Below the pieces are notes generated by a model. That model did no database searches and was not told where the DNA came from. It was given only the letters and a program-made list of their open reading frames with translations. The position numbers and the translations under genes were made by a program. Positions 1 through 64,000 of a stretch of DNA of 64,000 nt are shown piece by piece. Origin of the DNA: Candidatus Levyibacteriota bacterium (GTDB lineage Bacteria; Patescibacteriota; Microgenomatia; Levybacterales; UBA12049); contig JACQHJ010000003.1 in NCBI GenBank assembly GCA_016199085.1, positions 38,676 through 102,675 on the forward strand, given 5' to 3'. Within the stretch, counting starts at the first letter, position 1, and each line of letters starts with the position of its first letter.

Positions 1-689
1 AAGGATATATTCTAACCCTTATGGCTCTTATCGGAACGACAATTACGCCCTGGGGACAGTTTTTTATTCAAGGCTACGTTGTGGATAAAAAGCTTACCAA
101 AGACGATTTAAAGATTGAAAGAGGAGACGTATTTTTTGGCAGCTTTATAACTAACCTGGTAGCTTTCTTTATCATTATAACTACAGCCGGTGCCTTATTT
201 GCCCATGGCATACAAATTTCTGATGCAAAAGACGCTGCCCTTGCCTTAAGACCATTCTTTGGAGAGTTTGCCACCATTCTTTTTGGCTTTGGGCTTTTAA
301 ATGCATCGCTTTTTGGAGCGGCAATTGTTCCTATCAGCACGTCTTATGTTATAACAGAAGCTTTCGGTATGGAATCAGGACTAAACTACAGCTTTAAACA
401 AGCTCCTGAGTTTTACGGACTTTTTGCAATATCCTTGGTTTTAGGCGGACTTTTTGTAATCTTGCCATTCTTCCCGCTTCTGACAATCTTGGTTGTCTCC
501 CAAGCTATTAATGCGGTTTTACTTATTCCTATTTTTATATTCCTCTATTTGCTTTCAAATGACAAAAAAATCTTGGGTGAATACGCAAGCAATAAGGTTA
601 TGAATATAATAGTACTTCTAGCCTTAATGGCTATTTCCGCAACCGCTCTTATCTTTGTTGCAACAACTATTTTTCCAAACATCTTCTAG
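1..689 (+). CDS. Nramp-family divalent metal transporter (MntH-like), 5'-truncated by the window edge; C-terminal TM6-TM11 portion
   Basis: The reading frame is open from the window start. The segment ALIGTTITPWGQFFIQ aligns to the Nramp TM6 signature region (xIGATVMPHNLYLHS), and the remainder is polytopic and hydrophobic. Confidence 0.55.
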   Translation, partial: GYILTLMALIGTTITPWGQFFIQGYVVDKKLTKDDLKIERGDVFFGSFITNLVAFFIIITTAGALFAHGIQISDAKDAALALRPFFGEFATILFGFGLLNASLFGAAIVPISTSYVITEAFGMESGLNYSFKQAPEFYGLFAISLVLGGLFVILPFFPLLTILVVSQAINAVLLIPIFIFLYLLSNDKKILGEYASNKVMNIIVLLALMAISATALIFVATTIFPNIF

Positions 690-2995
690 AGGAGAAACAT
701 TCGAAGGGTATTTAGCCTAATCTTAAAAGGCACACCGGAAGCAAAAAGTTCTGCAATATACTGTCTTTTTCTAATAACTCTTAAGCTGCTGTATGCAGCA
801 ATTACTGCAACTAAAAGCAGAAATAACATTTGTTCTCTGGTTTGTCCTGCAGTAACTTTATCAAAGTTTTTAGAACCTAAAACCTCCGGTGGGTTTTGAG
901 TATTTGTAGAAAGAGTTGCCAGAGTAGTTTTACCAAAGATCTTAAAATTACTTTGAGCTTGTCCTGAAACCATGTGACCATCTGGGCCAACGTTTCCCTC
1001 TGCGAGTGCTACTGCAAAATATTCGCCCGGGAGCGCATTCTTGGAAAGCACTAAGCCTGTTGAAAGCTTTACAGATCTTCCGCCTGGTATGTCACCAATT
1101 TCAAACAAACCTCCTCCCATATTGACTCCGTCTTTAACTAAGAATAGCTTTAGTTTTGTTCCATAAACCTTTCCAGTTCCAAAGTTTTTTATTTTTACAA
1201 AAAATGTTACAGTATCTCCCGGATACACATATTCTCCTACGTTATTTGCTTGCTCAACGGAAAGTAATCCTCCCTCTTCCTGCTTTTGATCACCTTCGTT
1301 ATTTTCACCATCATTTTTACTTGTTAATTGCTCAGTTGTTTGTTCTTCTTCACTCTCTTTATTCAAGGCATCAAACTCTGCTTTTCCCCCAATATCTCCG
1401 GTCCAATCACCAAAAATATTTAAAAAACCAAAAAAACCTACCGAGTTTATAAAATTGGCATTTACAAAATTAATAAGTGAAACAGCGCTGAATGCATTCC
1501 CTGTATTTATATTTCCGTTTCCATTAATAGTGTTTGACCCACTGTTTGCAAGAGAGGTAACGTTATTTTCAACATAGGCACTGTTATAGATGCTTAAATC
1601 TCCGACACACGTTGAGCACCCACCAGATCCAGCAGGTAGAAAACCTCCTAAGGAGAAGAACATTAGACTTGAACCTCCAAGCTGGGCTGCTAGTCCGTTC
1701 CAGCCTATAAAGTTTCCAATCCAATTTCCCAAAAGATTGATAAACAATCCATATATACTTGTGTTGACAAAATTGGCATTAATTAAATTGAGGTTATTGA
1801 CAATAGAAGCAGCATCTCCGCTAACAATACTTCCATTACCATTAATTGTGTTTTCCCCGCTGTTTGCAGCTGAGTCAACGTTATTTACAACAGTGGCGCT
1901 ATTTGTTGCAACCAAAGACATCCCGCAATCACTGCAAGAAGCAGGTGTAAAATCAGGCAAGATTATGTTGCCGTTAAGCTTTCCGAAAACATTTATGGAA
2001 ACAATATGGATTACAGAATTTACAACCGTAAAGTTAACTTTGTTTAAAAGAGAAACTATGGAATATGCATCACCGCTGTTAATGATTGCCTCAACGCCTG
2101 ATACTCCACCGTTTATCGTGTTTCCTCCTGTATTTGCATAGGAAACTACATTGTTGGAAACAAAAGCATAGTTTTGTAGATTTGTAAAAGAAACGTTTAT
2201 TATTTCATCATCAGGGTGTTGTTGAATCATTTGCGATGCAACTTGAAACGGATCAGAAAGGTTTAAGTTTCCGCTTTCATCCACAAAAATATTTATTGTT
2301 TGATAGACAACTTGGGAATTAACAGAGTTTGTGTTAACAGAATTGTCTACTACTGTTTCAGAAAGTGCATCCCCGCTGTCAATTTCTCCACCACCTGCAT
2401 TTTCTACAGGACAAGAGTTATTGTTGTCATCAACTAGAGGCGTTGCCGAAGGGGTTGCAATCTTATTCTCTCCAGTATTACTGTCTGAATTAATATCGTT
2501 TTCTACATCTCCTTCATTGGCAAGACTTATGGAGTTAGAATTTGAATTATCATTGTTATTACTATTCGAGTTTTCTGTTTGATTATCTGTACTTTCCAGT
2601 TCTGCAGACTCCGTAGCTTGTTCCTCTTGGGGTGTGGGATCAGGAGTTGGGGAAACTTCCTCAGTTGTTGACTGCTCGGTTGGTGATTGTTCATCTGTTG
2701 CATCTTGCGTAGAATCATCTGTTGAATCTGTATTTTCCTCTGGAACAGGAGTTGGATTAATAGTATTATCCCCTGTATCAGATGTTGTTTGTACATCATT
2801 TTCAACTGTACCATCGTTAGTTTCTGTTGTTGCAGAAGTTTCAGAAGTTGGTGTTTCTTCTGTTACAGTTGGCTGTGGGTCCGGTGGTGTTTCATCTGCA
2901 AATACGACAGCAGGTATAACGCTTTGATATAGCATCAAAAATACTATTAAAAGTATTGCCAAACATTTTTTAAATTTTTCTATTTTCCCTGTCAT
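686..2995 (-). CDS. Large secreted repeat-containing surface protein (769 aa). It has an N-terminal signal peptide, a T/S/E/D-rich low-complexity region, three or more N/S/G-rich repeats (consensus V.NNV.S.ANSG.NTINGNG...SG.A.S.V.L...VN.NF), a CSTCVG motif, a DUF11/CARDB-like beta domain and a C-terminal hydrophobic anchor followed by basic residues
   Basis: The translation shows a signal-peptide-like N-terminus, internal repeats visible by eye, and a C-terminal LFLLLVAVIAAY TM segment followed by RKRQ. A sortase gene lies nearby. Confidence 0.6.
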   Translation of the reverse strand: MTGKIEKFKKCLAILLIVFLMLYQSVIPAVVFADETPPDPQPTVTEETPTSETSATTETNDGTVENDVQTTSDTGDNTINPTPVPEENTDSTDDSTQDATDEQSPTEQSTTEEVSPTPDPTPQEEQATESAELESTDNQTENSNSNNNDNSNSNSISLANEGDVENDINSDSNTGENKIATPSATPLVDDNNNSCPVENAGGGEIDSGDALSETVVDNSVNTNSVNSQVVYQTINIFVDESGNLNLSDPFQVASQMIQQHPDDEIINVSFTNLQNYAFVSNNVVSYANTGGNTINGGVSGVEAIINSGDAYSIVSLLNKVNFTVVNSVIHIVSINVFGKLNGNIILPDFTPASCSDCGMSLVATNSATVVNNVDSAANSGENTINGNGSIVSGDAASIVNNLNLINANFVNTSIYGLFINLLGNWIGNFIGWNGLAAQLGGSSLMFFSLGGFLPAGSGGCSTCVGDLSIYNSAYVENNVTSLANSGSNTINGNGNINTGNAFSAVSLINFVNANFINSVGFFGFLNIFGDWTGDIGGKAEFDALNKESEEEQTTEQLTSKNDGENNEGDQKQEEGGLLSVEQANNVGEYVYPGDTVTFFVKIKNFGTGKVYGTKLKLFLVKDGVNMGGGLFEIGDIPGGRSVKLSTGLVLSKNALPGEYFAVALAEGNVGPDGHMVSGQAQSNFKIFGKTTLATLSTNTQNPPEVLGSKNFDKVTAGQTREQMLFLLLVAVIAAYSSLRVIRKRQYIAELFASGVPFKIRLNTLRMFLL

Positions 2996-3096
2996 ATTTT
3001 TTACCTTTCATTTTTCCTTTATTTTTATTTCCTTTCCTCTGTCCAGGGGGAGAGCCCTAAAGTTTGTTGCCCTCCCCAAGGACAAAAAGAAATACT

Positions 3097-3588
3097 TTAG
3101 TTGGGACCAACCTGGTTGTAGTTGACTATACTGTCAACGACTGACACAGAGCTTGCTACTCCAGTTTTTGTACCCTGAAGTAGAACTAAACCTCCAGCGT
3201 TAAGGTTCCCACCTGTGTTTGCATTGGTGTGAACATGGTTGTAAACAAATCCGACATTTCTCTGTTCAATGTCCCCATTTGAAACTCCCAAGTTTACGGC
3301 ACTACCCGCACATCCACAAGTTACTAAATTTGTATTTAGTTGTGTTGAAACTAGTGATGCAGATGATGCGCTTCCGCTATTGATTCCTTGAACACCCGCT
3401 GCGAGAGCGAAGTTAGCGTTTCTTCCGCTGTTTGCACTGGTGTGAACACTGTTTACCACACCTCCAAAGTTGGATTGTTCAATGTCTCCATTTCCAACTC
3501 CAACATTGACTGTTAAAGCTAAGGCAGGAACTGCAGATCCAAATAGTAAAGCTGCTGTTGCTCCTGCTACTGCTAATCTTTTAAACAT
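3097..3588 (-). CDS. Small secreted protein with two copies of the same ANSG-type repeat seen in the 769-aa protein
   Basis: Signal peptide MFKRLAVAGATAALLFGSAVPALA. The repeats VVNSVHTSANSGRN... and VYNHVHTNANTGGN... resemble those in ORF 686..2995. Confidence 0.55.
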   Translation of the reverse strand: MFKRLAVAGATAALLFGSAVPALALTVNVGVGNGDIEQSNFGGVVNSVHTSANSGRNANFALAAGVQGINSGSASSASLVSTQLNTNLVTCGCAGSAVNLGVSNGDIEQRNVGFVYNHVHTNANTGGNLNAGGLVLLQGTKTGVASSVSVVDSIVNYNQVGPN

Positions 3589-3895
3589 TTATATTCACCT
3601 CCTTTCATTTGGGATTATCAATCATTAAATTTAGAGATTGATTGCAACCTGAGGAAAAATTTGAAGAAAATAATTTATCCATAACCTGCCTACGCATCCT
3701 ATAACTTTTTTGAACATTATATGTTACAAAGATTTTTAAACCTTTTTTTATTGATAAGCTAAGGTTTTTAATCATTAATACAAACAAAAAAGGCACCTTT
3801 AATTAATCTTTATTAATTAAGGCGCCTCCGTTTACGGTCAGCGAATATCTATTTTTATAATAATTTCACAAAATTTGTCAAGATATCAATTTAAT

Positions 3896-4063
3896 TTACT
3901 TGGCATTATTAGGCTTCTTTATGTTTTTTTCTGTAATTTGGGTTACTTTAAAATCCTGAATAAAAATTTCTACGCTTCCCCAACCCTTAACGCTTTGGAT
4001 AGAAGATAAAACCTCTTGTTTTAGTTTATCCGATAAGTTCTTTGTGGAATATTGATTAGCCAT
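3896..4063 (-). CDS. Small DUF2292/YezD-like protein (55 aa); not present in the supplied ORF track because it is under 60 aa
   Basis: Manual translation gives MANQYSTKNLSDKLKQEVLSSIQSVKGWGSVEIFIQDFKVTQITEKNIKKPNNAK. The G.GSVEI.IQD.KV.QI segment is the core of the YezD family. Confidence 0.35.
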   Translation of the reverse strand: MANQYSTKNLSDKLKQEVLSSIQSVKGWGSVEIFIQDFKVTQITEKNIKKPNNAK

Positions 4064-4251
4064 AAAAAAAATCCGCTTAGGGCAGATTCGATTGAAATAT
4101 AAACCTTTTCGATAGGTTTGTCAAGGATAACAATGCTGTAAAATAAAACCAACTCTCTTGAATTCTAATTGAGAGTTGGTTTTAAGAATTGCAATTACAG
4201 GATATTTCCTGAATCTTACGGTAAGACATCTATTTGATTTAGCCCTATATT

Positions 4252-4755
4252 TTAATGAGAAAAATATGCACCATACCCATTAGGTGTCGCATTGGCAAAC
4301 CAGAAATGTCCAGGACCCAAGCTTGGATCCATACCTTGATCCATTAATACTGCAAATTGTCCCCAAATGCAGTACCCACCATTTGGTAATGGTGTGTAAT
4401 CTGCTCCGCAAGAACCAACCCAAACAATTTTATAGTGCCAGATGGAACCAGATCCACCCTTTTTACCATTCCACTCATTGTCAGTCCAAGCGTTATAAGG
4501 TGGATTGCTCCAGTTTTCATCATTTCCCCTATCCCATTCGGCGTTCCATTTCATTACAAGTTTATCAGGGGAATAGATTCCCACGCAATTTGCTGCTTGA
4601 CCACCTGCTAGACACCAGCTTGAACCTGTTCCGTTAAAAATTCTGGCTGTATCATTATAACCATATTGGTCAAAACCACCTGCTGCAAAAGCGGACGAAG
4701 CAAAAAGTAAAATTGCAATAGACAAGATTCCAAATAGAGAAAGTTTCTTAAACAT
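4252..4755 (-). CDS. Secreted Trp-rich hypothetical protein with signal peptide
   Basis: N-terminal MFKKLSLFGILSIAILLFASSAFA. The protein is W/G/N-rich, and I recognised no family. Confidence 0.45.
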   Translation of the reverse strand: MFKKLSLFGILSIAILLFASSAFAAGGFDQYGYNDTARIFNGTGSSWCLAGGQAANCVGIYSPDKLVMKWNAEWDRGNDENWSNPPYNAWTDNEWNGKKGGSGSIWHYKIVWVGSCGADYTPLPNGGYCIWGQFAVLMDQGMDPSLGPGHFWFANATPNGYGAYFSH

Positions 4756-4774
4756 TTATTTCACCTCCTTCCAT

Positions 4775-5182
4775 TTATAAATTATTAAATATTCTTTTTA
4801 TAAGATTACTTAAAGTTTCAATAAAACTTTGAATAAAAGATTTCTTGGATAAATTTTCTTTTTGATCATCAACATCAGGCGTAGGAGTTGCTGAATGTGT
4901 AGCAGATTTTGTTGGAGTTGGCTTAACATTAGAAGAATTATCGGAATTAGACTCAACTTTTAATTCGTAAGTTCCGGGACTATCTGCATCCAAGACTTTC
5001 TTCTCCCCATTTGCCTCCACTTCTATATGAGTTTGTACGCTTCCATTTCCCTGAATATTTGTTTCAACTTTAGAATATGAAGAAGCATCACCAGTTTGGA
5101 TATACTGAGAAAAAACCCCAGGTGTAACTAAGAGAAAGAGTAATGAAAAGAAAAGTGTGGTTATTAACGCCCGCCTTTTCAT
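4775..5182 (-). CDS. Secreted hypothetical protein with signal peptide
   Basis: Signal-peptide-like N-terminus. It sits inside the sortase locus. Confidence 0.4.
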   Translation of the reverse strand: MKRRALITTLFFSLLFLLVTPGVFSQYIQTGDASSYSKVETNIQGNGSVQTHIEVEANGEKKVLDADSPGTYELKVESNSDNSSNVKPTPTKSATHSATPTPDVDDQKENLSKKSFIQSFIETLSNLIKRIFNNL

Positions 5183-5221
5183 ATGTTACTTTTTACTCCA
5201 ATATCAAATTTTTGTCAAATT

Positions 5222-5824
5222 TTAGCCTGAAGGGACTGCTGTTACAATTAATCTTTTTTCATCATAAAAACCACTACAGGTATATAGAGTCAGGGTCTCA
5301 TCTTTGGTAGGCTTAATAACTTCAATATTATTTGGATAAACTGCTGTTATTTTATTTACTTTATACCTAAACCATTTATCTTTTGTAAACACATAGATTG
5401 TGTCTCCGAGTTTTACATCTTTTAAGTTTAAAAATAAACCTTCCCTTGCATGCGCAAAAATAACGGTGTTTGACTTATTCCTTGGATTTCCGCTTCCTAA
5501 TCCATAAGAGGCTGTAGTTTCAGAAAGTTCCCAATATCCCTTAACTACTTTTGAGGGAGTTACTTTTAAGTCAATATCTGCCTTTGGGATAAGAATTCTC
5601 ACGGGAATATTTTTGGTTTCTTTTGATTCTAAAAGCTTTTCATTTATAACAATTGGGCTTTTTTCTAAGTTTTTTGAAATTGGAAGTTTATAAGTTAAAA
5701 CAATAAGTGAGGAAAGGATCAGTAAAAGACCCACTAGTTTATATAACAATGGGTGTGAAAAAATATTTTTCTTTGCCTTTTGAAGTTTTTTCAAAAAGGA
5801 GAATCTTTTCTTTGCCTTAGGCAT
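5222..5824 (-). CDS. Sortase family transpeptidase
   Basis: An N-terminal membrane anchor is followed by the catalytic His context IFAHA, the TLxTC motif (TLTLYTCSG) and a downstream conserved Arg (KRLIVTA). Confidence 0.85.
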   Translation of the reverse strand: MPKAKKRFSFLKKLQKAKKNIFSHPLLYKLVGLLLILSSLIVLTYKLPISKNLEKSPIVINEKLLESKETKNIPVRILIPKADIDLKVTPSKVVKGYWELSETTASYGLGSGNPRNKSNTVIFAHAREGLFLNLKDVKLGDTIYVFTKDKWFRYKVNKITAVYPNNIEVIKPTKDETLTLYTCSGFYDEKRLIVTAVPSG

Positions 5825-6284
5825 GTTTTTTGAAAAGTTTAAGACCTAAAATGCTTAAGGAAAGTGCTGCCAGAAGTTGTCCAAATTCAATAAGCATATT
5901 ATTACCGGATCCTGCTGCTGAAAGCCCAAGTACCGCTTGCGTAGGTCCTGATGGAGCACTTGCTCCTCCGTCTGATCTTCCATCGCCTGGTCCTCCACCA
6001 TTTCCACCTCCACCTGGAGTTGTAGTGGGAGTAGGGGTTGGTGCTCCTGTTGTTGGAGTTGGTGTAGGAGTTTCTTGTCCCGGAGTAGGAGTGACTGACG
6101 GCTGTGGTGTGGGAGTACAATCGCAATCTTTTATATTTGTATTTAGCTGGGTCTCTACAACCGTTGTGCTTGTCGCATCTCCTGTAGTTGTTTGCTGATT
6201 CCCTTGGGCAAAAACATCATGGGAAATAAAGGTGAATAAGGAAAGAGCAAAAACTAATATAAATATTTGTGATAAATTCTTCAT
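5817..6284 (-). CDS. Putative sortase substrate: a secreted Pro/Thr-rich protein with a C-terminal hydrophobic segment and a basic tail (…LSAAGSGNNMLIEFGQLLAALSLSILGLKLFKKHA)
   Basis: The likely true start is MKNLSQIFILVFALSLFTFISHDVFA (ATG at 6284). A PT-rich linker is followed by a C-terminal TM and KKHA. The gene overlaps the sortase gene by 8 nt. No canonical LPXTG is present. Confidence 0.55.
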   Translation of the reverse strand: MKNLSQIFILVFALSLFTFISHDVFAQGNQQTTTGDATSTTVVETQLNTNIKDCDCTPTPQPSVTPTPGQETPTPTPTTGAPTPTPTTTPGGGGNGGGPGDGRSDGGASAPSGPTQAVLGLSAAGSGNNMLIEFGQLLAALSLSILGLKLFKKHA

Positions 6285-6330
6285 TTTTAGATTGAGGCAG
6301 TTGAGGCAGTAAGTTTGGCAATTATATGAC

Positions 6331-7479
6331 TTATAAACTAGCTTTGTCAACTGCTAATTTATTAACGTTTATTCCAACGGCTTGTTTCACATTTTTATAC
6401 CCATCTTTTTTTAACAAACCTATCAGTTCCGAGTTAATAAGTGCCGCAGCAGCCGGTCCTTCAAAAATTAATCCTGTAATAAATTGCACAAGAGATGCTC
6501 CCAGTTTTATTTTGTGATATGCGTCTTGCCCGTTAAATACTCCACCGCAGCCAATGATAATTAATTTATCTTTGTAGTTTTTATATGCAAGTTCAATAAG
6601 ACGATTTGAGTCTTCCCAGGTCGGCTTTCCACTGAAATTTCCCACAGGATATTTCGCAGTTTCATTTTTGTCCAAAGTTTTATTATTTCTGTTTTTCTGA
6701 AGGTTTCCAAAAATTACACCATCCATTTTGTTTTTGGAAATAACGTCAAGCAAAGACAGCGCTTCTTTGTCGTTTTTATCAATCGGCATTTTGACAAAAA
6801 TTGGTTTTTTAATATTTAAAGCTTTAATCTTTGTTAAAAGCTCGTCAAGTTTATCAGGATCATAAAAAGTAACCTTTGTATTTAGGTTTGGGCAACTGAT
6901 ATTTAATTCGTAATATTTTGTTTTTAAATCGAATTCTTCGGCTTTTTTAAATGCCGTAACAATATCTTCTACCGCGCTTTCCTGAGTAAACTTTCCCGTA
7001 TTTGTTTGCCCAATGCTAATACCGATTGGAATTTGGAAGTTATAATTTTTAAGCTTATTGCCTACTGCATCAATTCCGTTATTTTTAAATCCTTTGTTAA
7101 CCATTAAGGATTTTGATTTCAAAAGCCTCGCAAGCCTTGGTTTTGGGTTTCCTTCAAAGGCATGGTTTGTAATAGTTCCAACTGTTCCAAAACCAAAACC
7201 TATTGATGGAAGAATCTGCGTAAGAGAGGCGGTATAATCAAATCCTGCAGCAAGACCTATTGGATTTTCAAAAGTTATTCCTTTTATGTTTTGCGAAAGA
7301 ATCGGAGATTTAATATTAAAAATAAAAAAAGCTAGCTTTCTGGTAAGCAGGGTTTTCCCTAAAATCTCTCCATATCTTACTAAAAGATTATGGATTAATT
7401 CGCTGTTAAATAGAAAAATTACCTTAGTTAAAAGATGTTTATAAATATAGTTATAAAACCTAAGCCAGTATTTTTTCAT
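6331..7479 (-). CDS. pyrD: Dihydroorotate dehydrogenase, membrane-anchored quinone-dependent type (class 2)
   Basis: NPIGLAAGFD, FGFGTVGTIT...GNPKPRLARL and ELNISCPN motifs, plus an N-terminal hydrophobic anchor. Confidence 0.8.
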   Translation of the reverse strand: MKKYWLRFYNYIYKHLLTKVIFLFNSELIHNLLVRYGEILGKTLLTRKLAFFIFNIKSPILSQNIKGITFENPIGLAAGFDYTASLTQILPSIGFGFGTVGTITNHAFEGNPKPRLARLLKSKSLMVNKGFKNNGIDAVGNKLKNYNFQIPIGISIGQTNTGKFTQESAVEDIVTAFKKAEEFDLKTKYYELNISCPNLNTKVTFYDPDKLDELLTKIKALNIKKPIFVKMPIDKNDKEALSLLDVISKNKMDGVIFGNLQKNRNNKTLDKNETAKYPVGNFSGKPTWEDSNRLIELAYKNYKDKLIIIGCGGVFNGQDAYHKIKLGASLVQFITGLIFEGPAAAALINSELIGLLKKDGYKNVKQAVGINVNKLAVDKASL

Positions 7480-7890
7480 TTAAACTTTTGGGGCAGGCTC
7501 TTTCTTAAAATCCAGGGCGCAAGAATTTATACAATATCTAAGACCCGTTGTTTCCTTGGGACCATCATTGAATAAATGTCCCAAATGCGATCCGCAATTT
7601 TTACAAACTACCTCAGTCCTTTTCATACCATAGCTTTCGTCATCTTGTAAAAGAATATTTTCCCTGTTAACTGGATTATCAAAGCTTGGCCATCCTGTTC
7701 CTGAATCAAATTTTGTTTCCGAAGAAAAAAGAGACTGTCCACAAGCTGCACAAATATACATTCCGGTTTCATGGTTGTCGTAAAGGTTTCCACTAAAAGC
7801 AGGTTCAGTTCCTTTTTCTCTTAAGACATGGTAAGCTTTAGGCGTAAGCTTTTTCCTCCAGTCTTCTTCTGACATGATTTTGGGGTTCAT
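7480..7890 (-). CDS. msrB: Peptide-methionine (R)-S-oxide reductase MsrB
   Basis: CxxC...GWPSF...[21 protein letters not shown]...GLRYCINS, which is the SelR/MsrB signature. Confidence 0.9.
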
Positions 7891-7906
7891 ATGTGTATTA
7901 TACCAA

Positions 7907-8938
7907 TCATGACAATTTTTTAAAAATTTTAATCTTATTTAAAACAAAAACTATAAATATTGAAGGAAAGAATATCACTACAAATTGAAGTACCGGATTT
8001 TGCAGAATTACGTTTTGTTTTGCTAAAACTAAAACCAGATCCAAAATTATAAAATGGATAAAAAAGATAGCGTAAGAATTTTTACTTATATATAAGTACA
8101 TTTGCTTTAGAACTGCATTTTGCCAAAACCTTAGCTTTCCTATTAACAGAGAAAAACAGGTTAAAGAAAGTCCAAAAAACAAATAGTAAAAATCTGGAGG
8201 ATATTTATGATCATAAAAGTTTAACGATTTACCAAACTTCATGTTTAGAAAATAAAATCCTAAATATAAAAGAAAGAATATTAAGCCAAATATGAAATAT
8301 CTCTTATTTGTCATGAATCCGTTTTCATCATGTTTTCCTTTTAAAGATATAAAAATTGAAAATATTAAAACCAATGACCAGGGAGCTAACATTGTAAAAC
8401 GGTATAAGGAATATGGTGAACCATAAAAAGTAAAAAATAGAGTTATAAAACCAGATAATAAAAGATAACCAGTCATAAACCATTTATTCTTGAAGAAATT
8501 TATAAAGATTGGGAAAAGTAACGTTAGCTCGACAAACAATATTACAAGAAAGTTGTAATTTGTTCCCCCTATTAAAAGTGCCGATTTTGCAATATAGGAG
8601 AGGTCTCTCGAAAGACCCAAGCCTGCAAATAGATTTGGAAAAAGAGTCCAAGGCCCCAAATGAACACCAAGATAAATATAGAAAGGTACTAGAAGCCTTA
8701 TTAATCTTTTCTTGTACCAGGTAAAAGTATTAGATATAGATGTAAATGCATTCTCATAGATTGAGGCGAGAACAAAACCTGAAGCAAAAACAAAAGATAT
8801 TACAAAAAATTGAAGATTGTTCCAAAGAAAAATATTAAAGGGATTTGTGAGACTTCGTGTAAGGATGTGAATTAGAATGACTGCAATAATTCCGAAAGCT
8901 CGCAGAATATCTACCTCGTCAAATCTTTTTCTCTCCAC
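7907..8938 (-). CDS. Acyltransferase family 3 (OafA-like) membrane protein
   Basis: Polytopic membrane protein. The N-terminal [15 protein letters not shown] matches the acyltransferase_3 R/H motif. Confidence 0.55.
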
Positions 8939-8952
8939 ATTTTTATTATACG

Positions 8953-9744
8953 CTATGATCCTGAAATAGCATATCTTGGATAATCAACTACATATACACC
9001 AAGTATTGCTCTTTCTCTGGCAGCATTTCCGAAAGGCAAAGTTAATGTTCTTGACTGTAAGGCACTTTTTCCATTATCTTTTGCAATTTGAGGTTGCATG
9101 GGATTAACTTGCACTTGGTCTTTATCATAAACGACAAGAGCAGGATGGATTAAAACTCTTTGTTCTGGATTAACCCTTGCTCTTGCATGAGAGGCTTTCC
9201 CGTACATTTCAGGAATAGACATTAAATTCTGGTCTGCAAGAGAGACACCGCTCCTTGTAACATCAACGACTGCTGGAGTTGGAGTGTCGGAAACCGTGGG
9301 AGAAGCAAGCCTCCAGACGGGTTTAACGTCATAAGATGGCCTGCCGTCTGATTCGGGTACTTCAATTCTTGGGCCAACAGAACAGGCAACACCCTGCAAT
9401 ACTATTTCTCTTCCTCTAAAATCTGGCTCGAGAGCTTTTAATAAGGGCGTCATTGCGGCAAACCTTGTTATCCTGTCCAGATCACGAGTTAAATTCGTCC
9501 CTTCACATGGACGACCCACTCGCAAAAAATATCTGTATCTTTCATCTGAGGGCATCTGGGCACCTACATATCTAACCCTTGAGCCCTGAATTGAAGCTAT
9601 AAATCTATCCGAAGGAGCTTGGAAATATCTTGCAAGAATTTCCCCATCAGAAACGACATGGGTATCCTTTCCTAAAAGCCTATTAAGCAAACTCTTTCTT
9701 GCAGGTCCTGTTGCTAGGCTAACACCATTTTCAGTCTTTGTCAT
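8953..9744 (-). CDS. Hypothetical protein; GC content visibly higher than its neighbours
   Basis: Long ORF of about 45% GC set in DNA of about 33% GC. I recognised no motifs. Confidence 0.4.
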   Translation of the reverse strand: MTKTENGVSLATGPARKSLLNRLLGKDTHVVSDGEILARYFQAPSDRFIASIQGSRVRYVGAQMPSDERYRYFLRVGRPCEGTNLTRDLDRITRFAAMTPLLKALEPDFRGREIVLQGVACSVGPRIEVPESDGRPSYDVKPVWRLASPTVSDTPTPAVVDVTRSGVSLADQNLMSIPEMYGKASHARARVNPEQRVLIHPALVVYDKDQVQVNPMQPQIAKDNGKSALQSRTLTLPFGNAARERAILGVYVVDYPRYAISGS

Positions 9745-9781
9745 ATCGGGTATTTTACATTATCCTATAGCCATTATCAAG

Positions 9782-10351
9782 CTAAAAGACGACTTTTAGC
9801 TTTGGCCACTTTTTAAGAGTCTTTTTTGTTTTCATTCTTTCTTTAAATACTTTCAAATCTTTTTTAAATTTAGGAGTTGGTCGCAAAATCAGATTTACCA
9901 AATCTTTTATTCCTATTGGCGTTGCTAAGATGAGTTTTCCATTCTTTATTCTTACGCCAATACAGGTTGCAGTCTCTACCCAATTTGATAATCCTTCCTC
10001 TGAGTTTTTATATGGTTTATCGTTATGCATCAAATGCATTCTTGCCTGATTGGTAACGCTCCAATTAATCTTTGGCATTTTTTTCTTTAGAACTTCTTGA
10101 TATCTTTCTTCAGCTTTGGTTGAAAAGGATTTTGCTTCAATCTTATCAAAATCTTTTTTATCAAAGTAGACTACATCTATATCGGGAAGTGGAGTTCTTT
10201 TCCTGTATCCATGCAGACTGTCCCAAACTTTTCCTCTTACAAAACCTGCTCCGACCCACCAATCAGATAAATTAAGCTTGCCAACGATTTTTAATACATC
10301 TATCATCCATTTATCTTTTTCTATAAGAGAGATTATGTCTTTTTTATTCAT
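9782..10351 (-). CDS. Nucleotidyltransferase family protein (DUF925/NTP_transf_6-like)
   Basis: WWVGAGFVRGKVWD...DIDVVYFD resembles the GG...D.D minimal nucleotidyltransferase fold. Confidence 0.45.
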   Translation of the reverse strand: MNKKDIISLIEKDKWMIDVLKIVGKLNLSDWWVGAGFVRGKVWDSLHGYRKRTPLPDIDVVYFDKKDFDKIEAKSFSTKAEERYQEVLKKKMPKINWSVTNQARMHLMHNDKPYKNSEEGLSNWVETATCIGVRIKNGKLILATPIGIKDLVNLILRPTPKFKKDLKVFKERMKTKKTLKKWPKLKVVF

Positions 10352-10368
10352 TAAAAAGTATATGTGTT

Positions 10369-11679
10369 TTAATTACAGGCACTTGAGGGATAATAATTGT
10401 CTGCTTTTGACCCAAACTTTTCTCCTGATCCGTTTTTGCTCATATTATTTCCACAAATCTTTCCCTGAGGCTCTGTTTCTATCTTTAATCCACCCTCTTG
10501 GTTTTGTCTGAAAGTATTGCCGTAGACGTCGTTTCCTATTCCGTAAACTACACTGTCAATCATGTGCCCCCCCAAACGTATGCCAGCGCCCCTGTTTCCA
10601 AAAGTATCGTTATATCTGAATATATTCCTGTCTCCCCTTGCGTCAAGTCCGCCCGAATCTGAATCCATCTGACCGGTGCATGAGTTATATTCGATAATAT
10701 TTTCACTTGAACCTTCTTTTATATCAACACATTCGTTGCCCTGGGTATTGATTGTATTGTGGTGAATAAAGTTTTTTGAAGATTTATCGGCATCTTTGGT
10801 TGGATTTTTTCCATCTCCCCATTGATCAGAAGAAGTACCCAGATATATTCCTTCCCCGTTTTTATTATTGCTTTCAAATTTAAAATCAAATGCACCGCAA
10901 GGACCTACTGCGTTATATGATATCTCGCTTGCCATCACATAGTATCTAAGCCTTATGCACTCTCCTCCGGCGTTTTGAATGACCATTCTTGTTATCTTAA
11001 GACCAGTAAGCGGTGTATATGCTTTTTTACCTAAGACATAAATTAATTTATCTCTGTAGTTTTTTTTATCATTTGGATCCCCTACTAAACCGTCAATCGT
11101 AAACCCCTCCAGGTAAATATTATTGTGATTTATCTCAATAACCCTGGGACCCCCAGATCCTTTTACAATTGCACCCTTTTCGCCCTTTATCGTAATTGGA
11201 GCATCTCCATTGCCATCCCTGACTGTTATAACATTTTGCATATATATCCCATTTGCAAGATTTATTACATCTGAGGGACTTGCAACCGATAGAGCCTTTT
11301 GAATTGTTTTAAAAGAAGAGTTTTTAGATGTTCCAATATTTGAGTCATTACCCGTATTTGGATCGACAAAATAACTTGTACCGACCTTTATTGTATTTGT
11401 GGGAGAATTTGTACCCGATGGATTATTTGTTGGTGTAGAAGTAGCATCTGGGCCCGTCTGAATGTCCTGGGGAATATTTTTACTTGGTTTATTATTTATC
11501 ACCGAAACTACGATTGAAATACCTAAAACAATGATAATTAAAAGTGCTAAAACTTTTATCATATTATTTGGGAATAGTTTGGATTTAACGGTAAGTTTTT
11601 TCTTACGTTTTTTAGATAACTTCTGACGGGACTTTCTTCTTGCCATATTTATTATGTAGAGTATAAACTGGGATTGCAA
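10369..11679 (-). CDS. Membrane-anchored or secreted right-handed beta-helix (pectin-lyase-fold) protein with a Pro/Thr-rich linker
   Basis: A basic N-terminus and TM are followed by a PT-rich region and repeats of the type NGIYMQNVITVRDG / ITIKGEKGAIVKG. Confidence 0.5.
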   Translation of the reverse strand: MQSQFILYIINMARRKSRQKLSKKRKKKLTVKSKLFPNNMIKVLALLIIIVLGISIVVSVINNKPSKNIPQDIQTGPDATSTPTNNPSGTNSPTNTIKVGTSYFVDPNTGNDSNIGTSKNSSFKTIQKALSVASPSDVINLANGIYMQNVITVRDGNGDAPITIKGEKGAIVKGSGGPRVIEINHNNIYLEGFTIDGLVGDPNDKKNYRDKLIYVLGKKAYTPLTGLKITRMVIQNAGGECIRLRYYVMASEISYNAVGPCGAFDFKFESNNKNGEGIYLGTSSDQWGDGKNPTKDADKSSKNFIHHNTINTQGNECVDIKEGSSENIIEYNSCTGQMDSDSGGLDARGDRNIFRYNDTFGNRGAGIRLGGHMIDSVVYGIGNDVYGNTFRQNQEGGLKIETEPQGKICGNNMSKNGSGEKFGSKADNYYPSSACN

Positions 11680-11708
11680 GAAGTGTCAAACACAAAAAGT
11701 CAACCTGT

Positions 11709-12620
11709 TTATAAAATATTCTTTTGCTCAAAGGCAAATTCGTGAAGACCAAGTGCGGTAACAAATTTATTGTTTACGTCAATTACCATCTTTAAAAGTG
11801 ATGCATCAAATCCGTGGGTCGTTGCCCAATAGTAAAAAGCCTGGGTATCTTTTGGCAAGCAACTTCCTTGGAACGGTCCCATATTTCTGATCCCATATTT
11901 TGGATTCCACATTCCCTCACAACTAATTGCAGTGTATTTAAAAATCTTATCTGCATCGACATCAATCTTTGCCGCAATTTCTCGCATCTCATTGTAGAAG
12001 CTTATCTTTGCCGCGTTAAATAGGTTATGGACATATTTTTGCATTTCCGCCTCCATTAATTTACATCTATGCTGTGGGCATGTAAATTTATTCTTATAGA
12101 CGGACTCTAATAGATCTCCTGATTTTTGATCATATTCCCCTATTAAAATTATCCAAGGATTTAGTGTATCATCGTATGCGGTTTCTTCCCGAAGATATTC
12201 CGGATTCATGCAGGCGCCGAAATCTTTACCTGCCTTTTTACCTGAATATTTTTCAATTAATGGAATAACCAGGTTTTGTGTTGTTCCCGGAGGCACTGTG
12301 CTTTTTACAACGACCAGATGATATTTCTTTGTGTTTTTGAGTCTTTTTCCAAGATCCGTTGCTGCTGATTCCAAAGCCTGTAGATTTATTTTTCCTTCTT
12401 TGGTTGGGGTTGGAACGGTAAGCATGGAAATATCGAAATTGTATCCTGAGTCCATAAGTTCATGTCTTTCATAAGCTTTATATCCTTCCCCTCTTAATTT
12501 TTTTACCTTTTCAATATTTCCACCCAAAAATGCAACCTCATAGCCTTTGGCTGCAAAGACTTTTCCCGTTGCCTGTCCTACAATTCCCGGACCAATAATA
12601 CAAATCGTTGGTTTATTCAT
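11709..12620 (-). CDS. UDP-glucose/GDP-mannose dehydrogenase family protein, C-terminally truncated (lacks the UDP-sugar-binding domain)
   Basis: N-terminal Rossmann motif IGPGIVGQA and central catalytic QGSCLPKD motif. The ORF stops at about 303 aa, where homologs run to about 430. Confidence 0.7.
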   Translation of the reverse strand: MNKPTICIIGPGIVGQATGKVFAAKGYEVAFLGGNIEKVKKLRGEGYKAYERHELMDSGYNFDISMLTVPTPTKEGKINLQALESAATDLGKRLKNTKKYHLVVVKSTVPPGTTQNLVIPLIEKYSGKKAGKDFGACMNPEYLREETAYDDTLNPWIILIGEYDQKSGDLLESVYKNKFTCPQHRCKLMEAEMQKYVHNLFNAAKISFYNEMREIAAKIDVDADKIFKYTAISCEGMWNPKYGIRNMGPFQGSCLPKDTQAFYYWATTHGFDASLLKMVIDVNNKFVTALGLHEFAFEQKNIL

Positions 12621-12728
12621 TTTTGAAAACTAAATCCAAAACTTACAGACGTAACTTTCGGGGCAGAAAGATAAGTTATCATATTTTAAAAAATAATTAT
12701 AAAAAATCAAGATGGATTTTTGGCAAAT

Positions 12729-14999
12729 TTAGTTTGCTAAATCTACCATTCCCATCACGTCTTTTCTATTCTTATATAACTGGTTAATACCCAAAATGTT
12801 ACTGACATCTGTTTTTACTTTTGTGTAGATTGCATAAACCCTGCTTTCTCTAATCTGGTTTTGGGCAAGTTTATTGCCAAGAGCGCTGTCTTGGAAATAT
12901 ATTCCGATTCCGTTATTGGTTAACAGATTTTTACTTATTTCATTCAAATCTGATTTTACATATACTCCTACTTTATTTCTGTCAAAAGTATTATTTGTTA
13001 TTAAATTATTATTTGCTTTATCATAAAAATATATTCCGTATAAAACGCTTCCTGAAATGTTATTTTCCACTACTGTGTTTTTATTTGAGGAAACATTTGC
13101 CCTAACACCGTGTCTATTGTTCTTAACGGTATTTCCTAGGACAATGTTATTACTAGATCTCCATAGGGCAATTCCACTGGTATTTCCGGAAACAGTATTA
13201 TTTTCAATAATGTTAAAGTCAGATTTTTCATGAAGCATTATTCCGTGGGATTTATTGTCATAGGAAATATTATCTCTAATTGTGTTATACATGCAGCGTT
13301 TTGAAAAGATTATCCCGTGGGTTCCGTTATTGTGGGCAATATTTTTTTCAACCAAGAACCCGTTTGAATCATCGTGGGGATCCAAACCGTATCTTATATT
13401 GTCATAGAATTCATTACCACGCCAGGTCATTCCCGTTGCGCCGTATGTGTATGCACCGAAATAGTTGTGATGGAATTTACTGTTAATAACTTCACCCGTT
13501 AATAAAACTTTTTTTAATTTCAAACTGGACAATTTCCACGAAATTCCGTATGGAGAAACTGAAATATCTGATTTGGTTGGATATCCAAGATATGAGATGT
13601 CAGAATCGTAAACATCAAGTCTTGAATTGTCTTTTACCATAATGAAGCTTCTTCCGTCAGCCAGTTCAAAATCATAATTTGACTTACTACTATCCCATGA
13701 AGTAACCTTGACTCCATTTATGATGATATCTCCGTTTCGAGATCTTAGCATTGCAAATCCCTTACTGTTACTTTCAAGTTTTAGCCAGGTAACTTCATTT
13801 TTATCAAGTTTTAAAGTTGCACCATCTGCCAGAAAGATTGTCGCCTTGGAAATCCAGACTTTTGGAGACTGCTCTAAGAGATAATTTGCACCGCCTCTTT
13901 GGGCAATATCTGAAAGAGTAAATACTCTTCCTCTTCCGCTTACCAAAAGAGTATTGGTAGATTTATCATAAGTAACACTGGCTGCAGGGACTTCAACCTC
14001 TCTTACAAGACCAAACTCAGGAACCAGTGCAATATCTTTGCCCGGAATCGATATTATCTGCCCGTTAGAAATTGTCCTGTTTGGCGCCTTTGCCATATTG
14101 GCAAAATATAGCTGATCACTGCTTATGCCGTATTCCTGTGCAATAGCTGAAAGAGTTTTATTATCCTTTACTTCTACGCGTTTAGTTAATAAATCCTTAT
14201 TAACGGTTTGCGTTCCCAAAACAGCTGCGCTTGCAATAGTATTTGAATTTGTAATCAATGCCTGTGCCAATATCTGATCTTTCTGTGTATGCGGCATTAA
14301 ATATGTATATTGTTTATAAAGATAAACACCATAGGCTAAAAACAAAACTACCGCCGCTGTGGCAACATATGCAGGAAGAGAGTTAATAAACTTAATATGA
14401 GGAAGCCTTGATTTATCCCATCTTGTTATCCAACCCTGAGTGTTTAACGTAAAGAAAGCATAGATTTTAATAAGTCCAGTAAGAAAAGAGTAGATAACGT
14501 ATCCTGGAAGTATATAAATGTTTTTGGGATCTTTTGATAAATAAGGATGAATTTTAATGGCTCTGCTTGTAAACCACCAGACAAAAATAACTGCGGCTGC
14601 TATCCAAATCCCAAGATACAAAGATACAAAAAAATAAATTGGACTTAGTATTACTACAAATGACTGGAGGAATTTATCTATTTGGAAAAATAAAAGTGCG
14701 GGATGTTTCAGTGGCCACCCATTAAAAATTGCTCCAAGATCCGCTCTCAAACCGTTTCTTGTCCATCTTAGTCTTTGTTTAAGATAAGCTCTTAAACTTT
14801 CCATCCCCGGCGTATAGACGTGTGAATTACTTTGATATGCAACCTTAAAACCTGCTTGTAAAACTAAATAGGTAAGTCTTTTATCATCGCCTGATATAAC
14901 AGGTCTTCCCAAAAACTTCTCATTAACTAATTTTTCAAGCATTGGGGTAATAATTTCTCTTATAAAAAGCTGTTCTTCCTGAAAGACAGACAAGTGCAT
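12729..14999 (-). CDS. C-terminal portion of a processive family-2 glycosyltransferase (chitin/cellulose/hyaluronan-synthase-like). It carries the SGDDKRLT and QRLRW motifs and TM helices, and is fused to a LysM domain and a C-terminal parallel beta-helix repeat domain
   Basis: GDDKRLT and QRLRWTRN (the QxxRW motif), a LysM segment (LSAIAQEYGISSDQLYFAN...ISNGQIISIPGKD), and NosD-like beta-helix repeats. It is contiguous with ORF 14935..15627 through a +1 frameshift. Confidence 0.75.
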   Translation of the reverse strand: MHLSVFQEEQLFIREIITPMLEKLVNEKFLGRPVISGDDKRLTYLVLQAGFKVAYQSNSHVYTPGMESLRAYLKQRLRWTRNGLRADLGAIFNGWPLKHPALLFFQIDKFLQSFVVILSPIYFFVSLYLGIWIAAAVIFVWWFTSRAIKIHPYLSKDPKNIYILPGYVIYSFLTGLIKIYAFFTLNTQGWITRWDKSRLPHIKFINSLPAYVATAAVVLFLAYGVYLYKQYTYLMPHTQKDQILAQALITNSNTIASAAVLGTQTVNKDLLTKRVEVKDNKTLSAIAQEYGISSDQLYFANMAKAPNRTISNGQIISIPGKDIALVPEFGLVREVEVPAASVTYDKSTNTLLVSGRGRVFTLSDIAQRGGANYLLEQSPKVWISKATIFLADGATLKLDKNEVTWLKLESNSKGFAMLRSRNGDIIINGVKVTSWDSSKSNYDFELADGRSFIMVKDNSRLDVYDSDISYLGYPTKSDISVSPYGISWKLSSLKLKKVLLTGEVINSKFHHNYFGAYTYGATGMTWRGNEFYDNIRYGLDPHDDSNGFLVEKNIAHNNGTHGIIFSKRCMYNTIRDNISYDNKSHGIMLHEKSDFNIIENNTVSGNTSGIALWRSSNNIVLGNTVKNNRHGVRANVSSNKNTVVENNISGSVLYGIYFYDKANNNLITNNTFDRNKVGVYVKSDLNEISKNLLTNNGIGIYFQDSALGNKLAQNQIRESRVYAIYTKVKTDVSNILGINQLYKNRKDVMGMVDLAN

Positions 15000-15627
15000 C
15001 TCCGCAAGCAGCTAGAAACGGGTATTCATGTTTATATCGAAGATCGAGTTGGACATCAAAGATCTTTTGAGCAAAGGTCTTGGGATTTAAAACGCTTTGA
15101 TAAGTTGCGACTCCGGCCATCCTTCTGTCATTAAACGGAGGAAGTCCGTTTTGAAGCGTATCGGGTGACCAGATCGTGTCACTATCAACGAGCGCAACGA
15201 TTTCTGATTTTGCCCTTGCTATTCCATCAGCCAAGGCTTGTCTTTTGCCAGGAACTTTTGTAACAATCAAAACTCCCCTTTTAAAGGATTTCTTAAACTT
15301 TTCAAAAATTTGGATACAGGTTTTATCTGTATAATCAATTACCGCAATTATCTCCGAAGGCTTATTATTCCTCCAGGACTCTAAAGCTTTTGTAAATACT
15401 TTTGGATCTTCATTGTAGACCGGAGTCACTATTGAGACTTCTGCCTCATATGGCTTTGTTCTAGGTTTATAATGAAGACCTATTATTTCTTTCATCATCC
15501 AGACAGACCATCTCCAAATCCCTATTACCCCTAAAGGAACAAGAAATGAATATCTGTCCAGATACTGCTCTGACCAAAAGGCAATGTCTGATAAGAATAA
15601 TTGAAAATTAATAATAAGTGCTTCCAT
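14935..15627 (-). CDS. N-terminal portion of the same GT2 glycosyltransferase (DxD motif VDSDT), separated from the downstream part by a frameshift in an A5/T5 homopolymer at about 14965-14969
   Basis: TPVYNED...VDSDT...ACGDALVCLSGRTAFY is a typical GT2 A-domain. The two ORFs overlap by 65 nt in different frames. Confidence 0.75.
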   Translation of the reverse strand: MEALIINFQLFLSDIAFWSEQYLDRYSFLVPLGVIGIWRWSVWMMKEIIGLHYKPRTKPYEAEVSIVTPVYNEDPKVFTKALESWRNNKPSEIIAVIDYTDKTCIQIFEKFKKSFKRGVLIVTKVPGKRQALADGIARAKSEIVALVDSDTIWSPDTLQNGLPPFNDRRMAGVATYQSVLNPKTFAQKIFDVQLDLRYKHEYPFLAACGDALVCLSGRTAFYKRNYYPNA

Positions 15628-16529
15628 TATTTCTTTCTCTTTCTTTTTGTAACTTTATTATTTGTTTTAGTTTTATAAGTAAACGTACTTTGGGCAAATT
15701 TAAAATTAACATTGATATATCTATTTTTATATAAAATAATAAATGCCATAAACACGATAATGCTTAACTGGATAAAATACTTACACCAGAAACTGTCATT
15801 TGGACAAAAACCATTAAGCTTATAAAAAGCTAGGTAGACTAAAAGAGGAATCAGAACTGAATAAATTTGCTTTAGCCTAAGATTTCTTTTGGAGAGATAG
15901 AAAAAGGCCAGTAAAAGCATCATCTCTATCCCAAGAAGCTGGAGTCCCACACAGGTTGAACAATTTAAAGATTGACCCGCTGCGGCAACTAATGGAGCCG
16001 GCGGTGGAGCTTTCTCGTCATCAAATTCTTCTGTTGGGGTAGCCGATGCGCTTGCAACAGCTACTGTTTTATAGATCGATAAGTTTGGCTGTTTAGGACC
16101 AGTAGAGGTAACGCTTTTTCTGTTTGGAAATCCGGGTATTGCTGAAAGTTTGTTGGAAAATTTTCCCGGCTTGCATCCATTTTCTCCCCTAACTTTAAAG
16201 TAATATTTTACTCCGTTTTCAAGTTCCGTAACCGAATAGGTTGTGGTTTTGCCGACATTGGGATTTCCATATTCAAGATTTATTTCATCTCTTGCATAGG
16301 CTACGAGGTAATGAGTAATGGGTTCAGGCGCCGGCTGCCATGTTAAAACAACACTTCTGTCTTTTGCTTCCGCCGATATTAAAACAGGAGGGATTTCAGG
16401 CCTTTGATTTTTGCAACTTAATGCATCAGCCTTTTGTATAAAAATTGGTGCCAATAAAACCGAAAAAAGTAGTATTAATACTACCAATAACTTTTTCCCC
16501 ATAGTATAAAATTGTGACAATTGTAACAT
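15627..16529 (-). CDS. Membrane protein with a signal peptide, a fibronectin type III domain and C-terminal TM helices; shares an NCSTCVG motif with the 769-aa surface protein
   Basis: The FN3-like segment is VVLTWQPAPEPITHYLVAYAR...YYFKVRGENG. The region LVAAAGQSLNCSTCVG precedes the TM helices. Confidence 0.5.
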   Translation of the reverse strand: MLQLSQFYTMGKKLLVVLILLFSVLLAPIFIQKADALSCKNQRPEIPPVLISAEAKDRSVVLTWQPAPEPITHYLVAYARDEINLEYGNPNVGKTTTYSVTELENGVKYYFKVRGENGCKPGKFSNKLSAIPGFPNRKSVTSTGPKQPNLSIYKTVAVASASATPTEEFDDEKAPPPAPLVAAAGQSLNCSTCVGLQLLGIEMMLLLAFFYLSKRNLRLKQIYSVLIPLLVYLAFYKLNGFCPNDSFWCKYFIQLSIIVFMAFIILYKNRYINVNFKFAQSTFTYKTKTNNKVTKRKRKK

Positions 16530-16594
16530 AAACTACAAAAAAATGTCTATAGTCTTTTTGAAGAATATTCAATCTTAATTATTCTTTTTCTTTA

Positions 16595-17230
16595 TTGAAA
16601 TTGTTTTTTTGTTTGTACTATACTTACTTTAACGTGAATGGATTCGTTCTTGTTGCAAATCCTTTTTGGGTAAACTTATTAATACTTATTCCATTCTTTC
16701 TTTTTTATTACTTTAGGAAACACAAGTTAGACATAAGTAGAAATACCTTATTAAAAACCGCAATGTTTGGAACAGCATTTGGTTTTATAGAAGCAGCTGT
16801 TGTTGTCTACCTTCGGGCCGCACTTGGTTTCCTGCCGGGATTTAAGGGTACATTGCCGGATATTTGGAGACAAGCTTCAACTTTTGACTATAATCAACAA
16901 TTGGTTATCAATGAACTTCCGGTAAGTCTTTTTACTGTTGAACTTGTAAGAGAAGCATTCACAATACTGATGCTTTTATCAGTTGCTTTTATTGCAGCTT
17001 ACAAATTTAGGGAAAGAATTGCTGTCTTTCTTTGGGCTTTTGCATTCTGGGATATTTTTTATTATGTATTTTTATACTTAACGGTTCGCTGGCCGATGAG
17101 CCTTACGACACCTGATCTGTTATTCTTAATACCAGTTCCCTGGACTTCCCAAGTCTGGTTTCCAATACTGATAAGTACGCTTACAATTTTTGCTGTTTTT
17201 ATAAACAGTAAAGTCAAGAAAAATGCATAA
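16595..17230 (+). CDS. Polytopic membrane protein, hypothetical
   Basis: Hydrophobic ORF with 5-6 predicted TM segments. Confidence 0.4.
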   Translation: MKLFFCLYYTYFNVNGFVLVANPFWVNLLILIPFFLFYYFRKHKLDISRNTLLKTAMFGTAFGFIEAAVVVYLRAALGFLPGFKGTLPDIWRQASTFDYNQQLVINELPVSLFTVELVREAFTILMLLSVAFIAAYKFRERIAVFLWAFAFWDIFYYVFLYLTVRWPMSLTTPDLLFLIPVPWTSQVWFPILISTLTIFAVFINSKVKKNA

Positions 17231-17621
17231 GCTTAATCTTTTATTTACACTTTCCTCCTTTTCCGTTCTTTTGGTAACCGTTGAAAGATTTTCTTTTACC
17301 GCAAAAATATTACTTCAGCCTTACAGTTTTTTCAGGCTTCATGAAATTATCCAAATGTCAGTACTTATTTTACTAACCGTAATTATTCCCGTACTGATAC
17401 TTAAAGAAATAACCCAAAATTTCAAAAACATCAAACAAAAAGAATTTGTTTTAATTCTTACTTTTATAACAGGCGTTTATTTCTACGCAACGGGAAACGG
17501 AGTTCATGAACTCGCAAGTTTTCTCTTTAACCATTACTGCAATACTATTAAATTTGCAGGAGACCTTTGCGGAGGGTTTTTCTTTAACGATTATTCACCG
17601 GAAATATCTTTTACTTTATAG
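17223..17621 (+). CDS. Membrane protein, hypothetical
   Basis: Hydrophobic ORF that overlaps the upstream gene's stop codon. Confidence 0.35.
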   Translation: MHKLNLLFTLSSFSVLLVTVERFSFTAKILLQPYSFFRLHEIIQMSVLILLTVIIPVLILKEITQNFKNIKQKEFVLILTFITGVYFYATGNGVHELASFLFNHYCNTIKFAGDLCGGFFFNDYSPEISFTL

Positions 17622-17629
17622 GAGGGTTT

Positions 17630-17926
17630 ATGATGGTTGCCTCACTACTACTTTTAGAATTCAAAAGGCCAAATGAAACTTACAAAAAAAAGGATTTTCC
17701 TATAACTATCATAAATGCTGTAATTTATGCTTTCGCAATATTTGCCTATGCAGCTTTTGACAAAGTTTTGGTAGGGATAGTTTATTCATTTATTACTACA
17801 GTTTTTTCCATATATCTTTTTATAAAGATAAGAGAGAATTATCTAAAATATCCTGTAATCACTTATACAACCATAACTTATATATTAGGTACTGTTGCCG
17901 CTTTTATTGTAAGGTTTGTTATGTAG
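17630..17926 (+). CDS. Small membrane protein, hypothetical
   Basis: Three predicted TM segments. Confidence 0.35.
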   Translation: MMVASLLLLEFKRPNETYKKKDFPITIINAVIYAFAIFAYAAFDKVLVGIVYSFITTVFSIYLFIKIRENYLKYPVITYTTITYILGTVAAFIVRFVM

Positions 17927-17990
17927 ATTGTGATGTGTAGTCTTTTGTCATATTGACACATATTCAAAATTTGATGATATACTGTAATCC

Positions 17991-18209
17991 ATGAACACTG
18001 CCACAAAAATTTTAGATAATGGGTATAATAACAAGTTCGAGCAAATTATGAGATTGCTTAATTACATTGGGCTTAAGTTAGACCTTATGCATCTGGAGAA
18101 TAGATTATGGCACGAATATCCGAATGAAATGAGCAAGGAGAGAAAAAGGTTATGTAGGAGATGGTTAGAGGAAGGATTCGTAAAATGCAAACATGAATCT
18201 GAGAGTTGA
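17991..18209 (+). CDS. Hypothetical small protein
   Basis: ORF only. Confidence 0.25.
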   Translation: MNTATKILDNGYNNKFEQIMRLLNYIGLKLDLMHLENRLWHEYPNEMSKERKRLCRRWLEEGFVKCKHESES

Positions 18210-18348
18210 TAATACCGTCGGAACTAATAAAATTCATGAATTAGATAAAACTACCAAAAACCACGAGGCACGAATAACAAAACTTGAATCCCCGAATTGA
18301 AAATTTTGGATTTACTACTTTACTTGAAAGATAAAAGGGTATTAAATA

Positions 18349-18615
18349 ATGTTGATGGTAAAGTTTGGATATTTTTGGAGCGTTATTATTGTTTTTCTAA
18401 TGGCTTTCCTTTTATGGCTTAATTTCTCCAATAGTCTTGAGTATGTAAAAATTAGAAAATATCCTACGATTACTCCTAGTTCCAATGTAACCTGTAAAAA
18501 TTTCCTGACACAAAAAGACGCACAGGATTTTTTTACTGCAAACGGAGGACCTGGTATCGATAAGTATAATTTAGACGGAGATAAAGATGGAAAAGTTTGC
18601 GAGAGTTTGCCTTAA
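18349..18615 (+). CDS. Excalibur calcium-binding domain protein with N-terminal TM/signal
   Basis: CKNFLTQKDAQDFFTANGGPGIDKYNLDGDKDGKVCE matches the Excalibur DxDxDGxxCE motif. Confidence 0.6.
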   Translation: MLMVKFGYFWSVIIVFLMAFLLWLNFSNSLEYVKIRKYPTITPSSNVTCKNFLTQKDAQDFFTANGGPGIDKYNLDGDKDGKVCESLP

Positions 18616-18908
18616 ATAAAATGATACATTTACCTAAAAAATCAAGAGAGTACCCTTTTTACATTTTAGTTTCCTGGCTAGCTCTTTGGGGAGCATACTT
18701 TCTAATGAATACCTTTATTACCCTTACCAATTTAACCCCAGATGGAAAATATGTACAAAAGGCAGACGACAGACCTTACTTTGTAACAGTAGGAGCCGAA
18801 CTTAAATATTCTTTTGTCTCATCAGGGGTTATCATTGGCTTTGGAACAATAATCGGGGGAAGCGTACTTGCTCTTAATAAATACTATAAGGAGAAAAAGA
18901 AGAAATAA
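18597..18908 (+). CDS. Small membrane protein, hypothetical
   Basis: Two hydrophobic segments and a K-rich tail. Confidence 0.35.
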   Translation: MREFALNKMIHLPKKSREYPFYILVSWLALWGAYFLMNTFITLTNLTPDGKYVQKADDRPYFVTVGAELKYSFVSSGVIIGFGTIIGGSVLALNKYYKEKKKK

Positions 18909-19009
18909 ATTATCTATTCATCTTTACCAAAACTACACCCGCAACCAGAATCTGAAGTAATGAATTTATAGACCAGCATGCAACCATTGAGAACGATATT
19001 GGAAACGTG

Positions 19010-19327
19010 CTATATGAAATTATCATTCCGGGAGTAATTCCGATAAGGAAAAAAAACAAGACCAAATGCAAAACCTCTTCTCAGGGATCTATCATCTTTA
19101 AAAAGAACTTTAATATAATCCCAAGCAATTGCCAGAAAAAATCCAAATACAAAGGGGTTGGCAAAATAGATTAGCATTAAAGGATCTGTCCATGGTCTGA
19201 AAAGGTGTACATTCTCATACTCTTTGGCAAGACCCGGAATAAATGTATTTGAAACGTATCCGCATAAAAGTGAAACGATCAACATACAAACTCCGGCAAT
19301 AAATCCGGGCAGAATAATTCTTTTCAT
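19010..19327 (-). CDS. Small membrane protein, hypothetical
   Basis: Hydrophobic ORF. Confidence 0.35.
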   Translation of the reverse strand: MKRIILPGFIAGVCMLIVSLLCGYVSNTFIPGLAKEYENVHLFRPWTDPLMLIYFANPFVFGFFLAIAWDYIKVLFKDDRSLRRGFAFGLVFFPYRNYSRNDNFI

Positions 19328-19482
19328 ACTAATGCACTCCCTTAATATTTACTAGATGAAGATAATCGTATTTGTCTTTTTGAGAAAGCCTGTCAAATCT
19401 ATCAGAAAATATAAATTGTATTTTTCTTACTTTTTGAAGAATTGACTGTTTATCCATTACTCCCCATTTCTTAATCATATTT

Positions 19483-19887
19483 TTATTTCGTAATAAAGTG
19501 TCTAAATGTTGATATTGCCCAAAGAACAAGAATGGTTACTGTAAGAAGGGTAAATGCCAATTCTGTCCCTGTTACCAAACCATAAATAATTAAAATCAAT
19601 GCTAAAAAGCCTAATACACCTGCTGCCATTACCAAAACACTTGATCCCGAGGAAAACCCAGGAGACGAAGCGCACATTAAAATGCCAAAAAACGCCAGAA
19701 GTAAGATTCCCGCCCTATAACCCGAAATTAGAGGAACATCTATTCCTTTTGTCATAGCAAAATAAAGACCAAGCGTAAGTAGCGCCAAAAGCGTTGTGGA
19801 TAAATCCTTCCACGTAAGCGACATATTTTCCCCTAACCAAAGCCCATAATAACAACCGGAAGCTAAAGACTCAGTGATAATTGTCAC
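19483..19887 (-). CDS. Membrane protein, hypothetical
   Basis: Four predicted TM segments. Confidence 0.4.
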   Translation of the reverse strand: MTIITESLASGCYYGLWLGENMSLTWKDLSTTLLALLTLGLYFAMTKGIDVPLISGYRAGILLLAFFGILMCASSPGFSSGSSVLVMAAGVLGFLALILIIYGLVTGTELAFTLLTVTILVLWAISTFRHFITK

Positions 19888-19915
19888 CCAAAGAATTTAA
19901 AAAAATGAGGAATTT

Positions 19916-20566
19916 TTAGGAGTAATGCTTTACTTTTTCCTTTAGTTTATCCGTATCCACCAAAAGCTGTTTTTTATTGCTTTCAACAATTTTCTCTTTG
20001 TGCATTTTCTCAAACTGTCTGCTTACGGTTTCCCGCCTTAATCCTAGCCAGCTTGCAATATCGTCATGCTGAAGAGGAATGGTTATTAGTACTTTTTTGT
20101 CTTTCTTTTCACCAAACTTATCGCAAAAATACAATAAAAGCCCTGCAATCCTATTATATGCATCTTCAAAAACAAGCGACTCTATTCTAAGGGATAGACC
20201 TGATATAGCATCTGAAAAACGGGTAGCAAGATCAAGTAAGACTTCATTATCGCTTTCAACAAACTCCATAACTTTCTCAACCGGAGCTTTAACCGTCTCT
20301 ACGTTTTCCAAAGCCTCAAAATAATATTTGCCGTAAACTTTGCTAAGCAGGATCATAATCGGGAAAAATGAACCCGGTCTGAAGATATGCAAAGTTACTT
20401 CCTGACCGTCGGGTGAGATAGCATACATCCTCACTTTTCCCCTTTTTAAAAGGAATACGTTTTGTATTTGTCCGTCTGGATGAATAATGGTCTTTCCTTT
20501 GGTAAAACTTACTTGGGGAAACTTAGAAAAAAACTTATCAATTTTATCAACAGCGTTTTGTTGCAT
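19916..20566 (-). CDS. Crp/Fnr family transcriptional regulator
   Basis: An N-terminal cNMP-binding-like beta-roll is followed by a C-terminal HTH, DIASWLGLRRETVSRQFEKM. Confidence 0.8.
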   Translation of the reverse strand: MQQNAVDKIDKFFSKFPQVSFTKGKTIIHPDGQIQNVFLLKRGKVRMYAISPDGQEVTLHIFRPGSFFPIMILLSKVYGKYYFEALENVETVKAPVEKVMEFVESDNEVLLDLATRFSDAISGLSLRIESLVFEDAYNRIAGLLLYFCDKFGEKKDKKVLITIPLQHDDIASWLGLRRETVSRQFEKMHKEKIVESNKKQLLVDTDKLKEKVKHYS

Positions 20567-20594
20567 AATCTCAAGTCAAAGTATACAGCTATAA

Positions 20595-20606
20595 ATGACA
20601 ATTGTC
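20595..20606. promoter_or_regulatory. Perfect 12-bp palindrome TGACAATTGTCA in the divergent intergenic region between the Crp/Fnr regulator and the Nudix gene; candidate operator
   Basis: Seen directly in the sequence. Dyad symmetry like this is typical of Crp/Fnr-type sites. Confidence 0.3.
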
Positions 20607-20645
20607 ACTATTGAACTTTTATAAACTTAGAGCTATTATCTTTTC

Positions 20646-21038
20646 ATGCAACCAACCCATGCAGGCGGAATAATCGTAAACCTAAAAGGGGAAATTCTTT
20701 TAGTCTTAAATAAGCTGGGATATTGGACTTTTCCAAGAGGACATATTGAGAAAAACGAAGATATTTTAGAAGCTGCCAAAAGAGAAGTAAAAGAAGAGAC
20801 AGGAGTAGAAAACTTAGAATATGTAGGAGCTCTTGGAACTTATGAAAGAAGAAGGTTAAATAAACCTGAGGTTATAATGGTAACCCAGATGTATTTATTT
20901 AAAACCTCCCAGGATAAAGTTCAATCCCAGGATGATCAAAATCCTGATGCGAAATGGTTTAGAAAAGAAAATGTAGTAAATGCTCTTACCGCCCAGGGAG
21001 ACAAAGATTTCTTCACACAAAAACAAAACCTACTTTGA
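20646..21038 (+). CDS. NUDIX hydrolase
   Basis: Nudix box GHIEKNEDILEAAKREVKEETGV. Confidence 0.8.
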   Translation: MQPTHAGGIIVNLKGEILLVLNKLGYWTFPRGHIEKNEDILEAAKREVKEETGVENLEYVGALGTYERRRLNKPEVIMVTQMYLFKTSQDKVQSQDDQNPDAKWFRKENVVNALTAQGDKDFFTQKQNLL

Positions 21039-21665
21039 TTTAAGTTTATATTTTAACCAATCTCCGCCGTTATATCTGTTTCTTCCTTTAACATGCCAGT
21101 CATGCGGATCAGATGTCTGAATTTGATCCCAAAGCTTCTTAGCTGATTTTGTAAATAGTCTGTCTCGTACGGCATATTTTCTGCTTCCCCGCCACTTTTT
21201 CCTTAAAGGAACTCCCATAGACTCCTGCTCTTTAAGTTCAAGGTCAACATCTAAACCGTCTGCATCTTTTACTATTTTTGATTCCACTGATTTTCTTTCT
21301 TCGTATTCTTTCCAAAGAGTCAGAAATTCTTGCTCAAATAAAGTCTCAAATAGCATGTCCTTTATTCCCAGATCTTCTGCTCTCTGTACATATTGGCGCG
21401 AAAGATAATCAACGTCTCCGGCTCTGCTTTCTGCAATGTCATGGATAAGAGCCATTTTCATAATCTTATCCGTATCTTTAACCTTTTCCATCTTTGCAAT
21501 TAGCAGTGCCATCCAGATAACTCTTAAATGATGCTCTGCCAGATTTTGAAAATTGGGATTAAAAAAACGTTGCCAGCTTCTTGGGATAAATCTTAGACAT
21601 CCAATTTCATACAAAAGTTCGAGGTTTCTTTTAAATGACTTTTTCATATAAGGGATATATAACAA
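21030..21665 (-). CDS. HD-domain phosphohydrolase (YfbR-like 5'-deoxynucleotidase family)
   Basis: HHLRV...ALIHDIAESRAGD shows the H...HD...D metal-binding pattern. Confidence 0.65.
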   Translation of the reverse strand: MLYIPYMKKSFKRNLELLYEIGCLRFIPRSWQRFFNPNFQNLAEHHLRVIWMALLIAKMEKVKDTDKIMKMALIHDIAESRAGDVDYLSRQYVQRAEDLGIKDMLFETLFEQEFLTLWKEYEERKSVESKIVKDADGLDVDLELKEQESMGVPLRKKWRGSRKYAVRDRLFTKSAKKLWDQIQTSDPHDWHVKGRNRYNGGDWLKYKLKSK

Positions 21666-21737
21666 TATTGTCAGTAAAACACAATAGTTTTGTTTTTAGA
21701 CTTTTCTAATATTTACCAAGGAGTATAATATTTATTA

Positions 21738-22454
21738 ATGAGATTAAAAGCAATTCTTGTCATTTTCGTATCTCTTTTTGTTTTTTCTTTTGTTTTTTGG
21801 TACTTTAATCAAGAAAATAAAAACGTAAATATGATAAACAAAAATTCAGGAAATGGGATCACTTATGTTGCTATAGGCGATTCATATACTATTGGTTATG
21901 GTGTAAACGAAGATGAGAGATGGCCGAATGTCTTAACCGAAAATTTAAAAAAAGAGGGGATTGAAATCAGTTTGGTTTCTAACCCTTCCGTTTCGGGATA
22001 TACGGTAAGAGATGTTATTTACTTTGAACTGCCAGAGGTTGAAAGAATTAAACCTGATTTTGTAACCGTTCTGATTGGAGCAAATGACAGTTTTGGTCAA
22101 AAAGAGATAGGTTTATACCAAAAAGATTTAGTAGAACTTTTGGATAAACTTGAGGATATGCTGCCAAATCCTAAAAATATCGTTTTAATTACCATCCCCG
22201 ACTATTCAGTATCTATCCAAGCTGCAGGATTTCCTAAAAATGAATTAGTCAGACTTATCAGTCAATATAACAACGTAATTAAAAAAGAGGCTAACAAAAG
22301 AGGACTTATGGTTGCCGATATATTTCCTGTCAGTAAGAATATGACTAAAGCAAGTGATTATACTTCGGATGGCTTGCACCCTTCGGCAATAGGTTATTTA
22401 AAATGGGAGAGAGTGATCTTTCCGGTTGTTTTTGATTTATTAAAGGATAAATAA
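21738..22454 (+). CDS. SGNH/GDSL hydrolase family lipase/esterase with N-terminal TM
   Basis: GDSL motif VAIGDSYTIGYG and C-terminal DGLHPS (DxxH). Confidence 0.8.
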   Translation: MRLKAILVIFVSLFVFSFVFWYFNQENKNVNMINKNSGNGITYVAIGDSYTIGYGVNEDERWPNVLTENLKKEGIEISLVSNPSVSGYTVRDVIYFELPEVERIKPDFVTVLIGANDSFGQKEIGLYQKDLVELLDKLEDMLPNPKNIVLITIPDYSVSIQAAGFPKNELVRLISQYNNVIKKEANKRGLMVADIFPVSKNMTKASDYTSDGLHPSAIGYLKWERVIFPVVFDLLKDK

Positions 22455-22485
22455 GTGCTTCCAAATTTATCTAAAATAGGGTATA

Positions 22486-22932
22486 ATGATAGCAATGCAT
22501 AAAGATTTTTATGCAAGCGGATTTCTTTATCACCCCAAGACCCAGCAAATTCTCTTGCAACAAATAACTTCTACAAGCGATAGCCCATCTTGGACCTTAC
22601 TTGGAAAAAACTCTACTAAAGGCAGATCCGGACAAGAAGTTTTGAAAGAACTTTTACAGGAAGTCCTAAATCTTAAAATAAAAATCGATAAGATAAAAGA
22701 GGTTTATTCATATTTTTCCAAAAAATTTAACCAAGATCACAATATCTATTACGTGGAGGTAAAAAGGCTCTATAGAAAATCCCCTTTAGAAAATACTACG
22801 GTCTCATGGTTTACGTTTAAACAAATACAAAAATTAAATGTTTCAGAACAAACAAAACAGGATATTATCATAGGTCAAAGAGTTATCGATTCCTCTATTA
22901 GAAAAAGTTTGGGACAAAGAACGATCGGATAG
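22486..22932 (+). CDS. Hypothetical protein, possibly a Nudix-fold protein with a degenerate Nudix box
   Basis: GKNSTKGRSGQEVLKELLQEVLNL sits at the position of a Nudix box but lacks the catalytic glutamates. Confidence 0.3.
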   Translation: MIAMHKDFYASGFLYHPKTQQILLQQITSTSDSPSWTLLGKNSTKGRSGQEVLKELLQEVLNLKIKIDKIKEVYSYFSKKFNQDHNIYYVEVKRLYRKSPLENTTVSWFTFKQIQKLNVSEQTKQDIIIGQRVIDSSIRKSLGQRTIG

Positions 22933-22943
22933 TAAGTGAAAAC

Positions 22944-24383
22944 TTAGGGCAATTTATTTTCCAGAAGTTTTTGATAAAGATTTAAATACTCTTTGGCATT
23001 TTTTCTCCAGGAAAAATCACTGGAAAGCGCGTTTTCAACCATAGTTTCGTAAGCTTTTTTATCATTTTTCCACATTTGGGCTGCCTTTAATACTTTTTGT
23101 TCCAAAGCTTCAGAGGTATATGCGGAAAACAGAAAACCGTTGAAACCGTCTTTAATAGAATCTTTAAGCCCTCCGGTTTTGTGAGCAATTGGAATTGTTC
23201 CAAAAAGCATGGCTATCATCTGTATTAGTCCGCATGGTTCATACTTTGAGGGAATAACGATAAAATCCGAACCAGCGTATATCTGATGGGCGAGTGTATC
23301 GTCGAATTTAAAACTGCAGGAAATATATTTTGGGTAGAAAGTAGAAAGCCATGTGAATCTTTCTTCCCACGCTCTTTCTCCGGTTCCCAAAATTACAAAC
23401 TGGAATTTGGTCTGATCAACGCGTCTTAACATTCTATGTAAAATCTCCAGTCCTTTTTGTTCTTCTGAAAGCCTTCCTACAAAACAAAACATGGGAATAT
23501 TTTTATCTACCTTTAAGCCTAGCTTTTTCTGCAAAAATTCTTTATCAAGTGGCTTACCCTCTTTCCAATTGTAATATTCTATTTCTCCGTCAGTACGCTT
23601 CTCCTTTGGTCCGTAAGGAAACCTAACCGCAGGATTTCTTGCAGTATGACGCCAGTCCGTATCTATTCCATTTAAAATTCCATAAATTAGCCCCTCTTTT
23701 CCTCTAAGTATCTCATGAAGACCGGATCCGAATTCTTCCGTAAGGATTTCTCTGGCATATGTGGGACTGACTGTTGTGATAATATCCGAATGGATAATTG
23801 CTTCCTGCAAAAAGTTAATTTGTCTTGATTTAATTTCCCATTGAAGTATTTTACAAAGATGTGGATCTAGACCCATTTTCTTAATAAGATCAACCGATCC
23901 TTTTCCCTGGTGTGCAAGATTATGAATTGTCAGCATTATCTTAAGGGGTAGTTTTTCCTGTCTTATTAAAAGAGGAACAAGACCACCATGGTAGTCGTTT
24001 ACGTGGACAATGTCTATGTTCCAGTCCAGAATCTTGGTTTTAAGAAGTTCAACGACTGCTTTATCAAAAAAAGCCCAAGTCTCTACAGGAATTACTACGT
24101 TAAGATATTTTTTGTTTTTTAAAAAATATCCAATAACCTTCGTATAGGGATTTAAGGCCTGCCAGACCTCAACCTTTGTGCTTTTTCCTGCATATATAAA
24201 GCTATAACTTCCTATTTTTGTTTTTTTGTTTCTTCCGAATTTTGAGACTTTGTAGTAGGGGGTGATAACGCGGATATCGACATTTAATGCTTTTAGGGCA
24301 CCTGGTAATGATCTTGCTATATCTCCAAGTCCTCCCAGTTTGAAAAATGGATCATTTTCCCAGACAACAAAGAGTACATTCAT
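22944..24383 (-). CDS. glgA: Glycogen/starch synthase (GT5, ADP-glucose type)
   Basis: N-terminal KLGGLGDI (the KTGGLGDV motif), about 480 aa in length, and a C-terminal GT-B domain. Confidence 0.85.
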   Translation of the reverse strand: MNVLFVVWENDPFFKLGGLGDIARSLPGALKALNVDIRVITPYYKVSKFGRNKKTKIGSYSFIYAGKSTKVEVWQALNPYTKVIGYFLKNKKYLNVVIPVETWAFFDKAVVELLKTKILDWNIDIVHVNDYHGGLVPLLIRQEKLPLKIMLTIHNLAHQGKGSVDLIKKMGLDPHLCKILQWEIKSRQINFLQEAIIHSDIITTVSPTYAREILTEEFGSGLHEILRGKEGLIYGILNGIDTDWRHTARNPAVRFPYGPKEKRTDGEIEYYNWKEGKPLDKEFLQKKLGLKVDKNIPMFCFVGRLSEEQKGLEILHRMLRRVDQTKFQFVILGTGERAWEERFTWLSTFYPKYISCSFKFDDTLAHQIYAGSDFIVIPSKYEPCGLIQMIAMLFGTIPIAHKTGGLKDSIKDGFNGFLFSAYTSEALEQKVLKAAQMWKNDKKAYETMVENALSSDFSWRKNAKEYLNLYQKLLENKLP

Positions 24384-24385
24384 AT

Positions 24386-25564
24386 TTATTCCATAAAGGT
24401 TAGGGCAATACCCTTTTTATTGGCTCTACCTGTTCTTCCGATTCTATGTACATAGTCATCATATGTTGCCGGCATATCAAAATTTATCACATGGCTTACA
24501 TTTGGTATATCCAAGCCTCTTGACGCAACATCCGTTGCAATCAAAACCGAAATTTCATTGCTTTTAAACTGTTCCAAAGCCCTTTGTCTTTGTCCCTGGC
24601 TTTTATTGCCATGGATTACACCAGCTTTTATTCCCCTTCTTAAAAGCTCATTGGTAAGTCTTTGCATTCCCCATTTAGTCCTTCCGAAAACCAATACTTT
24701 TTCAAACTCTTGCAAAGACAGTAAATCATGCAACTTATCTATTTTATCATGTTTTTCTATTTTTATTACCCTTTGTTCTATATTTTCGGCTGTTATCTGT
24801 TTTTCAACGGAAACTGTAACGGGATTTGTTACAAATGACGACAATATTTCTTTTACTTTAGGAGATATTGTTGCAGAGAAAAAAAGAGACTGACGGTTTG
24901 GACTTAGAAGAGAAATAAAATATTTAATATCCCCTATAAAACCAATATCAACCATTCTATCCGCTTCATCTAAAACAACGTTATTAAAAGTTGATAAAAC
25001 AAGGCTTCTTTCCCCAATTAACTCTTTTATTCGCCCAGGTGTTCCAATAACGAAATTAATGTTTTGTCTTAGTTCATTTTTTTGCCTCCATAGACTCATT
25101 CCGCCTATACAAAGTACAGCTTTTATACCAAGGCCTTTAGAAAAATCTCTTAATTCTTCCTGAATTTGTAAAGCAAGTTCTCTGGTTGGCGTTATAATTA
25201 AAACTTTTTGGTTTCTGTTAAGAAAGACTTTGTTTATTAAAGGGATTAAGAAAGCTGCTGTTTTACCCGTTCCCGTATTGGCTATACCGATTAAATCTTT
25301 GCCCATTAAAATGTGGTCAATCGCTTGATCTTGTATTGGTGTGGGAACAGCATATTTCTTGGCTGAAATATTTGCCTTTAACTCACTAACAATTGCAAAA
25401 TCCGAAAAACCGTTTCTTGGAGAATAGTTTTCTTCTAAGCTTTCCTTTTTATTGCTTCCTATAATCTCAACAGCTCTAATTGCTTCCAGAAGTTGCCTGT
25501 TTGGAAGTTTTTTGGGCACAAAACGCCTGTTTTGCTTATGTCTTGGGTAAAACTTTTTGTACAT
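24386..25564 (-). CDS. DEAD-box ATP-dependent RNA helicase
   Basis: Motif I ANTGTGKTAAF, DEAD (VLDEADRM), SAT, and HRIGRTGR. Confidence 0.9.
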   Translation of the reverse strand: MYKKFYPRHKQNRRFVPKKLPNRQLLEAIRAVEIIGSNKKESLEENYSPRNGFSDFAIVSELKANISAKKYAVPTPIQDQAIDHILMGKDLIGIANTGTGKTAAFLIPLINKVFLNRNQKVLIITPTRELALQIQEELRDFSKGLGIKAVLCIGGMSLWRQKNELRQNINFVIGTPGRIKELIGERSLVLSTFNNVVLDEADRMVDIGFIGDIKYFISLLSPNRQSLFFSATISPKVKEILSSFVTNPVTVSVEKQITAENIEQRVIKIEKHDKIDKLHDLLSLQEFEKVLVFGRTKWGMQRLTNELLRRGIKAGVIHGNKSQGQRQRALEQFKSNEISVLIATDVASRGLDIPNVSHVINFDMPATYDDYVHRIGRTGRANKKGIALTFME

Positions 25565-25770
25565 AAATTTAGATTAAAAGAATAAAGCTGCTTAAAAAAA
25601 TGTGGATTAGAGGAAAGATACTGATTTCTAAAAAATGTGTAAAGTTACTTATCTTGTACTAATCGAAAATATTTAAAGCAGATGTATTATCTCAATCTGC
25701 CTTTACTATTTAGTATTATACCAGTTAATAAGGCATAAGTCAATAACACTATGGGATTAAACGGAAAAGG

Positions 25771-26085
25771 TTAGCGTGTGAATAATATAAGCAGGATCAA
25801 GGCTACGAGAGTAATTGCAGAAAATGAGATAAGGGTATAGGTAATTAGCGATATTGCTTCTTTCTTCTTGCCGTCCACATACATTTGAGCTGGTTGTCCA
25901 AAGATTAAAAATCCTGTTAAAGCTGCCGAAAACACAAAAAGAAGTAGCATTGCAATGGGTACAATAAACATGTTTGCTCTTCCTATTTTTATAAGAGATC
26001 CATAATACATAAATATTCCAACTGCGACTATATAAAGGGCTGTTAATGAAGCGTTGATGAAACCCTTTTTCTGTAACTGACTCAT
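25771..26085 (-). CDS. Small membrane protein, hypothetical
   Basis: Three predicted TM segments. Confidence 0.35.
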   Translation of the reverse strand: MSQLQKKGFINASLTALYIVAVGIFMYYGSLIKIGRANMFIVPIAMLLLFVFSAALTGFLIFGQPAQMYVDGKKKEAISLITYTLISFSAITLVALILLILFTR

Positions 26086-26136
26086 ACCGGCATTATATCA
26101 CTTTTTGTAAATATGCAATTTATCGCGTCGTACAAT

Positions 26137-27537
26137 CTATTTAATAGACAAAAATTGAGCATAGATAACATAGAGGCTAAATCCTCCATAGAACAAAAAT
26201 GCTAGAGCCATCACGCCAATCCTAAAAAATGATGGACGGATTGATTTTTCAAGTGAGGTCATATTAAGCCAAAGAACCAACCCAGTATGGACAAACATAG
26301 CAATAGCATTAAGTACGGCTGCTATGATTACAAGCTGCAGCGGTTCAGTAAAACCCAAAAGCAATATAATAATTCCCGCAATAATTTGTAGCCATAAGAC
26401 CAAATAATACAAAGGGCGAATGTTTTTTTCTTTTAGTCTTCCAAAAGCACCCAAAATTACATTCTCCGATAAAATCCTGCTCGTTGCATCAAATACTCCA
26501 AGCTGTGTTCCAAATAATGTAAGCGAAACGATTAAAAGGAAGAATGTCCCAACAGCGGGAAAGATTCTCTCACCGATAAATCTTGCCTCATGAATAATAA
26601 AGTTAACTCCCTGTTCAATTCCCGGCTGTCCGAAAACAGCTGAGTAAGAAAGAAGGGAAAGAAGAAGTATTGTAATCGATCCCGTGAGCCAAAAGATTAG
26701 AAAATGTTCGATATTAATATTCCTCCACCATAAATTAAATCTTTTGGTGTTCTCTGCAGTTTCTTCAAACTTAGTCCCTGTTATAGAGATTTCTTCACTT
26801 TTTCCCGTAAGTAAACTTGTAATTCTTCCTGCATACTTTCCCATACCATACCCTTTCTCCTTAATATAAAAAGACTGGGCTAGGTTAAGATTGCCTCCTG
26901 CACCTGCATAGGCGAGTGCTGCTAGAAAAGTAGCGATACTAATGCCTGCCGGAAGAAAAAGGAATCCCTCGCCAACCCCAACCGTACCCAAAAACAATGC
27001 GGTTAAGTCTTGTGGCTTGGCAAGAATAAAGCTCAGGATAAAAATTGAAGGAACGCCTATTAAGATGATAGTTTTCTGGAATACCTCAAGTGTTTTATAA
27101 AGAATTGGTCCCAATGAAAGAATTACCCCAATTAGAATTAAAAGGACTATGGCCAAATAATGAGAGTCCCCAATTCCAATAATGGTGCCTAAAAACTTGG
27201 CGGATGACGCGATTATTCCTGGCCACATCCAGGGAATAAACGTTGATATAAGAAACCAAAACGAAATTAATTTAAGTTTTCGGGAAAGACCTACAAAAAT
27301 ACTTTCACCATGAGCCAGCGCATATCTTTCTATTTCCATATTGATGAAAAACTGGAAAGTTATCCCAAGCAATGCTCCCCAAATAATTCCTAAACCGTAA
27401 TTTGCGCTAAGATAAGGCCAAAGAATTACCTCACCGCTTCCTAAACCCAGCGCCAGAAGAATAAAACTTGGACCTATTAATTTCCTTAACGACAAAGGGT
27501 CGGGCAAGAGATTAACCGATAAAGATTTAAGAGACAT
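26137..27537 (-). CDS. Polytopic membrane transporter, distantly Nramp-like (11-12 TM)
   Basis: GLGSGEVILWPYL near TM1 and AGAGGNLNLAQSFYIKEKG near TM6 resemble the Nramp DPGN/MPH regions. The match is divergent. Confidence 0.4.
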   Translation of the reverse strand: MSLKSLSVNLLPDPLSLRKLIGPSFILLALGLGSGEVILWPYLSANYGLGIIWGALLGITFQFFINMEIERYALAHGESIFVGLSRKLKLISFWFLISTFIPWMWPGIIASSAKFLGTIIGIGDSHYLAIVLLILIGVILSLGPILYKTLEVFQKTIILIGVPSIFILSFILAKPQDLTALFLGTVGVGEGFLFLPAGISIATFLAALAYAGAGGNLNLAQSFYIKEKGYGMGKYAGRITSLLTGKSEEISITGTKFEETAENTKRFNLWWRNINIEHFLIFWLTGSITILLLSLLSYSAVFGQPGIEQGVNFIIHEARFIGERIFPAVGTFFLLIVSLTLFGTQLGVFDATSRILSENVILGAFGRLKEKNIRPLYYLVLWLQIIAGIIILLLGFTEPLQLVIIAAVLNAIAMFVHTGLVLWLNMTSLEKSIRPSFFRIGVMALAFLFYGGFSLYVIYAQFLSIK

Positions 27538-27631
27538 AAGCTAATTATATAAGGCCTATTAATATTTTACCAATCGATACATCTAAAAAAATGGCTGCTT
27601 ACTAGTTGCACTCATCTGTTATAATCCAAAT

Positions 27632-28420
27632 ATGGGATTTCTTCAAGAAGGAGATCCTGCCCGCTATCATCTTGCTACTACCGAAAGCGGACTTGATATT
27701 GCTGTTCACAAAAAGGCGCTACCTAAGCCTTCTGATATTGATACTAGGCAAGCCAGTAGGCTCGCTAGGTATCTAAAACTTCCTGGCGATTTAGTTCTTC
27801 CATCTGCCGATCATGAATGGGGTTTTGGTCCTGTTCTTAGACAAATAGAAAGCCCTCATCCTGATTGGGTACTTTATTCCTGCGATCTTCCCCAAGGTCA
27901 ACAAAGGAATATAGGAAAGACCGGTGTTGCACAATCGACAACTCTATCTCTTTTATTTGAATTATTGGAAAGGGAAGGAAAGGAAACTGATTCTGTGGTA
28001 CAACAACACCAAACTGTTAATGTAATGGTCAACGGGATAGGAGTTCCCGAAGGATTTGGCTTAATTGCACACTTAAATCCTCCTCTTCTTTCTTGGCTTG
28101 GCGAAAATATGTCTGATCCCGTTTCCGAAGTTATTACCGATGCAATGATAAAAAGTTTTCATAAAATGTATGGGAGTAAACCTTCGATTTATGATGCACG
28201 AGAATTTTACGTTGATTGGCAAGAATCAGGACTATTGTTTACCTCAGTTCCTAGGGCGTTTTTTAATACTGCTCGTGGAACCGTTATTCCAGGAATGGGT
28301 TATGATATGACAACAAATAACTCTGATTTTCCGCATCAACAACTCTCTTTACTAGTAGGACTTGCAAAAATTGAAGAACTTGCAACCGGAGAATATTTCA
28401 GAAAAGCTCCCCAAGCTTAA
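27632..28420 (+). CDS. Hypothetical protein; GC-richer than its neighbours
   Basis: Long ORF with no recognisable motifs and anomalous composition. Confidence 0.4.
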   Translation: MGFLQEGDPARYHLATTESGLDIAVHKKALPKPSDIDTRQASRLARYLKLPGDLVLPSADHEWGFGPVLRQIESPHPDWVLYSCDLPQGQQRNIGKTGVAQSTTLSLLFELLEREGKETDSVVQQHQTVNVMVNGIGVPEGFGLIAHLNPPLLSWLGENMSDPVSEVITDAMIKSFHKMYGSKPSIYDAREFYVDWQESGLLFTSVPRAFFNTARGTVIPGMGYDMTTNNSDFPHQQLSLLVGLAKIEELATGEYFRKAPQA

Positions 28421-28726
28421 GTATTTAATTATTTTCTAAAGATTTATTAATATCGTAGTCTGTTTTAGGATCTTCCATTGATGCTCTCACGCTGGTTTAA
28501 GCCGCCAAATGAAAAATTACATTGGGCTTAACATCTTTTACGACTTTGTATAGTTGTTCAGAATTTCTAATGTCAACGTTATAAAATTTTGAACGAGGGT
28601 TAAGGTTTTGAGAGCTTCCCTTGCTTAAATTATCTACTACTGTTACCGCATAATCTAAACCCATAATGCATCTTGAATATGCGATCCAATAAAACCAGCG
28701 CCTCCTGTAATTAAAGCTTCTTTCAT
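28421..28726 (-). pseudogene. Remnant of an NAD-dependent epimerase/dehydratase (GalE/RmlB-like). Only about the N-terminal 95 codons remain, with a 1-nt frameshift and an in-frame TAA replacing a conserved Gln codon
   Basis: Manual translation gives MKEALITGGAGFIGSHIQDAL, then a frameshift, then MGLDYAVTVVDNLSKGSSQNL...VIFHLAA, then a stop, then TSVRASMEDPKTDYDINKSLENN. The rest of the gene is absent. Confidence 0.6.
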
Positions 28727-28846
28727 TCAGAATATTATAAGATAAATATATTTAAATAACAAATTTAGTACATAATTATTTTTTGTTATTTTAGCAATTA
28801 AAGATTTATTTAAATATTAAATTATGCTAGTATTATAAGATTAAAT

Positions 28847-30004
28847 ATGTCGAGAGAAATTAAAGAACTATCGGGTGTGAATAATAGGCCTGATATTTTG
28901 TTTGCACATAGAGATCTTGCCACAATTGATAGGGGCGGTATTTGTGTTCTTTTTAAATCATTATCTGCAGGCTTAGCGTCAAAAGGTTATAAAGTTCATT
29001 TACTAAGTACAAGAGATATATCTTTGGAGGGAGTATCAGTTCATAGGTTACCTGACATCGAAGATCCAAGAAAATATTCCCAGGTTGTCACTGAAGCAGT
29101 TGAAGATATTGATCCTTTAATAGCTGAGTGTTCAACTTGGAGGTATGAATTACTAGACTATTCAAACAGGCATGGTAGAAGATCTAGGTTAGTAGTAAGA
29201 GCTGACCCAAGTGCAGAGACATTATTTCAAAATGCTGAACATCATTCAGAAGGTGAAAGAGTTCTTTGTGCAAATGCGGATCTTATTTTAGCAGTAAGTG
29301 ATTTTGCTAAACGCGACATACAAACAAGATATGGTGTAAGTGACGACAAGATTCATGTGGTTTATAACGGAATTCCAGTAGTGGAAACTCCTACTCAAAA
29401 TTCAACTATAACATCAGGAGAAATTTTACATCCTGAATTAAATGATGCACAAAGAATACAAAGCTTAAGACTCCAAGATGTTTTAAAACCACAAAGGATT
29501 AATATTATTTGGATAGGAAAGCCAACAAGCATGAAGGGTTTCGATTTTTTAGAAGCTTTGGTTGCAAACGCTACGGATGAATTTAATTTTGTTGTTAACT
29601 TAGGTTATTCTCCCAACGAGATTATGTGGAAAGATGAAAATTATAGAAAATGTACATTTATTAGAGGTTTGAGCAAAAGCGACCAAGCAAAATTGATTAG
29701 TGGATCCGATGTGCTTTTGTCAACTTCTCGATTTGAAGGATTTGGTATTGTGGTTGCAGAAGCACTCCAGTTTGGAGTTCCTGCAGTGATAAACCTAGGG
29801 TGTGAAGTATTTAATGAATTTAAAGATATAAATGGAGTAAGTTTAGTAGATGTACTTAATCTGGAAAAAGTATACTCGACGCTAAGAGCAAGTAAACTTT
29901 TAAAAACTAGGTCATCCCTGCTTCCAGATTTTTTCACTCAAAATCAAATGGTTAATAAAAGCCTGGAATATTATCAAGAACTCTTAGGGTCTAACAAATC
30001 ATAA
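28847..30004 (+). CDS. Glycosyltransferase family 1/4 (GT-B)
   Basis: C-terminal SRFEGFGIVVAEALQFGVPAV (the EX7E motif). Confidence 0.8.
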   Translation: MSREIKELSGVNNRPDILFAHRDLATIDRGGICVLFKSLSAGLASKGYKVHLLSTRDISLEGVSVHRLPDIEDPRKYSQVVTEAVEDIDPLIAECSTWRYELLDYSNRHGRRSRLVVRADPSAETLFQNAEHHSEGERVLCANADLILAVSDFAKRDIQTRYGVSDDKIHVVYNGIPVVETPTQNSTITSGEILHPELNDAQRIQSLRLQDVLKPQRINIIWIGKPTSMKGFDFLEALVANATDEFNFVVNLGYSPNEIMWKDENYRKCTFIRGLSKSDQAKLISGSDVLLSTSRFEGFGIVVAEALQFGVPAVINLGCEVFNEFKDINGVSLVDVLNLEKVYSTLRASKLLKTRSSLLPDFFTQNQMVNKSLEYYQELLGSNKS

Positions 30005-30027
30005 GCTTATAGTTTATGATATAATAT

Positions 30028-32817
30028 GTGCTCATGAGCGCTATTGAAACACAAAGTGGGCAACATGGAATTGATTATTCTCATTATCCACATTTACATG
30101 TAGAAGATTCTCCAAGAAAAGTAATGGAGATTAAATCGGTCATGCCTGCAAACTTTAGAGCAAGAGGATTAATGGATATAGGTTGCGATGCAGGAGTAAT
30201 AACAAAATCTGTTGGACAACTAATAGGGGCTGAAAGGGTTGACGCCGTAGAACCGTCAGAGGACGCCATTTCCTATGCTAGGGATAATTTACAAATATTT
30301 CCATATGGTCAAGTGCACCATATGGAATTTACAAAATTTAATCCAAGCAATAAGCCAGACCTTACTATGCTCATAGATGTGTTAGAGCATTTAGATAATC
30401 CAGCTGAAGCACTTAAAAAAGCAGCTGCTCTTACAAGATTTTCAATTATTAGAACTCCACTTGAGGGGAGCATGGCCGTACAGATTCACCAAAGATTATT
30501 CGGAGAAGATATACAAGCTTTAATGGAGCAAAGATATGGGCATATTCATCACTATACAAAGCAAGGATTAAAAGACTTAATTGAAGATAACGGATTTGAT
30601 ATTGTAAGAGAATCTATTACAAGAATTCCTCAAGGGGCAACAATTTTAGATAGAAGAATAAGTAAAATATTAGAATCGACAGTTTGGAGGTTGTTAAGAA
30701 GTAAATATCCTGACTTATGGGGAGGGTTTTATGTTGCGTTTGCAAAAAGTAGAGAAAGACAAGTTTTAGAAGATGATGTATATCAAAAAATACAAGGTGC
30801 AATAAATCAAGTTTTAGGAGAGTCAAACGTAGTTTCTGTTATTGTATTTGGATCAACAACGGCTGATAGAGACAAAACTCACTCAGATTATGATTTCACT
30901 GTAATTGCTCGCGATTTAAATAGAGACATTAATCAGAGAGAGCAAGCTTCACCTACGATAAAAAAAGTTCTTCAAGATGAGGGAATAAAACAACTATGTG
31001 CGTTCAATATTTACTCTCCTGAAGAATTTGCCTCAGCTGCAAGAAAGGGATCTTGGTTGGTTGAGACTATGAAGACAAACAATAGGATTGTATATGATCC
31101 TGAAGGATTTATGGCTATGGCTTTAGGTGTTACAGCTCCAAACGTTTCTCAAACAGGAGAATTTTCATGGAATGGAGTATCCCACGAGTCAGAGACTCAT
31201 GTACAAGAGGTAATTCAAAGATATAATCGGTTATCACATATAATCTCTCCTATTGACCAAAAAATGGCTAACTACTATAGAAGAGAGGCAATAAGAGGTC
31301 AATTAATATTGAGACTATTTGAGCACGGTGAATATGATACTAGAGGGTCAATTTTTTCACTTGCAAAGAAATTAAGGTATAAGTATGGAGCGCAGCTAGA
31401 TCTACAAAACTTACAGGTTGAAGATTTTTATCAAGAGATTGAGGGTAAGAAAAGAATATTAGATTATGATAGTTCAAATCTTCATTTAAGAATTGCAGAT
31501 GAATTAAATGCTCAAGGATTACATTTAGATGCTCTTGCCCACACTTACCATGCATTAAAAGCAGTTTATTTAAGGTCATTACATAAAAGCGGAAGGTATA
31601 TCGTTGAAGGAGAAATAACTCAATTATTTGTTAAAGAATTTGCTCATATTTTACCTAAAGAAGTAGTTGACTTAATTTTTGCAAATTCATTCAAAGCAGA
31701 ACAAATACTAGGAAGGTCAGGATTTACAACTTTCGACTTAGATAAAGAAGGCTCACCGCTATATGAAGATCAAGTTAACCAAGGGAACAATTACGAGACA
31801 ATTCAAAATAATCTAAGATCAATTATTAATAGTTTGGGCGCAAAAGAAGAAATCTTAAAAAGCAGCACTTCTCCTAAAATTTCCATAGTAATTGCAACAT
31901 ATAATAGGCCTGATAAGATCATTAACTGCATAACAGCTTTAAATACTTTATTAATTCCCGATGATCAAGTAGAGTTAATCGTTGTTAACGATGGATCTAC
32001 TGCCGAATACGATGAGGCATCAATTATTAACTCAAGTAAATTTCCTGTTAAATACGTTGCAAAAGAACACTCAGGAATATGTGGAACAAAAAATGAAGGA
32101 ATTCATCAAAGCCAAGGCGATTATGTAGCGTTTTTAGATGATGACATGGTTACCTCTCCATTCTGGTTAATCAATTTAGTGGCTGGTTTTAAAAACGAAA
32201 GAATTGCAGGAGTAGGATCAACAAACCTAACATATCCTGATAATAACCCAATCTCTGAATATGCTGATTATAGGGAATTAGCTAGGAGAGCATTCAAAGA
32301 CGAATCAGGTGAAATATTAAATGTTTTAACAGGAAGCGCCTGTATTAGAAGAGACGTTTTGCTTCAAGTTGGAGGGTTCAACATGAGACAGTCAGAGCTT
32401 GGTGTAGGATTTGGTGGAGACGATGTTGACTTAACATGGAGAATTAGAAATGCCGGATATTCATTAAATCATGTTAATGAAGCAGTGTGCTTCCATAATC
32501 ATAGGGCAGATCTTGGGTCACTAATTAAGCAGCATGTTGGGTACGGTGAAGGAACAATGTTTCATTGTCTTGATACACAAAGAGATCCTGAATCATTGGG
32601 TATTCCGAGTCCTGACTACATCTCAGTAGCCAAAGACTTATTGGCATATACCTATCTTGAAGTGCCCAAAAGAATGATTAGATCATATAAAGACGGATTA
32701 GGCTTAATAAGATCACTTCAGTATCCTTTATTAGACTTATTAAGAAGGGGAAGTTATGATGTAGGTATACTAAAAGCAAAAAGATTTAAAACAGCCTTAG
32801 ACAAATTTAATAAATAA
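30028..32817 (+). CDS. Multidomain fusion: class I SAM-dependent methyltransferase, then a Pol-beta-type nucleotidyltransferase domain, then a helical domain, then a family-2 glycosyltransferase
   Basis: DIGCDAGVIT (methyltransferase motif I), VIVFGSTTADRDKTHSDYDFTVIA (GS...DxD nucleotidyltransferase motif), and a C-terminal ISIVIATYNRPD...VVNDGS...FLDDD GT2 A-domain. Confidence 0.7.
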   Translation: MLMSAIETQSGQHGIDYSHYPHLHVEDSPRKVMEIKSVMPANFRARGLMDIGCDAGVITKSVGQLIGAERVDAVEPSEDAISYARDNLQIFPYGQVHHMEFTKFNPSNKPDLTMLIDVLEHLDNPAEALKKAAALTRFSIIRTPLEGSMAVQIHQRLFGEDIQALMEQRYGHIHHYTKQGLKDLIEDNGFDIVRESITRIPQGATILDRRISKILESTVWRLLRSKYPDLWGGFYVAFAKSRERQVLEDDVYQKIQGAINQVLGESNVVSVIVFGSTTADRDKTHSDYDFTVIARDLNRDINQREQASPTIKKVLQDEGIKQLCAFNIYSPEEFASAARKGSWLVETMKTNNRIVYDPEGFMAMALGVTAPNVSQTGEFSWNGVSHESETHVQEVIQRYNRLSHIISPIDQKMANYYRREAIRGQLILRLFEHGEYDTRGSIFSLAKKLRYKYGAQLDLQNLQVEDFYQEIEGKKRILDYDSSNLHLRIADELNAQGLHLDALAHTYHALKAVYLRSLHKSGRYIVEGEITQLFVKEFAHILPKEVVDLIFANSFKAEQILGRSGFTTFDLDKEGSPLYEDQVNQGNNYETIQNNLRSIINSLGAKEEILKSSTSPKISIVIATYNRPDKIINCITALNTLLIPDDQVELIVVNDGSTAEYDEASIINSSKFPVKYVAKEHSGICGTKNEGIHQSQGDYVAFLDDDMVTSPFWLINLVAGFKNERIAGVGSTNLTYPDNNPISEYADYRELARRAFKDESGEILNVLTGSACIRRDVLLQVGGFNMRQSELGVGFGGDDVDLTWRIRNAGYSLNHVNEAVCFHNHRADLGSLIKQHVGYGEGTMFHCLDTQRDPESLGIPSPDYISVAKDLLAYTYLEVPKRMIRSYKDGLGLIRSLQYPLLDLLRRGSYDVGILKAKRFKTALDKFNK

Positions 32818-32832
32818 AGATACAATTAACAA

Positions 32833-33393
32833 ATGATTATTACTTCATATTTTGTTGGAATTTTACTTGATGATATATTTATTGATTTGTATAATGAAAT
32901 AGGTCAATATTTATCAGACAATAAAATTAAACATTTAATTACTCTTCAAAATAAATCTAGTCTACATATTACACTTTATTATTTTAAGAAAGATATTGAT
33001 AAAGAAACTATAAGCAGTATTCTACTTGATATAAAAACAATTAAGATTCCTCTTATTAAAATTGATGAGGTTAAATATTTTAAGAATAATAATAAATATT
33101 TGTTATGTTACTTAAATTGCGATAAGCAGAAAATTTTTGAAAAAATAAATTCTTATTTTGCGCAAAAATACAAAAATGATCAAGTATTAGATAATCAATA
33201 CCAATATATTCCTCATATTTCATTTTTTAAGATAAACGATCAAATTAATTTTTTAAGACATAAAGAATCAATCGAAAAAATTATATACAAACATATTAAA
33301 TTAATAGATAATAAAAGAGTATTAGACTCAGTTAGGCTATTTAAGGTTAATTCAAAAACAGACCCAGAAACTCAAATCCCCATGTATACTTGA
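32833..33393 (+). CDS. 2H phosphoesterase superfamily (LigT-like) protein
   Basis: Two H-x-T/S motifs, SLHITLYYF and PHISFFK, spaced as in the 2',5' RNA ligase family. The gene is very AT-rich. Confidence 0.45.
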   Translation: MIITSYFVGILLDDIFIDLYNEIGQYLSDNKIKHLITLQNKSSLHITLYYFKKDIDKETISSILLDIKTIKIPLIKIDEVKYFKNNNKYLLCYLNCDKQKIFEKINSYFAQKYKNDQVLDNQYQYIPHISFFKINDQINFLRHKESIEKIIYKHIKLIDNKRVLDSVRLFKVNSKTDPETQIPMYT

Positions 33394-33435
33394 AATCTAT
33401 TGTTGTATTTGCTATACTATAGGTTAAATTTTGGT

Positions 33436-34257
33436 ATGAATGTTAAAATTAACAATATAATAGCGTCAAATAAAAAGCCTTTTATTTTAATTGCAGGGCC
33501 CGATTCGATTGAGTCATTAGACCATGCAATGCTTATGGCTAAGAGCATTAATAAAATTGCAAAACAATTTCAAATTCCCTATGTATTTAAAGCTTCATAC
33601 GATAAGGCAAATAGAACTTCTGTTACTTCTTTCCGTGGGGTCGGTATGGAAGAAGGAGTAAAAATTCTAACTAAAATTCAAGACACTCTTAAAATTCCGG
33701 TTACGACTGATGTCCATACCGTAGAACAGGCAGAATATGTTGGTAAATTTATAAATTTAATACAAGTGCCAGCGCTTTTAAGCAGGCAGACGGACTTATT
33801 AGTTGCAGCAGGAAAAACAAAAAAGGCAGTGAATATTAAAAAGGGACAATTTATTGCACCTCAAAATGCAAATAACTTAATAGGAAAAGTTACATCGACG
33901 GGAAATACAAACGTATTAATAACAGAAAGAGGAACAACCTTTGGTTACAATGATGTAGTAACTGATATGCGTGGATTAGAAATAATGAAAAGGTTCGGTT
34001 ACCCAGTAATATTTGATGCTTCCCATACAGTTCAATTTCCATCAAATCTAGGAAATAAATCAGGTGGAGATAGAAGTTTAATTCCAGCTTTAGCAAAAGC
34101 AGCAATTGCTGTTGGAATTGCGGGCATATTCATGGAGATACATAATAATCCTTCCAAGGCACCTGTAGATGGATTAAGTTCTTTAGATTTGAAGGATCTT
34201 AAAGGATTATTGAGAACATTAAAGTCTATAGATAAAATAGTTAAGAATTATGAATAA
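33436..34257 (+). CDS. kdsA: 3-deoxy-8-phosphooctulonate (Kdo-8-P) synthase
   Basis: KASYDKANRTSVTSFRGVGMEEGVKIL matches KdsA FKSSFDKANRSS..SYRGPGLEEGMKIF. The length is about 275 aa. I placed the start at the MNVKINN ATG at 33436. Confidence 0.85.
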   Translation: MNVKINNIIASNKKPFILIAGPDSIESLDHAMLMAKSINKIAKQFQIPYVFKASYDKANRTSVTSFRGVGMEEGVKILTKIQDTLKIPVTTDVHTVEQAEYVGKFINLIQVPALLSRQTDLLVAAGKTKKAVNIKKGQFIAPQNANNLIGKVTSTGNTNVLITERGTTFGYNDVVTDMRGLEIMKRFGYPVIFDASHTVQFPSNLGNKSGGDRSLIPALAKAAIAVGIAGIFMEIHNNPSKAPVDGLSSLDLKDLKGLLRTLKSIDKIVKNYE

Positions 34258-34864
34258 AGATTTAATAATAAAAGCTGGAAAAGCAGTGCTAAAAAATGCT
34301 GCAAGAAATATATTAATTACAGAAAAGAAACTAGACAATAATTTCGTTGAAGCAGTAAATATTCTAAAACGAAGAAAGGGTAAGATAATTGCTGTTGGTA
34401 TTGGGAAATCAGGGATAATAGCTAATAAATTTTCTTCAACTATATCTAGTACAGGAAACCTTTGCATATTCGTTCACCCAACCGAAGCATTTCACGGAGA
34501 CTTTGGAAAAATTAATGAAAAAGATGTCTTAGTAATTTTTTGCCATAGTGGTGAAACAAAAGAAATTATCGATTTCTTAATGTTTTGTAAACAAAAAAAT
34601 AAAAATATTAAGATTATATCTATTACCTCAAAATTTGATTCAACTATTTCACTTATGTCAAATGTAACTTTAACTACTTGGGTAGAAGAAGAGCATGCAG
34701 ATCCAAGATTTAAGTTGATTCCGACAACAAGTGCTTCTGTAACATTGGCCTTATCAGATGCTTTAATAATATCTCTGCAGACAATTAACAAATTTCAAGC
34801 ACATAGATTCTATAAAAATCACCCTGGAGGACATATTGGTGAAATATCAAGAAACTATAATTAA
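34250..34864 (+). CDS. SIS-domain arabinose-5-phosphate isomerase (KdsD/KpsF-type, single SIS domain without CBS)
   Basis: GKIIAVGIGKSGIIANKF...FVHPTEAFHGDFGKI...FCHSGETKEI closely follows the KdsD SIS motifs (GKSG, FVHPGEAAHGDLG, SNSGES). Confidence 0.75.
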   Translation: MNKDLIIKAGKAVLKNAARNILITEKKLDNNFVEAVNILKRRKGKIIAVGIGKSGIIANKFSSTISSTGNLCIFVHPTEAFHGDFGKINEKDVLVIFCHSGETKEIIDFLMFCKQKNKNIKIISITSKFDSTISLMSNVTLTTWVEEEHADPRFKLIPTTSASVTLALSDALIISLQTINKFQAHRFYKNHPGGHIGEISRNYN

Positions 34865-35525
34865 TAACTCCCTACCTAAATCATTCATTTTTGACATGGA
34901 TGGTGTATTAATTGATAGTGAGTCTGCCTGGGTTCCTTTCCAAGATGCATTCTCAACCTCATTATTTGGCCTAGAAATATATAAAAAAGTTGGTGCCTCA
35001 GTAGGAATAACAATAAACGACATTTATAAAAAGGCAAGTAGATTTGGTTTTTCAATGAATATGGATCAATATTATTCTAGATATGATCAGCAAGCAATTG
35101 AGGTGTATAAAAATGCTAAGCCGACAAAGGAAATAAAGAAATTGGTAACTTTCTTAAAACATAGGGGATTTAAAATAGGGCTTGTTTCATCCTCAAGAAA
35201 AACTTGGATTAAATTTGTACTAAATAAACTCGATTTAGAAGGGCTATTTGATGACATTTTATCTATAAATGATGAGAAAATTGAATCAAAACCAAAACCA
35301 ACTGCATATAGCAAAATAATTAACAAACTTGGTGTAAAAGAATCTCAGGCTATTGTTCTAGAAGATACAAATAATGGAATTAATTCTGCTAAAAAAGCTG
35401 GTGCAATTGTAATAGGTTTTCAAGAAAATATTCCTAATAATTACATACAGAAAAACGCTGATTACTATGCTATCAATGTAAATGATGTTATAAATGTTGT
35501 AAATAGATTAATAGATGGCAGGTGA
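34836..35525 (+). CDS. HAD-superfamily hydrolase (subfamily IA), candidate sugar-phosphate phosphatase
   Basis: Motif I FIFDMDGVLIDSE plus downstream HAD motifs. It overlaps the stop codon of the kdsD-like gene. Confidence 0.75.
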   Translation: MVKYQETIINNSLPKSFIFDMDGVLIDSESAWVPFQDAFSTSLFGLEIYKKVGASVGITINDIYKKASRFGFSMNMDQYYSRYDQQAIEVYKNAKPTKEIKKLVTFLKHRGFKIGLVSSSRKTWIKFVLNKLDLEGLFDDILSINDEKIESKPKPTAYSKIINKLGVKESQAIVLEDTNNGINSAKKAGAIVIGFQENIPNNYIQKNADYYAINVNDVINVVNRLIDGR

Positions 35526-36339
35526 AAGAAAAGATTTACCAACTCCAAAGCTTGCAACTGCAAGAGATGCATATGATTCATATGCTAAATACTATGACGA
35601 ATCAACTAATTGGTTTGATCAAGATCTTCCTTTTTATTCCAGATTACTGCAAACAACTGTACCGCCGTTTATTGAAGTAGGCTGTGGAACTGGACGAGTA
35701 CTCAATTACTTATTGACATCATCTGGAGCTAATAAACCAAAGGGGGAATCTCCTGCCTACATAACTGGTGTTGATATATCAGAGGAGATGCTTGAAGTTT
35801 GTAGAAGAAAAGCTAAAAAATTTATTGATAAAAAAGTATTAATATTAATAAATCATGATCTCGCTGAAGAACCGTTGCCAGATGTAAGTTTTAATGCTGC
35901 GCTTGTGACATTTTACGTTATGAACTATATACCGGAGGAATTACAAGCTAGATTTTTAGAAAATATTTATTCAATGTTAAATCCTAGAGGAATTATAGCA
36001 ATAAATTTATTCTATCCTAGAATACAAAGAGAACCATCTATCGCAAATGCATGGAAAAGCCATTCTATACCCACGCGCGAAGGACCAGTTTCTTTCGATG
36101 AAAGACAAAGATTAATAGAAGACGTAGAAGAAAGAGAGCTAATATTTAATCCAACCATGTTTGGAGGTGAAAGAATTTTCTTAAGGAGATTTTATATTTC
36201 TCCAACCAAGGGGAAAACGTTGCTTGAGCAAGCTGGTTTTACTGACGTAGAGCACTTAAAAGGTTTTAATAGGCACAACCTTGGAAATTTCGAGGAAGAT
36301 CCCAATTCTTATAGCTTTACATTAATTGCTAGAAAATAA
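35515..36339 (+). CDS. Class I SAM-dependent methyltransferase
   Basis: Motif I EVGCGTGRV. Confidence 0.7.
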   Translation: MAGERKDLPTPKLATARDAYDSYAKYYDESTNWFDQDLPFYSRLLQTTVPPFIEVGCGTGRVLNYLLTSSGANKPKGESPAYITGVDISEEMLEVCRRKAKKFIDKKVLILINHDLAEEPLPDVSFNAALVTFYVMNYIPEELQARFLENIYSMLNPRGIIAINLFYPRIQREPSIANAWKSHSIPTREGPVSFDERQRLIEDVEERELIFNPTMFGGERIFLRRFYISPTKGKTLLEQAGFTDVEHLKGFNRHNLGNFEEDPNSYSFTLIARK

Positions 36340-36465
36340 AATTTAACGTCTGATATCTTGAGTTATGCGACGATTTTGGTCAGCTTAGAAGCGAAAAAAC
36401 AAATTTTTGAGTAATACAGGCTATATATTGCTAGTCTAAAGCGGTCTCGTGTAGCGCTCGAATAC

Positions 36466-36500
36466 AGTTGTGCTGAGCATACCGCTCTCGACCCATTACA
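36466..36500. repeat. Intergenic repeat copy A (consensus about tTGtGCTGAGCATaCCGgTCTaGAACC), one of three
   Basis: Seen directly by aligning 36468-36500, 37168-37200 and 37706-37740. Confidence 0.5.
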
Positions 36501-36552
36501 TCATTATAGCGGTCGGGCTGAAGCTGAATAAGGCAATATCAGAATATTTAAT

Positions 36553-37137
36553 TTATGGCTTAATTTTAATACCTGACTTTTCCAAAAGAGGAATTATAAT
36601 TTCCATTGGCAATCCATGAGTAAGACCTGTTAATGAACCGTTAACTTTTGAAATTGTTGTTAATCCATATGTATTTGCAGGACAAAATGCACCAGACCAA
36701 GTAAGCACGGGGTATTTATTTATAACTTCTTCTATCTCTTCTTCACTAAACTTTCTTGTTGAAAAATCAACTACAATACATGTTGAGAAATCAATACTAT
36801 TTTGTTTATCTAAATAACAAACACCTGCATAAAGCTTAGAATTTTCATTCCCGGATTCTTCTCGCAGCATTTGTTTTGCTTCTTCAATAGTTTGAGGCTT
36901 TTCATAGACTTTTCCATTATGAACTGCAAAAGAATCTGCCGAAATAATTATTCCTTTATGTTTCATAGCGACATTTTCAGCTTTTGCTCGGGCTATTTTT
37001 TCTGCCCTCTTTGCTAAATCGCTATCTCTTATTAATTTTTCATCTATATTGGCTGGAATAATTTCATAGGGGATATTTAATACATCCATTAACATTTTTC
37101 TGTTGGCTGAGCCCGAAGCTAAAATAATTCTTTGCAT
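36553..37137 (-). CDS. maf: Maf-like nucleoside triphosphate pyrophosphatase
   Basis: N-terminal IILASGSANRKMLM (the Maf signature) and a length of about 190 aa. Confidence 0.8.
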   Translation of the reverse strand: MQRIILASGSANRKMLMDVLNIPYEIIPANIDEKLIRDSDLAKRAEKIARAKAENVAMKHKGIIISADSFAVHNGKVYEKPQTIEEAKQMLREESGNENSKLYAGVCYLDKQNSIDFSTCIVVDFSTRKFSEEEIEEVINKYPVLTWSGAFCPANTYGLTTISKVNGSLTGLTHGLPMEIIIPLLEKSGIKIKP

Positions 37138-37165
37138 TTTATTTAAAATTATTATTTATCAAAAC

Positions 37166-37200
37166 CACGTTTTTGTGCTGAGCATACCGGTCTAGAACCG
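37166..37200. repeat. Intergenic repeat copy B
   Basis: The sequence tgtgctgagcataccggtctagaacc is seen directly. It lies 30-60 bp upstream of the maf start. Confidence 0.5.
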
Positions 37201-37214
37201 TTTTGTCGTTATAA

Positions 37215-37664
37215 CTACTTGTCTAGTTTGAATATGCTTATATCTTCTTCTGATAAATTATCCTTCTCCCAAAATTTGAGCCTGTGCCAAATAGTTTGTC
37301 CTTTCATATCTTTTTGAATTGCGACTACTAGCTTTTTATAGAAATCGTCACTATCGCCGCCTGCTGGTTTTTTGCTAGAATGCGCAGCGATAAATTTATT
37401 AGCTAAGCGAATAACAGTTGCCGAAGCATAAAGGGGAGCATGAGTATAAAGTTCTTCCATGAAATTCTTTTGTCTTTCCTTATCAATCCATCCCTCAAAA
37501 AAACCAATTATATTTTCGAGAAATTTTTTATATTGATCTTCTTTCCTTTCTCTTGCGTAAAGCTCCCGCTCTCTGTTTCTTTCGAATCGATCATTAAGAT
37601 ATGCGCCAATAAGGCCACCCAATCCTAACGATCCGACTAGGGCAATAAGTATTTCAGAATTCAT
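37215..37664 (-). CDS. Hypothetical protein with N-terminal TM
   Basis: ORF only. Confidence 0.4.
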   Translation of the reverse strand: MNSEILIALVGSLGLGGLIGAYLNDRFERNRERELYARERKEDQYKKFLENIIGFFEGWIDKERQKNFMEELYTHAPLYASATVIRLANKFIAAHSSKKPAGGDSDDFYKKLVVAIQKDMKGQTIWHRLKFWEKDNLSEEDISIFKLDK

Positions 37665-37705
37665 TTATTATTAAAACTGCAGACACGCTCATGATTGTGT
37701 TTGTT

Positions 37706-37765
37706 TTTGCTGAGCATCTCGGTTTAGAACCACCTTATCTTTATTGCTATTCTAGATTGCCTACT
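37706..37765. repeat. Intergenic repeat copy C, followed by an att-like TATTCTAG...CCTACT segment
   Basis: The sequence tttgctgagcatctcggtttagaacc...gctattctagattgcctact is seen directly. Confidence 0.5.
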
Positions 37766-38321
37766 CTTGTTTAACGCCTATTGTGCGTTGAGACTCTAAT
37801 TTATTGGCCGCTTCTAAAAAAGATGCTCTATCATTCAAGTCTATATCTTTACTCATTTCCTTAAAACTTTCTAATTGTTCTTTTGTTTGAGCTATTAAGA
37901 TGTCTTTATGTTTTAGATAAAACCACAGACGAAATGCAGTCATGAAGCCTGTAATCTCAATGGTTAACTCTTGATACATCCTAATATCGTCCCAGATAAC
38001 AAATTCGCTTGATGCTGGATTAAATCTCAGTAATTTATCAGGATCACTATTTGCATGTTTAAAAAAATTATAGGGTTCATTAAGTTTTTTTAGCACAAAG
38101 GCCTGTTTCTCTGGTTTTATGTATCCATCCATCTGGGATTTAAAAGATTTTATGCCTGAGGCTTTTCCTATTCCAGATAGTATTTCTTCGGCAGCGCAAG
38201 CAGAAAGGTGAATTATTACAAAATCTCCATAATTAAAAAACAATTTAATAGCATGCTCTAATTCTCTTTTTGCAACATCTAGCTTTGAGACGTTTATGAT
38301 TTTTTTAGTTTCTTCGTCCAT
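37761..38321 (-). CDS. Hypothetical protein
   Basis: ORF only. Confidence 0.4.
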   Translation of the reverse strand: MDEETKKIINVSKLDVAKRELEHAIKLFFNYGDFVIIHLSACAAEEILSGIGKASGIKSFKSQMDGYIKPEKQAFVLKKLNEPYNFFKHANSDPDKLLRFNPASSEFVIWDDIRMYQELTIEITGFMTAFRLWFYLKHKDILIAQTKEQLESFKEMSKDIDLNDRASFLEAANKLESQRTIGVKQE

Positions 38322-38333
38322 ATACTATTCAAT

Positions 38334-38422
38334 CTTGCTGGCTACTTACGAAAAATGTCGAACTTCGTTTCTTAAATAGTCGCTTCGCTCCTACTATTTT
38401 AGAGCTCGGCCTCGCCTCGCTC
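38334..38422. repeat. Inverted repeat X (89 bp), a perfect reverse complement of 43622..43710; begins with the 7-bp core CTTGCTG
   Basis: Direct base-by-base comparison of the two segments. Confidence 0.9.
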
Positions 38423-38439
38423 TTTTGTATTTTTTGCCA

Positions 38440-38900
38440 GAACGAACAAACCTTTTCGCGCGATTTTTATTATACCAAATAACCCGCCCGCCCGACGGAA
38501 AGGAGCGGCGACCCCGCCTTTATGCGAGAGGACTTCCTAGGGGAAGTCTCGCCAGTATCTTTACTTTTTTAAAACTCTTTACAGTCTCTTACTCGCCCCG
38601 CTTCGGCGGGGCTAAATTTCTTCTAACTTAAAACCGCCTGCAGTCAGCGGGGTACTTCCGCTTTTCGCCCCCGCCGATGTTATTCTACCCCCTATTTAGT
38701 TTACGATCTTTGGGATAAACCATATTGGCTCGCCCCGCAAGGTTTCAAGTAAAAGAAGTTTCCGCGGGGCTCGCTTTGGTCGGACTGCCTATACCAAGTC
38801 GGTGGTAAATAAAGTTTTCCTAACGGCAGTTCTCCTTTTAAGGGCGTAATCCTCACGGTGCGGGGGCGGCGGACGCTGCCAATCATTTTTGTCTGAAAAA
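38440..38900 (+). ncRNA. Candidate structured non-coding RNA of unknown class. It is a GC-rich island of about 460 nt in AT-rich DNA with multiple perfect hairpins, including a UUCG tetraloop (GCCCCGC-UUCG-GCGGGGC)
   Basis: There is no plausible ORF; the six-frame ORFs are R-rich artefacts. Hairpins include gacttcc-tagg-ggaagtc, gccccgc-ttcg-gcggggc, and gccccgc...gcggggc. Confidence 0.3.
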
Positions 38901-38988
38901 TTTGACGATAACAGACATTAATAGCTTACAAACTTACGTGAGATAACAGCCTCAAATATACTACATTCAGCCTATTTAATAGTATATC

Positions 38989-39017
38989 TTGACAATAATA
39001 GTAAGATATGTTATAAT
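38989..39017 (+). promoter_or_regulatory. Perfect sigma70-type promoter TTGACA-17 bp-TATAAT, 7 nt upstream of the ATG of the first operon gene (a near-leaderless transcript)
   Basis: TTGACA at 38989-38994, a 17-nt spacer, TATAAT at 39012-39017, and an ATG at 39025. Confidence 0.6.
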
Positions 39018-39024
39018 ACAAGCC

Positions 39025-39243
39025 ATGAAAGAAGATAGAGCACAAAGATTTAAGAGAATCGCCACATATAGAACAAACGAGGTCTTGGATAAGCTCAGGC
39101 TCTTAGGGAATCTCTCCAACAAAGCTAATTATGAATATACAGAGGACGAGGTAAACAAAATATTTTCAGCTATAGAGATTCAGTTAAGAATTGCTAAGGC
39201 TAAATTTTCTTCTTCAAAGAAAAAGAAAGAGTTTTCGCTATGA
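39025..39243 (+). CDS. Small hypothetical protein (72 aa), first gene of the four-gene operon
   Basis: The ORF from the ATG at 39025 overlaps the next gene by 4 nt (ATGA). Confidence 0.45.
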   Translation: MKEDRAQRFKRIATYRTNEVLDKLRLLGNLSNKANYEYTEDEVNKIFSAIEIQLRIAKAKFSSSKKKKEFSL

Positions 39244-39845
39244 GTAATGAAGAATTAACAAATGTTGATATCGTCTTGTACTCGCTTTATTTGCTTGGTG
39301 GTAGTAGAAGAAAGATTTTTACCGAAGATATCGCCAAAAAGTGTTTTGAATTAGCACAAGATCGTTTTTCTTGGAGAAGATATCCAGAATACCCAGATAT
39401 TGAGCCTGCAAGAAAATCTTTAATGGAAGCAAGAAACCAGAAAGACTTAATAAGCGGCAGGGCAGGAGAAGTTAAGGGTACAAAACCATCTGATGGATGG
39501 ATTTTCTCTCCTGAAGGTGTGTTCTGGATAGAAAAAAATAAATCACGTATTGAAAAAGCGCTAGGCAAAAAACAAAAACCTATCAAGAGAACAGAACTTT
39601 CCAAAAAAATTGCCGAGCTTGAATCTTCAAGCGCATTCTTAGAATTTTTGAAAGAAAAGACGTGCAACAATATCAAAGCTTATGAATTCACTGATTTTCT
39701 AAACGTTAGCCTTGATACCCCATCATCAGTAATCAAGAGTAGAATTCAAACTGTTAAGGCTCTTGCAGCATCAGAAAAAAGAGAAAAACTTCTTACATTT
39801 ATTGCGCTTTGCGAAAAAAATTTTTCCAAATTAATTAATAATTAA
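39240..39845 (+). CDS. Hypothetical protein (201 aa), second gene of the operon
   Basis: Translationally coupled to both flanking genes. Confidence 0.5.
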   Translation: MSNEELTNVDIVLYSLYLLGGSRRKIFTEDIAKKCFELAQDRFSWRRYPEYPDIEPARKSLMEARNQKDLISGRAGEVKGTKPSDGWIFSPEGVFWIEKNKSRIEKALGKKQKPIKRTELSKKIAELESSSAFLEFLKEKTCNNIKAYEFTDFLNVSLDTPSSVIKSRIQTVKALAASEKREKLLTFIALCEKNFSKLINN

Positions 39846-39846
39846 C

Positions 39847-42096
39847 ATGAATCCAAATTCTAATATAATTTTTGGCCAACCACAAAAATTTGATATATCT
39901 GATAGATACTTTCTTCAAACAGCTGAGAGCGCAATGAAAGGAGATGTAATAAGGGGGTTAGTTGAATTAATTACCAATGCTGATGACAGTTACGAAGAAG
40001 TTGAGTCAAAAGGATTAACTAGTAGCGGGAAAATACTCATTGAAATAATAAGAAAAAAGCAAGGCAAAAATAGTTTAATTAAGGTCGTTGATAAAGCTGA
40101 AGGAATGAAGCTGGAAGAAATGGTTATTAAGTTAAAAAGGGTTGGGGGGATGACAAGCCATTTTATTGAAAGCAAAGGATTAAAAACGAGAGGATTAATG
40201 GGTAGAGGTAGCAAAGAATGTGTGGTTTTTGGTCCTTTAACTTTCAAATCAATAAAAGACAATATTTATTCTGAAGTTGTTTTAAAAAAACCTGCAATCT
40301 TTATTCCGCAAATCGAAAGACCTGTAACAGAAGTCGACAGAGTAAAGCTAGATATTAAAGGGAATGGAACAGTTGTGGAATTAAAAGTTGAACCACATTT
40401 TCAAATTCCGAGCCATAACTCTTTAGTAGAGAATTTACCAAAATATTACAGTCTGAGGGATATTACATCCAATCCCAAAAGAATAATTGAGTTAAGTGAC
40501 GGTAAAAGATCTGATAGGCTAGTTTACAATCCTAAAAAAGGCACTGTTGTACTAGATGAAGTAATTAATGTTATGGAATATCCTGGCGCGCAGGCTCATC
40601 TCATTCTAATAAAAACGCCTGAATCAATTGAGGTTGAAAGTAATTCTCCTTTTTGGGAAGGTGGAATATTAATTCAAAGCGGGCATGCAGTTCACGGCGT
40701 AACGGGATTCACTAGAGATATCGAGAATAATCCTTATTTTGTACATTATTTTGGAAGATTGGTTTGTACTTATATTGATATTCTTGCAATAGAATATGAA
40801 GAATATGAAAAAAATAATCAAGCGCATACCGCGTTAAACCCATCGAGAATTATCGAACCATTAAGAAAGGAAGGATTATTCTCTAACCATCCCTTTACTA
40901 AGATTTTGTATAGAGAAGCTTCACGGAGAATAAAAAATCTTTTGAAAAAAGACGAGGAACTCTCTACCTCAATGATTAAAGAAATAGAAAATAAAAAAAC
41001 AAAAGATAGACTCAAAAGGCTGGCTGACGCAGTTAGCAGGTTTATTAAAGAAAGGACTGAAGATTTGGAAATAGAAGATGATAACTATCTTTCTGGTTCT
41101 GACATTCCCGTTGGTGGGATGATTGTGATACCTGGTGGACTTAGAGTTCCAATTGGTGAAGAAAAAAGGTTTTATGTTTATGTTAAACCAAAAATACAAC
41201 AGGATAGATTTGTTACGCTTTTTACTCAGTCCAGCGCAATAGCCCTAAGCTCTAAAAAGGAAGAGCTAATTGAAAGGAATGATGGAACTTTTTACGCCCA
41301 GTTCTCTGTAAAAGGAGTTGATTATGTCAATGACGCTATAGTTAAGGTAAATTGGTCGAATATAGAAAATAATGTTCCTGTTTCAGTAATTAAAAAGGAA
41401 GAAGATCATCCATTTATTACTGACTTCTCTTTTGAAAAAAATAAATATAATTTACGTGAAGGTAAACAGAAGGATATTTATTTATTGGCTAAATGGCCTG
41501 ATTTTGTCCACGGATGGGCGGAATGTACTATTGAGACAAACAAAAATGAATTTTTAACAGTTTTGGGTAATAAAACTAGATTAAAATATAAACGATTTAA
41601 CGATGGGACACAGATGGCCATAGGAAAAGTCAAAATATATGGGGTAAAAACGGGAGGCCCAACCATAATTAAAACGTCTATAAATAATAAAACAGTGCAA
41701 ACAGAAATAAATGTTCTTCCAAAATTGGAGTTAGGACATAATATCGAGATCAAATTGGTTGATGAAGAAGCGGGAGCACAGAGAGCAGTTTGGGATGGGG
41801 ACATTTTAAAAATAAATACGAGACATAAAACTATTCATAGATATTCCGGTCCACCACCTGACTATTTAGGACAAGATTCAATTCATTTTCATTTGTTGTT
41901 GGCAGAATTGATAGCAGATAATGTAGCTAGGCGAGTTTTAGAATTAAATGCTGAAAAAAATATACATAAATATCAAGATATGGATATATATGGTTTTTAT
42001 GATATACACAGAAAGTATGTAAATGATTTCTTAGAAGTTGCCCATAACATTCAAATTCCCGATAATGAACTTGTAAATATTGTCCTTAATTCTTAG
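39847..42096 (+). CDS. Large protein (749 aa) with a putative N-terminal GHKL-type (Bergerat-fold, MORC/Hsp90/MutL-like) ATPase domain, then a coiled coil and a beta-rich C-terminal region
   Basis: N-box-like ELITNADDS, G1-box-like VVDKAEGMKLEEM (a degenerate DxGxG), and G2-like TRGLMGRGSK. I recognised nothing in the remainder. Confidence 0.5.
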   Translation: MNPNSNIIFGQPQKFDISDRYFLQTAESAMKGDVIRGLVELITNADDSYEEVESKGLTSSGKILIEIIRKKQGKNSLIKVVDKAEGMKLEEMVIKLKRVGGMTSHFIESKGLKTRGLMGRGSKECVVFGPLTFKSIKDNIYSEVVLKKPAIFIPQIERPVTEVDRVKLDIKGNGTVVELKVEPHFQIPSHNSLVENLPKYYSLRDITSNPKRIIELSDGKRSDRLVYNPKKGTVVLDEVINVMEYPGAQAHLILIKTPESIEVESNSPFWEGGILIQSGHAVHGVTGFTRDIENNPYFVHYFGRLVCTYIDILAIEYEEYEKNNQAHTALNPSRIIEPLRKEGLFSNHPFTKILYREASRRIKNLLKKDEELSTSMIKEIENKKTKDRLKRLADAVSRFIKERTEDLEIEDDNYLSGSDIPVGGMIVIPGGLRVPIGEEKRFYVYVKPKIQQDRFVTLFTQSSAIALSSKKEELIERNDGTFYAQFSVKGVDYVNDAIVKVNWSNIENNVPVSVIKKEEDHPFITDFSFEKNKYNLREGKQKDIYLLAKWPDFVHGWAECTIETNKNEFLTVLGNKTRLKYKRFNDGTQMAIGKVKIYGVKTGGPTIIKTSINNKTVQTEINVLPKLELGHNIEIKLVDEEAGAQRAVWDGDILKINTRHKTIHRYSGPPPDYLGQDSIHFHLLLAELIADNVARRVLELNAEKNIHKYQDMDIYGFYDIHRKYVNDFLEVAHNIQIPDNELVNIVLNS

Positions 42097-42138
42097 CTGT
42101 GAAGAGAGAGTAACGAGGATATAATCCAGTTAGAATTT

Positions 42139-43425
42139 ATGCCAAAGAAATCATACAGAATAGGTGAATTACCTCAAGAGCTTAAAACAAAAAGTGTTTT
42201 TTATTACGTTAACGAAAAGCAAGGTTTAAAAGTAAAATCAAAAGAAGTATTCAAAAATGGAGAAAAAGTTGTTCACTATCCATTTAAAAGGGATGGCACT
42301 CCTAAATATAGAAATATAAGAAAAATTACATATGAAAATATGCCAGAGAATTTACCAAGAGGATTTTATAAAGAATGGACTAAAGGTTATGGTTTTACTC
42401 GTGTATATAATCCCTTAATTTATCGACTTGATGATGCATTAAAAATTCAAGAAGTTATAGTTAGCAAAAACATAATCACAAAATTTGAAAATGGAAAACT
42501 ATATTTGAACTCTGATAAATTAGACTCATCTTATCCCAAAATAGATTTGCTTTTAAAAAAACACAATGTTGAAATTGATAATTTAGCTAATGATATTTTG
42601 TCGAAGTATTTCCCTCAAACTTTCAAGAATAAATCTCAGAAATACATAAAAGGAAGCTTAGCGCAATTTATAGATAAAAATGTAACTCAAATCTCTGATT
42701 TATCAGAAGCAGACACGCAATCCTTATTTGATCTTGCCTCTAGAATTTCAAAAGATGATTTTCTAGAAAGTAAAACCAGTGTATTAAAGACTAAAGAAAA
42801 AATTGAAGAAGTTTATATTGAAGAAGTAATTGAAGAATTTGAAAAATTATTATCTAGAAAGAATTTGACTAAAAATTTAGAAGAAAGATGGCAGAAGTTT
42901 TTTACGCAATATAATTGGATCTTTTCTCAATTATTTTCATTTCCAGTTTTAATTTTTAAAGATAAGGCTTATGTGGGAGGGAAAGGTATAGAAAATGCAA
43001 ATGGGAAAATCTCTGATTTTATCTACAAAAATAAATTAACAAACAATATTGCTTTTATAGAAATTAAGACTCATAAAACTCCAATACTTATTGATAAACC
43101 ATATAGAGGAAATGATGTTTATTCTGTAAGTAAAGACATGAGCGGAGCTGTTAATCAGGTATTAGATCAAAGAGATAATTTTCAGAAAGAATTTTATTCT
43201 CTTAAATCTAAAAGTAAAAATAAGAATTTTGAATCTTACAATTCTAAGTGTATCATTATCACTGGTAGCTTAAGTAAGCTCTCGGAAGAAGAAAAGAAAT
43301 CCTTTGATTTAATGAGAAGCAATAGTAGAGATGTAGACATAATCACATTTGACGAAGTGTTAGAGAAAATTAAAGGACTAGAATCTTTACTTTTTGGTTC
43401 TAAGCAAAAATCTACTGCAAATTAA
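42139..43425 (+). CDS. Protein (428 aa) with a C-terminal DUF4263/Shedu-like PD-(D/E)xK nuclease domain
   Basis: DFIYKNK...IAFIEIKTHK (D...ExK), QVLDQ...Y, and C-terminal IIITGS...DIITFDEV resembling the DUF4263 C-terminus. Confidence 0.45.
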   Translation: MPKKSYRIGELPQELKTKSVFYYVNEKQGLKVKSKEVFKNGEKVVHYPFKRDGTPKYRNIRKITYENMPENLPRGFYKEWTKGYGFTRVYNPLIYRLDDALKIQEVIVSKNIITKFENGKLYLNSDKLDSSYPKIDLLLKKHNVEIDNLANDILSKYFPQTFKNKSQKYIKGSLAQFIDKNVTQISDLSEADTQSLFDLASRISKDDFLESKTSVLKTKEKIEEVYIEEVIEEFEKLLSRKNLTKNLEERWQKFFTQYNWIFSQLFSFPVLIFKDKAYVGGKGIENANGKISDFIYKNKLTNNIAFIEIKTHKTPILIDKPYRGNDVYSVSKDMSGAVNQVLDQRDNFQKEFYSLKSKSKNKNFESYNSKCIIITGSLSKLSEEEKKSFDLMRSNSRDVDIITFDEVLEKIKGLESLLFGSKQKSTAN

Positions 43426-43500
43426 TACACCTTGCGTTATTGTAAAAGTTTTGTTTTTTGCTATAGTAAAACGGTAGTCAAACTTTTCTTTTCGGTTTTT

Positions 43501-43553
43501 TAATGGCCGCATTGGACAGATCCGAAAAGGGTTTGACTACACCAGTGCGGCCA
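43501..43553. other. 13-bp-stem hairpin (aatggccgcattgg...ccagtgcggccatt) immediately downstream of the operon; candidate terminator or recombination site
   Basis: Inverted repeat with one mismatch and a 24-nt loop, seen directly. Confidence 0.3.
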
Positions 43554-43621
43554 TTTGAGTACTTTAAAATTTTTGCGTTTTTCTCCCAAAGACGATTTGG
43601 GAACGAGTCGACAGTTTTTGA

Positions 43622-43710
43622 GCGAGGCGAGGCCGAGCTCTAAAATAGTAGGAGCGAAGCGACTATTTAAGAAACGAAGTTCGACATTTTTCGTAAGTAG
43701 CCAGCAAGCT
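43622..43710. repeat. Inverted repeat X' (reverse complement of 38334..38422)
   Basis: Direct comparison. Confidence 0.9.
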
Positions 43711-43809
43711 AGAATAATTAAACCTACGAGGACCTAAACCCTCCGCCGGAAAACTTTCAGAAAGAACGGCAAATCCGGCCTTTTTGAAATCAGCAGACAG
43801 TCGTCGAAA
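43704..43809. repeat. Inverted repeat Y' (reverse complement of 45245..45349; 93 bp perfect plus an extension with 2 mismatches). It abuts and overlaps X' at the shared core CAGCAAG
   Basis: Direct comparison. Confidence 0.9.
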
Positions 43810-43849
43810 GAAAAAGAAGAGAAAAACGCAAAAATTTAAGAATAAGAAC

Positions 43850-45406
43850 ATGATTAAATACATAGCATACTGTAGGAAATCAACAGATGAACCGGACAGA
43901 CAAATTTTGTCTATTGAAGCTCAAGTTGCCGAACTTGAGGAATTCGCCGCAAAAGAAAATTTGAAAATTGTTTTATTTATTACCGAAAGTAAAACCGCCA
44001 AAGAGCCGGGAAGAGAAAAATTTGCTCAAGTTTTAGAAATGATAGAAAAAGGAGAAGCAAGCGGCATAATCTCCTGGCATCCTGATAGATTAGCCAGAAA
44101 TTCTGTTGATGGCGGAAAGATTATCTATTTACTTGATACCGGAAAACTTTTGGATTTAAAATTTCCCTCTTTTTGGTTTGAGAATACTCCACAAGGAAAA
44201 TTTATGTTATCGATCGCCTTTGGGCAGAGTAAGTATTATGTCGATAATCTTTCCGAAAATGTTAAAAGAGGAAACAGGCAAAAATTGAGACGCGGTGAAT
44301 GGCCTAATCAAGCGCCTTTTGGTTATTTAAATATAAATAAGAAAATCGAAGTTGATAAAAAACGAGCAAGGTTTGTTAAAAAGGCATTTCAACTTTACTC
44401 AACCGGTGCTTATGGTTATGCCGATATCCGCAAATTTTTCACTCAAAACAAAATTTTCAATAAATCAGGCCATAAACTTCACTTAGATAAAATAAAAAAG
44501 ATTTTAACAGACCCTTTTTATTATGGCCTGATGAAGTTTTGCGGCGAATTATACGAAGGAAGCCACCTGCCCCTAATTTCTAAGAAACTTTTTGATAAAT
44601 GCCAAGAAATTGTTAAGCTAAAGAGCAGGAAAGTTAAAAATAATAAACATCTTTTTAATTTCTTGGGAATGATTAAATGCGGCGAGTGTGGCTCTATGAT
44701 TACTGCCGAAAAACATACAAAGATTTACAAAAGAACTAATAGAAGGGTTGAATATGTTTATTACCGCTGCTCCAAAAAGAAAGGTAAATGCTTGCAAAGA
44801 TATATTAGTAAAGAAGAAATTGAGGAACAGATAAGAAATATCCTTTTGCAAGCTTCTTTAACCCAATTCGCCGCCAAAAAGTTTCTTGAATGGGCAGAAA
44901 AAGACATAGCCAAAGAAAAACAACAATCATCAAGCGTTACTTTGGATTACAAAGACCAAATTAAAGATACTGATGAAAAACTAGAGCGGTTACTTGATGG
45001 TTATTTAGATAAGGTTATTTCTCCCGAAGATTACCAAAAGAAAAAGAACGAACTTGTTGATACAAAATCGGTTATTAACTCCAAAATTAAGGATATTTCT
45101 ACAAACGGAGTTGAATGGCTCGAACCTTTTCAAGAATTCGTAAATAACGCACTGCAGTGCGGAAAAATCGCACGGGCAAAAAATACAAACGAAGAATTGG
45201 CATTCTTCGCAAAAACTGTCGGCTCGAACTTCTCTTTACTCAATCGGCGACTGTCGGCTGATTTCAAAAAGGCCGGATTTGCCGTTCTTTCTGAAAGTTT
45301 TCCGGCGGAGGGTTTAGGTCCTCGTAGGTTTAATTATTCTAGCTTGCTGTCGGACTTGGATTCGAACCAAGATTACCAGATTCAGAGTCTGGATGCCTAC
45401 CATTAG
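43850..45406 (+). CDS. Large serine recombinase (resolvase catalytic domain, recombinase domain, zinc ribbon and coiled coil)
   Basis: YCRKSTDEPDRQ...SIEAQ (catalytic Ser context), SWHPDRLARN, recombinase-domain GEWPNQAPFGYLN, and zinc ribbon CGECGS...YYRCSKKKGKC. The start is set at the ATG at 43850, because the upstream part of ORF 43784 lies in the inverted repeat. The last 50 codons are encoded by repeat Y and the antisense of tRNA-Gln. Confidence 0.9.
   Translation: MIKYIAYCRKSTDEPDRQILSIEAQVAELEEFAAKENLKIVLFITESKTAKEPGREKFAQVLEMIEKGEASGIISWHPDRLARNSVDGGKIIYLLDTGKLLDLKFPSFWFENTPQGKFMLSIAFGQSKYYVDNLSENVKRGNRQKLRRGEWPNQAPFGYLNINKKIEVDKKRARFVKKAFQLYSTGAYGYADIRKFFTQNKIFNKSGHKLHLDKIKKILTDPFYYGLMKFCGELYEGSHLPLISKKLFDKCQEIVKLKSRKVKNNKHLFNFLGMIKCGECGSMITAEKHTKIYKRTNRRVEYVYYRCSKKKGKCLQRYISKEEIEEQIRNILLQASLTQFAAKKFLEWAEKDIAKEKQQSSSVTLDYKDQIKDTDEKLERLLDGYLDKVISPEDYQKKKNELVDTKSVINSKIKDISTNGVEWLEPFQEFVNNALQCGKIARAKNTNEELAFFAKTVGSNFSLLNRRLSADFKKAGFAVLSESFPAEGLGPRRFNYSSLLSDLDSNQDYQIQSLDAYH
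45245..45349. repeat. Inverted repeat Y, ending in the core CTTGCTG, which overlaps the 3' end of tRNA-Gln
   Basis: Direct comparison with 43704..43809. Confidence 0.9.
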
Positions 45407-45417
45407 CAGATCCGACA
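45347..45417 (-). tRNA. tRNA-Gln (anticodon CUG), 71 nt, CCA not encoded
   Basis: Manual cloverleaf: acceptor UGUCGGA/UCCGACA (U1:A72), D-stem UGCU/GGCA with loop AAUGGUA, anticodon stem CCAGA/UCUGG with loop CUCUGAA, T-stem CUUGG/CCAAG with loop UUCGAAU, and discriminator G. Confidence 0.8.
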
Positions 45418-45526
45418 ATGCACTACAATTTTACTAGAATTTATGTTAAAAAGCTAATAAATTTTATGTCGCACAATAATATTGATACTTTTCAAAAGGG
45501 GAGTGGATTTTGTAAAACGATAATTC

Positions 45527-46591
45527 ATGCTAAAAAATAAAAATCTTCTAATCATTGCTCTAATTGCGATTGTTAATGCCTTAGGCTATGGAATAATCAT
45601 ACCCATCCTCTACTCTTATTCAATTAAATTTGGCCTGTCTGACTTTGATAACGGGCTACTCTTCTCTCTTTTTTCAATCTGTCAGTTTGCGTCAACTCCG
45701 ATTATCGGAAGACTATCTGACAAATACGGCAGAAAACCTCTTTTAATAATATCCCTAGCTGGAACAGCTTTGTCTTTTTTCATGACAGCTTTTGCACCAA
45801 GCGCTGCAATTTTATTTCTAGCAAGAGCCTTAGATGGAATTACGGCAGGAAATATTCCCGTAGCATCAGCTGTAATTTCCGATACGACAGAGCCAAAAGA
45901 CAGAGCTAAGGGTTTTGGGATAATAGGAGCATCTTTTGGGTTTGGATTTATTTTCGGTCCCGCAATATCTGCATTTACCGTAGGCCTTGGAGCTTCAATT
46001 CCCTTTATCATAGCGGGAATAATAACGCTTATTGCAGTAGCCCTTACCTGGGTTTTCCTACCTGAAACAAACAAACACATAGGAGAAGTAAAGCATGGAA
46101 AACTCTTTGATTTTCCAAAACTTATCCATGCTGCGATAGACCCCAATGTTGGGCCAACGCTTCTTATTATGCTTGTTTATTCATTTTCTTTTGGAATGTT
46201 AATCTATGCTTTCCAGCCTTATTCTGTAAAAGCAATGCATTTATCCGCAAATGAAATTTCAGGATTATTCACTTTGTTTGGAGCCGTAGGACTTGTTACC
46301 CAGATTCTTCTTCTACCAAGAATTGCGAGAATCTTAGGCGAAAAAAATACATTTAAGTTTTCATTGATACTTATGGCTTTGGCTTTCCTGGGTATTTTTT
46401 TAACTACAAATTTAATTCTATTTGTAATCTTCTCCGTTCTTTTTGGCTTTTCCAATTCATTTGTCCAGCCTTTAATCCAAACAATACTTTCCAAAGAAAC
46501 AGATGAAAAAAGCCAAGGGTCAATCATGGGAATAAGCGCATCTTATATGAGTATCGGAACAATACTGGGCCCTATTGGGGAGGCGCAATAG
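45527..46591 (+). CDS. MFS transporter. The C-terminus continues in another frame to about 46703; the frameshift is at the G4 run at 46577-46580
   Basis: MFS motif GRLSDKYGRKPLL and 10 or more TM segments. If the G4 run is read as G5, the ORF continues ...LGPIGGGAIATIGIAYPYFAGAIASLVCLALT... Confidence 0.75.
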   Translation: MLKNKNLLIIALIAIVNALGYGIIIPILYSYSIKFGLSDFDNGLLFSLFSICQFASTPIIGRLSDKYGRKPLLIISLAGTALSFFMTAFAPSAAILFLARALDGITAGNIPVASAVISDTTEPKDRAKGFGIIGASFGFGFIFGPAISAFTVGLGASIPFIIAGIITLIAVALTWVFLPETNKHIGEVKHGKLFDFPKLIHAAIDPNVGPTLLIMLVYSFSFGMLIYAFQPYSVKAMHLSANEISGLFTLFGAVGLVTQILLLPRIARILGEKNTFKFSLILMALAFLGIFLTTNLILFVIFSVLFGFSNSFVQPLIQTILSKETDEKSQGSIMGISASYMSIGTILGPIGEAQ

Positions 46592-46700
46592 CAACGATTG
46601 GCATTGCCTATCCATATTTTGCCGGAGCAATTGCATCTTTAGTTTGCCTTGCGTTAACTTCACAAATCTTAAGAAAAGGAATTAAAAAAGAATCTGCTTT

Positions 46701-47930
46701 CTAGCTTTGCAGATTCTTAATAAGGTGATCTTTACCGTAAATTTGATTTAACTCAAGTATTCCAATCCCAGATTCTTTTCCAGTCATCAGAAAAAATATT
46801 GTTTTAAATGAAATATCATTTTCTTTGCTAAATTGCCTCATTGCTGCAAGTAATTCCTCATCTTTCCACTTTTCTCCCATTTTTTCGTTTAAAAAGTTAA
46901 GGAGTTTTCGGGCAATTTCTTTTTCTTTATCTGTTTTTTCTCTTGCAGGATTTTTATCTACCAAAGCTTTAAAATCCAATAGAGTCTTCATTCTGGATTT
47001 GGCTGCATTTACAATTTCTTTTGCTTTTTCACTTCTTAAAACATCTAACACATCCTTATCATTACTATAAAACTCTTCCAATCTTTTATCTAAATCATTT
47101 ATACTTCTTATCCAAACCCCGTTTAACCATTCAAATTTTGCCTGATCAAAAATAGGATTTGCCGTATTTATATCTTCCAACTTAAATAGCTTCACCATTT
47201 CGTCTAAGGAAAGCTGTTCTCTTTTTCCTCCAGGATTCCAGCCTAAGAATGCCATATAGTTTAAGATTGTTTCCTTAAGATACCCTTCTTTTTTGTAATC
47301 CAGAGCTGATTTTGCACCGTGTCTTTTAGAAAGTTTTTTCTTATCGGCTCCTAAAATAACAGGCAGGTGGACAAACTGCGGCGGTTCCCAGCCAAAACTC
47401 TCATATAAATATAAATGCTTGGGGGTTGAAGAAATCCATTCCTCTCCTCTAAAGACATGTGAAATTTCCATTAGATGGTCATCTACCACATTTGCCAGGT
47501 GATAAGTTGGAAAACCGTCTGACTTAAGGACAACAAAGTCCTCCTGTGTCTTTCCGCCAAAACTTATCTTTTTATTGCCTACCAGATCTGTCCAGGAAAA
47601 AGTCTTCTCACCTGGCACTTTTACAAAGACTGCTCCTTGACTTTCATAAGCAATACCTTTATCAACTAGCTCCTTTGTGTATTTTTTGTATAATTCTAGC
47701 CTTTGGGATTGGTAAATAATCTCACCTGTCGGCTTAATACCCAGCCACTCTAAAATCTCAAGCAAGGCCTCAATCGAGCCTTTAACGAGCCTTTTTTGAT
47801 CGGTGTCTTCAATACGTAGAATAAACTCGCCATTATTTTTCTTTGCAAAAAGATAGTTAAAAAGCGCTGTTCTTGTTCCTCCTATATGTTGTATTCCTGT
47901 GGGGCTTGGAGCGTATCTCACTCTTACCAT
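46701..47930 (-). CDS. gltX: Glutamate--tRNA ligase (short form, about 409 aa)
   Basis: RYAPSPTGIQHIGGTRTALFNYLFAK...ILRIEDTD (HIGH region) and KLSKR (KMSKS). Confidence 0.9.
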   Translation of the reverse strand: MVRVRYAPSPTGIQHIGGTRTALFNYLFAKKNNGEFILRIEDTDQKRLVKGSIEALLEILEWLGIKPTGEIIYQSQRLELYKKYTKELVDKGIAYESQGAVFVKVPGEKTFSWTDLVGNKKISFGGKTQEDFVVLKSDGFPTYHLANVVDDHLMEISHVFRGEEWISSTPKHLYLYESFGWEPPQFVHLPVILGADKKKLSKRHGAKSALDYKKEGYLKETILNYMAFLGWNPGGKREQLSLDEMVKLFKLEDINTANPIFDQAKFEWLNGVWIRSINDLDKRLEEFYSNDKDVLDVLRSEKAKEIVNAAKSRMKTLLDFKALVDKNPAREKTDKEKEIARKLLNFLNEKMGEKWKDEELLAAMRQFSKENDISFKTIFFLMTGKESGIGILELNQIYGKDHLIKNLQS

Positions 47931-47970
47931 ATGCTTGCATTGTACAGTAATCTTTTTCTATACTCAATAT

Positions 47971-49014
47971 ATGTTCACTCTTAGTGATGCTTCCAAAGAG
48001 GTTAAGGGAATTTTGAAATGGGGACTTGTAATAATCATTCTAATTAGCCTTGCTTTTGCAATTTTTAGGATAGGACTTATCGTAAAAGAAATGCTCTATC
48101 CGACTCCGCCGCCGCCGCCAACGGTTTTATTCAGTAAGCTTTCGCAAATTGTTTTTCCTTCCAATGCAACAGTGGAAAAACTTGAGTTTAAAATAAAGAC
48201 TATTTCCGGATCCCTTCCCCAAACTGAGTCGCAGATAAGCGTATATAAGATATTTACCCCAAAACCCGATCTTTTGGCCCTGGATAGAATAAAACAAACA
48301 GCCAAGAAAGGTAAATTTGATAACGGACCATATAAAGTCTCCGAAACTGTTTTTGATTTTTCCACAAACGAAGATATCGTAAAAACGATAAGAATTAACA
48401 CTGAAGATTTCAATTTCCAGGTAACGAGTAATTACCTACAAAACGAAGATGCAGTATCAGGAAGAAACATTCCCGATGAGAAAAAGGCAATTGAAATGGC
48501 CAAAGACTATTTTTCTAATCTTGGCTACGGCTCAGGAGATCTGGATTTTGAAAACCCGTTGGTAAATATGCTAAGTATTGAAAACGGTAGGTTTGTAAAA
48601 GCAACAAGTCTTTCCAATACAAAACTTGTCCAAGTTAACTTTTATAAACAAAATATTGACGACCTTCCCGTCTATAACGAAAGACCGACCGAATCAAACG
48701 TCAATGTTATTATAGCTGGAGGCAATTCTGCCCAGATTGTTGCAGCAATCTTTATTAACCCTGATCTTTCAGAAGAGTCTTCCACTTATCCTCTAAAAAC
48801 AGTCGGACAGGCTTTTGAAGAGCTAAAAAACGGCAAAGCCTATATCGCGTCATATTTCGGAGAAAAACCTGAGGTTTCCATAACTGATGCTTATCTCGCT
48901 TACTATTTGGGGAGGAATGAAAAAAACTATGTAATGCCGGTCATTGTCTTTGTTGGAGACGACGGGTTTTATGCTTATGTCTCAGCGGTTAGGGATGAAT
49001 GGATAGGAAACTGA
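47971..49014 (+). CDS. Hypothetical membrane-anchored protein (N-terminal TM, PPPPP linker)
   Basis: ORF only. I chose a start that avoids the overlap with gltX; it may lie further upstream at 47899. Confidence 0.4.
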   Translation: MFTLSDASKEVKGILKWGLVIIILISLAFAIFRIGLIVKEMLYPTPPPPPTVLFSKLSQIVFPSNATVEKLEFKIKTISGSLPQTESQISVYKIFTPKPDLLALDRIKQTAKKGKFDNGPYKVSETVFDFSTNEDIVKTIRINTEDFNFQVTSNYLQNEDAVSGRNIPDEKKAIEMAKDYFSNLGYGSGDLDFENPLVNMLSIENGRFVKATSLSNTKLVQVNFYKQNIDDLPVYNERPTESNVNVIIAGGNSAQIVAAIFINPDLSEESSTYPLKTVGQAFEELKNGKAYIASYFGEKPEVSITDAYLAYYLGRNEKNYVMPVIVFVGDDGFYAYVSAVRDEWIGN

Positions 49015-49966
49015 GATTGTTGTGGACGAGGTCTAATAGTTTTTGCGTATCCTCAAATCTATTCTCGCTTCCCATAACTACAATGATAAGAGTTTTCCCC
49101 TGTTCAATTTTTGAAGTTACTAAAACTTCCCCAGCTTCCTGGGTATAGCCTGTTTTTACTCCGTTTACGCCCTCAACACCTAGAAGTTTATTTAAATTCT
49201 CTACTCTATAGACAAAGGTACCGGTCGTATCCGTTATTATTTTCTCTTTGGTTGAAACAACAGTTGCAATTAATTTGTTTTGTATCGCAAACGAAGCAAG
49301 CCTTGCAAGATCAAATGGCGTCGTATAGTTTTGGGCATCCAATAGTCCCGCACTATCGCCGTAGTGTGTATTCAAAAGCTCTAAGTCTTTGGCTTTTTGG
49401 TTCATCTGTTCTACAAAGCTCCCATTTCCGTCTTTGTAGTTTTGGGAGATTGTAAAGGCAGCGTCATTGGCAGAGGGTAAAAGCATTGCGTATAAAAGGT
49501 TTTCCAGAGTTATTCTCTCGTTTTGGACAAGACCTAGTATCGACCCTTCCCTGCTTGCAATTCTAACTGTAAGTATATCTTCCGGCTTAAAATGATCAAG
49601 GGCTGTTAAAGCCGTCATAAGCTTGGTCGTTGAGGCTGGAGAAAACCTTAAATCAGGGTTTTTAGAAAAAAGGACGACTTTTGAATCAGCATCCATGATT
49701 ATTGCCCCTGTTGCAGAAATTTTAGGGACAAATTCAGTTTTTATAACAGGGTATTTAAAGCTTGTATTTGTATTAATAGGAGAGGTAAAGGTAACGTTTT
49801 TCTCTATCCAGATTTTAAGCAGTAAGTTTGCAATAAAAAGGATTAAAAAACCTGCAAACAAAAGGGCGGGCAGGATAAAATATATGTATTTAAACTTACT
49901 GTTTTGCAGAAAACTTTTCATCAACTCTTTCCATATCGCGTGGGAAAATACTAGCTTCTCTGACAT
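48989..49966 (-). CDS. D-alanyl-D-alanine carboxypeptidase (S11 peptidase, PBP5-like)
   Basis: SxxK (ASTTKLMT) and SxN (LPSANDAAF) motifs, plus an N-terminal TM. Confidence 0.85.
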   Translation of the reverse strand: MSEKLVFSHAIWKELMKSFLQNSKFKYIYFILPALLFAGFLILFIANLLLKIWIEKNVTFTSPINTNTSFKYPVIKTEFVPKISATGAIIMDADSKVVLFSKNPDLRFSPASTTKLMTALTALDHFKPEDILTVRIASREGSILGLVQNERITLENLLYAMLLPSANDAAFTISQNYKDGNGSFVEQMNQKAKDLELLNTHYGDSAGLLDAQNYTTPFDLARLASFAIQNKLIATVVSTKEKIITDTTGTFVYRVENLNKLLGVEGVNGVKTGYTQEAGEVLVTSKIEQGKTLIIVVMGSENRFEDTQKLLDLVHNNLSFLSIHP

Positions 49967-51245
49967 TTGAAAGTGATAATATCTGCATAGTCATTCTCTC
50001 CGCTCCGAAAGCAAAACCTCCTTCAGGAGGAACTCCAAACCTAAATGCTTCTAGAAACATGGAGATTTTGGCTGGGTCCATTTTCCAGAGCTTAACGTGT
50101 TCCATAAGCTGGTTGTAATCATTGATTCTTCTTCCGCCCGACAGCCATTCAAGGCCGCGGCAGAGTAAATCCATTCCTTCGTTAAACTCCGGGTTTTTGG
50201 GGTTTGGATAGACATAGAAAGGTTTGTTTCTTGTATGATAGCCGTAGATAAAGACAAAATCCGAGCCTGATTCCTCTTTTATAATTTCGCAAATCTCCCT
50301 TTCATCTTCAGGATTTAAGTCTTTTTGGCCCCTGACGTCTCTTTTGAAATGTTTAAATATCTTTTCCTGAGCTTGACTGAGGCTAATTGAGGGTGTTTTG
50401 TCAATCATTACAGGAAGAGTTGTCTTAAAAAGACTAAGCTCCTTTTTACATTTCTTTTCTACTCTTTCTAAAATAAACCTAACCGTATTTTCAGCCATGT
50501 CCCGAACATCCTCCCAGGAGTCTATAAAAGCCATTTCAGCGTCCAATGACACTACTTCGGCCAAATGCCTTGTCGTAACGGATGGTTCTGCCCTAAAGAT
50601 CTTATTGACGCTAAAAACCCTTTCGAATGCAGACATGACTATTTGCTTATAAAGCTGCGGGCTCTGTGTTAGATAGGCTTTGTGGTCAAAGTAACTTACC
50701 TCAAATACCTCAGCTCCACCCTCAGCAACTGCCGGAGCAATGCTTGGTGCCTGGAATTCCATAAAACCCTCTCCTTTTAGGTATTCCCTAAATGCATCGA
50801 TAATAACAGCCTGGACTTTAAAAATAGCCTGGATCTTGGGGTGTCTTAGCGTCAAGGCTCTATGATCCAAAAGTGTTGGAAGTTCAAGGTTAAGCTCGTC
50901 TGAGCCCATATCAAAAGGGAGAGTATCAGCCTTGGCTATGACCTTAATATCTGTTGCCTCAAGTTCGACATTTCCGCTCTCAAGGTTGGTATTGGCAGCT
51001 TTACCCGGCCTCTCATTGACTTTACCCTCAATCTCAACCACATATTCAGGTTTTAACTTCTGGGCGGCCTTATACGAAGCCTCTGAAACTGTAGGATTAA
51101 CCACAACCTGAATTATTCCGCTTCTGTCTCTTACATCTAAGAAAATGAGCTTGCCGTGGTCTCTTCTGATCCTTACCCAGCCTGCAATTTTAATTGTTTT
51201 ACCTATGTGTTTATTTGCTTCTGAGGCTAAAACCCTTTGTTTCAT
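49896..51245 (-). CDS. aspS: Class IIb aminoacyl-tRNA synthetase, most likely archaeal/eukaryal-type aspartate--tRNA ligase (AsnRS not excluded)
   Basis: Motif 2 FRAEPSVTTRHLAEVVSLDAEMAF and motif 3 GGFAFGAERMTMQIL, plus an N-terminal OB anticodon-binding domain. The start is placed at MKQRV; the ORF track's upstream extension begins with TTG. Confidence 0.8.
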   Translation of the reverse strand: MKQRVLASEANKHIGKTIKIAGWVRIRRDHGKLIFLDVRDRSGIIQVVVNPTVSEASYKAAQKLKPEYVVEIEGKVNERPGKAANTNLESGNVELEATDIKVIAKADTLPFDMGSDELNLELPTLLDHRALTLRHPKIQAIFKVQAVIIDAFREYLKGEGFMEFQAPSIAPAVAEGGAEVFEVSYFDHKAYLTQSPQLYKQIVMSAFERVFSVNKIFRAEPSVTTRHLAEVVSLDAEMAFIDSWEDVRDMAENTVRFILERVEKKCKKELSLFKTTLPVMIDKTPSISLSQAQEKIFKHFKRDVRGQKDLNPEDEREICEIIKEESGSDFVFIYGYHTRNKPFYVYPNPKNPEFNEGMDLLCRGLEWLSGGRRINDYNQLMEHVKLWKMDPAKISMFLEAFRFGVPPEGGFAFGAERMTMQILSLSNVREASIFPRDMERVDEKFSAKQ

Positions 51246-51277
51246 AACCTCTAAATGATACCACTTGACTGGTATCC

Positions 51278-51306
51278 TTGACAAGCTGTAGAGCTAGTGA
51301 TATGAT
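51278..51306 (+). promoter_or_regulatory. Candidate promoter TTGACA-17-TATGAT, directed rightward toward ORF 51424/51532
   Basis: Seen directly. Two hairpins follow it: cttccaaatggaag, and cttccaaaaaggaag followed by TTTTTT. Confidence 0.35.
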
Positions 51307-51531
51307 CTGATATTGTGAGTATTAATTTGAGACAACTTTCCAAGAGATTTAATATTATGTAACTTCCAAATGGAAGCCATTTTGTTGCGCTTCCAAAAAG
51401 GAAGTTTTTTAATGTCAAAAATATGAATATATACGAAGGGTCAACATTTACGCCGGAAGATCAAGCACCAGGTGATAAAGAACCAGGTTCTGCAGTTATG
51501 GCAAAATTAAAAAAAAACTTATAGAAAAGCT

Positions 51532-51921
51532 TTGAGAGGACTCGGGGTAGATAAGGCTGATGTTGCGAGATTACTTAGAGTAATGGGAGACCCAGAAGCT
51601 AGAGCCAGAAGAGCTGCCGAAGAGGGCACAATTGAGATGGATGAAGTATTCGAGCCGGGAAGAGCACAAGATTATGTTTTCAGCTTTGTTAATGAAGACG
51701 GTGGCAATCAACGCACCGTTCCTGCAAGCCGAACGCTTCTTATGGGAATAGAAGATTTGAGAGAAGTTGGAAGATGCGGAACCCGCGTTGCAAGAAAAGT
51801 ACAGCAAGGTTCAGGCATCGTATATGACGCAGTACATGAAGCAACTCAGGCTGCAAAAAGTTTGGCAGAAATAAGGGTAGCTGGTGGTGGAAACGGCGCG
51901 AAAGTTTTACCACGCAAATAA
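51532..51921 (+). CDS. Hypothetical protein, GC-richer than surroundings. It may start at the ATG at 51424 if one A is removed from the A9 run at 51503-51511
   Basis: The ORF track start at 51532 is TTG. An upstream 33-codon ORF ends just after the A9 run, and a -1 shift in that run fuses the two into one ORF. Confidence 0.4.
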   Translation: MRGLGVDKADVARLLRVMGDPEARARRAAEEGTIEMDEVFEPGRAQDYVFSFVNEDGGNQRTVPASRTLLMGIEDLREVGRCGTRVARKVQQGSGIVYDAVHEATQAAKSLAEIRVAGGGNGAKVLPRK

Positions 51922-51923
51922 AA

Positions 51924-53561
51924 CTATAATTTCCTTATATCTTTCACTTTTAACTGTAATCTTTTATTCCCATTCCACTCGTTTTCCTCAAGAGTATAGA
52001 CCACGTCAACAACGTCTTTAATTTTAAAGGAGTTTAATTCACCCATTCCAAATGCAATAGCATCAAGCCAAAAGCTGGAATATTTAGGTTTTAAGCCAAG
52101 TTTAAGATGTTTTCCGTCTTTTCCGATTATCCTTAAGCTTTCAACGGTAAGATTTCTAGTAACAAAGGTGGGCTCTGGGTTTGCCATGCCAAACGGTTTA
52201 AACTTACAAACCAATTCATAAGTTTTAAAGTTAATAAGCTCACTGGGTAATTCCAGATCAATATTTAATACTCTTTCCAGAGTTTTCTTTTTTAGAAGCT
52301 TTGCCGCGAGTTTATAAAGTTTTTGTTCTAAAAGATCTAGGTTCTTTGTTTCCACCGTAAATCCTGCAGCCATAGGATGTCCGCCGACATCAACCAAAAG
52401 GTCTGATGCTTCTCTTAAAAACTCAATGATATTAAATCCCTTGACCGATCTAACAGAAGCCTTGCTGTAAACTTTTCCTTTTGAGATAACAATTGAAGGA
52501 AGATAAAACTCCTCAACCAGTCTTCCGGCAACCAAACCGATTATCCCCTCCCTATAAGACTCATCCGCAATAAACAAAAGGTTATTGATAATTTTTGTCT
52601 TTGCCATATCTTTTGCATGAATTAACGCTTCTGTCGTAAATCTTTGTCTTTCAAAATTGGTGTCAGATAACGCTTTTGCCAAAATATCAGCTCTTTGACG
52701 ATCTTTTGTACAAAGAAGCCTTAATGAATCCATTGCGCTTGAGAGTCTTCCCATGGCATTTAAACGTGGAGCAATAATATGCCCAATCTCGTAAACATCA
52801 ATTGACCCACTCTCTATTACCGCACTTCTAAAAAGAGACAAAAGACCTATGCGTTTTGTTTTTCTTAAAGCCTCTAGGCCAAAATAGACAAAGATCCTGT
52901 TAGCATAAGTTAAGGGCACTAAGTCCGCAATTGTTGCCAAAACTACAAGTTCCAAATGATTATCCTCTTTTTCTTTTTTAAGTTGTTTGGACAAAAGATA
53001 GGCAACGCCGGCTCCGCATAAAAGAGTCGTATGGACAATTGAATACGCATTTGGATTTTTTTTAGATGGAACATGGTGATCGGTGATAATAACGTCTATT
53101 CCCAATTTAACCGCATATTCAACTGCGTCATTTGCAACAATACCGTTATCAACGGTTATGATTAGATCAATCTCGGGAATAGTTTTTAGTAAATTATCAA
53201 TTCCTTTTACCGAAAGCCCATATCCTTCTTCAAATCTACTTGGTATATAGGGAAGAACTTTTGCGCCGATATCATTTAAGGTTTCCCAGAGAATGGCGGT
53301 CCCACAAATTCCGTCTACGTCATAGTCTCCAAAAACAATTATTTGTTTTTTCTTGCTAACTGCCCTTTTTATTCTCTCGGTTGCCTTTTTAAGCTGCCTT
53401 TTATCAATCCCCACGCTTTCTATTGTCACTTCAGATAATTTCGGAGACAAAAATTTTTGCTTTTGAATCTTTGTTTTTAATCCTCTGTTTTCCAAAAGAA
53501 TGTCTAAAAGTTTTTCTTCTGATAAATCTTTTTTACTATTTATTATGTTCCATTTCTTCAT
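51924..53561 (-). CDS. recJ: Single-stranded-DNA-specific exonuclease RecJ (DHH/DHHA1)
   Basis: FGDYDVDGICG and IITDHH motifs, and a length of about 545 aa. Confidence 0.85.
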   Translation of the reverse strand: MKKWNIINSKKDLSEEKLLDILLENRGLKTKIQKQKFLSPKLSEVTIESVGIDKRQLKKATERIKRAVSKKKQIIVFGDYDVDGICGTAILWETLNDIGAKVLPYIPSRFEEGYGLSVKGIDNLLKTIPEIDLIITVDNGIVANDAVEYAVKLGIDVIITDHHVPSKKNPNAYSIVHTTLLCGAGVAYLLSKQLKKEKEDNHLELVVLATIADLVPLTYANRIFVYFGLEALRKTKRIGLLSLFRSAVIESGSIDVYEIGHIIAPRLNAMGRLSSAMDSLRLLCTKDRQRADILAKALSDTNFERQRFTTEALIHAKDMAKTKIINNLLFIADESYREGIIGLVAGRLVEEFYLPSIVISKGKVYSKASVRSVKGFNIIEFLREASDLLVDVGGHPMAAGFTVETKNLDLLEQKLYKLAAKLLKKKTLERVLNIDLELPSELINFKTYELVCKFKPFGMANPEPTFVTRNLTVESLRIIGKDGKHLKLGLKPKYSSFWLDAIAFGMGELNSFKIKDVVDVVYTLEENEWNGNKRLQLKVKDIRKL

Positions 53562-53610
53562 AAATGCTTTTTTAAAGATTTCTTTGCTATACTATACCAA
53601 GAGAAGGATT

Positions 53611-54966
53611 ATGATTCCAGATGAAGTTTTAAAGATATATAAAAAACTCCAAGAGGCAGGGTTTGAAGTTTTTTTTGTCGGTGGAAGTGTTAGAAATCTT
53701 CTTTTAAAACGTCTGGTTAAAGACTGGGATCTAACCACAAACGCAACGCCCCAGGAAATTCTCAAAGTATTCCCCAAGGGTTTTTATGACAACGAGTTTG
53801 GAACCGTTGGCGTTCCCTACCAGATAGGAAAAGAGAGAAAAGTTGCCGAAGTAACGACATTTCGAACCGAAAAAAGTACAAGCCCGACGCATAAACCAGA
53901 CAGGGTTTTGTGGGGAAAGACAATTGAAGAAGATTTGGCAAGAAGGGATTTTACTATTAACGCCATTGCCCTTTCCCTGGTTGGTAAATCAAATTCTTTT
54001 GAAATGATTGATCCGTATAACGGAGAGTCAGATTTAAAGACAAAGACTATAAAGGCGGTCGGAGTTGCTAGCCAAAGATTTAAGGAAGACGCATTAAGAT
54101 TAATGCGGGCAATAAGAATTGCAACCGAGCTAGAATTTAAAATTGAGAAAAAAACCTTTGAACAGCTTGTTAAAGACGCTCACCTTTTAGAACATATTTC
54201 CAAAGAAAGAGTCCAAATTGAACTTTTAAGAATATTATCTTCTGATAATGGCTACGGCGGAGTAATACTTTTATACAAAAGCGGACTTTTAAAACACATA
54301 ATTCCTGAACTATTAGAAGGAGTCGGAGTTTCCCAGGCAAGACCCGGAAGACATCACAAAGACGATGTGTTTACGCATAACCTTTTGTCACTTAAGTTTT
54401 GCCCTTCCAAAGATCCGATCGTTAAATTTGCGGCATTAATCCATGACATCGGAAAACCAAAGGTAATGGGAAAAGATGAGAAAGGACTTGTTATTTTCCA
54501 TAACCACGAAGTGGAAGGCGCAAAAATTGCAGAAAAGATTTGTGAAAGACTTAAGTTTTCCAAAAAGGACAAAGAAAAAGTAGTAACATTAATCCGCTAT
54601 CATATGTTTTCGGTTAATGAAAACATTACCGATTCTGCTGTCAGAAGATTTATTCGAAAAATTGGTGTTGAAAATGTAAAAGATATGATGGATTTAAGAG
54701 TTGGAGACAGACTTGGCGGAGGAACTCAAACTGCACAAAGCTGGAGACTTAAACTCTTTAAAGAAAAGATAGGGAGTCAACTTAAACCCGGTCCTTTTTC
54801 AATTAATGACCTAAAAGTTGATGGAAATGATATAATGAAATTACTACAGATAAAACCAGGTCCCAAAGTTGGGGACATATTAAAGAAATTATTTGAAGAG
54901 GTAGACCAAGATTTATCAAAAAATAATAGAGAGTATCTCCTCGGCCGCATAAAGGATCTCGCCTAA
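53611..54966 (+). CDS. cca: CCA-adding enzyme / poly(A) polymerase family with HD domain
   Basis: FFVGGSVRNLLL...DWDLTT (class II nucleotidyltransferase head) and the HD motif IHDIGK. The start is placed at the ATG at 53611 after an AGAAGGA ribosome-binding site. Confidence 0.85.
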   Translation: MIPDEVLKIYKKLQEAGFEVFFVGGSVRNLLLKRLVKDWDLTTNATPQEILKVFPKGFYDNEFGTVGVPYQIGKERKVAEVTTFRTEKSTSPTHKPDRVLWGKTIEEDLARRDFTINAIALSLVGKSNSFEMIDPYNGESDLKTKTIKAVGVASQRFKEDALRLMRAIRIATELEFKIEKKTFEQLVKDAHLLEHISKERVQIELLRILSSDNGYGGVILLYKSGLLKHIIPELLEGVGVSQARPGRHHKDDVFTHNLLSLKFCPSKDPIVKFAALIHDIGKPKVMGKDEKGLVIFHNHEVEGAKIAEKICERLKFSKKDKEKVVTLIRYHMFSVNENITDSAVRRFIRKIGVENVKDMMDLRVGDRLGGGTQTAQSWRLKLFKEKIGSQLKPGPFSINDLKVDGNDIMKLLQIKPGPKVGDILKKLFEEVDQDLSKNNREYLLGRIKDLA

Positions 54967-54981
54967 TCTGTTTCGTATTAT

Positions 54982-55899
54982 ATGTCTCAAAAAGTACTTG
55001 AGGTAAAAAACCTTACTAAAAAATTTGGCAAATTTACTGCCGTTAACAATATCTCTTTCGAAATCAGAGAGGGAGAGATATTGGGTTTGCTTGGTCCGAA
55101 CGGAGCAGGCAAAACCACAACAATTCATATGCTTTTGGATGTTATGGATCCAACAAGCGGAACTATTTCCTATTTTGGAAAAAATCTAAAGGAGAAAAGA
55201 AGTGAAATATTAAAGCAGGTTAATTTTTCATCGGCCTACATTTCCCTTCCCTGGCTTTTTACGGTTGAAGAGGTCTTGCGAGTCTATGCAAACCTTTATG
55301 AAGTTCCACATAAGGAATACAGAATAAAAAGGCTTTTATCTGAATTTGAAATAGAGCACTTGAGAAAAAAAACTATTCATATGCTATCAGCCGGAGAAAT
55401 GGCAAGGCTGCTTCTTACAAAAGCGTTTATAAATTACCCAAGAATTATTCTTTTGGACGAACCGACTGCATCCTTAGATCCGGATATTGCAGTAAAAATA
55501 AGAGAATTTTTAAGAAGACAGCAGAAAGAATATAAAGTAAGCATGCTTTTTACCTCACACAACATGGCAGAGGTTGAAGAGATGTGTGACAACATTGTCT
55601 TTTTAAATAACGGCAAGATTATTGCCAAAGACAAACCCGAGAATTTGTCAAAACAGATTCCGGAATCCGAAGTTGAGTTTATTACAAAACACATAGAAGA
55701 AACCAAAAAGTTTTTAAATTCTCAACAGATTTCTTTTGTACAAAACAGAAATACTTTTAGGATAAACATTAAAACCAAAGAGATTTCAAGATTTCTAACG
55801 CTTATGGCAAGCCAAAATTTGGAATATGAAGATATAAGTATTAATAAACCAAACTTGGAAGATTATTTTCTTAAAATGTCTGAGAGGAGAAATCTATGA
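54982..55899 (+). CDS. ABC transporter ATP-binding protein (ABC-2 type)
   Basis: Walker A GPNGAGKTT, signature LSAGEMARL, and Walker B ILLDEPTASLD. Confidence 0.9.
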   Translation: MSQKVLEVKNLTKKFGKFTAVNNISFEIREGEILGLLGPNGAGKTTTIHMLLDVMDPTSGTISYFGKNLKEKRSEILKQVNFSSAYISLPWLFTVEEVLRVYANLYEVPHKEYRIKRLLSEFEIEHLRKKTIHMLSAGEMARLLLTKAFINYPRIILLDEPTASLDPDIAVKIREFLRRQQKEYKVSMLFTSHNMAEVEEMCDNIVFLNNGKIIAKDKPENLSKQIPESEVEFITKHIEETKKFLNSQQISFVQNRNTFRINIKTKEISRFLTLMASQNLEYEDISINKPNLEDYFLKMSERRNL

Positions 55900-56681
55900 A
55901 CATTAATAGAATAATGGCAATGGTTCAAAGATATTTTTATAATGTCAAACACAGTTACGACAGATTAACTGATATGTTTTACTGGCCAATGATGGATTTA
56001 TTAATCTGGGGACTAACTGGACTTTATTTTGCAAAACTTGGCGGAGATTCCCAGCATGCGACAACTGTGCTTTTAACAGGAATAATATTTTGGATTGTTA
56101 CCTGGAGAGCTCAATATGAGATAACAACCAATTTACTTTCTGAAATGTGGGACAGAAACCTTGTTAATATTTTTGCCTCTCCTTTGACTGTCTATGAATG
56201 GATCTCTGCTGTCACAATCTTTGGAGGATTAAAAATGATCATTAGCCTTTTGTTTTCAGCAGGCGTTGCATTTTTACTTTACCAATATGCATTTTTGCAG
56301 TTTGGCTTATGGCTTTTCCCAATTGTCGTAAGCCTTGTAATAACAGGCTGGGCTGCGGGATTCGTAGTTGCGGCAATTATCATCAGATTTGGAATGAAAG
56401 TCCAGACCATTGCCTGGGCAGGAGCATATTTAATAGCTCCTTTTTCAGCACTTTACTACCCTATCTCGGTACTTCCCGACTGGGCACAAAAAGTAGCGCT
56501 AATTTTTCCGTCAAGCTATATTTTTGAAGCAATGAGACAGCATATTTTTACAAACACAATCTCTGTTGACAAAATTGTGATAAGTTTTGCAATTAATCTT
56601 GTATTTCTGGTATTATCAATTTGCCTATTTGTCCTTAGCTTTAATAAAAGCAAACAAATGGGACTGGGAAGACTTATTTAA
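55896..56681 (+). CDS. ABC-2 type transporter permease
   Basis: Six TM segments. It overlaps the ATPase gene stop codon. Confidence 0.7.
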   Translation: MNINRIMAMVQRYFYNVKHSYDRLTDMFYWPMMDLLIWGLTGLYFAKLGGDSQHATTVLLTGIIFWIVTWRAQYEITTNLLSEMWDRNLVNIFASPLTVYEWISAVTIFGGLKMIISLLFSAGVAFLLYQYAFLQFGLWLFPIVVSLVITGWAAGFVVAAIIIRFGMKVQTIAWAGAYLIAPFSALYYPISVLPDWAQKVALIFPSSYIFEAMRQHIFTNTISVDKIVISFAINLVFLVLSICLFVLSFNKSKQMGLGRLI

Positions 56682-56684
56682 CTT

Positions 56685-57137
56685 ATGGATAAAGCAAAAC
56701 TACAGGAAGAACTTAAAAACTCAATGCTTTCTAAAAACGAGCTTAAGACCTCAGTCTTAAGAATGCTTCTTTCTGCAATTAATTATTATGAAATCCAAAA
56801 AGGCGGAGCAGGATATAGCGCAACCGAAGAAGACGTTGCCTCAGTCATCGGATCCCAGGCAAAACAAAGAAGAGATTCTATTGAGGAATATACCAAAGCA
56901 AACCGCCCCGAGCTTGCGGGAAAAGAACAAATGGAGCTTGAGATCTTACAAACCTATATGCCTAAGCAAATGAGTAAAGAGGAAGTTAAAAAACTAGTTG
57001 TTGAGGCAATCTCCCAGACAGGTGCCTCAACAATCCAAGACATGGGAAAAGTTATGGGAGCATTAATGCCTAAGGTTAAAGGGAAAGCTGATGGAGGAAT
57101 GGTTAGTAATCTTGTAAAACAAGCGCTTACTTCTTAA
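56685..57137 (+). CDS. yqeY: GatB/YqeY domain protein
   Basis: Full-length similarity to the YqeY family (LK..MLS..E..T.VLRML.SAI...E...). Confidence 0.8.
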   Translation: MDKAKLQEELKNSMLSKNELKTSVLRMLLSAINYYEIQKGGAGYSATEEDVASVIGSQAKQRRDSIEEYTKANRPELAGKEQMELEILQTYMPKQMSKEEVKKLVVEAISQTGASTIQDMGKVMGALMPKVKGKADGGMVSNLVKQALTS

Positions 57138-58029
57138 ATCTTCTATTTATCAAATCCTGCCAGACAACTAGAATCGGAGCCGCATTAAAGATTGATGAAT
57201 AAGTACCGCTAATTATTCCTATTAAAAGGGCAACTACAAACCATCTGATTGTTTCTCCTCCGAAAAGCAAAAGTGCAAATAACACCAAAACTACTGTTAA
57301 AGACGTATTAAATGACCTGTCCAAGGTCTGCAGTATGGAATCATTAACTGTTTGTTCAAAATCTTGCCCTCCGACTTTTTTAAGGTTTTCTCTAATCCTG
57401 TCAAAAACAACAATTGTATCATGGACGGAAAAACCGATAACGGTAAGTACCGCTGTTACAAATAAGCTGTCAATTTCAACACCAAAGATTTGACCAAGTA
57501 TTGAAAAAAACCCTATCAAAACCAGTACATCATGAATTAAAGCAACAATTGCCGCAATTCCAAACCTAAAGCTACTTGTCGGCTTTGGAACTTTCCTAAA
57601 AGACCAGGTGATATATAAAACTATTAAGAAAGATGCTATAACAAGTCCTTTTAAGGCATTAAGGGTTGTTTCTCCTCCGATTGTTGGACCTACCGTTTCA
57701 TATTGAGATTGCTTAAACTCTCCTATCCTTGCCTTAAGATCTGATATTAAAAACTCGTCCTCAGATTGACTTATAGGCCTTGTTCTTACAAAGACGTCTT
57801 TTTGGGCTCTTTCAAGCGTTGCCACTTTTATTTTCTTCTCGGCAAAAGTGTCTTCAATACCTTTTATCTGTTGATCTGTTATAGGCTTTTCAAAAGTTAA
57901 GGTAAGCCTTGATCCTCCTGTGAATTCAATTGATAAATTTAAACCGTAAAGATACAAAGAAATTAGACCCGGAATGATAATTATTGTCGAAATTATAAAA
58001 TACCAATATTTTTTACCTATTATATTCAT
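57127..58029 (-). CDS. secF: Protein translocase subunit SecF
   Basis: N-terminal ...LNLSIEFTGGSRLTL, six TM segments, and a length of about 300 aa. Confidence 0.9.
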   Translation of the reverse strand: MNIIGKKYWYFIISTIIIIPGLISLYLYGLNLSIEFTGGSRLTLTFEKPITDQQIKGIEDTFAEKKIKVATLERAQKDVFVRTRPISQSEDEFLISDLKARIGEFKQSQYETVGPTIGGETTLNALKGLVIASFLIVLYITWSFRKVPKPTSSFRFGIAAIVALIHDVLVLIGFFSILGQIFGVEIDSLFVTAVLTVIGFSVHDTIVVFDRIRENLKKVGGQDFEQTVNDSILQTLDRSFNTSLTVVLVLFALLLFGGETIRWFVVALLIGIISGTYSSIFNAAPILVVWQDLINRRFKK

Positions 58030-58031
58030 AT

Positions 58032-59324
58032 TTATCTATAGATTAATCTTAAGAAAGTTCTGGTAATAACAATTGCTGAAAACATTGAAATTAAAACACC
58101 GATTGCCAAAACTAAAGCAAATCCTTTGACTATTCCTGTTCCAAAAGAGTATAAGACAAGACATGTAATTAAAGTTGAGATGTTTGAATCCCTGATTGAT
58201 GTCCAAGCTCTTGAGAACCCAAGTTCAATTGCCACATCTTTTGATTTATCCGCTCTTAACTCTTCCTTCATTCTTTCAAAGATTAAAATGTTTGCATCAA
58301 CTGCCATTCCTATTGAAAGAATAAAACCTGCAATACCGGAAAGTGTCAAAGTTATTCCGTAAGGAGTTAGGGAACTTAGTTTAAAAATGGCAAGAGTAAA
58401 AAGAGTGTATAAAACCAAAGCAATACTTGCCACAACGCCAAGTCTTCCGTATAAAACAACCATAAAAATGACTATTATTATAAAACCGACAATTCCCGCA
58501 AATAGACTTTTCTCCAAAGACTGGGCACCAAGTGTCGGAGCAATTACGCTACTGGAAAGAATTTTAAGAGGAACGGGAAGTGCTCCCGCATTTAGCTGCG
58601 TACTTAACGCATTAGCCGTATCTATTGTAAAGCTTCCCGTAATAACTGCGTCTCCTGTTAGAATTGCCTGCTGGACTGTTGGCTGTTCTATTAATTGATT
58701 ATCCAAAACAATTGCCACGGGTTTTCCGATATTTCTTTTTGTAATGTCGGCAAACTTTTTGGTTCCATCTGACGTAAACTGAAGTGTGACCTGAGGCTTT
58801 CCGGTATTTGGATCAAAGGAAACGCTTGTCTGTTTTATGTCTGCACCGCTTAGGTTTGTTTGCACAAAGTTTGGCTGGGCTGAAGGACTAGCTGTTGCAG
58901 ATCTACTTGCCTCTTGCTCCCAAAACGTCAACTGGGCTGTTGTTCCTATAAGGCTTCTTACCTGTTGTGTATCAGTAACTCCGGGCAGTTCAACAATTAT
59001 CCTGTAATCATTATTGACAACAGATGTTTGGACAATAGGCTCTGATACTCCAAATAAATTTACCCTTCTATCAATAACTACTTTAGCGCTTTCCAAAGCA
59101 GATGTTTTTTGAGTTGAAGAAATCTTTGCCATATCGGCCTGGAGAATAAGACTTGTACCGCCTTCTAGGTCAAGACCTTTTCTAAAGACTAGTTCTTTTT
59201 GAATATTTAATTTTTCAAAAACAATATTGGGGTCAAACTTGCCAATCTTTGGCAGGTTAAAAAATACTGCCAAAACCGTAAGAACAATAATTAACCAAAA
59301 AAGGTAGCGCGGAGATCTTCTCAT
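58032..59324 (-). CDS. secD: Protein translocase subunit SecD
   Basis: Periplasmic domain with LDLEGGTSLIL and the C-terminal six-TM SecDF core. Confidence 0.9.
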   Translation of the reverse strand: MRRSPRYLFWLIIVLTVLAVFFNLPKIGKFDPNIVFEKLNIQKELVFRKGLDLEGGTSLILQADMAKISSTQKTSALESAKVVIDRRVNLFGVSEPIVQTSVVNNDYRIIVELPGVTDTQQVRSLIGTTAQLTFWEQEASRSATASPSAQPNFVQTNLSGADIKQTSVSFDPNTGKPQVTLQFTSDGTKKFADITKRNIGKPVAIVLDNQLIEQPTVQQAILTGDAVITGSFTIDTANALSTQLNAGALPVPLKILSSSVIAPTLGAQSLEKSLFAGIVGFIIIVIFMVVLYGRLGVVASIALVLYTLFTLAIFKLSSLTPYGITLTLSGIAGFILSIGMAVDANILIFERMKEELRADKSKDVAIELGFSRAWTSIRDSNISTLITCLVLYSFGTGIVKGFALVLAIGVLISMFSAIVITRTFLRLIYR

Positions 59325-59896
59325 GAAAGCATACTCTCTTCATCACCGATAAGCATCACTCTTGAACCAGCCAGGATTGATAGAATAAACGGATCCCTTT
59401 TTTTCTTTCTGAAATCAAATTCATCTTCAGTCATAACCGTATAGTTAATTTCAGTTGCAAGTCTTTTCTCTTCCTCCCTAACTAAAAGTGCAAGCTCGGG
59501 CAGAACAACCGTTCCGACAACCAATAAATCTACTTCATCGGGTTGGTCTTTTATTTTTCTTAGGAATCTGCCGGAAAACATGGCATATTTTATTTTTCCA
59601 AGCTTGACTTTATTTTTTAGGACTTGTTCTCCAAGACCGATATTTTTAGATCCGATTCGAAGTAAATCAAAATAGAAGGGATAGTTTTTGGAAAGAGAGT
59701 AGTAGACTCTGTTTGCCCTGGGTTCTTTGTTTAAAATCCCTTTTCCTTCTAAGAACGCAAGCTCCCGTCTTACAGCATTAATCTCATCCTTCGTTCTTCT
59801 AACTAACTCTCTTACGTGGAACATCTCTGTGGGATTTGCCAAAAAGACATTTAAAAGTTTTACCCGGGATTTTGATGTAATAAGATCTGAAAACAT
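59321..59896 (-). CDS. Hypothetical protein with N-terminal winged-helix-like region
   Basis: HVRELVRRTKDEINAVRRELAFLEGKGIL. I did not recognise a family. Confidence 0.35.
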   Translation of the reverse strand: MFSDLITSKSRVKLLNVFLANPTEMFHVRELVRRTKDEINAVRRELAFLEGKGILNKEPRANRVYYSLSKNYPFYFDLLRIGSKNIGLGEQVLKNKVKLGKIKYAMFSGRFLRKIKDQPDEVDLLVVGTVVLPELALLVREEEKRLATEINYTVMTEDEFDFRKKKRDPFILSILAGSRVMLIGDEESMLS

Positions 59897-59966
59897 ATTT
59901 TGTTCTTTTTATAGGCAGCGTTGAAGATACTATACAACAAAGTTAAAGGCTTGTAAATAATCTTTC

Positions 59967-61142
59967 CTACTTTACACTAAATTCGCCGTCAGTTGCTAAA
60001 ACCTCAAACCAGATGGGCCCCCTGTTGAAGGTTATTTCCTTACCTTTAGTATCCGTAAGTATTGTTCTTGAAGTTCTGTTGGCTTTTTTCCAGGTTGCGT
60101 CAATTCTTTCCCCGTTTTTTAGAACAACTGCTTTTCCTGTTCCCTTGGTCTGGTACAAAAGGTGTACATTATTCTCATAACCGTCATTGGCATTCGATTC
60201 TTTCATCAGCAGAATGACTACATTTTTTGCGCTTAATTGTTTTTTGTTATTCAAATCTGTATGTGGTTTCCCTCCGTTACTTCTAAGATATGTATTTGTC
60301 TTTGGATCATATTTCCAATCAACTCCGTATTGCGGATTATCCCAAAAGTTAATGTGTATGGCTTGTGTTACCGGCCTTTCCGAGACAGGTGCATCTTCAG
60401 CGAACTTATATTCTACGAATTTCTTATCCCAAGGACTGCCGTCCTCTGAAACGTTTGTCAGTTTTCTTGTCGCTGCGGCATAGTTCCAAAGCTTTGTCAG
60501 CGTTGAATACATAGTGTGTTCTGTGGCAACAGTACGACCTAGCCTGTCATAATCTCTCCAAAAGGTAGGAAAGCCAATGGAGAATTGGTTTAGGTCATTA
60601 TATGCCGTCCAACCGTAGTCTGAAAGCTGGGAGAGTGCATCTGCAGGTCCTGGTTGATTTGCTCCTCCAACGTGGGCATATAAAGGATAGTCTGCGTATT
60701 CTGATGCAAAATCCATAAAGTATGTTCTGGCGGACCTTACTGGTCCTATTTGCCCGCTGTCTTGGCAATAGTACATTGCCAGAAATCGTGTTATTCCGCC
60801 TTCTGCCACCGCTTCATAGATAACGTCTGCTCCAAAAAGACCCGATTGTGGCCTTGATTCCTGATGGTTTTCTATCATGACTCCTAGAGGTCTGTGCTGC
60901 TGCCACCAAGCTTCTTGTTGCTTAGAATACATTGCTCCGTTTAAAGGACACTCCTGGGTCCTAGGGAGTTTGGGATCGAATGTTACCTGACCGTTAGTGC
61001 TAACCGTTGGGGCGGGAAGAGGAGTACTGATTATATTTTTGGAGATTGTCTGGGAGAAGATAAGGTAAGAGGCGCCTGCGGACAGGAAATATAGGGAAAG
61101 GGCCAGAATTAAAAAAAGTGTTGTATTTTTATTTAACTTCAT
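59967..61142 (-). CDS. DUF3048 domain-containing secreted or lipo-protein (YerB-like)
   Basis: Signal peptide, then PLGVMIENHQESRPQSGL...ADVIYEAVAEGGITRFLAMY, which is characteristic of DUF3048. Confidence 0.65.
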   Translation of the reverse strand: MKLNKNTTLFLILALSLYFLSAGASYLIFSQTISKNIISTPLPAPTVSTNGQVTFDPKLPRTQECPLNGAMYSKQQEAWWQQHRPLGVMIENHQESRPQSGLFGADVIYEAVAEGGITRFLAMYYCQDSGQIGPVRSARTYFMDFASEYADYPLYAHVGGANQPGPADALSQLSDYGWTAYNDLNQFSIGFPTFWRDYDRLGRTVATEHTMYSTLTKLWNYAAATRKLTNVSEDGSPWDKKFVEYKFAEDAPVSERPVTQAIHINFWDNPQYGVDWKYDPKTNTYLRSNGGKPHTDLNNKKQLSAKNVVILLMKESNANDGYENNVHLLYQTKGTGKAVVLKNGERIDATWKKANRTSRTILTDTKGKEITFNRGPIWFEVLATDGEFSVK

Positions 61143-61603
61143 TTGGCAGTTTGTGATCCGTTTAGAACTTTACGTTCTTCCTCAGAGAGATCGTACTCTA
61201 CTCCTTTTCCGTTTTTAACCTTCTTAGCATACCATCTTGTACCGGATCTTGAATAGAGGGCTGAGATTATTACTCCCGTGTCTTGTCTGTCTACAAGCGA
61301 CAAAATAAAACTCTGGTCTCCTCCCGTATCCTTAAAAGGATTGAACCTTAAAAGGCCGATTTTCTGGATGTGTAATAAACCGTCCTTTTCTAATTTTAAT
61401 GAATAATCCTTTAAATAGTCAATATCCTTTTTATTAACTTCAGTCTCTCTTAGAAGCTCTTCTAAGACAGTTTTAAGGCTTTTGGTCGATACGCCTTTTG
61501 TGATTCTATTATAGTGGCTTAAAATCTTTGCGAAGAAAAAGCTTAACGTGACAAGCCAAACAAAGATTACGGCAATACTTAAAAAGAGGAAATTGTCCAG
61601 CAT
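61139..61603 (-). CDS. DUF4446 family membrane-anchored protein
   Basis: N-terminal TM, then GLLRFNPFKDTGGDQSFILSLVD...SRSGTRWYAKKV, which is typical of DUF4446. Confidence 0.6.
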   Translation of the reverse strand: MLDNFLFLSIAVIFVWLVTLSFFFAKILSHYNRITKGVSTKSLKTVLEELLRETEVNKKDIDYLKDYSLKLEKDGLLHIQKIGLLRFNPFKDTGGDQSFILSLVDRQDTGVIISALYSRSGTRWYAKKVKNGKGVEYDLSEEERKVLNGSQTAK

Positions 61604-61666
61604 AATATCTACTTATATTAGCCTCTTGACAGCCATGATGTCAATAGTGTAATCTAGCCTCTATAC

Positions 61667-61939
61667 ATGGCTAAAAGAAGAAAAACAAGGGAACAGAAAA
61701 AACTTTCAGATTTACGCCATACCTTTACACATCAAATAGTTACTAATACTTTTGAGACTAGGCCCTCTTCTACCCAAATTTCACCTAAAGTTATTGCAGT
61801 GGCTACGTCAAACTATCCATATCTTGTTAAGGATCTTTCCAAGACTTTTATCCTTACCGCTTCTATAATCGGACTTCAGATACTTTTATTTATATCCTTA
61901 AAAACTCACTTAATTAAAATTCCGGGAATTTCGTATTAA
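61667..61939 (+). CDS. Hypothetical small protein
   Basis: ORF only. Confidence 0.25.
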   Translation: MAKRRKTREQKKLSDLRHTFTHQIVTNTFETRPSSTQISPKVIAVATSNYPYLVKDLSKTFILTASIIGLQILLFISLKTHLIKIPGISY

Positions 61940-61963
61940 ATTGAAAGGAGGTGACTTAAATCT

Positions 61964-62107
61964 ATGGCAACAATGTATTGTGTAAAATGTAGAGCAAAGA
62001 GAGACGATCCTAACGCAGAGAAGGTAACCATGAAAAATGGAAAACCAGCTCTTAAGGGAAAGTGTCCAGTCTGTGGTACAGGAATGTACAAGATCGGAGC
62101 TTCCTAA
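61964..62107 (+). CDS. Small zinc-ribbon protein (47 aa; CxxC...CPxCG), not in the ORF track
   Basis: Strong Shine-Dalgarno AAAGGAGGTGA placed 8 nt upstream of the ATG. Translation is MATMYCVKCRAKRDDPNAEKVTMKNGKPALKGKCPVCGTGMYKIGAS. An intrinsic terminator follows. Confidence 0.6.
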   Translation: MATMYCVKCRAKRDDPNAEKVTMKNGKPALKGKCPVCGTGMYKIGAS

Positions 62108-62132
62108 TTTTTCTTTGTCTTTAAGAGATAAT

Positions 62133-62166
62133 AAAAAACCCCTCGCCAATTTGGAAGGGGTTTTTT
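62133..62166 (+). terminator. Rho-independent terminator (GC hairpin ccccTcgCC-aatt-GGaaGGGG followed by TTTTTT)
   Basis: Seen directly, downstream of the zinc-ribbon ORF. Confidence 0.55.
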
Positions 62167-62198
62167 GTATGAAAGCTATGCTATACTCGAAATGATTA

Positions 62199-63215
62199 AT
62201 GATTATGGAAATGGGAGAAGGACTTCCCGTAAGTACACCCACAACGGGAAGAAATGAATATAGAGTCGGAGAGGCAAATATTGGTGTTTCCTGGAGAGTC
62301 TTTGAACCTCAAGGACCAAAACCTGAACAAGATGGAACTGGGAAAGCAGTTATCTATATCCCAGGCTGGTCTATAACAGAAAAGGCAAAATCAGTAGAAG
62401 CATTGGGCCAGGCATTTGCAGATTATGCACTTGTCCCCGTATACGCTGTTGATACCAAATCAGATAGAATTGGCCAGAGTTCTTTATCCCAGGAAGCTGA
62501 AGCAGTACGTCAAGACATAGAACAAAGGAAATTAGACAAAATAACAATAGTTGGTAATTCACAAGGCGGAGCCGAGGCAATTCATCTTGCCTCTCTCTTA
62601 CAGCAACAAAATCCCGAAGTAACAATTGAAGGATTGGTTCTTCTTGATTCAATAGGACTGTATCGTCAGAAAGGATCCCAACTTTTAGCTAACTATGCTA
62701 AAGATGTGATTGGAACTACGGTTAAAACCGGGGTGGAGGTTGGAAAAGCTTTACTTCGCCGTCCTTTAATGAGACATGGAAACCGGATGCTTTCTCAAAT
62801 GCGAAGTTATGCTCCAGATGCTATTTCTGAAATACTAAGAGAAGTTGCACAGTTTCAGACTCGTTGGCCAGGAAAAACCGTAAGCGAGATAAGAGAAATG
62901 GTTAGGGATATATCCCCCATAACAGGAGAGATTGCAGCTCCCATTGTTATTGTTCAGGGAGCAAATGATACAGTCTCAAATCCAAGTACAATAATCCCTC
63001 CTCAATCACCCGAAGATGAAGAAAAAGGGTATATCAGAAATATCAACGAAAGAGAACGATTTCTTAAAGAAACTGTATTCCCAAATAGCCCTTCTGTGAT
63101 GATGGTTGTTGCAGAAAGAATAGGAGTACACAGCGTAAGTTATCTTAGACCAGAATCCGTTGCTAGATCTTCTTTATATTTACTAAAGGGGGGCCTAAGA
63201 GTTCCAACGAAATAA
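62199..63215 (+). CDS. Alpha/beta hydrolase fold protein
   Basis: Nucleophile elbow IVGNSQGGAEA (GxSxG) and the overall alpha/beta hydrolase layout. Confidence 0.7.
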   Translation: MIMEMGEGLPVSTPTTGRNEYRVGEANIGVSWRVFEPQGPKPEQDGTGKAVIYIPGWSITEKAKSVEALGQAFADYALVPVYAVDTKSDRIGQSSLSQEAEAVRQDIEQRKLDKITIVGNSQGGAEAIHLASLLQQQNPEVTIEGLVLLDSIGLYRQKGSQLLANYAKDVIGTTVKTGVEVGKALLRRPLMRHGNRMLSQMRSYAPDAISEILREVAQFQTRWPGKTVSEIREMVRDISPITGEIAAPIVIVQGANDTVSNPSTIIPPQSPEDEEKGYIRNINERERFLKETVFPNSPSVMMVVAERIGVHSVSYLRPESVARSSLYLLKGGLRVPTK

Positions 63216-63351
63216 GCTATTCACAACATGGATCTTTATATCCACAACTTGGGCAATACGCGTCTCTACTTCCTGGCATATCGCCCATTTGGGTTTGACA
63301 CATAGGGCAAGGCTTTGTTCTTAAATCTCTTTTCTTACTTATACTTTCCAT
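63214..63351 (-). CDS. Possible small zinc-ribbon protein (45 aa; CPMC...CPSCG), not in the ORF track
   Basis: Manual translation of the reverse strand gives MESISKKRDLRTKPCPMCQTQMGDMPGSRDAYCPSCGYKDPCCE. It overlaps the ends of both neighbouring genes. Confidence 0.3.
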
Positions 63352-64000
63352 CTATATCTTCAATAATATCAATAATTTCCAATAGGTTGTCAATTTTTTT
63401 AAAAGCAAGTCGTTCCAGTTTTTCATCTTTTATTTTATATAAAATTCCTCTTTTAGTAAACCTGAAAGCATCCATATCATTATATGCATCTCCTATAAAA
63501 AGCGAATCTTGAGGAGAAATATTTAAAAGTTTACAGATAGATTTTATTTCGACAACTTTTGCCTTAGGATCTTCGTCAACACACTGAAATCTTACAAAAT
63601 TATCATTCTTATCAAATACCATGGTGATATTTGCGCGCCAGTATTTGATACTAAAATGCCTTGCTACTTTTGAAACGTACTCTCCGGTACCGCTTGAGAT
63701 AATTGCAATTTCAATATCACGGCTTTTAATATATTCGACAAGTTTTTTTCCCTCCTTATTGATTGTATAATTTTTAAGATCAACAATTTCCTCAAACTTT
63801 TTTCTGTTGAGACCTGCCTTCTTATAGTAGTCTTCAATGTTTTTATTCCACTTATCAAAAGGGAGTTTGTTGCTATAATAATCTAGATACCACTTTAAAT
63901 CTAATTTTTCCGAGATACCTGTTGCTTTTGCAAGTTTTCCCCAGGGGTTTCCAAAAAGAAGGATACCGTCGCAGTCAAAGAAAACTATTTTTACTTTCAT
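63335..64000 (-). CDS. HAD-superfamily hydrolase (subfamily IB, phosphoserine-phosphatase-like); the start codon sits at the window edge
   Basis: Motif I FFDCDGIL and downstream HAD motifs (SSGTGEY, GDAYNDMDAF). Confidence 0.75.
   Translation of the reverse strand: MKVKIVFFDCDGILLFGNPWGKLAKATGISEKLDLKWYLDYYSNKLPFDKWNKNIEDYYKKAGLNRKKFEEIVDLKNYTINKEGKKLVEYIKSRDIEIAIISSGTGEYVSKVARHFSIKYWRANITMVFDKNDNFVRFQCVDEDPKAKVVEIKSICKLLNISPQDSLFIGDAYNDMDAFRFTKRGILYKIKDEKLERLAFKKIDNLLEIIDIIEDIDGKYK

Follow-up and report, generated by a model that had tools for sequence, protein, structure and literature searches.

A GC-rich structured block of about 400 nt was identified at the edge of a cargo bay in a mobile integrative element, within a 64,000-nt stretch of Candidatus Levyibacteriota DNA (the window). 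The block was non-coding. Comparison with a related element placed it in the element backbone, and the two copies compared showed selection on the pairing of at least two stems. Its most suitable classification is as an orphan structured non-coding element in the backbone of a mobile element, known from two copies. The leading explanation is tentative, at a probability of roughly 0.38: the block would mark the cargo-bay edge as a structured boundary or UTR module specific to this lineage, acting in cis as RNA.

Extent, composition, and coding content of the block

The GC content of the 400-nt segment 38483–38882 was 0.532, the highest in the window (mean 0.356, sd 0.043, z = 4.0). The 200-nt segments over 38400–38899 had a GC content of 0.495–0.515, and both flanks were at about 0.30–0.35. 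The strong GC enrichment described in the first-pass annotation was therefore confirmed. That annotation had set the region at 38440–38900; the GC-rich block was found there, while its conserved part was 38480–38885 instead. The three hairpins that it had listed (A, B, and C) were present where expected, and the block did lie between repeat X and the operon promoter. The features are collected in Table 1.

The only ORFs in the block encoded 68 aa (+ strand) and 61 aa (− strand). Neither was preserved in the homologous copy at locus L097, and indels of 1, 2, 3, and 19 nt between the two copies broke every frame. The concatenated six-frame translation of the block had zero matches among 5.8 billion predicted proteins. 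These results ruled out a hidden protein gene or pseudogene and upheld the earlier view that the block has no credible ORF. The block is non-coding.

The whole window was scanned with Rfam 15 at gathering thresholds, and tRNA-Gln alone passed. A permissive scan of 38200–39100 gave a best score of 17.9 bits against a cut-off of 45, and the lowest E-value, 0.38, was at chance level. The same kind of scan of L097 100–760 gave a single match (E = 5.2). ARAGORN found only tRNA-Gln in the window and no tmRNA. A known RNA family was rejected on these scans, in which neither copy matched a covariance model above chance at gathering or permissive settings; the earlier failure to recognize RNase P RNA, tmRNA, or SRP RNA was thereby corroborated. 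No tandem or TIGR/CRISPR-like repeats were found in the block, and no dispersed copies of the block motif occurred elsewhere in the 64-kb window.

Table 1. Features of the block and of the surrounding element (window coordinates).
Feature	Position	Strand	Description
GC-rich structured non-coding domain (the block)	38480–38885		GC maximum; 78% identity to L097 262–657; no conserved ORF, protein match, or Rfam match; consensus fold
Repeat X, distal arm	38326–38422		97-nt inverted repeat, 98% complementary to 43620–43716; core CTTGCTG at 38334–38340
P_out, putative outward-facing extended −10 promoter	38469–38477	−	TGGTATAAT, read by eye
Hairpin A	38524–38552		GCGA (38524–38527), GAG bulge, GACUUCC (38531–38537), loop UAGG, GGAAGUC (38542–38548), UCGC (38549–38552)
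Hairpin B	38595–38612	+	GCCCCGC (38595–38601), cUUCGg tetraloop UUCG, GCGGGGC (38606–38612)
GCCCCCGCC	38667–38675		Predicted long-range pairing with 38860–38868; 100% complementary 9-mers; helix 8 of consensus fold
Hairpin C	38732–38770		GCCCCGC (38732–38738), 25-nt loop, GCGGGGC (38764–38770)
Hairpin D	38782–38832		GGACUGCC ... GGCAGUUC, inner 3-bp stem
Terminal hairpin	38865–38880	+	GGCGGC-GGAC-GCUGCC, then AAUCAUUUUU; called terminator-like by scan
Cargo operon promoter	38989–39017	+	TTGACA-17-TATAAT, 12/12 matches, upstream TG
Backbone hairpin, opposite cargo-bay edge	43505–43552	+	T-rich tail; homologous in L097
Internal attP-like site	43620–43820	+	X arm, core CAGCAAG (43702–43708), Y arm
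Large serine recombinase gene	43850–45406	+	Resolvase, Recombinase, Zn_ribbon_recom; final 60 nt overlap tRNA-Gln antisense
tRNA-Gln(CUG), integration target	45346–45417	−	Rfam and ARAGORN

The integrative element and its homologues

The element is about 7 kb long (38326–45349). A large serine recombinase (LSR) has inserted it at the tRNA-Gln 3′ end. Its shared backbone consists of 38326–38885 and 43466–45349, and a 4.6-kb cargo bay (38886–43465) lies between them. Rightward of the block, the genes encode proteins of 72, 201, and 749 aa, Shedu SduA, and the LSR, followed by tRNA-Gln on the opposite strand. Each LSR domain (PF00239, PF07508, and PF13408) scored above its cut-off, and 518-aa homologues matched the protein over its full length. 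Each of the six recombinase loci scanned showed this gene overlapping a tRNA-Gln in antisense.

The core CAGCAAG occurred at three sites: T/Y at the tRNA 3′ end (45343–45349), X/Y (43702–43708, inverted), and X/Z (38334–38340), which adjoins the start of a 186-aa gene. This layout follows the pattern expected if attB (T/Z) and attP (X/Y) had recombined to attL and attR, with an extra internal attP-like site. Neither an empty attB site nor a circle junction was retrieved. Both the X and the T arm contain TCGAAC, spaced differently from the core, which can be read as fitting P-type versus B-type half-sites. Because of the extra internal site, the cargo bay lies between inverted repeats of 97 nt and the recombinase gene between inverted repeats of 119 nt. 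Most of the related loci that were fetched had this inverted-repeat layout, the exception being L124, which had no such repeats. Repeat copies were 90–100% identical within a locus and more diverged between loci. Across the attP junction the recombinase ORF stayed in frame and ended in the X arm, with the ending ...Y(E/K)KCRTS(F/M).. before the stop conserved in four loci; the distal X arm carries an in-frame alternative end of this ORF. A domain scan of the backbone showed no evident RDF-like gene.

The element shares its Resolvase/Recombinase/zinc-ribbon domains, hybrid-site logic, and 7-nt core with phiC31/Bxb1-type integrases, SCCmec Ccr, and TnpX/TndX. It differs from them in the extra inverted internal attP-like site, in the 97–119-nt inverted repeats, and in a recombinase ORF that crosses the att core. 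No published description of such a recombinase locus in these bacteria was found, and no published link of their serine recombinases to tRNA-Gln or structured RNA.

The closest relative of the LSR was a 92% identical protein in genome GCA_964624955.1 (locus L097). Window positions 38336–38882 aligned to L097 120–650 with 78% identity, and both the repeat and the block were kept. The L097 genes between block and recombinase (387 and 883 aa) were entirely unlike the 72/201/749-aa cassette and Shedu SduA of the window. A leftward cargo gene of L097 ends at the block, and the L097 cargo includes a GC-rich gene end beside it. The cassette itself (38944–42125, promoter and three unnamed genes) was 90% identical in Logan contigs L095 and L096, which lack the block and have different neighbours. 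The block was also found in none of the 94 loci encoding homologues of the 749-aa protein. The block is therefore not part of the operon. The operon promoter lies within the part shared with L095 and L096, and so it belongs to the cargo and not to the backbone.

These comparisons separated two suggestions of the first-pass annotation. A structured leader of the defence operon was rejected, as was any other role as an operon component, since a perfect promoter of the operon itself lies downstream of the block and the operon occurs elsewhere without the block. The other suggestion, a component of the element, was substantiated by L097, which keeps the block beside different cargo. The alignment of the two loci thus shows the block to be backbone.

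The block was absent from elements with 77–80% identical recombinases. In five more distant relatives (L098, L099, L100, L103, and L125), the X arm and the motif CTATTTTTTGCGCGCGCGATTTT were followed by a single GC hairpin and then by cargo. Since a single hairpin occupies the same position in these relatives, the 400-nt block looks like an elaboration of its role. UNCG tetraloops in relatives were considered as a strand marker and dropped, because a systematic scan showed that the hairpins of the distant relatives have UUC/UCC triloops. L095 carries repeated CCACAAATTTGTGG palindromes at the equivalent position, resembling operator sites. Searches for further block homologues gave no match in phage and plasmid collections, and chance matches or none in IMG/VR. 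The fetched recombinase loci and the closest cassette loci were also searched with nhmmer and with a 3′-half covariance model, and just the two known copies came back. Homologues were labelled by their sources as Curtissbacteria, Gottesmanbacteria, Woesebacteria, Daviesbacteria, and Patescibacteria, names that put the host of the element among the Microgenomates of the candidate phyla radiation.

Pairing, folding, and strand of the block

The hairpins were compared between the two copies. In hairpin A of L097, two adjacent pairs were doubly changed (G-C to A-U and A-U to G-C), turning GAC...GUC into AGC...GCU. One outer GCGA/UCGC pair became G·U on the + strand, the loop changed from UAGG to UUGG, and no pair was broken. 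Hairpin B shares CTCGCCCCGC with hairpin C. It was missing from L097 as a clean 19-nt indel; the UUCG hairpin is not conserved, and this precise loss marks it as an optional module. The closing pair of hairpin C was G-C in the window and A-U in L097, and its loop was hypervariable in sequence and length. In hairpin D, a G·U of the window corresponded to G-C in L097, an inner U-A pair became C-G, and a 23-nt loop block was nearly all replaced. The loops of hairpins C and D were the most variable blocks of the alignment. The terminal hairpin was retained in L097 (GCCGCC) but not the U-run, and the L097 homology stopped right after it. The predicted long-range helix is invariant in both copies, so covariation speaks neither for nor against it. 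Conserved unpaired blocks in the GC-rich region were 17–29 nt long.

The 18 base pairs of hairpins A and C that had been named a priori carried seven substitutions in L097, comprising three double compensations and one wobble with no disruption. In neutral simulation, the outcome of seven substitutions without a break had a P of about 1e-4 to 6e-4. The consensus fold had an energy of −99 kcal/mol and an SCI of 0.77, and conservation-preserving column shuffles gave −58 ± 5 kcal/mol and 0.52 ± 0.04. The compensated pairs across the whole consensus fold (4–5) were not above the column-shuffle null of 3.6 ± 2. In the pair-count control, which has little power with two sequences, shuffles matched the observed value in 30 of 500 trials. 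Because only two copies are known, the covariation is without statistical depth. The covariation check therefore had a divided outcome: hairpins A and C were compensated without breaks, and the fold as a whole did not exceed the shuffle null. The same division applies to the first proposal, a candidate RNA of unknown class. Its non-coding nature, its lack of an Rfam family, and the compensation of two stems stood; whole-fold covariation did not.

Folding statistics were weak. The dinucleotide-shuffle z-score of the whole stretch was −1.05 on the + strand and −2.0 on the − strand. That of the 3′ half was −0.8 to −2.2 in both copies, not clearly better than shuffles. Identity of the block to L097 was 78–84%, compared with 76% at third codon positions of the neighbouring recombinase gene, and its substitutions were 47 transitions and 46 transversions. 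Both copies still had a GC content of about 0.5 after about 20% divergence, in genomes of 33–36% GC.

The strand indicators conflicted. Wobbles pointed to the + strand, whereas folding z-scores and the base composition of the − strand (G 29%, A 27%) pointed to the − strand. Among the better-supported helices, A-outer, D, C-extension, and the terminal hairpin had one-sided changes that read as G·U on + and A·C on −; a competing helix of 38647–38654 with 38670–38677 gave the opposite signal. The block folded about equally well on both strands.

Promoter and terminator scans of both strands found none conserved between the window and L097. The window block contained two predicted intrinsic terminators on the + strand (38595–38612 and 38865–38880) and weaker ones on the − strand; the L097 block contained no hairpin-plus-U-run terminator, so that none was conserved. 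The TGnTATAAT motif of P_out was kept as TGTTATAAT in L097 and TGGTATAAT in L095, and thus in three loci counting the window. A two-hexamer promoter scan did not call P_out. A conserved motif next to the distal X arm, toward the cargo, precedes P_out, and the block begins directly after P_out. Transcripts from P_out would cover the X arm and the core as well as the 186-aa gene. The X-arm hairpin with its T6 run resembles an intrinsic terminator by eye and may act as one, although the terminator scan does not call it. The hairpin at the opposite edge of the bay (43505–43552) differed from its L097 counterpart by two double compensations and by U·G wobbles that work on the + strand only. It is probably a terminator for cargo transcripts.

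Function of the block

The backbone frames a cargo bay of interchangeable defence genes, with the block at its upstream edge. The block is flanked by the putative P_out, which would read through the att arm into the flanking gene, and by the promoter of the cargo itself. In the preferred explanation, the stacked stable GC stems would stop, pause, or 3′-protect transcripts crossing the bay edge from either side. Leftward transcripts would include that of the L097 cargo gene ending right at the block. On the + strand of the excised attP form, the stop of the recombinase ORF would fall within the X arm, with the block about 100 nt farther downstream. Transcription of the block, its strand, and its boundary function are what we infer here.

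A boundary or UTR role is suggested by the position at the bay edge between divergent promoters, by the simpler hairpin in relatives, and by hairpin modules that have come and gone. The terminator-like hairpin with compensated pairs at the far edge of the bay points the same way, as does folding on both strands, which fits a barrier working in either orientation. The block also resembles intrinsic terminators and REP/BIME-like clusters in its stable inter-unit GC stems, in module gain and loss (hairpin B), and in folding on both strands. Two window stems are followed by U-runs as in intrinsic terminators, but the U-runs are not kept in L097. Unlike the motifs of REP/BIME-like clusters, the block motif is not dispersed in the 64-kb window, and compared with a terminator stack the block adds long conserved unpaired stretches and the predicted long-range closing helix. 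A length of 400 nt with conserved unpaired blocks exceeds the needs of a barrier. The boundary explanation is further weakened by the small sample of two copies, by compensations that across the whole fold are no more frequent than in shuffles, by the near-neutral identity and low folding z-scores, and by window terminators that L097 does not keep. In addition, no conserved promoter puts the block in a transcript when the element is integrated.

A less likely explanation is an autonomous trans-acting structured RNA gene of an undescribed class, possibly a regulator or cofactor of recombinase expression or directionality, whose expression might occur mainly once excision has set it downstream of the recombinase gene. 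GC-IGR searches rest on long GC-rich intergenic regions as markers of structured RNAs, and such regions of AT-rich genomes are enriched for them (PMC6429828, PMC8632094, and PMC11109978). The compensated stems, the unpaired blocks of 17–29 nt, and the predicted long-range closing helix suit an RNA gene, and a stable hairpin closes the domain exactly where L097 homology ends. The backbone without an evident RDF-like gene is also in its favour. The 3′ end of the − strand of the block was predicted to form a duplex of −42.6 kcal/mol with the recombinase 5′ UTR in the window (null −27.7 ± 3.6), but this duplex was weak in L097. Neither strand has a conserved promoter or terminator, the strand signals conflict, conservation is near the neutral rate, and relatives with 77–80% identical recombinases do without the block. 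OLE, ROOL, GOLLD, and raiA are likewise non-coding multi-stem RNAs of several hundred nt with GC well above that of the genome. ROOL and GOLLD are also carried by mobile elements and lie beside a tRNA gene, as the block does. The block differs from all four in that no covariance model matches, in having two copies compared with hundreds, and in much weaker statistics. No structured RNA is known for LSR integrative elements.

An improbable alternative is that the block has no present function and is a decaying relic of GC-richer foreign DNA, for example of earlier cargo or of what was once a UTR, kept by common ancestry. Identity at about the level of third codon positions, similar numbers of transitions and transversions, weak folding z-scores, and occurrence in the two closest elements only would all follow from decay, and the GC-rich gene end beside the block in L097 offers a possible source. 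Decay accounts poorly for seven substitutions without a break in the stems named a priori, for substitutions clustered in loops, and for an SCI well above the shuffle null. The GC content of about 0.5 maintained in both copies also argues against it.

A feature acting as DNA is less probable again. The block could supply accessory or architectural sites for the recombinase, single-stranded DNA hairpins, or a conserved homology arm for cargo exchange through homologous recombination. It lies about 60 nt from the att X arm and at the exact boundary of the cargo difference. Watson-Crick compensations are strand-symmetric, both strands fold, and the two copies share no conserved transcription signals. 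Hairpin A forms a perfect 18-bp palindrome that changed symmetrically, as a co-evolving dimer-binding site could, and operator-like palindromes stand at the equivalent position in L095. Against this, the one-sided G·U changes work on one strand only and so point to single-strand selection. The stems all differ, unlike repeated protein-binding sites, and a homology arm has no need of GC-richness. Att sites of about 40–50 bp are sufficient for large serine recombinases.

A guide or bridge RNA for the att site, also raised in the first-pass annotation, was rejected. The 8-mers TTATTCTA and GTCGGACT of the block matched both flanks of the tRNA-side core in the window, and both were unchanged in L097, though the flanks there are TCTTCAAA and CCGAGCTT. 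Because the 8-mers stay constant while the flanks differ, the block does not encode the target. Like the bridge RNA or seekRNA of IS110/IS1111, the block is structured non-coding sequence at the end of a recombinase element, beside a recombination site. It differs from these RNAs in being twice as long, in not encoding the target, and in its association with a serine rather than a DEDD recombinase; no IS110-type enzyme was found beside it, the recombinase there being of the Resolvase/Recombinase/Zn_ribbon_recom type. Searches of the neighbouring genes with Pfam and PADLOC found no reverse transcriptase, TnpB/IscB, DEDD transposase, or RNA-repeat toxin system. A retron, a TnpB/IscB omega RNA, and a type III toxin-antitoxin RNA were rejected for lack of partner genes and of a tandem repeat.

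It is very improbable that the block represents a new structured-RNA class working with the LSR as a reporter or controller of the state of the element, for example by regulating recombinase mRNA or as a directionality factor made of RNA. Such a role would fit a backbone without a protein RDF. The recombinase ORF crosses the att core and, in the excised attP form, would stop within the X arm just before the block and on its strand, so that only the excised or rearranged form would yield this RNA.

A divergent member of a known family (RNase P, tmRNA, SRP, group I/II intron, OLE, ROOL, GOLLD, HEARO, raiA, retron msr-msd, or bridge/omega RNA) is all but ruled out within the sensitivity of the Rfam covariance models, and so is a short unannotated protein gene: size and GC-richness recall several large bacterial RNAs, but neither copy matched an Rfam 15 family at E = 0.1 or better, ARAGORN found tRNA-Gln only, and there were no partner enzymes, tandem repeat, conserved ORF, or protein match.

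LSRs are thought to require only protein and short DNA sites, and they are common tools of genome engineering. Should the block prove to function as RNA, it would join the very few structured RNAs described from candidate-phyla-radiation bacteria, and no earlier one has been connected with an LSR element. The surrounding element may be more interesting than the block itself. Even on the modest reading, it is a compact modular vehicle made of a tRNA-Gln recombinase, two pairs of long inverted att-type repeats, and a cargo bay with structured elements at its bounds. The bay carries different anti-phage systems in closely related elements, and such a vehicle helps explain the movement of defence genes in these reduced genomes.

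Recurrent recombinase locus type at tRNA-Gln

The same locus type was found at window 38326-45417 and in the related loci L097 (in GCA_964624955.1, with the closest recombinase), L098, L099, L100, L103, L123 and L125, all from candidate-phyla-radiation genomes. In this type, the 3' end of a large serine recombinase gene overlaps tRNA-Gln antisense, and an additional attP-like site lies upstream of the gene in inverted orientation. The recombinase gene and the variable cargo bay (the swappable genes between backbone parts) are each bracketed by long inverted repeats, whose copies in any one locus share 90-100% identity. Among the defence-type genes carried in the cargo bays are Shedu, HNH, Fic and AAA_21/SMC-like genes. 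This repeat and att layout may mean that segments can invert, or that the element has two attP sites.

The recombinase ORF extends over the att core (window 45343-45406 and 38341-38379; also L097, L100 and L103). The final ~20 recombinase codons are tRNA-Gln antisense in the integrated state. When the ORF is read through the attP junction, the frame is kept and the stop falls in the X arm, the inverted-repeat arm of the att sites, giving a conserved end peptide (..YEKCRTSFLK* in the window). The ORF thus has an alternative in-frame end, so that, judged from the sequence, the recombinase C-terminus would differ between the excised and integrated states.

Repeats and related loci

The reverse complement of a 41-nt repeat left of the element resembles a tRNA 3' half (GGTTCTAGACC T-arm), followed by CAGCACAA, which is similar to the att core of L097. 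Successive tRNA-Gln integrations may have left these repeats behind as relic att sites or as secondary ones. Separately, two direct-repeat families, D1 (43 nt) and D3 (26 nt), occur at window 1397-3460 with spacings of 213-1085 nt.

The presence of three X arms in L103 suggests two cargo compartments arranged serially. The Logan contig L095 carries a different GC-rich stretch at 1160-1440, the position matching the GC-rich hairpin-forming backbone part of the window. This stretch contains 3-4 CCACAAATTTGTGG-type palindromes, which lie upstream of a 205-aa gene and look like operator sites.

Coordinates of repeats, cassette genes and hairpin
Feature	Location	Strand	Remark
41-nt repeat, three copies	window 36468-36508, 37173-37213, 37705-37745		after Maf, 149-aa and 186-aa genes
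X-arm copies, three	L103 6993-7106, 7589-7690, 9698-9806		two direct, one inverted
Cassette gene	window 39025-39243		72 aa
Cassette gene	window 39240-39845		201 aa
Cassette gene	window 39847-42096		749 aa
Backbone hairpin	window 43505-43552	+	GGCCGCAUUGG...CCAGUGCGGCC with T-rich tail; directly after cargo

Probable cargo terminator and three-gene cassette

Compared with L097, the backbone hairpin shows two double compensations, and its U.G wobbles are functional on the + strand only. It is probably a backbone-supplied terminator for cargo transcripts.

The three-gene cassette (window 38944-42125) has a perfect promoter of its own. Logan contigs match it at 90% identity but have other neighbours, DUF4145 taking the place of Shedu, and the cassette is known from CPR, Chloroflexota and other phyla. 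The cassette proteins had no match in Pfam, PADLOC or PDB; for the 749-aa protein, a few homologues contain a GHKL ATPase domain (PF13589). The cassette is a candidate uncharacterised defence system.

Follow-up and report, generated by a model that had tools for sequence, protein, structure and literature searches.

Layout of the island and its cargo

The window is a stretch of 64,000 nucleotides from a genome of Candidatus Levybacteria (CPR). Within it, four genes on one strand, here called g1 to g4, form a cassette (39025-43425) inside an island of about 7 kb that encodes a large serine recombinase and adjoins a tRNA-Gln gene (Table 1). The cassette is tightly packed, with a 4-nt ATGA overlap of g1 and g2, a 1-nt gap between g2 and g3 and a 42-nt gap between g3 and g4, as an earlier sequence-only reading of this DNA had described. 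The promoter that it called textbook is the sole perfect match in a region where 31 promoter-like sites were counted and 31.2 were expected from shuffling. Only 6 or 7 nt separate the end of TATAAT from the g1 ATG, so that the transcript is probably leaderless; the listed g1 reading frame begins at an in-frame upstream TTG (38989). It is probable that g1-g3 and g4 share transcription from this one strong promoter.

Table 1. Features of the island, with positions counted from the first letter of the window
Feature	Position	Strand	Basis or detail
Left island boundary: attL-like site and 82-nt arm (left X repeat)	38326..38422	+	core 38326-38340, TATTCAATCTTGCTG
GC-rich (0.48) non-coding stretch, within the island, outside the conserved module	38423..38943	.	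GC; no L170 homology
Conserved module: promoter, g1, g2, g3 and 29 nt of 3' flank	38944..42125	+	DNA homology with closest relative
Sigma-70-type promoter TTGACA-17-TATAAT, TG extension	38989..39017	+	12/12 matches, TG before -10
g1, conserved small protein of 72 aa, accessory part of the module	39025..39243	+	motif RERFKRLA..RTN..L.KLR.LGN.SN...Y.Y.EE.V.KIF
g2, 201 aa, N-terminal winged helix-turn-helix and C-terminal helical domain; constant partner of g3	39240..39845	+	
g3, 749-aa MORC-like GHKL plus S5 ATPase	39847..42096	+	
TATAAT box at the module 3' edge, common to L170	42120..42125	+	13 nt before g4 ATG; homology with relative ends here
g4, canonical type 1 Shedu nuclease SduA, 428 aa, own 245-aa N-terminal region	42139..43425	+	Pfam, PADLOC, 8TI8
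Inverted attP-like composite site (right X repeat)	43620..43820	-	core 43702-43716
Large serine recombinase	43850..45406	+	Pfam Resolvase, Recombinase, Zn_ribbon_recom
Right island boundary: 104-nt arm and attR-like core	45231..45349	+	core 45335-45349, TATTCTAGCTTGCTG
tRNA-Gln (CTG), integration target	45346..45417	-	ARAGORN; Rfam tRNA 58 bits

The X repeats reported to flank the cargo are present as inverted repeats (38326-38422 against 43620-43716; 97 nt, 98%), and the left arm (38341-38422) is identical at 82 of 82 positions to the reverse complement of 43620-43701. The attP-like composite site is made up of the inner arm of the right end of the island and the inner arm of its left end. 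The recombinase contains the Resolvase (PF00239, E 2.4e-21), Recombinase (PF07508, E 3e-11) and zinc-ribbon (PF13408, E 5.2e-10) domains, together with NCBIfam matches below cutoff to XisF and CcrA/B; its listed reading frame starts at TTG 43784, and ATG 43850 agrees with the start of the domain. The 3' end of the gene runs across the attR-like core into the tRNA, the core itself overlapping the tRNA-Gln 3' end by 4 nt. With the recombinase and tRNA-Gln directly downstream of the cassette, the proposal of a tRNA-linked serine-recombinase element holds. The GC-rich stretch has no Rfam match at E<=1 and gave fold z-scores of -1.65 and -2.46.

A Shedu nuclease behind a MORC-like ATPase module

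The assignment of the fourth gene to the DUF4263/Shedu nucleases is firmly borne out. The g4 protein matches Pfam SduA_C/DUF4263 (PF14082) over residues 247-408 with 92.3 bits, far above the cutoff of 27 (E 4.6e-26), the PADLOC model SduA PDLC00384 over residues 65-424 (E 2.6e-88) and B. cereus SduA 8TI8 (E 1.6e-36). The predicted motifs were located as ISDFIY at 291, FIEIKT at 306, AVNQVL at 337 and IITFDEV at 401, and in the 8TI8 alignment the PD-(D/E)xK set is complete: motif I E248, II D293, III E308/K310 and IV Q340, whose B. cereus counterparts are E204, D249, E264/K266 and Q295 (bioRxiv 10.1101/2023.08.10.552793). With all four motifs, the N-terminal region and the usual length of about 425 aa, g4 resembles type 1 Shedu and differs in nothing essential, except that it is placed 42 nt behind a MORC-like module. 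Hundreds of full-length homologs annotated as Shedu share 40-69% identity with it. Shedu has been described as a single-gene system (bioRxiv 10.1101/2023.08.10.552793), and the complete motifs and full N-terminal region of g4 count for an autonomous Shedu. By homology with B. cereus SduA, g4 may form a nuclease tetramer that would be kept inactive by its N-terminal region, freed upon infection and then cut DNA.

The third gene had been read as a GHKL ATPase of the MORC/MutL/Hsp90 type, and this is supported by structure and at family level, the window protein itself having no Pfam HATPase_c or HATPase_c_3 match at E<=1. Of 32 members of the family, 27 match HATPase_c_3 with E<=0.1 (2.3e-6 at best) and 11 match HATPase_c. 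The N box (ELITNADDS at residue 40), G1 box (VVDKAEGMKLEEM at 80) and G2 box (GLMGRG at 116) are all conserved: across 32 homologs of 27-66% identity, E40, N44, D46, D82, G86, G116 and G121 never vary and at least 90% retain G119. In the family profile, the three boxes align with the N-domain of TRAP1/Hsp90. An S5-fold transducer domain follows the GHKL domain, and beyond it lie a long helical linker, Ig-like beta-sandwich domains and a C-terminal helical domain. Among the best 150 matches listed, full-length members span about 720-780 aa, with one of 897, and no nuclease fusion was seen. No SduA_C match was found in g3 (Pfam, PADLOC), and g1 has no family or PDB match.

The PADLOC check thus recognised g4 as SduA, whereas g1, g2 and g3 matched no model of PADLOC-DB 2.0 (2023 models) at E<=1. 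Pfam gave no STAS or HTH match in g1-g3. No catalytic effector domain was recognised in these three proteins, and an autonomous output of g1-g3 is therefore not explained.

Module boundary and variable neighbours

The cassette had been proposed to be one four-gene system. What stands of this proposal is a conserved unit of g1-g3 with a g2-g3 core; g4 is swapped even where g3 is 93% identical. The loci L170/L171 share 90% nucleotide identity with the window over exactly the module interval, and in the closest relative, the one with the 93% identical g3, homology stops 29 nt past the g3 stop codon and a DUF4145 gene follows. In a relative at 66% identity, only a DUF433/DUF5615 toxin-antitoxin pair is found downstream, then RuvAB. 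The closest SduA homologs of g4, which match it over the full length at 69, 67 and 58% identity, stand without a g3 in their vicinity, and their DNA homology with the window is confined to the g4 reading frame. The GC content is 0.27 in g4 versus 0.33-0.34 in g1-g3. Of about 92 informative non-redundant loci, only the window and L105 have Shedu after g3, whereas 105 of 117 non-redundant loci have g2 next to g3. The locus is a junction of two separable units, a Shedu nuclease and an upstream three-gene module; g1-g4 as one evolutionarily coupled unit is not supported, in view of the boundary at 42125, the rarity of Shedu at g3 loci and the g3-free Shedu homologs.

The g2-g3 module extends over at least 879 protein clusters (50% identity) in many bacterial phyla, with g1 in 37 of 99 non-redundant loci, about a third. 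Defence-type surroundings had been expected, and the neighbourhoods of g3 homologs are indeed rich in defence, toxin and restriction-modification genes, methylases being frequent there as well. In 33 loci g3 is followed within 150 nt by a co-directional gene and in 26 by one at a greater distance; in another 33 the following gene is on the opposite strand. Co-directional nuclease or toxin genes at gaps of 15-84 nt are seen repeatedly, across many lineages, including SduA (2), DUF2130 (3 loci), AAA_15 plus PDDEXK, DUF4145, RES, UvrD-PDDEXK and an SDH protease.

These recurrent same-strand partners would fit a split paraMORC, in which g1-g3 would be a sensor and motor core and the gene in the downstream or upstream slot an interchangeable effector under ATPase control. 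The downstream slot holds Shedu here and DUF2130, PD-(D/E)xK, DUF4145, RES or protease genes elsewhere; PIN occupies the upstream one. Such a division of labour, possible though doubtful, is consistent with the exchange of genes at a precise junction by the shared TATAAT, with SduA behind g3 proteins of two lineages that share 31% identity, with PIN genes immediately before g2 in 8 non-redundant loci and with the lack of a recognisable effector domain in g1-g3. The fused GHKL-DUF4263 protein VcSduA, which cannot defend without its ATPase, offers a precedent (PMC12137116). The DUF2130 genes of L024 and L051 are 75% identical behind g3 genes only 35% identical, which argues for a non-random partnership at the downstream slot. 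However, no gene is tightly linked to the module in about 30% of the loci with room on both sides (18 of 60), in a third of loci g3 is followed by an opposite-strand gene, several slot genes are housekeeping ones (DnaG, Ddl, BioY, inositol monophosphatase), and others are known systems, complete and autonomous by themselves (full-length type 1 Shedu, a toxin-antitoxin pair, HEC-01, AriA-like). The g3-free surroundings of the nearest g4 relatives likewise speak against it.

It is improbable that g1-g3 is non-immune and works for the mobile element or the chromosome, for example by compacting or segregating DNA or by maintaining the island. Under that reading, defence neighbours would merely reflect a common location in variable genomic islands. 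It accords with the absence of g3 from the 2023 PADLOC models, with several loci amid housekeeping genes and with a family that was not found in the plasmid and phage collections searched. On the other hand, the patchy distribution over more than 25 phyla with variable flanks fits horizontal mobility, and the module repeatedly adjoins restriction-modification systems, toxin-antitoxin pairs, Shedu, HEC-01 and AriA-like genes. Some module loci stand in chromosomes without a recognisable mobile element, and an element-maintenance role is therefore not general.

Relation to known systems and interpretation

A GHKL plus DUF4263 pairing with two small upstream genes on a serine-recombinase element had been taken for no named system, but the pairing as such is already known in fused form: paraMORC3 unites both in one protein (Iyer et al. 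2008, PMC2292703), Shedu type 1D is a fused GHKL-S5 and DUF4263 protein (bioRxiv 10.1101/2023.08.10.552793), and in VcSduA the GHKL ATPase controls the Shedu nuclease domain, both activities being required for defence (PMC12137116). The window likewise combines a MORC-like GHKL ATPase with a Shedu-type nuclease in a defence context, but in two separate reading frames with separate evolutionary histories; moreover, g3 has a long C-terminal half (Ig-like and helical) and needs g2, and g4 retains an N-terminal domain of its own. Prokaryotic MORC and paraMORC1-5 proteins, whose partners are superfamily II helicases, methylases and Vsr or restriction-fold nucleases (Iyer, Abhiman and Aravind 2008, PMC2292703), resemble g3 in the GHKL plus S5 architecture, the sporadic mobile distribution and the methylase and restriction-fold nuclease neighbours. 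They are set apart by their partner genes, the constant partner of g3 being a protein of about 200 aa with a winged helix, joined in some loci by a 70-aa protein. Eukaryotic MORC/SMCHD1 proteins differ in sequence (12% identity) and in their C-terminal domains, with no CW or hinge domains in g3. The module of small protein, DNA-binding protein and MORC-like ATPase had no match in the libraries or literature searched; it is this module, rather than the pairing, that looks new.

A GHKL protein and a DNA-binding protein upstream of diverse immune operons have a precedent in CapK, an HTH-STAS-GHKL anti-sigma-type kinase, and CapS, a STAS-wHTH protein (PMC13373217). By analogy with CapK/CapS, CapW and CapH/CapP, g1-g3 might place a downstream defence gene under stress- or infection-responsive transcription control, which is quite improbable. 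The DNA-binding domain of g2 would suit this role, as would the constant position of the module 5' of the variable gene and the -10-like box before the downstream ATG. Yet g3, a MORC-type clamp ATPase of 750 aa that bears Ig-like domains, is three times larger than its counterpart and unlike an anti-sigma-type kinase, and g1-g3 lack the STAS domains of the CapK/CapS kinase-repressor pair. The module often has no co-directional downstream gene, and the 3'-edge TATAAT is shared by one pair of close relatives only and is absent in more distant ones.

The preferred explanation, which is given an even chance, is that of a composite of two separable units, the g1-g3 module and an autonomous Shedu, on a recombinase island beside tRNA-Gln, whose activities would be independent. 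The g3 protein would close into a dimeric clamp upon ATP binding, held at the far end by its C-terminal helical domain, and the winged helix of g2 may load or tether this clamp on DNA. With g1 as a putative small accessory subunit, the complex would recognise or entrap invading DNA and would have an anti-phage role. Against this explanation stand the nuclease and toxin genes that recur at short distances after g3, the VcSduA precedent of an ATPase governing a Shedu nuclease (PMC12137116) and, for the role of the module, those neighbours that are plain housekeeping genes.

More tentatively, and with a rather low likelihood, g2-g3 (with g1 in some lineages) could stand at the centre of a prokaryotic immune system that is widespread yet undescribed, in which a MORC-like clamp ATPase licenses interchangeable effectors. 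The winged-helix partner would load the ATPase on DNA, the ATPase would sense foreign DNA, and the adjacent Shedu, DUF2130, PD-(D/E)xK, PIN, RES or DUF4145 effectors would be licensed in turn. If true, the module would correspond, in split and modular form, to the fused VcSduA protein and would be a prokaryotic parallel to the MORC-mediated silencing of invading DNA in eukaryotes.

Layout of the genes and of the island

Four co-directional genes were analyzed in the window, encoding a small protein (g1), a winged-helix (wHTH) protein (g2), a MORC-like GHKL ATPase (g3) and the Shedu nuclease SduA (g4). The products of g2 and g4 match NCBI proteins of a 182-kb Candidatus Levybacteria (CPR) MAG contig at 100% identity, which makes this contig the source of the window. 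The four ORFs with overlapping or abutting starts described in a sequence-only reading are all present with the spacings it gave, namely a 4-nt ATGA overlap between g1 and g2, a 1-nt gap between g2 and g3 and a 42-nt gap between g3 and g4. Its TTGACA-17-TATAAT promoter was also recovered, with a 12/12 match plus a TG extension at 38989-39017. Promoter-like sites are as frequent in the region as in shuffled sequence, so that the notable point is the perfection of this site alone. The first TATAAT ends 6 nt 5' of the g1 ATG (window 39013-39027), which suggests that the transcript from this promoter would be leaderless. An 8-bp inverted repeat (ATATACTA...TAGTATAT) beside the -35 was considered as an operator for g2 and rejected, its right arm not being kept in the closest relative, L170. 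No terminator-like site was found between g3 and g4, and a second TATAAT (42120-42125), common to the 90%-identical L170, is located 13 nt 5' of the g4 ATG.

Coordinates of the genes and att-like sites (window positions)
Feature	Position	Strand	Length	Remark
g1	39025-39243	+		listed ORF opens at in-frame TTG 38989; first ATG at 39025
g2	39240-39845	+	201 aa	
g3	39847-42096	+	749 aa	
g4	42139-43425	+	428 aa	
att-like core, left (attL-like)	38326-38340		15 nt	arm 38341-38422
att-like core, middle, inverted (attP-like)	43702-43716		15 nt	site 43620-43820
att-like core, right (attR-like)	45335-45349		15 nt	arm 45231-45334
small gene abutting island left end	37215-37664	-	149 aa	
small gene abutting island left end	37761-38321	-	186 aa	

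The right att-like core extends 4 nt into the 3' end of tRNA-Gln. When all three sites are read in one orientation, the middle one is made up of the right site's left arm (96/104) joined to the left site's right arm (82/82). Since it joins the arms of the outer sites, these two resemble attL and attR bounding a 7-kb element, and it resembles an intact, inverted attP just 5' of a large serine recombinase gene (domains Resolvase, Recombinase and Zn_ribbon_recom). At its 3' end the recombinase ORF passes the right core and enters tRNA-Gln, and at the attP-like copy the recombinase would gain a different C-terminal tail. The earlier proposal that the cassette is carried on a tRNA-linked serine-recombinase element is thus supported, at the level of sequence, by the anatomy of the att-like sites, recombinase and tRNA-Gln.

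Inside the island and outside the g1-g3 module, a 520-nt non-coding stretch (38423-38943) has 48% GC in a 36% GC genome and contains several GC-rich hairpins. A structured RNA was considered there and rejected, with no Rfam match at E<=1 and modest folding z-scores (-1.65 on the plus and -2.46 on the minus strand). Left of the island, three intergenic copies of a 46-nt direct repeat (36467-36512, 37172-37217 and 37704-37749; 74-76% identity to the reference copy) were observed around the minus-strand genes, one Maf-like and one small and unknown, and may represent a promoter or terminator element common to them. The 149- and 186-aa proteins encoded there matched nothing in Pfam, NCBIfam, PADLOC or PHROG, and the 186-aa gene starts 5 nt away from the attL-like core.

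Protein families of g1 to g4

Assignment of g4 to the DUF4263/Shedu-like nucleases, as first read from its motifs, was borne out by Pfam SduA_C (92.3 bits, cutoff 27) and by 14 SduA models of PADLOC (best E 2.6e-88, residues 65-424), and its C-terminal 200 residues align with Bacillus cereus SduA (PDB 8TI8, E 1.6e-36). With motifs defined as by Gu et al. (bioRxiv 10.1101/2023.08.10.552793), the catalytic residues were placed at E248 (motif I), D293 (motif II), E308/K310 (motif III) and Q340 (motif IV). The motifs quoted earlier were located at residues 291, 306, 337 and 401 of g4 and at residues 40, 80 and 116 of g3. An N-terminal region of its own, ~245 residues long, makes g4 a type 1 Shedu, and by sequence it is a canonical one. 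Hundreds of full-length homologs at 40-69% identity occur in many phyla, several of them annotated as Shedu immune nuclease. The Shedu gene at this locus is therefore an ordinary member of an already known family.

The g3 protein of the window had no match in Pfam, NCBIfam or PADLOC even at E<=1, whereas HATPase_c_3 was matched by 27 of 32 homologs at E<=0.1 (best 2.3e-6). A profile of the 32 homologs matches the N-domains of TRAP1, Grp94 and Hsp90 across the N box and G1 box (E 6e-4). Together with structure and the invariant motifs, this upholds the earlier reading of a GHKL ATPase of MORC/MutL/Hsp90 type; g3 is a MORC-like GHKL ATPase, as shown by structure and not by direct HMM match. Residues E40, N44, D46, D82, G86, G116 and G121 are invariant across the family, indicating that the ATPase is probably active. 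Like the GHKL clamps Hsp90, MutL and MORC, g3 has an N-terminal ATPase and a distal, possibly dimerizing domain, from which we infer clamp formation. Searching the g3 model against BFVD retrieved full-length structural relatives from the giant viruses Hokovirus (A0A1V0SGC9, E 5.6e-31) and Yasminevirus (A0A5K0UA26, E 1e-25). In its N-terminal part the model also resembles phage RIIA proteins (BFVD, E ~1e-10). A C-terminal HEPN-like effector was considered on account of RHKTIH (R-x4-H) in the window protein and discarded, as the family consensus does not keep the second His.

The g1 product, ~70 aa long, is conserved and carries a clear motif; no relatives of known function were detected for it in Pfam, NCBIfam, PADLOC or by profile against PDB. 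Kinship with DUF4145 was tried and rejected: the Pfam match was weak (E 0.028), hhalign against the DUF4145 protein of L170 gave a probability of 0.05 and there was no PDB match. A g2 profile against PDB sequences returned nothing significant.

Boundary between g1-g3 and the Shedu gene

The same reading had treated the four genes as one system, a claim that comparison of loci does not sustain. L170, whose g3 is 93% identical, aligns with the window at 90% nucleotide identity over 38944-42125 only. This span begins 45 nt before the -35 and stops 29 nt past the g3 stop, exactly at the end of the common TATAAT, and the slot downstream of g3 holds in L170 a 206-aa DUF4145 protein in place of Shedu. 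In more distant relatives the slot is occupied by a DUF433/DUF5615 toxin-antitoxin pair followed by RuvAB (66% relative), an AAA_15/AAA_21 ATPase with a PD-(D/E)xK protein (63%) or DUF2130 (46%). Conversely, the three closest SduA homologs examined (full length; 69, 67 and 58% identity) lack a g3 in their vicinity, and DNA homology of their loci with the window is confined to the g4 ORF. The GC content of g4 is 27%, against 33-34% for g1-g3. Shedu directly follows g3 in two loci only, the window and L105, between which identity is 31% for g3, 37% for g2 and 36% for SduA. The DNA boundary, slot swaps, lone SduA homologs and GC gap together indicate that g4 and g1-g3 have separate histories, g4 having joined the module recently. 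In L105 the g3-Shedu pair is followed by a 679-aa protein (4828-6867) that by eye resembles an OLD or Gabija GajA-type ATPase; if it is truly GajA-type, that locus would also be a defence island.

Spread, neighbourhoods and possible roles of the g1-g3 module

In all, 178 loci were gathered from GTDB genomes, JGI metagenomes and single-protein look-ups, their ORFs were called and searched with iterated profiles, and 117 non-redundant loci (90% identity) with full-length g3 were retained. Directly 5' of g3, g2 is present in 105 of the 117; g1 was found in 37 of the 99 loci with room upstream, all close relatives among them. The gene 3' of g3 is on the same strand within 150 nt in 33 loci, on the same strand beyond 150 nt in 26 and on the opposite strand in 33, and 18 of the 60 loci with at least 1.2 kb on each side have no tightly linked neighbour. 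A profile search of 1.84 billion representatives returned 879 clusters at E<=1e-30 and 1399 at E<=1e-10. Among the best 150 matches listed, full-length g3 proteins are almost all 720-780 aa. The hosts of the family, nearly all MAGs, belong to many bacterial phyla, including CPR, and partial matches occur in two Bathyarchaeia loci. Tblastn of g3 against plasmid and phage collections found nothing.

The downstream slot carries SduA (two loci), DUF2130 (three loci; itself a PD-(D/E)xK family according to PMC3424549), AAA_15 with PDDEXK, DUF4145, an SDH/ClpP-like protease, UvrD-PDDEXK, HEPN_RES_NTD1-RES, KAP NTPase, pP_pnuc_1, PIF1 and DNA methylases. PADLOC identified type II methyltransferases (3), SduA (2), HEC-01 (2) and AriA (2) among 60 downstream proteins. 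Where g1 is lacking, the gene just 5' of g2 encodes PIN/VapC (8), HARE-HTH (5) or HTH_17 (4), and DNA methylases and several unknown families likewise occur there. The PIN/VapC loci are non-redundant (L007, L017, L060, L062, L108, L114, L124 and L125; g3 only 22-60% identical), and in L176 (6680-10268) a small VapB-like gene comes first; the arrangement of four genes is a recurrent one. Other flanks include a HindVP/Dcm/Vsr restriction system, IS256-type transposases and MNT-HEPN pairs. The expected recurrence of defence, toxin and restriction-modification genes near g3 was thus found, but plain housekeeping genes stand there too, with DnaG, Ddl, BioY, inositol monophosphatase and an Na/Ca exchanger conserved by synteny. 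The pattern is that of a mobile module living in variable, conflict-gene-rich regions, and a non-immune role for g1-g3 is considered unlikely.

Whether g1-g3 works with its slot gene was weighed. That g4 and g1-g3 act as independent units is roughly an even call, favoured by their separable histories, by the many loci in which the module stands alone, by slot genes that are complete, known autonomous systems and by accounts of Shedu as a system consisting of a single gene. These same points weigh against a functional partnership, with the slot gene as effector governed by g1-g3, which we regard as possible, if rather doubtful. For it speak the fact that nucleases and toxins recur at short co-directional gaps, the swap at a precise junction and the lack of a recognizable effector domain in g1-g3. 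In L024 (3581-4849) and L051 (10255-11523), moreover, DUF2130 is 75% and the conserved gene beyond it 86% identical, behind g3 only 35% and g2 31% identical; either one module variant has replaced another ahead of a DUF2130 block that stayed in place, or the module changes far more quickly than the gene beside it. A precedent is VcSduA, a fused GHKL-DUF4263 protein in which ATPase and nuclease are both needed (PMC12137116), termed Shedu type 1D by Gu et al. and paraMORC3 by Iyer et al. (PMC2292703). The GHKL and DUF4263 pairing, previously thought unnamed, is accordingly already known as a single fusion protein.

The part without precedent in the libraries and literature searched is the wHTH and MORC-like module, with g1. 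No model of Pfam, NCBIfam, PADLOC 2.0 or PHROGs matched it, and the literature on bacterial MORC/GHKL defence modules yielded only fused Shedu, CapK and the 2008 paraMORC, with no description of g1-g3. Membership in CapK/CapS is ruled out by domain content, and a Cap-like controller role is the least likely reading. The module is best filed within the prokaryotic MORC/paraMORC conflict-system theme, with a putative role in defence.

Known defence systems are believed to be scarce in CPR bacteria, and g1-g3 is a large family of uniform architecture in many phyla, CPR included. Should it prove to be an immune system, a MORC-type DNA clamp would be a new entry in the bacterial repertoire, with a bearing on the proposal that MORC silencing in eukaryotes originated in prokaryotes. 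The downstream slot offers a natural experiment, with module DNA ~90% identical and different genes after it, and if g1-g3 licenses adjacent nucleases, this would be a route by which fused GHKL-Shedu proteins arose.
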